Source of the DNA: Promethearchaeota archaeon
GTDB taxonomy: Archaea > Asgardarchaeota > Odinarchaeia > Odinarchaeales > JBHLKK01
Assembly: GCA_048939465.1 (NCBI GenBank)
Contig: JBHLPL010000056.1
Location: 1 to 12,492, forward strand
Length of the DNA stretch: 12,492 nucleotides
Direction: 5' to 3'
Made by a program: the position numbers and the translations under genes. Under the pieces are notes generated by a model. The model made no database searches. It was given only the letters and a program-made list of their open reading frames with translations, and was not told the origin of the DNA. How positions within the stretch are numbered: the stretch's first letter is position 1; the number at the start of each line of letters is the position of its first letter. This document shows positions 1 to 12,492 of this stretch, one piece after another.

Positions 1-233
1 AAATGACTCCGAGCATAAATTGTGTTTTACTTGATGAGCCATTGGGCGGACTTGATGATGTAAGAAGACCTGAAGTTATAGAACAGCTCTTGGAAGATCG
101 AAGCTTTGGGCAGATATTCCTAGTGACTCACACTGATATGAGAACCCGCAGAAACATTCCCAAGATTTCAGTCCACAAAATGGCAGGGGAAAGCACAGCA
201 AACTATATAATTAAATCTGATTTCGAGGCATAG
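1..233 (+). CDS. C-terminal fragment of an SMC/Rad50/SbcC-like ABC-type ATPase (5' truncated by window edge)
   Basis: Frame reads CVLLDEPLGGLDDVRR (Walker B + D-loop) and QIFLVTH (H-loop), then ends ~35 aa later at TAG 231-233, as in Rad50/SbcC C-termini. The ATG at 3 is probably internal. Confidence 0.7.
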   Translation, partial: MTPSINCVLLDEPLGGLDDVRRPEVIEQLLEDRSFGQIFLVTHTDMRTRRNIPKISVHKMAGESTANYIIKSDFEA

Positions 234-240
234 GCATTCA

Positions 241-275
241 TTTTAAATATCTGCTGGTCGCTTTATCTAAGGGGG
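241..275 (+). promoter_or_regulatory. Putative TATA box and Shine-Dalgarno for the 283..966 gene
   Basis: TTTTAAAT at 241-248; GGGGG at 271-275, 7 nt before ATG 283. No clear purine-rich BRE. Confidence 0.35.
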
Positions 276-282
276 TTTTCTA

Positions 283-966
283 ATGAGTAGGGAAAGGCTC
301 CGTCGTGAAATCAAACGTAAACGGAAGAGGAAATATCTGCCGAAGCTGGATCTCAGCCTACTGAGGAAAGTAATTACCCTACTAGATGGCTATCGAATAA
401 ACCGATTCATGGATCCTGTAAGAATCGGAGATCTAGTGAAGTCAGGTGCAGCGGGAGAAGAGCTTCAGAAAGAGTGGGACGAGCTTTACCAGGTCATGTA
501 TGACATGTCCCGTATCCCGGCAAACACACCCAAGGCCCTCAAACTGCTAAAACGTCTTAGTCTAACAGAGAAGTTGAGCATAGTCAACATTGCTGTTACT
601 GCTCTTTTGCTTGCACTCAGCTTCGTTGTCGGGTTTTCGTGGCTCGTCGGCGTTGTTTTTGCAACAATAGCGTTTCCAGCAACGATCGGGGCTAGAGTCT
701 ATCTATATCGTCAGGTCTCTGATGAGATTGACGGATATATTGAGGAGCATCCCGAGAAGTTTGCCAAGAGAAAAGCACGGCTGAAACAACAGGTTCAAAG
801 ATCTATAGGGATTTTGAACAAATATGTAAGACAGTTTGAAAGAGAACCTGCGAACTATCCGTTTGAATTATACAATACAGATTATAGCGGGATTAGCGTC
901 ACGAAAAAACCAGGAACCATAAGAAAAGGATATGTAGTCATACCCAAAATAGGCAAATCACAATAG
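283..966 (+). CDS. Hypothetical membrane protein (two-helix TM hairpin, polybasic N-terminus)
   Basis: 227-aa ORF filling the gap between the flanking genes, with an SD-like GGGGG upstream. Hydrophobic segments at aa ~98-118 and ~120-142; N-terminus RERLRREIKRKRKRK. No family recognised. Confidence 0.75.
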   Translation: MSRERLRREIKRKRKRKYLPKLDLSLLRKVITLLDGYRINRFMDPVRIGDLVKSGAAGEELQKEWDELYQVMYDMSRIPANTPKALKLLKRLSLTEKLSIVNIAVTALLLALSFVVGFSWLVGVVFATIAFPATIGARVYLYRQVSDEIDGYIEEHPEKFAKRKARLKQQVQRSIGILNKYVRQFEREPANYPFELYNTDYSGISVTKKPGTIRKGYVVIPKIGKSQ

Positions 967-975
967 ATGAATCGA

Positions 976-2565
976 TTAGATAGGAGGTACTTCTCCGTAG
1001 AGCTTACTTACCGACATACCTTCTTTTTGGTTTTTCCAAGCATACATAGAAAAGACCAGCATTGCCATTCCGATTAAACCCCCACCTATGGCTATAGAAA
1101 GCACGTTAGCTGTCAGCATCGTGAAGAATGTCATAAAGAAACCAGGTAAGCATATGGTAAGAACTCCAAGAATCGACATCACCGGGAAACCCTTCACTGT
1201 ATGGCTGAAACCACTTCTCCAGACAGCTGGTTTGGAGAATGGCAAAACAAGACTTGTGAGCCCTTGAAGGAAATGAGCCATACCGCTTAAGGCAATCGTT
1301 TCTAGGGCTGTTGCAATAAGTCCTGCATAGGCATATAGAAAAATGGTTCCAATAGCAGAAACCCCTATCACAATGGAAGCAACATATGGGCTATGTGTCC
1401 TCTCACTGATCTTGGTGAGGCGTTCGGGCAAGAATCGGTCAAAGGACATGGAGAATAGCAGTCTAGTCATGCCAGGAAGCATGGCTGGAAAGAATGCCAG
1501 AGTCCATATTGCTGGTCCCAAGGCGAGTATAAACTGCAGAACTGGGTTTGCCGTAAGAGATAGCGCAAATATGGTGGCTACCGGATAAACAGAAGGGTTT
1601 GTTACCGTCGGTATCTCTCCAAACATAACGTAGGAATACATTGACACGAACTCCCCATATCGGGAAAGAAGCAGTGCTGCAAACCCAATATAAATCGCAG
1701 TAATGATTCCTATGCCTCCTACGAAACCGACGGAAAAGCTCTTCTTTGGTACCTTAATCTCACTTCCGAAGAAACTTAGTGCCGTTCCACCAAGGTAGAG
1801 AAAATACGAACTTCTCATGGCGTCCAAGGTCGCATCGAAGCTGAAGGACGTTGGCATCCACCCTGCAGCTGTGGCAGTATCTACGATTTCTTGATAAGCT
1901 CCGCTACCCCAAACCGAATCCCATAGCGACGGAACCGAATCGGGATGAGTTAAGCCCAGTACAGCAAACAATAGTATGCTGAATATCATGGTAATTGCAA
2001 AAAACCCGTAGTTCACCCATTTCATGGGCCTAGGTCCTAGCGCATTAATCGTTACGAACAGTAATACAAATACTACCGCCACAATCAACTGAAAGATGTT
2101 GATCTCAGGATAGGACATGAGAACCAGTGCTGGCTCAATCAAAGAAGGAATCAGCGATACACCTATTATGAGCAAGCAATATCCCAGAACGATCGGTATG
2201 AACACCGCAAGACTACCAAGCAAGATCAGTGAGATAGATAGCGAGCCAAATCCATTGAATACGTAACCAACAGCAGGATTCACGCAGCGAGAAACCCATG
2301 TGTAATCCCCGCCTGATCTAGGCATTGCGACTGACAAGAAAAGACCATTCAGCATGAAAATGGCAGCTGGTATGGCACCCATCGCCAGTGCCAGTATCAG
2401 ATCAGCTCCTGTGTTTTCCGCAAGGATCGCCGGTATAATAAGAAATATCCACGGCCCTATGACTAGGTTTAGCGGATAACTGAGGGCAAATAGTGATCCT
2501 AATTCTCTTCTTAGACCTGTTGCCCGTCTAACGAATAACTTCGGAAATTCTTCCTCAGCCATCAT
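976..2565 (-). CDS. APC-superfamily amino acid/polyamine permease
   Basis: ~530 aa, almost wholly hydrophobic with ~12 or more TM segments. N-terminal FVRRATGLRRELG is typical of archaeal APC permeases; also PRSGGDYTWVSR, GSEIKVP and RLLFSMSFDRFLP. Start is one of TTG2568/ATG2565/ATG2562. Confidence 0.88.
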   Translation of the reverse strand: MMAEEEFPKLFVRRATGLRRELGSLFALSYPLNLVIGPWIFLIIPAILAENTGADLILALAMGAIPAAIFMLNGLFLSVAMPRSGGDYTWVSRCVNPAVGYVFNGFGSLSISLILLGSLAVFIPIVLGYCLLIIGVSLIPSLIEPALVLMSYPEINIFQLIVAVVFVLLFVTINALGPRPMKWVNYGFFAITMIFSILLFAVLGLTHPDSVPSLWDSVWGSGAYQEIVDTATAAGWMPTSFSFDATLDAMRSSYFLYLGGTALSFFGSEIKVPKKSFSVGFVGGIGIITAIYIGFAALLLSRYGEFVSMYSYVMFGEIPTVTNPSVYPVATIFALSLTANPVLQFILALGPAIWTLAFFPAMLPGMTRLLFSMSFDRFLPERLTKISERTHSPYVASIVIGVSAIGTIFLYAYAGLIATALETIALSGMAHFLQGLTSLVLPFSKPAVWRSGFSHTVKGFPVMSILGVLTICLPGFFMTFFTMLTANVLSIAIGGGLIGMAMLVFSMYAWKNQKEGMSVSKLYGEVPPI

Positions 2566-2592
2566 CAATCGCCTGAGAAATACGGCTAGCTG

Positions 2593-2607
2593 GTTAAAAA
2601 CTTTTTC
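2593..2607 (-). promoter_or_regulatory. BRE + TATA promoter of the permease
   Basis: Minus strand reads GAAAAAG-TTTTTAAC, ending ~25-30 nt upstream of the start codons, which implies a short or nearly leaderless mRNA. Confidence 0.55.
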
Positions 2608-2621
2608 TTGTCTCGTTGGAT

Positions 2622-3170
2622 TCAGTAGTCCACTCCTTCCCTTGGTCCGATCCCTCGGGAGAAGACATGCTTTACCTGCCTCATGTAGGTAACGATATCT
2701 CCAGCTCTGACTATTTGACTAGGGGCGTATCTTCCGGTCAAGATCAATTCAACTTTTTTGGGCTTTTTCTCGATCAGATCGAGTACTTCTTCTATCTTAA
2801 AAAGCCCGAAATCTAACGCTACATTTATTTCATCGAGTATAACAATATCCCACTTTTCGCTCATGACAACTTCTCTTGAATAATCAAAAGCCTTGCGTGC
2901 CTGCTCAACATCTGTGTCTGATTTCTCTTCAGGATTAACAAAATCTAGTGTTCCAAACCGTTTTACTTCGAGATTTGGCAAGTATTTCGAGGCCTTGACC
3001 TCTCCATATTCATATTCTCCCTTTAAGTATTGAATTATGTTAACTGAATATCCGTGACCTATCGCGCGCATTGCGAGGCCAAACGCCGTAGTAGTCTTCC
3101 CCTTGCCGTCGCCTGTATAAACGTGCACAAACCCCTCTTTTAGCCGCTTTTCTGATCTTGGTTGCCTCAT
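2622..3170 (-). CDS. cobO: Cob(I)yrinic acid a,c-diamide / cob(I)alamin adenosyltransferase, CobA/CobO/BtuR type
   Basis: HVYTGDGKGKTTTAFGLAMRAIGHG, IQYLKG, WDIVILDEIN, ELILTGR and REGVDY are family motifs. ATGA overlap with the meaB stop. Confidence 0.93.
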   Translation of the reverse strand: MRQPRSEKRLKEGFVHVYTGDGKGKTTTAFGLAMRAIGHGYSVNIIQYLKGEYEYGEVKASKYLPNLEVKRFGTLDFVNPEEKSDTDVEQARKAFDYSREVVMSEKWDIVILDEINVALDFGLFKIEEVLDLIEKKPKKVELILTGRYAPSQIVRAGDIVTYMRQVKHVFSRGIGPREGVDY

Positions 3171-4120
3171 TTCAAGTACTCCCTCAAAATAATGTCTGCT
3201 GCTTGATACGGACCCATCTTCTTTTGGACCATTTTTCTGACAAGATCCTCAAATAGGGGGCTCTCATTTGCTTTCTTGAGAGCCTCATTCTCGATTTTGG
3301 CCCTTAAGGTTTCTATTAATTCTGCGGCCGCCCTCTTCTTACTCAGTGCTTTCAAATCCATGGTCTCCAGGAATCTCTGATGTTCTTCGATTTTGTCGAG
3401 AAGTTGATCGATACCTGTATTCTCGGTGGATGATGTGGTTATTACTGGTGGCACCCAGCCTTCTTTGCTCTCAATTAATCCCTCATAGTCCAGCATCCTT
3501 TCGAGTTCATAGGCGGTTTCCGCTGCCCCCGGCTTATCGGATTTGTTGACAACAAATATATCCGCAATCTCCATTGCTCCTGCTTTCATGGCCTGGATTT
3601 CGTCTCCCAGCCCCGGGCACAACACCAAAACGACGGTGTGGGCCACCTGCATTATCGCTACTTCAGATTGTCCAGCGCCTACTGTTTCCACAATTACTAT
3701 ATCCTTTCCAGAAGCGTCTAGGATATTGACCGCATCTCTCGTAGCTCTGGCAAGCCCCCCTAAGGAACCCCGAGTGGCCATGCTACGGATGAAAATACCA
3801 TCAACGCCGACAATGTCTCTCATCCGGACTCTGTCACCTAGAAGGGCCCCACCACTGTACGGACTGGATGGATCTACTGCTATTATTCCAATAGTCTTGC
3901 TTCTTTCTCTCCATCTCAGGGCTAACTTATTGACCAGACTGCTCTTTCCACTTCCCGGAGGACCCGTTATGCCAACTGTGTGACTTCTTCCTGTATGCGG
4001 ATAAATTATCTGGCTGATTTCTTCTGCCTTCAAGAAATCATTCTCAATGAGACTTATCAGACGTGAAATGCTGGAGACATCCCCTTTATACAAACCCTCT
4101 GCAAGTTTTTGAAGGTCCAT
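3167..4120 (-). CDS. meaB: Acyl-CoA mutase-associated GTPase MeaB (ArgK/MMAA family)
   Basis: GITGPPGSGKSSL P-loop, AVDPSSPYSGGALLGDRVRM, FIRSMATRG, VETVGAGQSE, NKSD. ATG directly follows the stop of the B12-binding subunit (TAAATG). Confidence 0.95.
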   Translation of the reverse strand: MDLQKLAEGLYKGDVSSISRLISLIENDFLKAEEISQIIYPHTGRSHTVGITGPPGSGKSSLVNKLALRWRERSKTIGIIAVDPSSPYSGGALLGDRVRMRDIVGVDGIFIRSMATRGSLGGLARATRDAVNILDASGKDIVIVETVGAGQSEVAIMQVAHTVVLVLCPGLGDEIQAMKAGAMEIADIFVVNKSDKPGAAETAYELERMLDYEGLIESKEGWVPPVITTSSTENTGIDQLLDKIEEHQRFLETMDLKALSKKRAAAELIETLRAKIENEALKKANESPLFEDLVRKMVQKKMGPYQAADIILREYLK

Positions 4121-4537
4121 TTACTTTTCCTCTAACGACATTCTCTCCTTGCTCACGTTTTCTCTTATGAACTTGATTGCTTTCTTAAGTGGTGTGCCGG
4201 GTCCAAAAAGCTCCCTAATTCCATTTTGCCTCAAGAATGGATGGTCTTCATTGGGGATTATGCCTCCAGCAATGACTAGTACGTCGGTAATCCCCCTTTT
4301 CTCCAAGATTCGCGTAACGGTGGGGAGTAATATTCTGTGGGCTCCGCTTAGTATGCTTAGACCAATGACATCTGCGTCTTCGTGAATCGCTGCGTCTACG
4401 ATCTGATCCGGGGTCTGTTTCAGTCCAGTATAAACCACTTCCATTCCAGCGTCTCTCAAAGTTCTGCAGACTACCTTTGCACCCCTATCATGCCCATCCA
4501 AGCCCGGTTTTGCGATTAAGACTTTTATTCGTTTCAA
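4121..4537 (-). CDS. icmB: Acyl-CoA mutase small (cobalamin-binding) subunit
   Basis: KPGLDGHDRGAKVV (DxHxxG base-off/His-on motif), IGLSILSGAH, GGIIP. TTG start with GGGGAGG SD overlapping the large-subunit stop. Symbol follows the large-subunit specificity call; standard pipelines would annotate it as a methylmalonyl-CoA mutase C-terminal domain. Confidence 0.93.
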   Translation of the reverse strand: MKRIKVLIAKPGLDGHDRGAKVVCRTLRDAGMEVVYTGLKQTPDQIVDAAIHEDADVIGLSILSGAHRILLPTVTRILEKRGITDVLVIAGGIIPNEDHPFLRQNGIRELFGPGTPLKKAIKFIRENVSKERMSLEEK

Positions 4538-4547
4538 TTCCCTCCCC

Positions 4548-6209
4548 TCAGAAAATCAGTAATTCCTTATGTTCACCATAGACCTCTTTTAGAGAATTTA
4601 TTATCTCGCCTAATGAAGCGTAGACTTCAACACAATTCAAAACGTAAGGCATGATGTTCTCATCTCTTCTTGCAGCTTTCTTGAGTTCAGCTAGATGCTT
4701 TGATACTTTTTCTTTGTTCCTACTTTCTTTTATTTGCTTCAATCCTTCTACTTGTACTCTCTCGACCTCAGGATCAACCTTGAAGCGAGGTATTCTAACC
4801 TCTTCGCTCTCGTCCCCAAATCGATTTACTCCGACTATGATTTGTTTCTTTTTATCCACATTCTTTTGAAATTCGTAGGCGCTATTTGAGATCTCTCTTT
4901 GGGGATACCCCCTCTTTATAGCCTCAATCATACCGCCCATGCTATCGATTCGATCGATGTATTTCATTGCCTCCTCCTCCATTTTGTCTGTGAGCCATTC
5001 CACATAGTAGCTTCCAGCCAGTGGATCGATTGTCTCGGTTACTCCGCTTTCATGGGCGAGCATTTGCTGTGTTCTAAGTGCGATTGTAACGGCCTTTTCA
5101 GAAGGAAGCTGCCAGGCCTCATCATAACTGTTGGTATGAAGGCTTTGCGTCCCTCCAAGCACCGCTGCCAACGCTTGAATGGCCACCCGTACAATGTTGT
5201 TCTCGGGCTGTTGAGCAGTGAGCGCCACTCCACTTGTCTGTGTGTGGAAACGCATCCATAGACTCCTGTCCTTCTTTGCTCCAAAACGCTCCTTCATGAA
5301 CCTTGCCCACATTCTTCTGGCCGCTCTGAATTTTGCTATTTCCTCAAAGAAGTCATTATGGGAACAGAAGAACAGGGATAACCTTTGCGCAAAGCTGTCT
5401 ATGTTCAATCCTCTCTCGATCGTCTTTCCGACGTACATTAGTCCGTCTGAAAGAGTAAAAGCAAGTTCCTGTACGGCCGTGGCTCCCGCCTCCCTGATGT
5501 GATATCCACTAATGCTTACAGGATTCCACCTAGGAACACTCCTTGTGCAGAACTCAATGACATCAATGACCAGTTTAACTGAAGGCTCCGGTGGAAAAAT
5601 AAAGGATTTCTGCGCAATGAACTCTTTCAGTGCGTCATTCTGGACCGTTCCGCCGACGTTGTCCCAAGAGACATTTTGCTTTTTGGCGACTGTTAGATAC
5701 ATAGCAAGCAAGATAGGTGCCGGAGCATTAATTGTCATGGACGTCGTAATCTTATCAAGAGGAATACCGTCAAAAAGCATTTCCATGTCTTTTAATGAAT
5801 CAATAGCTACGCCACAGACTCCAACTTCGCCTGAGGACAGTGGATCATCTGAATCGTATCCCTCTATCGTCGGGAAGTCAAATGCGACGCTCAGTCCTGT
5901 CTCGCCTTCTGAAAGCAAATACTTATATCTCTGGTTTGTCTGTTCTGCTGTTCCGAATCCAGAGAATTGTCGCATTGTCCAAAGACGTTCACGATACATG
6001 GTTTTGTGAATACCTCGTGTAAACGGGTATTTTCCTGGGAATCCCAAATCCTCTTCATGGCTAAGATGCTCAATGTCTGCCGGAGTGTAAAGCAGCTTTA
6101 TTGGAATGTCGGAGGAATTCTTCTTTTCTGGAATCCTCTTCAGGTACTTCTCTCGCCATTCCTCCTCTCGCTTCCTGATATTCTTAACAGAATTAGAATC
6201 GAACACCAC
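4548..6209 (-). CDS. icmA: B12-dependent acyl-CoA mutase large (substrate-binding) subunit, isobutyryl-CoA-mutase-type active site
   Basis: YPFTRGI, WTMRQFSGFG, GLSVAFDFPT, TVQNDALKEFIAQKS, ISGYHIREAG, RFHTQTSG, LGGTQSLHTNSYDEA. Likely start is GTG 6209 or 6206 with SD GGGGG at 6220-6216; the ORF-track TTG 6242 lies about at the predicted TSS. Family assignment is ~0.97 certain, ICM specificity ~0.75. Confidence 0.9.
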   Translation of the reverse strand: MVFDSNSVKNIRKREEEWREKYLKRIPEKKNSSDIPIKLLYTPADIEHLSHEEDLGFPGKYPFTRGIHKTMYRERLWTMRQFSGFGTAEQTNQRYKYLLSEGETGLSVAFDFPTIEGYDSDDPLSSGEVGVCGVAIDSLKDMEMLFDGIPLDKITTSMTINAPAPILLAMYLTVAKKQNVSWDNVGGTVQNDALKEFIAQKSFIFPPEPSVKLVIDVIEFCTRSVPRWNPVSISGYHIREAGATAVQELAFTLSDGLMYVGKTIERGLNIDSFAQRLSLFFCSHNDFFEEIAKFRAARRMWARFMKERFGAKKDRSLWMRFHTQTSGVALTAQQPENNIVRVAIQALAAVLGGTQSLHTNSYDEAWQLPSEKAVTIALRTQQMLAHESGVTETIDPLAGSYYVEWLTDKMEEEAMKYIDRIDSMGGMIEAIKRGYPQREISNSAYEFQKNVDKKKQIIVGVNRFGDESEEVRIPRFKVDPEVERVQVEGLKQIKESRNKEKVSKHLAELKKAARRDENIMPYVLNCVEVYASLGEIINSLKEVYGEHKELLIF

Positions 6210-6262
6210 ACCATTCCCCCATAATTGGCCTGAGTATATCAATCTAGAGGTAAACGATCCAC

Positions 6263-6280
6263 TTATTTAAAGATTTTTTA
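6263..6280 (-). promoter_or_regulatory. BRE + TATA promoter of the mutase operon
   Basis: Minus strand reads TAAAAAATC-TTTAAATAA: an A-rich BRE followed by a TTTAAATA box, ~55 nt upstream of the probable start. Confidence 0.6.
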
Positions 6281-6281
6281 C

Positions 6282-6304
6282 ATTCTGGCATGGGCTGGCA
6301 GAAT
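6282..6304. repeat. Imperfect inverted repeat immediately upstream of the BRE
   Basis: ATTCTGgCAtgggcTGgCAGAAT: arms ATTCTG/CAGAAT pair perfectly, with an inner CA/TG pair. It also contains CTGGCA twice. Confidence 0.55.
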
Positions 6305-6306
6305 CG

Positions 6307-6325
6307 TTAAAAAATAAGGAGGAAA
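6307..6325 (-). terminator. Putative oligo(T) terminator of the acyl-CoA ligase gene
   Basis: Minus strand TTTCCTCCTTATTTTTTAA, ~15-35 nt after the ligase TAA. Archaeal terminators are pyrimidine/T tracts. Confidence 0.45.
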
Positions 6326-6341
6326 TGAGTTGTCGGATGTG

Positions 6342-8027
6342 TTACTTCGATGGAATAGCCTTCCTAACTTCTTCGTCTCTAAGCTCTCTACGGAGAACTT
6401 TGCCAACAAGTGTCTGCGGAAGTGCGTCTCTGAACTCAAGTTCCTTGATATGCTTGTGTTTGGCTATCTTCTTATTAACGAAGTCCATGATTTCTTTTTC
6501 AGTTGCTGTAGCCCCTTCCTTCAACACACAAAATGCTTTGGGTATCTCCCCCTCTACAGGATCCGGCTTGCCTATAACTGCACACAGCTTCACGGCGGGG
6601 TGTTCGTATGCTATATCTTCAAGCTCTCTTGGAAAAACGCTGTAACCCTTATGCTTGATTAGGTCCTTCGCTCTTTCCACGATGTAGAAATAACCATCCT
6701 CGTCCACCTTTGCTAGATCGCCTGTATAAAGCCAGCCTTTTCTAAGTGCTCTCTTGGTTTCTTCAGGAAGCTTCCAGTAACCCTTCATCACTTGTGGTCC
6801 TTTTACTGCTAGTTCCCCCACCTCTCCTGGCGGAAGTTCCTTCTTTCCAGTTTCAGCATCCATAATCTTAGCTTCTGTATCCGGAAAAGCAAGCCCAATC
6901 GACCCTATTTTCACCGTTTTCAGCGTCGGGTCAAGCGGGTTGCAGTGCGTAACCGGTGAGGCTTCGGTAAGACCGTAACCCTCTACCAGTGCCCCCCCTG
7001 TTAATTTCATGAATGCCTTTTGGACTTCAGGAGGAAGCGCCCCTGCGCCGGAAAGGCAGAATTTTATGGAGGAAAGATCAAATTTCGTGGTCTCCGGTCG
7101 TGCCACCAGGATAGCGTACATTGTGGGAACCCCACACCATATCGTTACCTTGTTCTTCTCGATTTCCTCAAGAACATCAGCAACACCGAATTTTGGAATA
7201 AGAACCATAGTGCCTGCTTGAGAAACAGCGTCATTCATTGAAGTCGTCATGCCAAATATATGGAAAAGCGGAAGGGCGGTAAGGAATGTTTCTTCTGCTT
7301 CCTTTGAACCTGCAAGCCATTTTGTGCAAGCAATGGCGTTAGAAACAAGGTTATAGTGAGTGAGCATTGTCCCTTTTGGTGTCCCTGTTGTTCCCCCAGT
7401 ATATTGCAGTATCGCTAGGTCTTCCTTGGGATCGATTTTCACCTTTTTAGGTTCGGGTGGATACTTGCTTATTAGCTCCTTGAAGAAGTAAATCCCCGCT
7501 TCTTTCTCAACTTTCTTTCCCGGGATTTTTCGCAGTAGCTTGCCAAAAATCCTCTTTCCTGTCGATAGATAATCTGCGAATTTTGCAACTATGATGTTCT
7601 TCAGCTTTGCTTCATCTTTGACACTCTTGATTACAGACTCGAATAGATCAAGAACTACTATCGTCTTCGCTCCTGAATTCTTGATTTGAAAAGCTGCTTC
7701 TCTTTCCTTAAGCAAAGGGCTTACGGCGGTAACTATCGCTCCCGCCCTCATAGCACCGTAATAGCCTATGATGAACTGAGGCACATTCGGAAGCATTAAT
7801 CCAACTACGTCTCCCTTTTTGACGCCCAAGTCCTGTAAAGCTGTGGCAAACCTGCTCGCGTGCTCATCGAGTTCTTGATAGCTTATCTTATTACCTTTGA
7901 ATATTACTGCTGTCTTTGTGGGATGTCTATCGGCAGTATTCTTTAGCATTTCTGAAAGTGTTATCTCTGGATATTTGATTGAAATTGGGACCCCCGCGGG
8001 CCAAAACTTCGATTTAGCTTTCCCCAT
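6342..8027 (-). CDS. fadD: Long-chain-fatty-acid--CoA ligase (FadD-like, ANL superfamily)
   Basis: ILQYTGGTTGTPKG (AMP-binding signature), LPLFHIFG, EGYGLTEASP, WLYTGDLA, C-terminal GKVLRR. ATG 8027 with GAGGTG SD upstream. Confidence 0.93.
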   Translation of the reverse strand: MGKAKSKFWPAGVPISIKYPEITLSEMLKNTADRHPTKTAVIFKGNKISYQELDEHASRFATALQDLGVKKGDVVGLMLPNVPQFIIGYYGAMRAGAIVTAVSPLLKEREAAFQIKNSGAKTIVVLDLFESVIKSVKDEAKLKNIIVAKFADYLSTGKRIFGKLLRKIPGKKVEKEAGIYFFKELISKYPPEPKKVKIDPKEDLAILQYTGGTTGTPKGTMLTHYNLVSNAIACTKWLAGSKEAEETFLTALPLFHIFGMTTSMNDAVSQAGTMVLIPKFGVADVLEEIEKNKVTIWCGVPTMYAILVARPETTKFDLSSIKFCLSGAGALPPEVQKAFMKLTGGALVEGYGLTEASPVTHCNPLDPTLKTVKIGSIGLAFPDTEAKIMDAETGKKELPPGEVGELAVKGPQVMKGYWKLPEETKRALRKGWLYTGDLAKVDEDGYFYIVERAKDLIKHKGYSVFPRELEDIAYEHPAVKLCAVIGKPDPVEGEIPKAFCVLKEGATATEKEIMDFVNKKIAKHKHIKELEFRDALPQTLVGKVLRRELRDEEVRKAIPSK

Positions 8028-8077
8028 TTAAGCACCTCTCAACATAGAGATTTGGCTGAACATATGCCCAGTGGAAA

Positions 8078-8092
8078 TATATAAATATAAAA
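8078..8092 (-). promoter_or_regulatory. Putative TATA region for fadD
   Basis: Minus strand TTTTATATTTATATA, 50-65 nt upstream of ATG 8027, within the divergent intergenic region. Confidence 0.45.
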
Positions 8093-8120
8093 CTAATAAC
8101 TGCCATTTTTAGAGGAAAGA

Positions 8121-8221
8121 TTCTGACACTAATTCATTCTTCGTGTTTTTTCTTTCCTTTCTCATGCTCATTTATCAACAATAGCTTTAAGTTTGAAACA
8201 GTGAATTAAGTGCCATCAGAA
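8121..8221. repeat. Long-range imperfect inverted repeat in the divergent fadD/hydrolase intergenic region
   Basis: Left arm TTCTGACACTAATTCA (8121-8136) pairs with right arm TGAATTAaGTGccaTCAGAA (8202-8221): 16 bp with one 1-nt and one 3-nt bulge. Confidence 0.4.
8179..8192 (+). promoter_or_regulatory. Putative TATA box for the alpha/beta hydrolase
   Basis: CAATAG-CTTTAAGT, ~55 nt upstream of ATG 8248. It resembles the AAAG-CTTTTAAG element before the dehydrogenase gene. Confidence 0.4.
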
Positions 8222-8247
8222 CTGAGACTAGATGAGACCTGAAGGTC

Positions 8248-9072
8248 ATGGCTTTGAAAATCGAAGAAGTGAGTTTCCAGTCTCATGACGCAAGAATCGC
8301 TGGCCTTCTCTACATCCCAGATTCAGCACCGTCAGCGGGTTTAGTATTCTGTCATGGAATGAGCAAATGGGGATTCAGAAAAAGCAGCCTATACAGAAGG
8401 TTTATGGAAAATGCATGCAGAAGTGGCTATGCGTCTCTAATTTTCGATTTCAGAGGTTCTGGAAACTCCTCAGGATCCTTTGACTATGGTTTTAAGGAAC
8501 GCTTAGACGTCAAAGCAGCAATTAAGTACTTGTCTTCTCGAGAAGAAGTCATTTCTGATAAGATATTTGTAGTTGGGCATAGTCTGGGAGGGATAATGGC
8601 TGCCTACGCAGTAAGGAACGAAACCACGGTCAAAGGATTAGCTCTATGGTCAACACCTCCGAAGGAATATTACACTATTAAGAATTTTATTATAAATCAA
8701 AGGGGTGCGTTGGGCTATGTCGGTTTTGTTCTTCTGTCGTATCTAGACAGAGTTATTCATCTGGAAAACGCCGATATGAAGATCTTTGGCATCCCACTAA
8801 GACTCAGACTTGTCCGCAAAAAATTCATGACCCTTAGCGCAGATGAAGTGTTGTCAATCATGCCGCCTAAACCTACACTCGTTGTAATTGGCGATAGTGA
8901 TGAGTATGTTACTCTAAGAGAGGCGAGAATCCTTTATTCCTGCATTAAAGGAACAAGGAAATTCGTTGCCCTTCCTCAGACTAATCACTCTTTTGAAAAT
9001 AGAGAAAAAGAGGTAATTGACAAGACATTAGCATGGTTCAACAGGTTCCGAAATGATTCTACGGTAGAGTGA
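8248..9072 (+). CDS. Alpha/beta-fold serine hydrolase (esterase/thioesterase/peptidase-like)
   Basis: LVFCHG oxyanion motif, FDFRGSGNS, GHSLGG nucleophile elbow, GDSDEYV (Asp) and NHSF (His) complete the triad. Confidence 0.88.
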   Translation: MALKIEEVSFQSHDARIAGLLYIPDSAPSAGLVFCHGMSKWGFRKSSLYRRFMENACRSGYASLIFDFRGSGNSSGSFDYGFKERLDVKAAIKYLSSREEVISDKIFVVGHSLGGIMAAYAVRNETTVKGLALWSTPPKEYYTIKNFIINQRGALGYVGFVLLSYLDRVIHLENADMKIFGIPLRLRLVRKKFMTLSADEVLSIMPPKPTLVVIGDSDEYVTLREARILYSCIKGTRKFVALPQTNHSFENREKEVIDKTLAWFNRFRNDSTVE

Positions 9073-9097
9073 TGCGATCTTGCTTTTCTTTCGATGA
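9073..9097 (+). terminator. Possible T-rich terminator between the convergent hydrolase and hydratase genes
   Basis: CTTGCTTTTCTTTC directly after the hydrolase TGA. Confidence 0.3.
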
Positions 9098-9886
9098 TTA
9101 CTCACCTTTGAATTCTGGCTCGCTTTTTGACATGAAGGACGAAATGCCTTCTACGACATCTTTGGTAGCCCGGAGAAGCCCAAAAGCCTCCGACTCGACC
9201 ATGAGTCCAATATTCAAAGGCACCTGAGTGGCCAGATTCAACAGCCTTTTTGCGTATTTCAGAGCTATTGGTGGTCCCGAAGCTAATTTCTTGGCCAGGA
9301 CTTTTGTCTGTTCCATCAGGTTCTCTGAGCGTACAACCTTGTTAACCAGCCCTACTCTCAAAGCCTCATCAGCACCAATTTGCTCTCCAAGCATCACCAG
9401 TTCTTTGGCCTTGGCGAGTCCGCATATTCTTACTAACCTCTGCGTGCCCCCCCATCCGGGTATCAGACCCAGCTTTATCTCCGGATTTCCAAAAGTTGCA
9501 TGTTCTGCAGCTATCCTGAAATCACAGGCCAGTGATAACTCCAGTCCTCCGCCAAGACAATATCCGTTTATTGCTGCGATATACGGTTTACTTGATTTTT
9601 CGATTTTTCCGAATATATCTTGACCTGTGGCGGACCCCTCCTCTGCAGTAATCGCAGTTAGGGTTGGAAATACGGTTACGTCTGCCCCCGAGCTGAAAGA
9701 CCTTTCTCCTGCCCCGGTGATTACAACCACTTTCGTTTCTTTGTCCTGCTCAGCTTTCTCAATAGTGGCCAGGAATGCTTCAGCCATGTCTACTGAGATT
9801 GCATTTAATCTGTGTGGCCTGTTGAGTGTTATCCAGCCAATTCCTCCCTCGCTCTTATACGTAACAGCTTCTTCCTTTTTAGCCAT
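9098..9886 (-). CDS. crt: Enoyl-CoA hydratase (crotonase); possibly the frameshift-separated C-terminal half of a HADH-ECH fusion
   Basis: WITLNRPHRLNAI, FSSGADV, GGGLELSLACD and FGNPEIKLGLIPGWGGTQRL (both catalytic Glu present). ATG 9886 overlaps the end of the dehydrogenase ORF. Confidence 0.9.
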   Translation of the reverse strand: MAKKEEAVTYKSEGGIGWITLNRPHRLNAISVDMAEAFLATIEKAEQDKETKVVVITGAGERSFSSGADVTVFPTLTAITAEEGSATGQDIFGKIEKSSKPYIAAINGYCLGGGLELSLACDFRIAAEHATFGNPEIKLGLIPGWGGTQRLVRICGLAKAKELVMLGEQIGADEALRVGLVNKVVRSENLMEQTKVLAKKLASGPPIALKYAKRLLNLATQVPLNIGLMVESEAFGLLRATKDVVEGISSFMSKSEPEFKGE

Positions 9887-11060
9887 ATTCGTAGAACCCC
9901 CTTCCAGTCTTTTGTCCAAGTCGATTATCTTTCAGATATTCTTCTAGCAATGGGCACGGCTTGTACATTTCCTCCTTGTGTTTTTCGTATAGTTCATTCA
10001 ACTTGTTAACAACTAAATCTAGACCGATGTCGTCGCCAAGTTCACAAGGACCAGACGGCCAACCTGTACCAAACTTCATTGCTTTATCTATGTCTGCAGG
10101 ATCTGCTACATCTTCATGAATCAGAAAAGCAGCCTCATTGACCGATACAGCGTAAATCCTATCAATATCAAACTTGTCTGCAATATCAAAAGGTATTCGC
10201 GGTCTGCCAGAACTCCAATCATAGAAGCCCTGTTTGGTCTTTTGTCCCAATTTTCCGCTTTCAACCAGTGGAATTATTATCGGGCATAGTTTGACTCTTT
10301 CCCCATATGCGCCTTCCATAATCTTCCCAACTTCGTATGCGATGTCTAACCCGACGTAATCTGCAAGTTCAAATGCACCCATCGGAATTCCTGCTTGATA
10401 TTTGACTGCTGCATCCACTTCTTCTTTTGTCGCTTCGTTCCTGTAGACTGCCCAAAAGGCTTCATTGAAAACAACACCCAAGATTCTATTCACAATGAAG
10501 CCAATAACGTCTTTTCGTACCACAACTACTTCCTTTTTGAGTTTTTCTGCCAGCTCGACGGTTGTTTTTATTGTCTCGTCACTGGTCTGCTCTCCTTTGA
10601 TTACCTCAACAAGAGGCATCATCGCCGGCGGATTGAAGAAATGCATCCCAACAACTTTATCCTTTCTTTCGGTGGCTTTACCCATGTCTGTTATTCTTAG
10701 ACTCGAGGTATTGCTGGCTATAATCGCATGCTTTGGTGCTGCCCTATCGACGTCAGAAAAGACCCTCTTCTTGAGTTCTAGTTTTTCAGGAACTGCCTCA
10801 ATAACAAAATCCGCATCTTTAACGGCTTCCTCCAAGTTTGTGGTGGTCTTTATTCTTGAAATGGCAGCATCAGCATCTTCTTGTCTTATCCTGCGCTTTT
10901 CAACAAACTTCCCAAGGCTCCATTTGATTTGTTCCATTCCCTTCTGCAAAAACTCATCCTTTACGTCCATCATGATAACACTGTATCCTGCCACGCCTAA
11001 TATTTGAGCTATACCGTGTCCCATCGCTCCCGCTCCTATGGTAGCAACTCTTTTTACCAA
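9879..11060 (-). CDS. hbd: 3-hydroxyacyl-CoA dehydrogenase (NAD-binding domain plus duplicated C-terminal domain)
   Basis: IGAGAMGHGIA Rossmann motif, IEAVPE, ASNTSS, GMHFFNPP (catalytic His), GFIVNR, two LGxKTxxGFYxY/W repeats. TTG start with GGTGA SD 6 nt upstream. Confidence 0.92.
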   Translation of the reverse strand: MVKRVATIGAGAMGHGIAQILGVAGYSVIMMDVKDEFLQKGMEQIKWSLGKFVEKRRIRQEDADAAISRIKTTTNLEEAVKDADFVIEAVPEKLELKKRVFSDVDRAAPKHAIIASNTSSLRITDMGKATERKDKVVGMHFFNPPAMMPLVEVIKGEQTSDETIKTTVELAEKLKKEVVVVRKDVIGFIVNRILGVVFNEAFWAVYRNEATKEEVDAAVKYQAGIPMGAFELADYVGLDIAYEVGKIMEGAYGERVKLCPIIIPLVESGKLGQKTKQGFYDWSSGRPRIPFDIADKFDIDRIYAVSVNEAAFLIHEDVADPADIDKAMKFGTGWPSGPCELGDDIGLDLVVNKLNELYEKHKEEMYKPCPLLEEYLKDNRLGQKTGRGFYEYG

Positions 11061-11096
11061 TGTCTTTCACCAGTCTCGAAATATTCAACTTAGAAC

Positions 11097-11110
11097 CTTA
11101 AAAGCTTTCA
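11097..11110 (-). promoter_or_regulatory. Putative internal BRE/TATA promoter for hbd-crt
   Basis: Minus strand TGAAAG-CTTTTAAG, ~37-44 nt upstream of TTG 11060, in the 58-nt gap after the DUF35 gene. Confidence 0.45.
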
Positions 11111-11118
11111 TATACAGT

Positions 11119-11556
11119 TTATTCTTCAGATCTTATTGGGATGAATTCATATGTGGCACCCTCAGGGGTGAGTTTACCCTGTAACTTAACCTTCATCCCG
11201 ACTTTAGTTTCTGAGAACTTGGCTCCTGTTAACCACGCCAGTACCCTCACTCCATCTTCGAGTCTTGCTATGGCAACAGTATATGGTCGATGCCGTTGAA
11301 ATGAAGTGGGCTTAACCATGATGTGTGTGAATGCCTCAACTTCCCCCTCACCGCTCAATTCAACCCATTCTACATCGGATGATAAGCATTCACCACAATC
11401 CGCAACAGGCGGAAAATACAGTTTTCCGCACTTCTTGCATTTGGTTGTATATATTTTCCCTTCCTTGAGCCCTTCCCAGAACTTCAGGGTTTTGCTTATC
11501 GGTATTGCAAACACCAAATTCAACGGTCTTGAATCAATAGTTGGCATACCCTTCAA
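11119..11556 (-). CDS. DUF35 Zn-ribbon + OB-fold protein (thiolase partner / acyl-CoA-binding scaffold)
   Basis: KFWEGLKEGK, CKKCG...FPP...CGEC Zn ribbon, WVELSGEGEVEAFT, PYTVAIARLEDG, GMKV. Start is TTG 11556 (GAGGTGA SD 5 nt upstream) or GTG 11565 overlapping the thiolase stop. Confidence 0.92.
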   Translation of the reverse strand: MKGMPTIDSRPLNLVFAIPISKTLKFWEGLKEGKIYTTKCKKCGKLYFPPVADCGECLSSDVEWVELSGEGEVEAFTHIMVKPTSFQRHRPYTVAIARLEDGVRVLAWLTGAKFSETKVGMKVKLQGKLTPEGATYEFIPIRSEE

Positions 11557-11561
11557 GATAA

Positions 11562-12491
11562 TCACCTCTTTAGTATCGTTACGTAGCAGTAATGCCCAGT
11601 ACCACCAACATTATGGGCTAGTGCAATGTAATTCTTCAGTGGCACTTGTCTCTCTCGTTTCACTGCCTCTTCTCTTAGTTGTTTTGTGAGTTCGTATATC
11701 ATGCCACAACCTGTCGCACCAATCGGATGACCTTTGGCCTTTAAGCCGCCATCGACATTGACCGGGATTCTGCCTCCTATCTCGGTTTCTCCTTCCCTAA
11801 TTAGCTTTGCACCCTCTCCCCTCTTGCAGAAGCCTAAGTCCTCATAAGCCATTATTTCTGCTATCGTAAAGCAGTCATGAACGCATGCAACATCCGGATC
11901 GTCCGGGCCAATCTTTGCCATTTTGTAAGCCATCTTTCCTGCTTTAACGGCTGCTGGAAGGCCTACAAAATTCGGTCTCCTACTTAGATTCGCGGTACCT
12001 GAAGAGTAACCTGTGCCTGATATCCAAACTGGAGTATCTATCTTCAGTTCTTTTACCTTGTCTTCGGAAGCCAAAACCACTGCAGAAGCACCATCTGACA
12101 CTGGACAGCTGTCATAAAGCTTAATTGGCCAAGCTATCACATGAGATCCTAGCGCTTCTTCAATAGTAACTTCTTTCTGAAGTTGAGCGACAGGATTCAA
12201 TGCTGCATATTTGTGATTCTTGACAGCCACTCTCGCTAAGTCTTCTTCTGTGGTTCCATACTTATTCATATGGGCAACCGCATACAGAGCGTAATATGCT
12301 GGAAAGGTCATCCCGAAGTTTTGAAACTCCCATAAATAGTATCCTGCTCTTCCTATTATCTCAATAGTCGTAGGCATATCCGTTTCTCTCATTTTCTCTA
12401 GTCCGATTGCCGCTGCGATGTCAAATTGGCCACTTGCTATGCCAGAATAAGCTGTAAAGACAGCTGCACTGCCTGTAGCACAGGCTGCCTC
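11562..12491 (-). CDS. Acetyl-CoA C-acyltransferase (archaeal/SCP2-type thiolase), 5' truncated by window edge
   Basis: The frame stays open upstream of the ORF-track ATG 12392 to the window end. My translation is EAACATGSAAVFTAYSGIASGQFDIAAAIGLEKM, with the catalytic Cys at 12482-12480. Further motifs: HDCFT, GHPIGATG, HNVGG. Confidence 0.93.
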   Translation of the reverse strand, partial: EAACATGSAAVFTAYSGIASGQFDIAAAIGLEKMRETDMPTTIEIIGRAGYYLWEFQNFGMTFPAYYALYAVAHMNKYGTTEEDLARVAVKNHKYAALNPVAQLQKEVTIEEALGSHVIAWPIKLYDSCPVSDGASAVVLASEDKVKELKIDTPVWISGTGYSSGTANLSRRPNFVGLPAAVKAGKMAYKMAKIGPDDPDVACVHDCFTIAEIMAYEDLGFCKRGEGAKLIREGETEIGGRIPVNVDGGLKAKGHPIGATGCGMIYELTKQLREEAVKRERQVPLKNYIALAHNVGGTGHYCYVTILKR

Positions 12492-12492
12492 A

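Follow-up and report, generated by a model that had tools for sequence, protein, structure and literature searches.

A candidate isobutyryl-CoA mutase operon beside a putative C4 beta-oxidation module in an Asgard archaeon

An uncultured Asgard archaeon carries an operon for a two-subunit, B12-binding acyl-CoA mutase whose protein is labeled methylmalonyl-CoA mutase (MCM) in the database, and whose specificity residues point to isobutyryl-CoA and n-butyryl-CoA as the pair that the enzyme most likely interconverts. We consider it reasonably probable that the mutase ties isobutyryl-CoA, probably derived from valine, to butyryl-CoA, and that a neighboring C4 module leads onward to acetyl-CoA, with catabolism as the most likely direction of flux.

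Results

The stretch of DNA that was analyzed, here called the window, is an entire contig (C107, 12,492 nucleotides) of a metagenome-assembled genome that is 91% complete. Gene identities were assigned by Pfam and NCBIfam profile searches, which found each of the genes listed in the original prediction, and the host places in the Asgard group, in agreement with the earlier description of it as an apparent archaeon. The features are as follows:

976 to 2568, minus strand: APC-family amino-acid permease (PF00324/PF13520, E 7e-17)
2622 to 3170, minus strand: CobA/BtuR-type ATP:cob(I)alamin adenosyltransferase (PF02572, E 1e-59; TIGR00708, 178 bits, cut-off 168)
3167 to 4120, minus strand: MeaB G-protein chaperone (TIGR00750, 337 bits, cut-off 241; PF03308, E 5e-86)
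4121 to 4537, minus strand: B12-binding small subunit, IcmB-like, 138 aa (PF02310, E 7e-24; TIGR00640, 177 bits, cut-off 57)
4548 to 6242, minus strand: acyl-CoA mutase large subunit, IcmA-like (PF01642, MM_CoA_mutase, E 3e-225)
6342 to 8027, minus strand: AMP-forming acyl-CoA ligase, FadD/4-coumarate-ligase class (PF00501 and PF13193)
8248 to 9072, plus strand: alpha/beta-fold carboxylesterase-like hydrolase (PF00561/PF12146)
9098 to 9919, minus strand: crotonase (enoyl-CoA hydratase; PF00378, E 2e-65)
9879 to 11060, minus strand: 3-hydroxyacyl-CoA dehydrogenase (HADH), Hbd-like (PF02737 and two PF00725 stretches)
11119 to 11565, minus strand: DUF35, thiolase partner protein (PF12172 and PF01796)
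11562 to 12492, minus strand: SCP-x-type thiolase, partial (PF22691 and PF00108)

Genes of the mutase operon overlap by 4 bases, as cobA does meaB, or are separated by gaps of 0-10 bases; the ligase lies 99 bases from the mutase on the same strand, and a divergent gap of 220 bases separates it from the hydrolase, whose plus-strand gene splits the minus-strand ligase from the crotonase. These distances point to three or more transcription units. The gene order is not a product of chance, since a further two genomes of the genus share it at 79-92% protein identity; conservation of the full cluster is confined to the genus.

The mutase combines an MM_CoA_mutase TIM-barrel subunit with a separate B12-binding subunit whose DxHxxG motif reads DGHDRG (residues 14-19, encoded at 4481-4498), which is the architecture of an isobutyryl-CoA mutase (ICM). 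Its true start is likely the GTG at 6206, because relatives of the large subunit are 552 aa long. In alignments to the MCM structures 1REQ/5REQ and 2XIJ, with the codons checked, Phe93 (codon 5964-5966) replaces Tyr89 and Gln211 (codon 5610-5612) replaces Arg207; MCM identity was rejected on this loss of the carboxylate-binding pair. The SGYH motif is kept at residues 245-248. IcmF (4XC6) aligns with its Phe in TRMFAGEG and its Gln in KEDQGQNT, motifs homologous to those of the window mutase, and the specificity residues of IcmA, which we take to be Phe80 and Gln198, are 118 residues apart, as are the two positions here. These residues bear out the earlier claim of an ICM-type mutase.

Two further identities were rejected. 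The best solved-structure match of the large subunit is 2-hydroxyisobutyryl-CoA mutase (HCM; 4r3u, E 5e-165), whose pocket residues Ile90 and Asp117 are absent: the aligned positions hold Phe93 and Ala120 (codon 5883-5885, checked), for which reason we do not expect a hydroxyacyl substrate. An IcmF was excluded by the presence of three separate genes, which reach 354, 142 and 54 bits against an NF045497 cut-off of 1500.

In a mutase tree, 94 sequences with Phe/Ala/Gln at these positions, among them the window mutase, form one clade (support 99) set apart from most Tyr/Arg sequences, with two Tyr/Arg sequences nested within it. As the tree was built without a characterized stand-alone IcmA, assignment of the enzyme as an ICM rests on the two residues and their context. 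Paralogs in relatives separate the Phe/Gln type from true MCM: 12 related Asgard genomes carry both types, and an epimerase scores over cut-off in 14 of the 18 genomes with a Tyr/Arg copy (lying less than about 3 kb from that copy in 11) and in one of the nine with a Phe/Gln copy alone. The host genome itself encodes a single mutase.

The operon partners retain their nucleotide-binding loops, GDGKGKTT in CobA and GPPGSGKSS in MeaB. The permease gene lies 53 bases downstream of cobA, a position kept in both same-genus genomes, and may be where the mutase operon ends; the permease matches BcaP, a branched-chain amino-acid transporter, weakly, over part of its length and far under cut-off, and we infer for it a role in the system.

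Models for C4 substrates rank first for two neighboring enzymes, each under its cut-off: short-chain enoyl-CoA hydratase PRK05809 for the crotonase (274 bits, cut-off 394; likely start ATG at 9886) and 3-hydroxybutyryl-CoA dehydrogenase PRK05808 for the HADH (378 bits, cut-off 408), in which the C-terminal domain is duplicated. The DUF35 protein comprises a zinc ribbon and an OB-fold, and its gene overlaps that of the thiolase by 4 bases. The thiolase matches PRK12578 (493 bits, cut-off 485) from profile position 81 and lacks about 80 N-terminal residues because the window ends at the contig end. A mevalonate thiolase/HMG-CoA synthase/DUF35 complex was considered and set aside, as the operon of HMGCS, thiolase and a 144-aa ORF lies on another contig (C63), and in the same genus the gene preceding the window-type thiolase encodes an acyl-CoA dehydrogenase (ACAD), not HMGCS. 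For the ligase, the top NCBIfam models are long-chain ligases, each below cut-off, and among structures it comes nearest to 4CL and A. fulgidus FadD-1 (3g7s); the hydrolase comes nearest to structures of esterases, MHETase-like enzymes and monoacylglycerol lipases.

The original prediction had placed the required ACAD and ETF outside the window, and both exist in the genome: contig C67 carries an ACAD (ACAD5) and two ETF beta/alpha pairs, completing the butyryl-CoA pathway set that the thiolase, HADH and crotonase begin, so that on this point the prediction stands. We place C67 directly past the window's end by synteny with a same-genus contig (G001:C102), which joins an ACAD5 ortholog to thiolase, DUF35 and HADH and matches C67 with 88% and the window with 86% in alignment; its thiolase ortholog is full-length (391 aa, 91% identity), with the ACAD before it. 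A search for an exact overlap between C67 and the window gave none, and in this comparison C67 stays unaligned over roughly its first 200 bases. The EtfA on C67 is fused to an N-terminal double [4Fe-4S] ferredoxin domain, and CarC and Bcd, components of bifurcating complexes, are among the near matches of ACAD5.

Discussion

The pathway we favor would begin with valine, imported as the amino acid or as peptide and converted to isobutyryl-CoA by a 2-oxoacid:ferredoxin oxidoreductase, of which the genome encodes five, two of them POR/VOR-like. The genes at 2622-6242 would encode a two-subunit adenosylcobalamin-dependent ICM, in which an IcmA-like barrel pairs with an IcmB-like B12 domain, along with two helpers: CobA would supply it with adenosylcobalamin, and MeaB, a GTPase, would act as its chaperone. 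Isobutyryl-CoA would become butyryl-CoA by a radical rearrangement in which the thioester group undergoes a 1,2-shift, and from butyryl-CoA the adjoining C4 beta-oxidation module with ACAD and ETF would produce two acetyl-CoA, and acetyl-CoA would yield ATP through an ADP-forming acyl-CoA synthetase; one ACD subunit is encoded in the genome. We consider net ATP from free isobutyrate unlikely because the ligase is AMP-forming.

How far the two halves of the window form one system is a separate matter. They may be independent modules that lie side by side, a general fatty-acid beta-oxidation module, perhaps acquired from a Bathyarchaeia-like lineage and with a ligase that activates medium- or long-chain acids rather than isobutyrate, next to a separate ICM-type mutase operon; we regard this as unlikely. 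Dozens of metagenome loci share an ETFb-ETFa-ACAD-HADH-ACAD-ECH-Thl-DUF35-(hydrolase)-ligase module, and in 80 ligase-centered loci a mutase was found in none, so that co-location in the window may be accidental; the esterase is a conserved partner of this module, and 27 of the 80 loci have it next to the ligase and on the opposite strand. The beta-oxidation module (ligase, esterase, thiolase/DUF35, HADH and crotonase) is closest to Bathyarchaeia, to which all the nearest named ligase homologs outside the genus belong (62-67% identity, versus only 53-54% for the best match among 40 Asgard relatives); the ligase falls in the FadD/4CL class, and Asgard archaea beyond this genus have their Phe/Gln mutase operons among unrelated housekeeping genes. 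Against such independence, butyryl-CoA would be both the product of the mutase and the substrate of the neighboring module, the arrangement is retained in three genomes of the genus, and two other archaeal MAGs (Baldrarchaeota and Kor1) have ACAD or ligase orthologs next to Phe/Gln mutases, the ligases being reciprocal-best orthologs of that in the window. Similar linkage extends to several bacterial phyla, where at least nine loci have a Phe/Gln mutase large subunit with an ACAD directly upstream of it, in some with CobA between the two; ETF genes precede the ACAD in seven of these, and two loci (L066 and L091) have two ACADs instead of ETF genes. The ICM-type mutase, the archaeal host and the presence of ACAD and ETF survive from the original prediction, but a single dedicated branched-chain-acid system is not supported as stated, given a full cluster kept in one genus and a ligase module that was mutase-free in 80 of 80 loci.

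Flux from acetyl-CoA through butyryl-CoA, with ACAD/ETF as an electron sink, to isobutyryl-CoA is distinctly improbable in our estimate; isobutyrate would then be excreted, or isobutyryl-CoA reductively carboxylated to 2-oxoisovalerate and made into valine. All steps between acetyl-CoA, butyryl-CoA and isobutyryl-CoA are reversible, and the ferredoxin-fused EtfA would suit the reductive direction equally well; the bifurcating-complex matches of ACAD5 also speak for it. ICM-bearing clostridia that produce isobutyrate have been described (PMC7764203). A search for IlvD found none in the three genomes of the genus, whereas all four from the sister family, where the mutase is lacking, have it; this contrast involves two lineages only, however, and plain auxotrophy fits it equally well. 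An AMP-forming ligase and an adjoining amino-acid permease also match uptake and activation better than excretion.

That the mutase acts on another non-carboxylated acyl-CoA, such as isovaleryl/pivalyl-CoA, a C5 branched/straight pair or a hydroxyacyl-CoA, instead of a C4 substrate is very improbable. The HCM structural match is consistent with it, as are further mutase clades with altered pockets in Asgard genomes and the side activity of IcmF on isovaleryl/pivalyl-CoA, reported by Cracan and Banerjee 2012 (cited in PMC6759758). The HCM Ile/Asp pair is nevertheless missing, the Phe/Gln pair is that of IcmF, and the neighbors resemble C4-type Crt and Hbd, both under cut-off. It is hardly credible that the enzyme is a true MCM or carries out the rearrangement in an alkane pathway by way of alkylsuccinate or alkyl-CoM, a route to which the original prediction had also pointed: all sources name the protein and its best 120 homologs methylmalonyl-CoA mutase or generic mutase, and a trio of ligase, 'MCM' and carboxyltransferase was proposed for alkylsuccinate processing in Hermodarchaeota (PMC8163825), but the carboxylate-binding Tyr and Arg are replaced, methylmalonyl-CoA epimerase (TIGR03081), carboxyltransferase (PF01039) and McrA (PF02249) were not found in the 91%-complete genome, its sole glycyl-radical enzyme is of the PFL2/glycerol-dehydratase type (TIGR01774) and not Ass/Bss, and relatives possess true Tyr/Arg paralogs with an adjacent epimerase.

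Among characterized enzymes, the predicted ICM is most readily compared with IcmA/IcmB of Streptomyces cinnamonensis (EC 5.4.99.13), likewise adenosylcobalamin-dependent and made of separate subunits (large, ~560 aa; small B12-binding, ~138 aa), from which it differs in its Asgard host and in subunit genes that lie side by side and share an operon with meaB and cobA. IcmF shares the need for a G-protein function but joins B12 domain, G-protein and barrel in one ~1100-aa chain, here three genes; HcmAB (4R3U) shares the split architecture but not the pocket. MCM (P. shermanii 1REQ, human 2XIJ) has the same fold, SGYH catalytic motif and MeaB/MMAA chaperone system, and is set apart by its Tyr/Arg pair and by the partner enzymes that were not found in this genome. 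Clostridia and syntrophic butyrate/isobutyrate oxidizers (Thl, Hbd, Crt, Bcd/EtfAB) encode the same reactions, ICM with C4 beta-oxidation, and ICM genes are reported in Syntrophothermus and Syntrophomonas BUT1 (PMC6687939); in contrast to these bacteria, the thiolase here is an archaeal SCP-x enzyme partnered by DUF35, activation would proceed through an AMP-forming ligase instead of a CoA transferase, and the module includes an esterase. A 2010 review described ICM as "only known from bacteria" (PMC2847961). The mutase described here would be a known type of enzyme in a new host, and the main effect of the finding is a correction of its annotation.

Results

The host is an Asgard archaeon whose source genome (G000, 1.96 Mb in 152 contigs, an estimated ~91% complete) contributes the window as the entire contig C107; genomes of 1.3-1.4 Mb are also present in its order. 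MAGs with the nearest relatives of the window's mutase are titled Candidatus Hodarchaeota, Promethearchaeota, Baldrarchaeota, Heimdallarchaeota and Jordarchaeales. Pfam and NCBIfam searches recovered each gene named in the original prediction of a branched-chain acid degradation cluster. Gene spacing indicates at least three transcription units, and an Rfam search of the window returned no RNA elements.

Genes of the window; those marked minus strand were identified with Pfam and NCBIfam
283-966, plus strand: 227-aa ORF
53 bases after cobA: APC-family amino-acid permease
2622-3170, minus strand: CobA-type adenosyltransferase
3167-4120, minus strand: MeaB
4121-4537, minus strand: B12-binding (small) mutase subunit, 138 aa
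4548-6242, minus strand: MM_CoA_mutase large subunit, 564 aa
Minus strand: AMP-forming ligase
Plus strand, between ligase and crotonase: alpha/beta hydrolase
Minus strand: crotonase
Minus strand: 3-hydroxyacyl-CoA dehydrogenase (HADH), 393 aa
Minus strand: DUF35 protein
Minus strand: thiolase, truncated by the contig end

The 227-aa ORF is convergent with the permease gene, matches no Pfam or NCBIfam family, and occupies the same position in both same-genus genomes at ~78% identity.

Alignment of the mutase to solved structures places Phe93 where methylmalonyl-CoA mutase (MCM) has Tyr89 and 2-hydroxyisobutyryl-CoA mutase (HCM) has Ile, Gln211 where MCM has Arg207 and HCM has Gln, and Ala120 where HCM has Asp117 and MCM has Ala; the codons of these residues were confirmed in the DNA. 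Fused isobutyryl-CoA mutase (ICM; 4XC6) likewise has Phe and Gln in the two corresponding motifs. The aligned positions are established determinants of substrate choice; the specificity residues were reportedly defined by Yaneva 2012, Cracan 2012 and Jost 2015. The MCM chain 5REQ also has Phe rather than Tyr at position 89 and is presumably the Y89F mutant. The small subunit contains the DxHxxG motif, and the P-loops of MeaB and CobA are intact. An HCM assignment was rejected, the enzyme having neither the Ile nor the Asp.

Among the 120 best database homologs, most of them archaeal, 118 share the combination Phe/Ala/Gln at the MCM Tyr89, HCM Asp117 and MCM Arg207 positions, and all sources label these 120 and the window mutase as methylmalonyl-CoA mutase or as a generic mutase or family member. 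Among 80 genome loci, 73 have Phe/Ala/Gln and seven Tyr/Ala/Arg. A FastTree phylogeny of 123 sequences gathers the Phe/Gln rows into a single clade (support 99). Two Tyr/Ala/Arg sequences, L107 (G019:C18) and L116 (G038:C61), fall inside that clade along a long branch (0.45; support 83); they have either reverted to residues of the MCM type or been misplaced in the tree.

Both paralogs, Tyr/Arg and Phe/Gln, are present in 12 genomes among 40 Asgard relatives. Methylmalonyl-CoA epimerase scored over the cut-off in 14 of the 18 Asgard genomes with a Tyr/Arg copy, 11 of these having the gene no more than about 3 kb from that copy, and in only one of nine genomes with a Phe/Gln copy alone; because the genomes are kin and non-independent, these counts describe a pattern and carry no statistic. 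The window mutase is the only one in its own genome, and neither the epimerase nor a carboxyltransferase was found in that ~91% complete assembly. The true-MCM reading was rejected on the residues and on the partner genes not being found. Together, the residues, the clade, the paralogs, the epimerase pattern and these absences make a methylmalonyl-CoA function very unlikely and leave isobutyryl-CoA/butyryl-CoA interconversion as the best-supported predicted function.

Other mutases were seen alongside this class. A third Asgard clade on a long branch (L136-L139; G040:C1:3243189-3244742, G031:C526, G033:C83, G023:C286), ~43% identical to the window enzyme, combines Phe/Ala with Thr, Phe or Tyr in place of Arg207, a pocket that no characterised mutase matches. 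A fused, IcmF-like mutase roughly 1150 aa long (1373 bits against PDB 4XC6) occurs in two Asgard genomes of one genus (L140:315-3770 on G019:C3; L141 on G038:C222).

The acyl-CoA dehydrogenase (ACAD) and ETF expected beyond the window were located on contig C67 of the same genome; of the five ACADs and three ETF pairs encoded in total, C67 holds ACAD5 and two ETF beta/alpha pairs. It very probably lies next to the window across a gap of about 140 bases, a placement taken from a relative: contig C102 of the same-genus genome G001 holds an ACAD, two small ORFs, thiolase and DUF35 as well as the first part of HADH, and aligns both to C67 at ACAD5 (88%) and to the window end (86%). A search for exact overlap between C67 and the window end found none. 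Rich in G+C, the first ~200 bases of C67 (G000 C67:1-200) fail to align with the bridging contig, and this end may be chimeric. Between its ACAD and thiolase, G001:C102 has about 540 extra bases (L256:1219-1961) holding the two small unannotated ORFs, part of which is 79% identical to C116:2098-2439 of the source genome. Near structural relatives of ACAD5 include CarC and Bcd of ETF complexes, and one EtfA bears an N-terminal double [4Fe-4S] domain. No beta-oxidation context was seen around the four remaining ACADs or the C122 ETF pair of the source genome. The window's thiolase and DUF35 protein are not the mevalonate-pathway pair, which sits with HMG-CoA synthase on C63.

Neighbourhoods rebuilt by tblastn showed that synteny of the cluster holds in full within the genus, both other genomes keeping the order HADH-crotonase-(hydrolase)-ligase-large subunit-small subunit-MeaB-CobA-permease, whereas 17 other Asgard loci keep the mutase core alone (the large subunit, in most cases accompanied by the small subunit and MeaB or CobA), with unrelated flanking genes in the three of these that were scanned. 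In a Baldrarchaeota MAG an ACAD and a ligase adjoin the mutase operon, and in a MAG titled Thermoproteota Kor1 a ligase directly follows cobA and DUF35-HADH lies 8 kb upstream. Each of these two ligases pairs with the window ligase as a reciprocal-best ortholog. In at least nine bacterial loci a Phe/Gln large subunit has an ACAD directly upstream, some with an intervening CobA, and ETF genes precede the ACAD in seven of them.

The ligase belongs to the FadD/4-coumarate-ligase class, and the hydrolase is carboxylesterase-like. A scan of metagenome contigs centred on the ligase yielded 80 loci, frequently in the order ETFb-ETFa-ACAD-HADH-ACAD-crotonase-thiolase-DUF35-(hydrolase, opposite strand)-ligase, and a mutase was absent from all 80. 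Outside the genus, every named homolog among those closest to the ligase is from Bathyarchaeia (62-67% identity); among the 40 Asgard relatives the best match stands at 53-54%. Two modules are therefore combined in the window, a usually stand-alone beta-oxidation module closest to Bathyarchaeia versions and an Asgard-type ICM operon. Full-length ligase matches with one in-frame TAG each were seen in three Asgard genomes of two families (G036:C145:1001-2635, G030:C9:101389-103032, G039:C111:27888-29525); a recoded codon, an intron or a pseudogene may account for it, and the source genome has an MttB-family gene on its contig C135.

Discussion

Our analysis places an enzyme of known kind beside a complete C4 pathway, in an arrangement specific to the genus; neither enzyme nor system is new in kind. 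In the proposed route, valine would be converted via 2-oxoisovalerate to isobutyryl-CoA, which the B12 mutase would isomerise to butyryl-CoA for oxidation to two acetyl-CoA by the Crt/Hbd/ACAD-ETF module. The 2-ketoisovalerate oxidoreductase that such a route calls for has candidates in the source genome, where two of five 2-oxoacid:ferredoxin oxidoreductases are POR/VOR-like; one ADP-forming acyl-CoA synthetase subunit is also encoded. We consider amino-acid-derived isobutyryl-CoA the more plausible feed, since activating free isobutyrate with an AMP-forming ligase would use up the ATP that it yields.

Reverse flux, towards isobutyryl-CoA and valine synthesis, is a less likely possibility. 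Within the order (G000-G006) the pattern is complementary: IlvD was not found in any of the three genomes of the window's genus, which have the mutase cluster, and is present in all four sister-family genomes, none of which has the mutase. The failure to find IlvD in the genus is consistent both with auxotrophy and with valine being made from isobutyryl-CoA. The suggestion that the mutase rearranges alkane-derived skeletons was rejected, the source genome having yielded no McrA, no Ass/Bss-type enzyme and no carboxyltransferase, which the proposed alkylsuccinate route needs (PMC8163825). Its only glycyl-radical enzyme (L257, G000:C27:4169-7413), followed by its activase, is of the PFL2/glycerol-dehydratase family (TIGR01774, 914 bits); the nearest equivalog models, hydroxyproline dehydratase and choline lyase, both score below cut-off.

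According to a 2010 review, ICM was known only from bacteria (PMC2847961); we found no paper on ICM in Asgard archaea and, for archaea generally, nothing past an annotation label in Cuniculiplasma. We tentatively propose that some Asgard archaea may degrade valine, and possibly free isobutyrate, through the mutase and the Crt/Hbd/ACAD-ETF module, and that the "MCM" of Asgard, Bathyarchaeia and Thermoplasmata maps may often be this enzyme. If so, the route would be undescribed for archaea, would bypass methacrylyl-CoA and propionyl-CoA, and would double the substrate-level ATP per valine, and propionate pathways deduced from "methylmalonyl-CoA mutase" in those maps would be wrong. Two residues and epimerase linkage offer a simple, checkable rule for splitting the mutase family, one that predicts for the window's genus a complete gene set connecting valine or isobutyrate with acetyl-CoA. 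Where metabolic reconstructions of Asgard and other sediment archaea take the mutase gene as evidence of propionate or succinate metabolism, they would assign the wrong pathway. The finding is useful for correcting Asgard metabolic maps.

Follow-up and report, generated by a model that had tools for sequence, protein, structure and literature searches.

A predicted isobutyryl-CoA mutase large subunit behind a methylmalonyl-CoA mutase name in an Asgard archaeon

Which reaction is catalyzed by the B12-dependent acyl-CoA mutase encoded on this contig of a Promethearchaeota archaeon? The window, that is the whole stretch of 12,492 nucleotides that was analysed, carries on its reverse strand a gene (4548..6209) for the large, substrate-binding subunit of such an enzyme, 552 or 553 amino acids long. 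Its closest homologs are named methylmalonyl-CoA mutase (MCM) in databases, which is the mis-annotation that the preliminary description had foreseen. The protein matches Pfam MM_CoA_mutase (749 bits) and TIGR00641 of NCBIfam (794 bits), but with 634 bits it falls under the cut-off of 876 of the NCBIfam equivalog for MCM, NF006944. Two GTG codons, at 6209 and 6206, are candidate starts; since the ortholog proteins open with MFDS, the true start is probably the second one (6206, 552 amino acids). About 55-60 nt upstream of the start codon, TTTAAATA (6264..6271, reverse strand) reads as a putative archaeal TATA box. A scan for sigma-70 promoters and terminators, a model not relevant to archaea, gave 17 hits against 19.3 expected, hence no enrichment. 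DNA of the contig is present in sediment and mangrove metagenomes, and no RNA sequencing runs containing it are listed.

Two sites are considered specificity-determining in this family and are occupied by Tyr and Arg in MCM, a statement for which Jost et al. (2015) is cited (PMC7238569). In the archaeal protein, as read from the translation of 4548-6245 (reverse strand), both of these carboxylate-binding residues, Tyr89 and Arg207 of MCM, are replaced: the first by a Phe in the motif WTMRQF (codon 5964..5966, reverse strand; Phe598 in IcmF, Ile90 in HcmA), the second by a Gln in the motif EFIAQKS (codon 5610..5612, reverse strand; Gln742 in IcmF). These residues are F82 and Q200 when counted from GTG 6209, and F93 and Q211 in the numbering of the open reading frame from TTG 6242; the offsets to the Propionibacterium shermanii numbering, +7 and +4 respectively, both hold. 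In PDB alignments that are free of gaps around the specificity sites, F82 lies opposite the Tyr of human and Mycobacterium tuberculosis MCM (RQYAG) and the Ile of HcmA (RQIAG), while Q200 lies opposite the Arg of the MCMs, the Gln of HcmA and, in IcmF, the latter of the two Gln in KEDQGQNT. The site alignment is unambiguous, because the protein is 57% identical to a solved structure, and translation and alignments thus agree with the replacement of Tyr89/Arg207 by F93/Q211 first proposed from the sequence. The three residues proposed to be retained (Q201, Y247 and H248 in open-reading-frame numbering) are likewise present as Q190, Y236 and H237 from 6209; they correspond to MCM Gln197, Tyr243 and His244 and vary little or not at all within the clade.

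The closest agreement is with isobutyryl-CoA mutase (ICM). At all seven positions compared (F82, A109, D111, Q190, Q200, Y236 and H237) the protein is identical to a Streptomyces IcmF ortholog, which is in turn ~85% identical to the crystallised IcmF, 4xc6. The Phe and Gln of this ortholog correspond to chain indices 618 and 762 of 4xc6, that is, after subtraction of a 20-residue tag, to Phe598 and Gln742, which we take to be the specificity residues of IcmF. Since a hydrophobic, uncharged Phe/Gln pair replaces the carboxylate-binding Tyr/Arg, the pocket would suit isobutyryl- and n-butyryl-CoA and not methylmalonyl-CoA. The exchange of Tyr89 and Arg207 in MCM reportedly gave no ICM activity, so that further residues also matter for ICM specificity. 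The signature itself is not due to chance, because of the 121 nearest homologs in the database (at least 62% identity) 119 carry the same six-site pattern, FAQQYH. On this basis we think it likely that the gene product is the large subunit of an adenosylcobalamin (AdoCbl)-dependent enzyme of the ICM type made up of two subunits, feeding the isomerisation of isobutyryl- and butyryl-CoA into beta-oxidation; judged from signature and context, this isomerisation is the most likely predicted function.

The genes around it, all on the reverse strand unless stated, form a coherent set. Downstream lie a small B12-binding subunit of 138 amino acids (4121..4537; Pfam B12-binding; TIGR00640, 177 bits) with the base-off/His-on motif D-G-H-D-R-G (DxHxxG), a MeaB-type G-protein chaperone for B12 loading onto the mutase (3167..4120; Pfam MeaB, 289 bits; TIGR00750, 337 bits, over cut-off), an ATP:cob(I)alamin adenosyltransferase of the CobA/CobO type that makes AdoCbl (2622..3170; PF02572, 202 bits; TIGR00708 and NF004637 over cut-off) and an amino-acid permease of the APC family (976..2568; Pfam AA_permease). 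Upstream, an AMP-forming acyl-CoA synthetase of the FadD type is found (6342..8027; Pfam AMP-binding and AMP-binding_C), followed on the forward strand by an alpha/beta-hydrolase (8248..9072; Pfam). Then come a crotonase-type enoyl-CoA hydratase (9098..9886; Pfam ECH_1), 262 amino acids long going by its ortholog, which aligns to 9886-9101, and a 3-hydroxybutyryl-CoA dehydrogenase of 393 amino acids (9879..11060; Pfam 3HCDH_N and 3HCDH), for which NCBIfam ranks 3-hydroxybutyryl/acyl-CoA dehydrogenases first (PRK05808, 378 bits), though each of these matches stays under its cut-off. A DUF35/OB-fold protein of the zf-ChsH2 type, a partner of archaeal thiolases (11119..11565; weak BbsA-like match, ortholog with zf-ChsH2 and OB_ChsH2_C), precedes a thiolase that has lost its 5' end at the contig end (11562..12492; the truncated protein scores 441 bits with NF009228 and aligns to residues 82-390 of the orthologous thiolase). 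The same gene order is found in an ortholog cluster on a 153-kb contig (L019), whose mutase is 88% identical, with the hydrolase conserved in position and orientation and the permease equally placed as final gene of the conserved cluster; this cluster holds in addition an acyl-CoA dehydrogenase (ACAD) and an ETF. The matching ACAD/ETF pair of the present genome lies on another of its contigs (C67).

The substrate, the direction of flux and a link to valine we infer as follows. Isobutyryl-CoA would come either from isobutyrate, activated through the adjacent AMP-forming ligase, or from imported valine; the mutase, with its presumably co-transcribed small subunit binding B12 base-off/His-on, MeaB gating cofactor loading and the CobA-type adenosyltransferase providing AdoCbl, would convert it into butyryl-CoA, and this would yield two acetyl-CoA via ACAD/ETF, crotonase, 3-hydroxybutyryl-CoA dehydrogenase and thiolase/DUF35. 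Such a route would bypass the methylmalonyl-CoA pathway, which is apparently missing from the genome.

The same enzyme could also run in reverse, from acetyl-CoA to butyryl-CoA as an electron sink, with part of the product going to isobutyryl-CoA for isobutyrate excretion or as a precursor of valine or branched lipids. Mutase and beta-oxidation enzymes are reversible, a fermentative lifestyle is generally predicted for Asgard archaea, and in chain-elongating clostridia isobutyrate is formed via ICM. Isobutyrate production by such clostridia is described in PMC7764203. We nevertheless judge this direction rather unlikely: the AMP-forming ligase and the amino-acid permease of the operon point to substrate uptake and activation, and the cluster is without a CoA-transferase or an ADP-forming synthetase.

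A mutase for another non-carboxylated acyl-CoA, such as isovaleryl-/pivalyl-CoA or another branched/straight C5 pair, with isobutyryl-CoA as a side substrate, is to our mind improbable. IcmF also isomerises isovaleryl- and pivalyl-CoA, and the substrate of the FadD-type ligase is not inferable, its NCBIfam matches being all under cut-off and its PDB relatives a mixed set. Moreover, the mutase family holds very many uncharacterised active-site patterns, and Asgard genomes also harbour a sister variant in which site 111 is His (FAHQQYH), so that sub-specificities may exist. However, all seven sites equal those of IcmF, and the neighbours (a dehydrogenase of the 3-hydroxybutyryl-CoA family, crotonase and thiolase) are a C4 set. 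In addition, Xaut_5043 of Xanthobacter autotrophicus, which we take to be a native pivalyl-CoA mutase (PCM), reads LSQHQH or LLCQNQH in two alignments, a pattern quite different from the FAQQYH of the archaeal protein.

A 2-hydroxyisobutyryl-CoA/3-hydroxybutyryl-CoA mutase (HCM or RCM type) would hand 3-hydroxybutyryl-CoA directly to the neighbouring dehydrogenase. HcmA (4r3u) is indeed the closest solved structure (553 bits), and the cluster of ligase, large and small subunit and MeaB is similar to the gene clusters for HCM in Xanthobacter (pXAUT01) and Mycobacterium (ELW1). However, HcmA and two HCM-like plasmid proteins share the pattern IDDQQYH, in which the residues at HcmA positions 90 and 117 are Ile and Asp, where the archaeal protein has Phe and Ala: A109, in the motif SVAFDF, lies opposite the first Asp of STDFD in HcmA and opposite the Ala of SVAFD in the MCMs. 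The HcmA alignment thus agrees with the view of the preliminary description that the enzyme is not of the HCM type, A120 (open-reading-frame numbering) not being Asp and position 93 not Ile. This Asp reportedly binds the substrate hydroxyl, according to the HCM structure paper, so that with Phe/Ala in place of Ile/Asp the hydroxyl would not be bound as in HCM. Furthermore, ACAD/ETF and crotonase of the conserved cluster would be superfluous after an HCM reaction, and we regard this function as highly unlikely.

As to MCM itself, a genuine pathway would include, as partners of the mutase, methylmalonyl-CoA epimerase together with either propionyl-CoA carboxylase or a (de/trans)carboxylase acting on methylmalonyl-CoA. 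In this genome, which is 91% complete and holds a single MM_CoA_mutase match and five ACADs, searches for the epimerase (TIGR03081) and the carboxyltransferase (PF01039) found neither; given the completeness, they are to be read as not found and not as absent. In many Asgard genomes a separate Tyr/Arg paralog stands alongside the Phe/Gln one, which implies distinct functions. The association between signature and context was also observed across species, in 80 loci listed from other species, a sample and not a census, drawn from species not fully independent of one another, and picked by patterns that do not separate Phe/Gln from Tyr/Arg types. Among these, a true epimerase neighbour occurs at 0 of 46 Phe/Gln loci vs 16 of 33 Tyr/Arg loci (Fisher 5e-8), and beta-oxidation neighbours at 17 of 46 vs 3 of 33 (p = 0.008). 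The epimerase count is a corrected one, for which the 280-aa Brevibacillus 'mce' query, a fusion of B12 domain and epimerase, was split into halves. An 'mce' adjoining 23 of 41 Phe/Gln loci was an artefact: the N-terminal half of that query matches small subunits. The two residues and the presence or absence of a nearby epimerase gene separate the two mutase types well.

The trees bear on the same point. With the signature columns unmasked, a tree of 136 sequences including MCM, HCM and PCM types gathers the Phe/Gln proteins in one clade apart from Tyr/Arg. With these columns masked (IQ-TREE, a 58-sequence subsample of 138), no other Phe/Gln lineage lies as close to the split-type Tyr/Arg mutases as the clade of the archaeal protein (UFBoot 99), so the ICM assignment rests on signature and context and not on clean orthology. 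IcmF, which represents the characterised ICMs in these trees, forms a very long branch; among nine representatives of Phe/Gln clusters, member names were uninformative as to IcmA identity, and Streptomyces plasmid matches were of the Tyr/Arg type or IcmF. That the gene encodes a true MCM tolerating Phe/Gln, as its database names, its family-level HMM matches and its place in the masked tree would have it, is hardly credible in view of the replacement of both carboxylate-binding residues, the score under the equivalog cut-off, the partners not found, the lack of epimerase neighbours among the loci listed and the separate Tyr/Arg paralogs. The ICM-type assignment is supported by four independent lines: the full identity with the IcmF ortholog at the sites compared, residues that differ from the HCM, PCM and MCM signatures, the C4 cluster in a genome where epimerase, carboxyltransferase and a second mutase were not found, and the neighbourhood count.

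Less novelty attaches to it than was supposed. The Phe/Gln signature is spread over many archaeal and bacterial phyla, and in a proteome paper on Cuniculiplasma, a cultured archaeon, a gene is already called isobutyryl-CoA mutase; a biochemically characterised archaeal ICM was not found in our literature search. The finding is a corrected annotation and not a new enzyme class. Its reach comes from the naming: genes of this clade are routinely called MCM, and reconstructions for Asgard archaea, Bathyarchaeia, Thermoplasmata and other archaea may therefore draw a propionate/succinate link that, going by the sequence, the enzyme probably does not catalyze. They may also miss a B12-dependent isomerisation from branched to straight C4 chains that leads valine or isobutyrate into beta-oxidation. 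The error alters the predicted carbon flow because this is the only mutase found in the genus. It is possible, though somewhat doubtful, that the ICM-type enzyme is the sole acyl-CoA mutase of the genus and that its cluster of 12-15 genes, comprising permease, ligase, the mutase with its own set for cofactor loading, ACAD/ETF, crotonase, 3-hydroxybutyryl-CoA dehydrogenase and thiolase, suffices by itself to turn valine or isobutyrate into two acetyl-CoA, replacing the methylmalonyl-CoA pathway. If so, these archaea would be oxidisers of isobutyrate and butyrate in sediments, possibly syntrophic, and published Asgard metabolic maps that derive propionate/methylmalonyl metabolism from this gene would be wrong for such lineages. 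A further possibility is an archaeal clade, or the His-111 sister variant, with a substrate range not yet described. The rule of two residues and epimerase proximity is usable in annotation pipelines.

To our knowledge, the only characterised Phe/Gln enzymes are IcmA/IcmB and IcmF. IcmA/IcmB of Streptomyces cinnamonensis (EC 5.4.99.13) likewise consists of a separate large subunit (~560 amino acids) and a small B12 subunit (~138 amino acids), with Phe80/Gln198 presumably as its specificity sites, and the same reaction is predicted for the archaeal enzyme. In Streptomyces, icmA lies apart from icmB and the two genes help to provide precursors for polyketides, whereas the archaeal genes are clustered with meaB, the adenosyltransferase and beta-oxidation genes. 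IcmF of Cupriavidus metallidurans (4xc6) shares the active-site positions, compared through its Streptomyces ortholog, as well as dependence on a MeaB-type G-protein, but it joins B12 domain, MeaB and mutase in one chain of ~1090 amino acids, where the archaeal operon has three separate genes, and it is distant in sequence (282 bits vs 553 for HcmA). HcmA/HcmB of Aquincola tertiaricarbonis, aligned over residues 20-553, has a split architecture like that of the archaeal enzyme and similar surroundings of ligase and meaB-like genes, and differs in the Ile and Asp that are Phe and Ala here. Finally, the split-type Tyr/Arg MCMs (the second Asgard paralogs, and plasmid genes of Ilyobacter and Brevibacillus) are 55-60% identical to the archaeal protein and have the same layout of large subunit, small subunit and MeaB, but they typically adjoin methylmalonyl-CoA epimerase and carboxyltransferase, whereas the gene described here adjoins neither.

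The window is one entire contig, C107 (12,492 b), from a genome of 1.96 Mb that is 91% complete. This genome is archaeal and has a gene for ribosomal protein L31e. On the minus strand of the contig, the open reading frame of the mutase large subunit extends from a TTG at 6242 to 4548; since the orthologs begin with MFDS, the real start is probably the GTG at 6206 or 6209. The product is assigned to the acyl-CoA mutase large subunit family by Pfam and NCBIfam. The Phe of WTMRQF (5966-5964) and the Gln of EFIAQKS (5612-5610) were found at the codons where the preliminary description had located them, and the catalytic Gln, Tyr and His that it considered retained are present at the conserved sites of the translation. 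Mapped via alignments to solved structures, without gaps near these sites, the Phe corresponds to Tyr in the human and M. tuberculosis methylmalonyl-CoA mutases (MCM) and to Ile in the 2-hydroxyisobutyryl-CoA mutase (HCM) HcmA, the Gln to Arg in the same two MCMs, and Ala109 to the Asp of HcmA, in agreement with the residues first stated for the specificity sites. The residue pair at the Tyr/Arg sites is named as the specificity determinants of the family in PMC7238569, which credits this to Jost et al. (2015). Of the 121 closest homologs, 119 share the signature, which is thus a selected feature, not noise.

The gene is immediately followed, on the minus strand, by that of a small B12-binding subunit of 138 aa with a D-G-H-D-R-G motif, then by those of MeaB, a CobA-type adenosyltransferase (both by Pfam/NCBIfam) and an amino-acid permease (by Pfam). 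Upstream, on the same strand, are encoded an AMP-forming acyl-CoA ligase, a crotonase and a 3-hydroxybutyryl-CoA dehydrogenase-family enzyme (all by Pfam/NCBIfam), a DUF35 protein and a thiolase truncated by the contig end. A Promethearchaeota contig of 153 kb carries an ortholog of 88% identity with the identical gene order around it, and there the cluster extends into an acyl-CoA dehydrogenase and ETF; in the genome under study, which holds five acyl-CoA dehydrogenases, another contig (C67) carries one that is 95% identical to that of the ortholog cluster, with ETF adjoining. One Borrarchaeum-like genome and one Jordarchaeales genome retain the core, made up of the two mutase subunits and MeaB.

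The likeliest function of the enzyme, and in our view a probable one, is to carry out, in an uncharged pocket, the AdoCbl-dependent 1,2-rearrangement that links isobutyryl-CoA with butyryl-CoA. The adenosyltransferase would make the AdoCbl cofactor, to be loaded onto the mutase under MeaB control; the mutase would interconvert isobutyryl-CoA and butyryl-CoA, and neighbouring enzymes would oxidise the product to two acetyl-CoA. A biosynthetic direction for the cluster, which would involve the same enzyme and is compatible with this reading, is unlikely, and conversion of another non-carboxylated substrate somewhat more so.

Further features of the cluster deserve mention. The stop of the 3-hydroxyacyl-CoA dehydrogenase gene and the start of the crotonase gene overlap by 8 nt (9879-9886), and because the ortholog cluster has the same two-gene arrangement (L019:5327-5334), the split, common to both, is no assembly error of this contig. 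In both clusters, the crotonase and ligase genes flank a conserved alpha/beta-hydrolase gene on the opposite strand (8248-9072, plus), whose product might serve the pathway as a thioesterase or an esterase. No Pfam or NCBIfam family was matched by a 227-aa protein (283-966, plus) that the ortholog cluster also has beside its permease (L019:14237-14920); the Atlas clusters closest to it consist of unnamed hypothetical proteins from archaea. In a Jordarchaeales locus (L021:11108-12610), MeaB and a CobA-type adenosyltransferase are fused in 500 aa after the small-subunit gene, thus uniting chaperone and cofactor maker in a single protein.

The closest homologs bear the names Hodarchaeota, Promethearchaeota and Borrarchaeum, all Asgard archaea. 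Within the phylum, 201 genomes were sampled and 149 of them contain mutase homologs, many with two to four copies; the 50 read fall into three types: the present pattern, a variant in which site 111 is His, and the normal Tyr/Arg MCM type, often located about 20 kb from a Phe/Gln copy of the same Asgard genome. Within the genus to which the present genome belongs, each of the three genomes has a single copy, of Phe/Gln type. Outside Asgard, this type occurs in Bathyarchaeia, Thermoplasmata, Thermoprotei, Aenigmatarchaeota and Haloterrigena turkmenica, as well as in Thermus and many bacterial phyla. On the H. turkmenica megaplasmid pHTUR01 (L013:7001-12143), the Phe/Gln mutase, labelled 'methylmalonyl-CoA mutase family protein', is accompanied by a B12 subunit, MeaB, an acyl-CoA dehydrogenase and a MaoC dehydratase; this cultured haloarchaeon would be tractable for a genetic test of the archaeal isobutyryl-CoA mutase (ICM) prediction.

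The second Phe/Gln subtype has His for Asp two residues past the HcmA-Asp117 site (AFH[LM]PT vs AFDFPT), often with RMF in place of RQF. It was observed in Asgard loci (L035-L051, L061, L063, L066, L071), in many of these genomes alongside Tyr/Arg MCM paralogs, and in bacteria (L079, L082, L090, L097, L136). Moreover, when the family was clustered at 50% identity, dozens of the 150 best representatives (P0129-P0271) show active-site patterns unlike any characterised mutase (e.g., VVQGHC, IVQCYN, LTHCQH, QTQGYN), which points to much unexplored substrate diversity; a few of these patterns may stem from misalignment or from subunits that are not catalytic. P0142, P0163, P0172 and similar proteins, of Tyr/Arg type and about 1000-1100 aa, have ~400 extra residues N-terminal to the mutase domain and may be MeaB-MCM fusions with a domain order unlike that of IcmF.

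In 80 sampled loci from different species, the mutase was typed by signature and 6 kb on each side were searched with reference proteins. Phe/Gln genes had a true methylmalonyl-CoA epimerase as neighbour in 0 of 46 cases and Tyr/Arg genes in 16 of 33 (Fisher 5e-8); for beta-oxidation genes the figures were 17/46 and 3/33, respectively. As the species are only partly independent, the p-values are on the generous side, but the difference is a stark one. One count that seemed to contradict this was due to a query protein in which a B12 domain is fused to an epimerase. In Brevibacillus laterosporus, a 280-aa protein annotated solely as methylmalonyl-CoA epimerase (L012:8667-9509) is a fusion whose N-terminal half resembles B12-binding small subunits and whose C-terminal half resembles epimerase.

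In a 136-sequence tree, Phe/Gln proteins form one clade, adjoining HCM-like groups and separate from Tyr/Arg clades; in a 58-sequence tree with signature columns masked, the Tyr/Arg proteins form one clade (UFBoot 88) and the Phe/Gln lineage closest to it is the archaeal clade of our mutase (split support 99). This arrangement is compatible with one signature switch, depending on the root, and is no proof of orthology to IcmA. No assay of an archaeal ICM was found in the open literature; the annotation of one Cuniculiplasma gene already reads isobutyryl-CoA mutase subunit B, and some relatives are now named neutrally at NCBI ('acyl-CoA mutase large subunit family protein'). The main use of the finding is annotation correction.

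As regards known systems, the HCM-like proteins of Xanthobacter and Mycobacterium ELW1 (I, D, D, Q, Q, Y, H at seven inspected positions) carry I and D where our mutase has F and A, and HCM activity is accordingly improbable. A true MCM is very unlikely: Tyr/Arg-type proteins have Y, A, D, Q, R, Y, H, the Tyr and Arg being replaced here by Phe and Gln, the score lies below the cut-off of the NCBI MCM equivalog model, and neither methylmalonyl-CoA epimerase nor carboxyltransferase was found in the 91%-complete genome (their absence is not proven), in which this mutase is the only MM_CoA_mutase match. Xaut_5043, which we take to be the native pivalyl-CoA mutase, has a very different pattern. The anchor for the ICM signature was an IcmF-type gene from a Streptomyces replicon, ~85% identical to the crystallised IcmF (4xc6), with its Phe and Gln at chain indices 618 and 762, i.e., Phe598 and Gln742 once the 20-residue tag is subtracted; with this protein our mutase agrees at all seven positions (F, A, D, Q, Q, Y, H).
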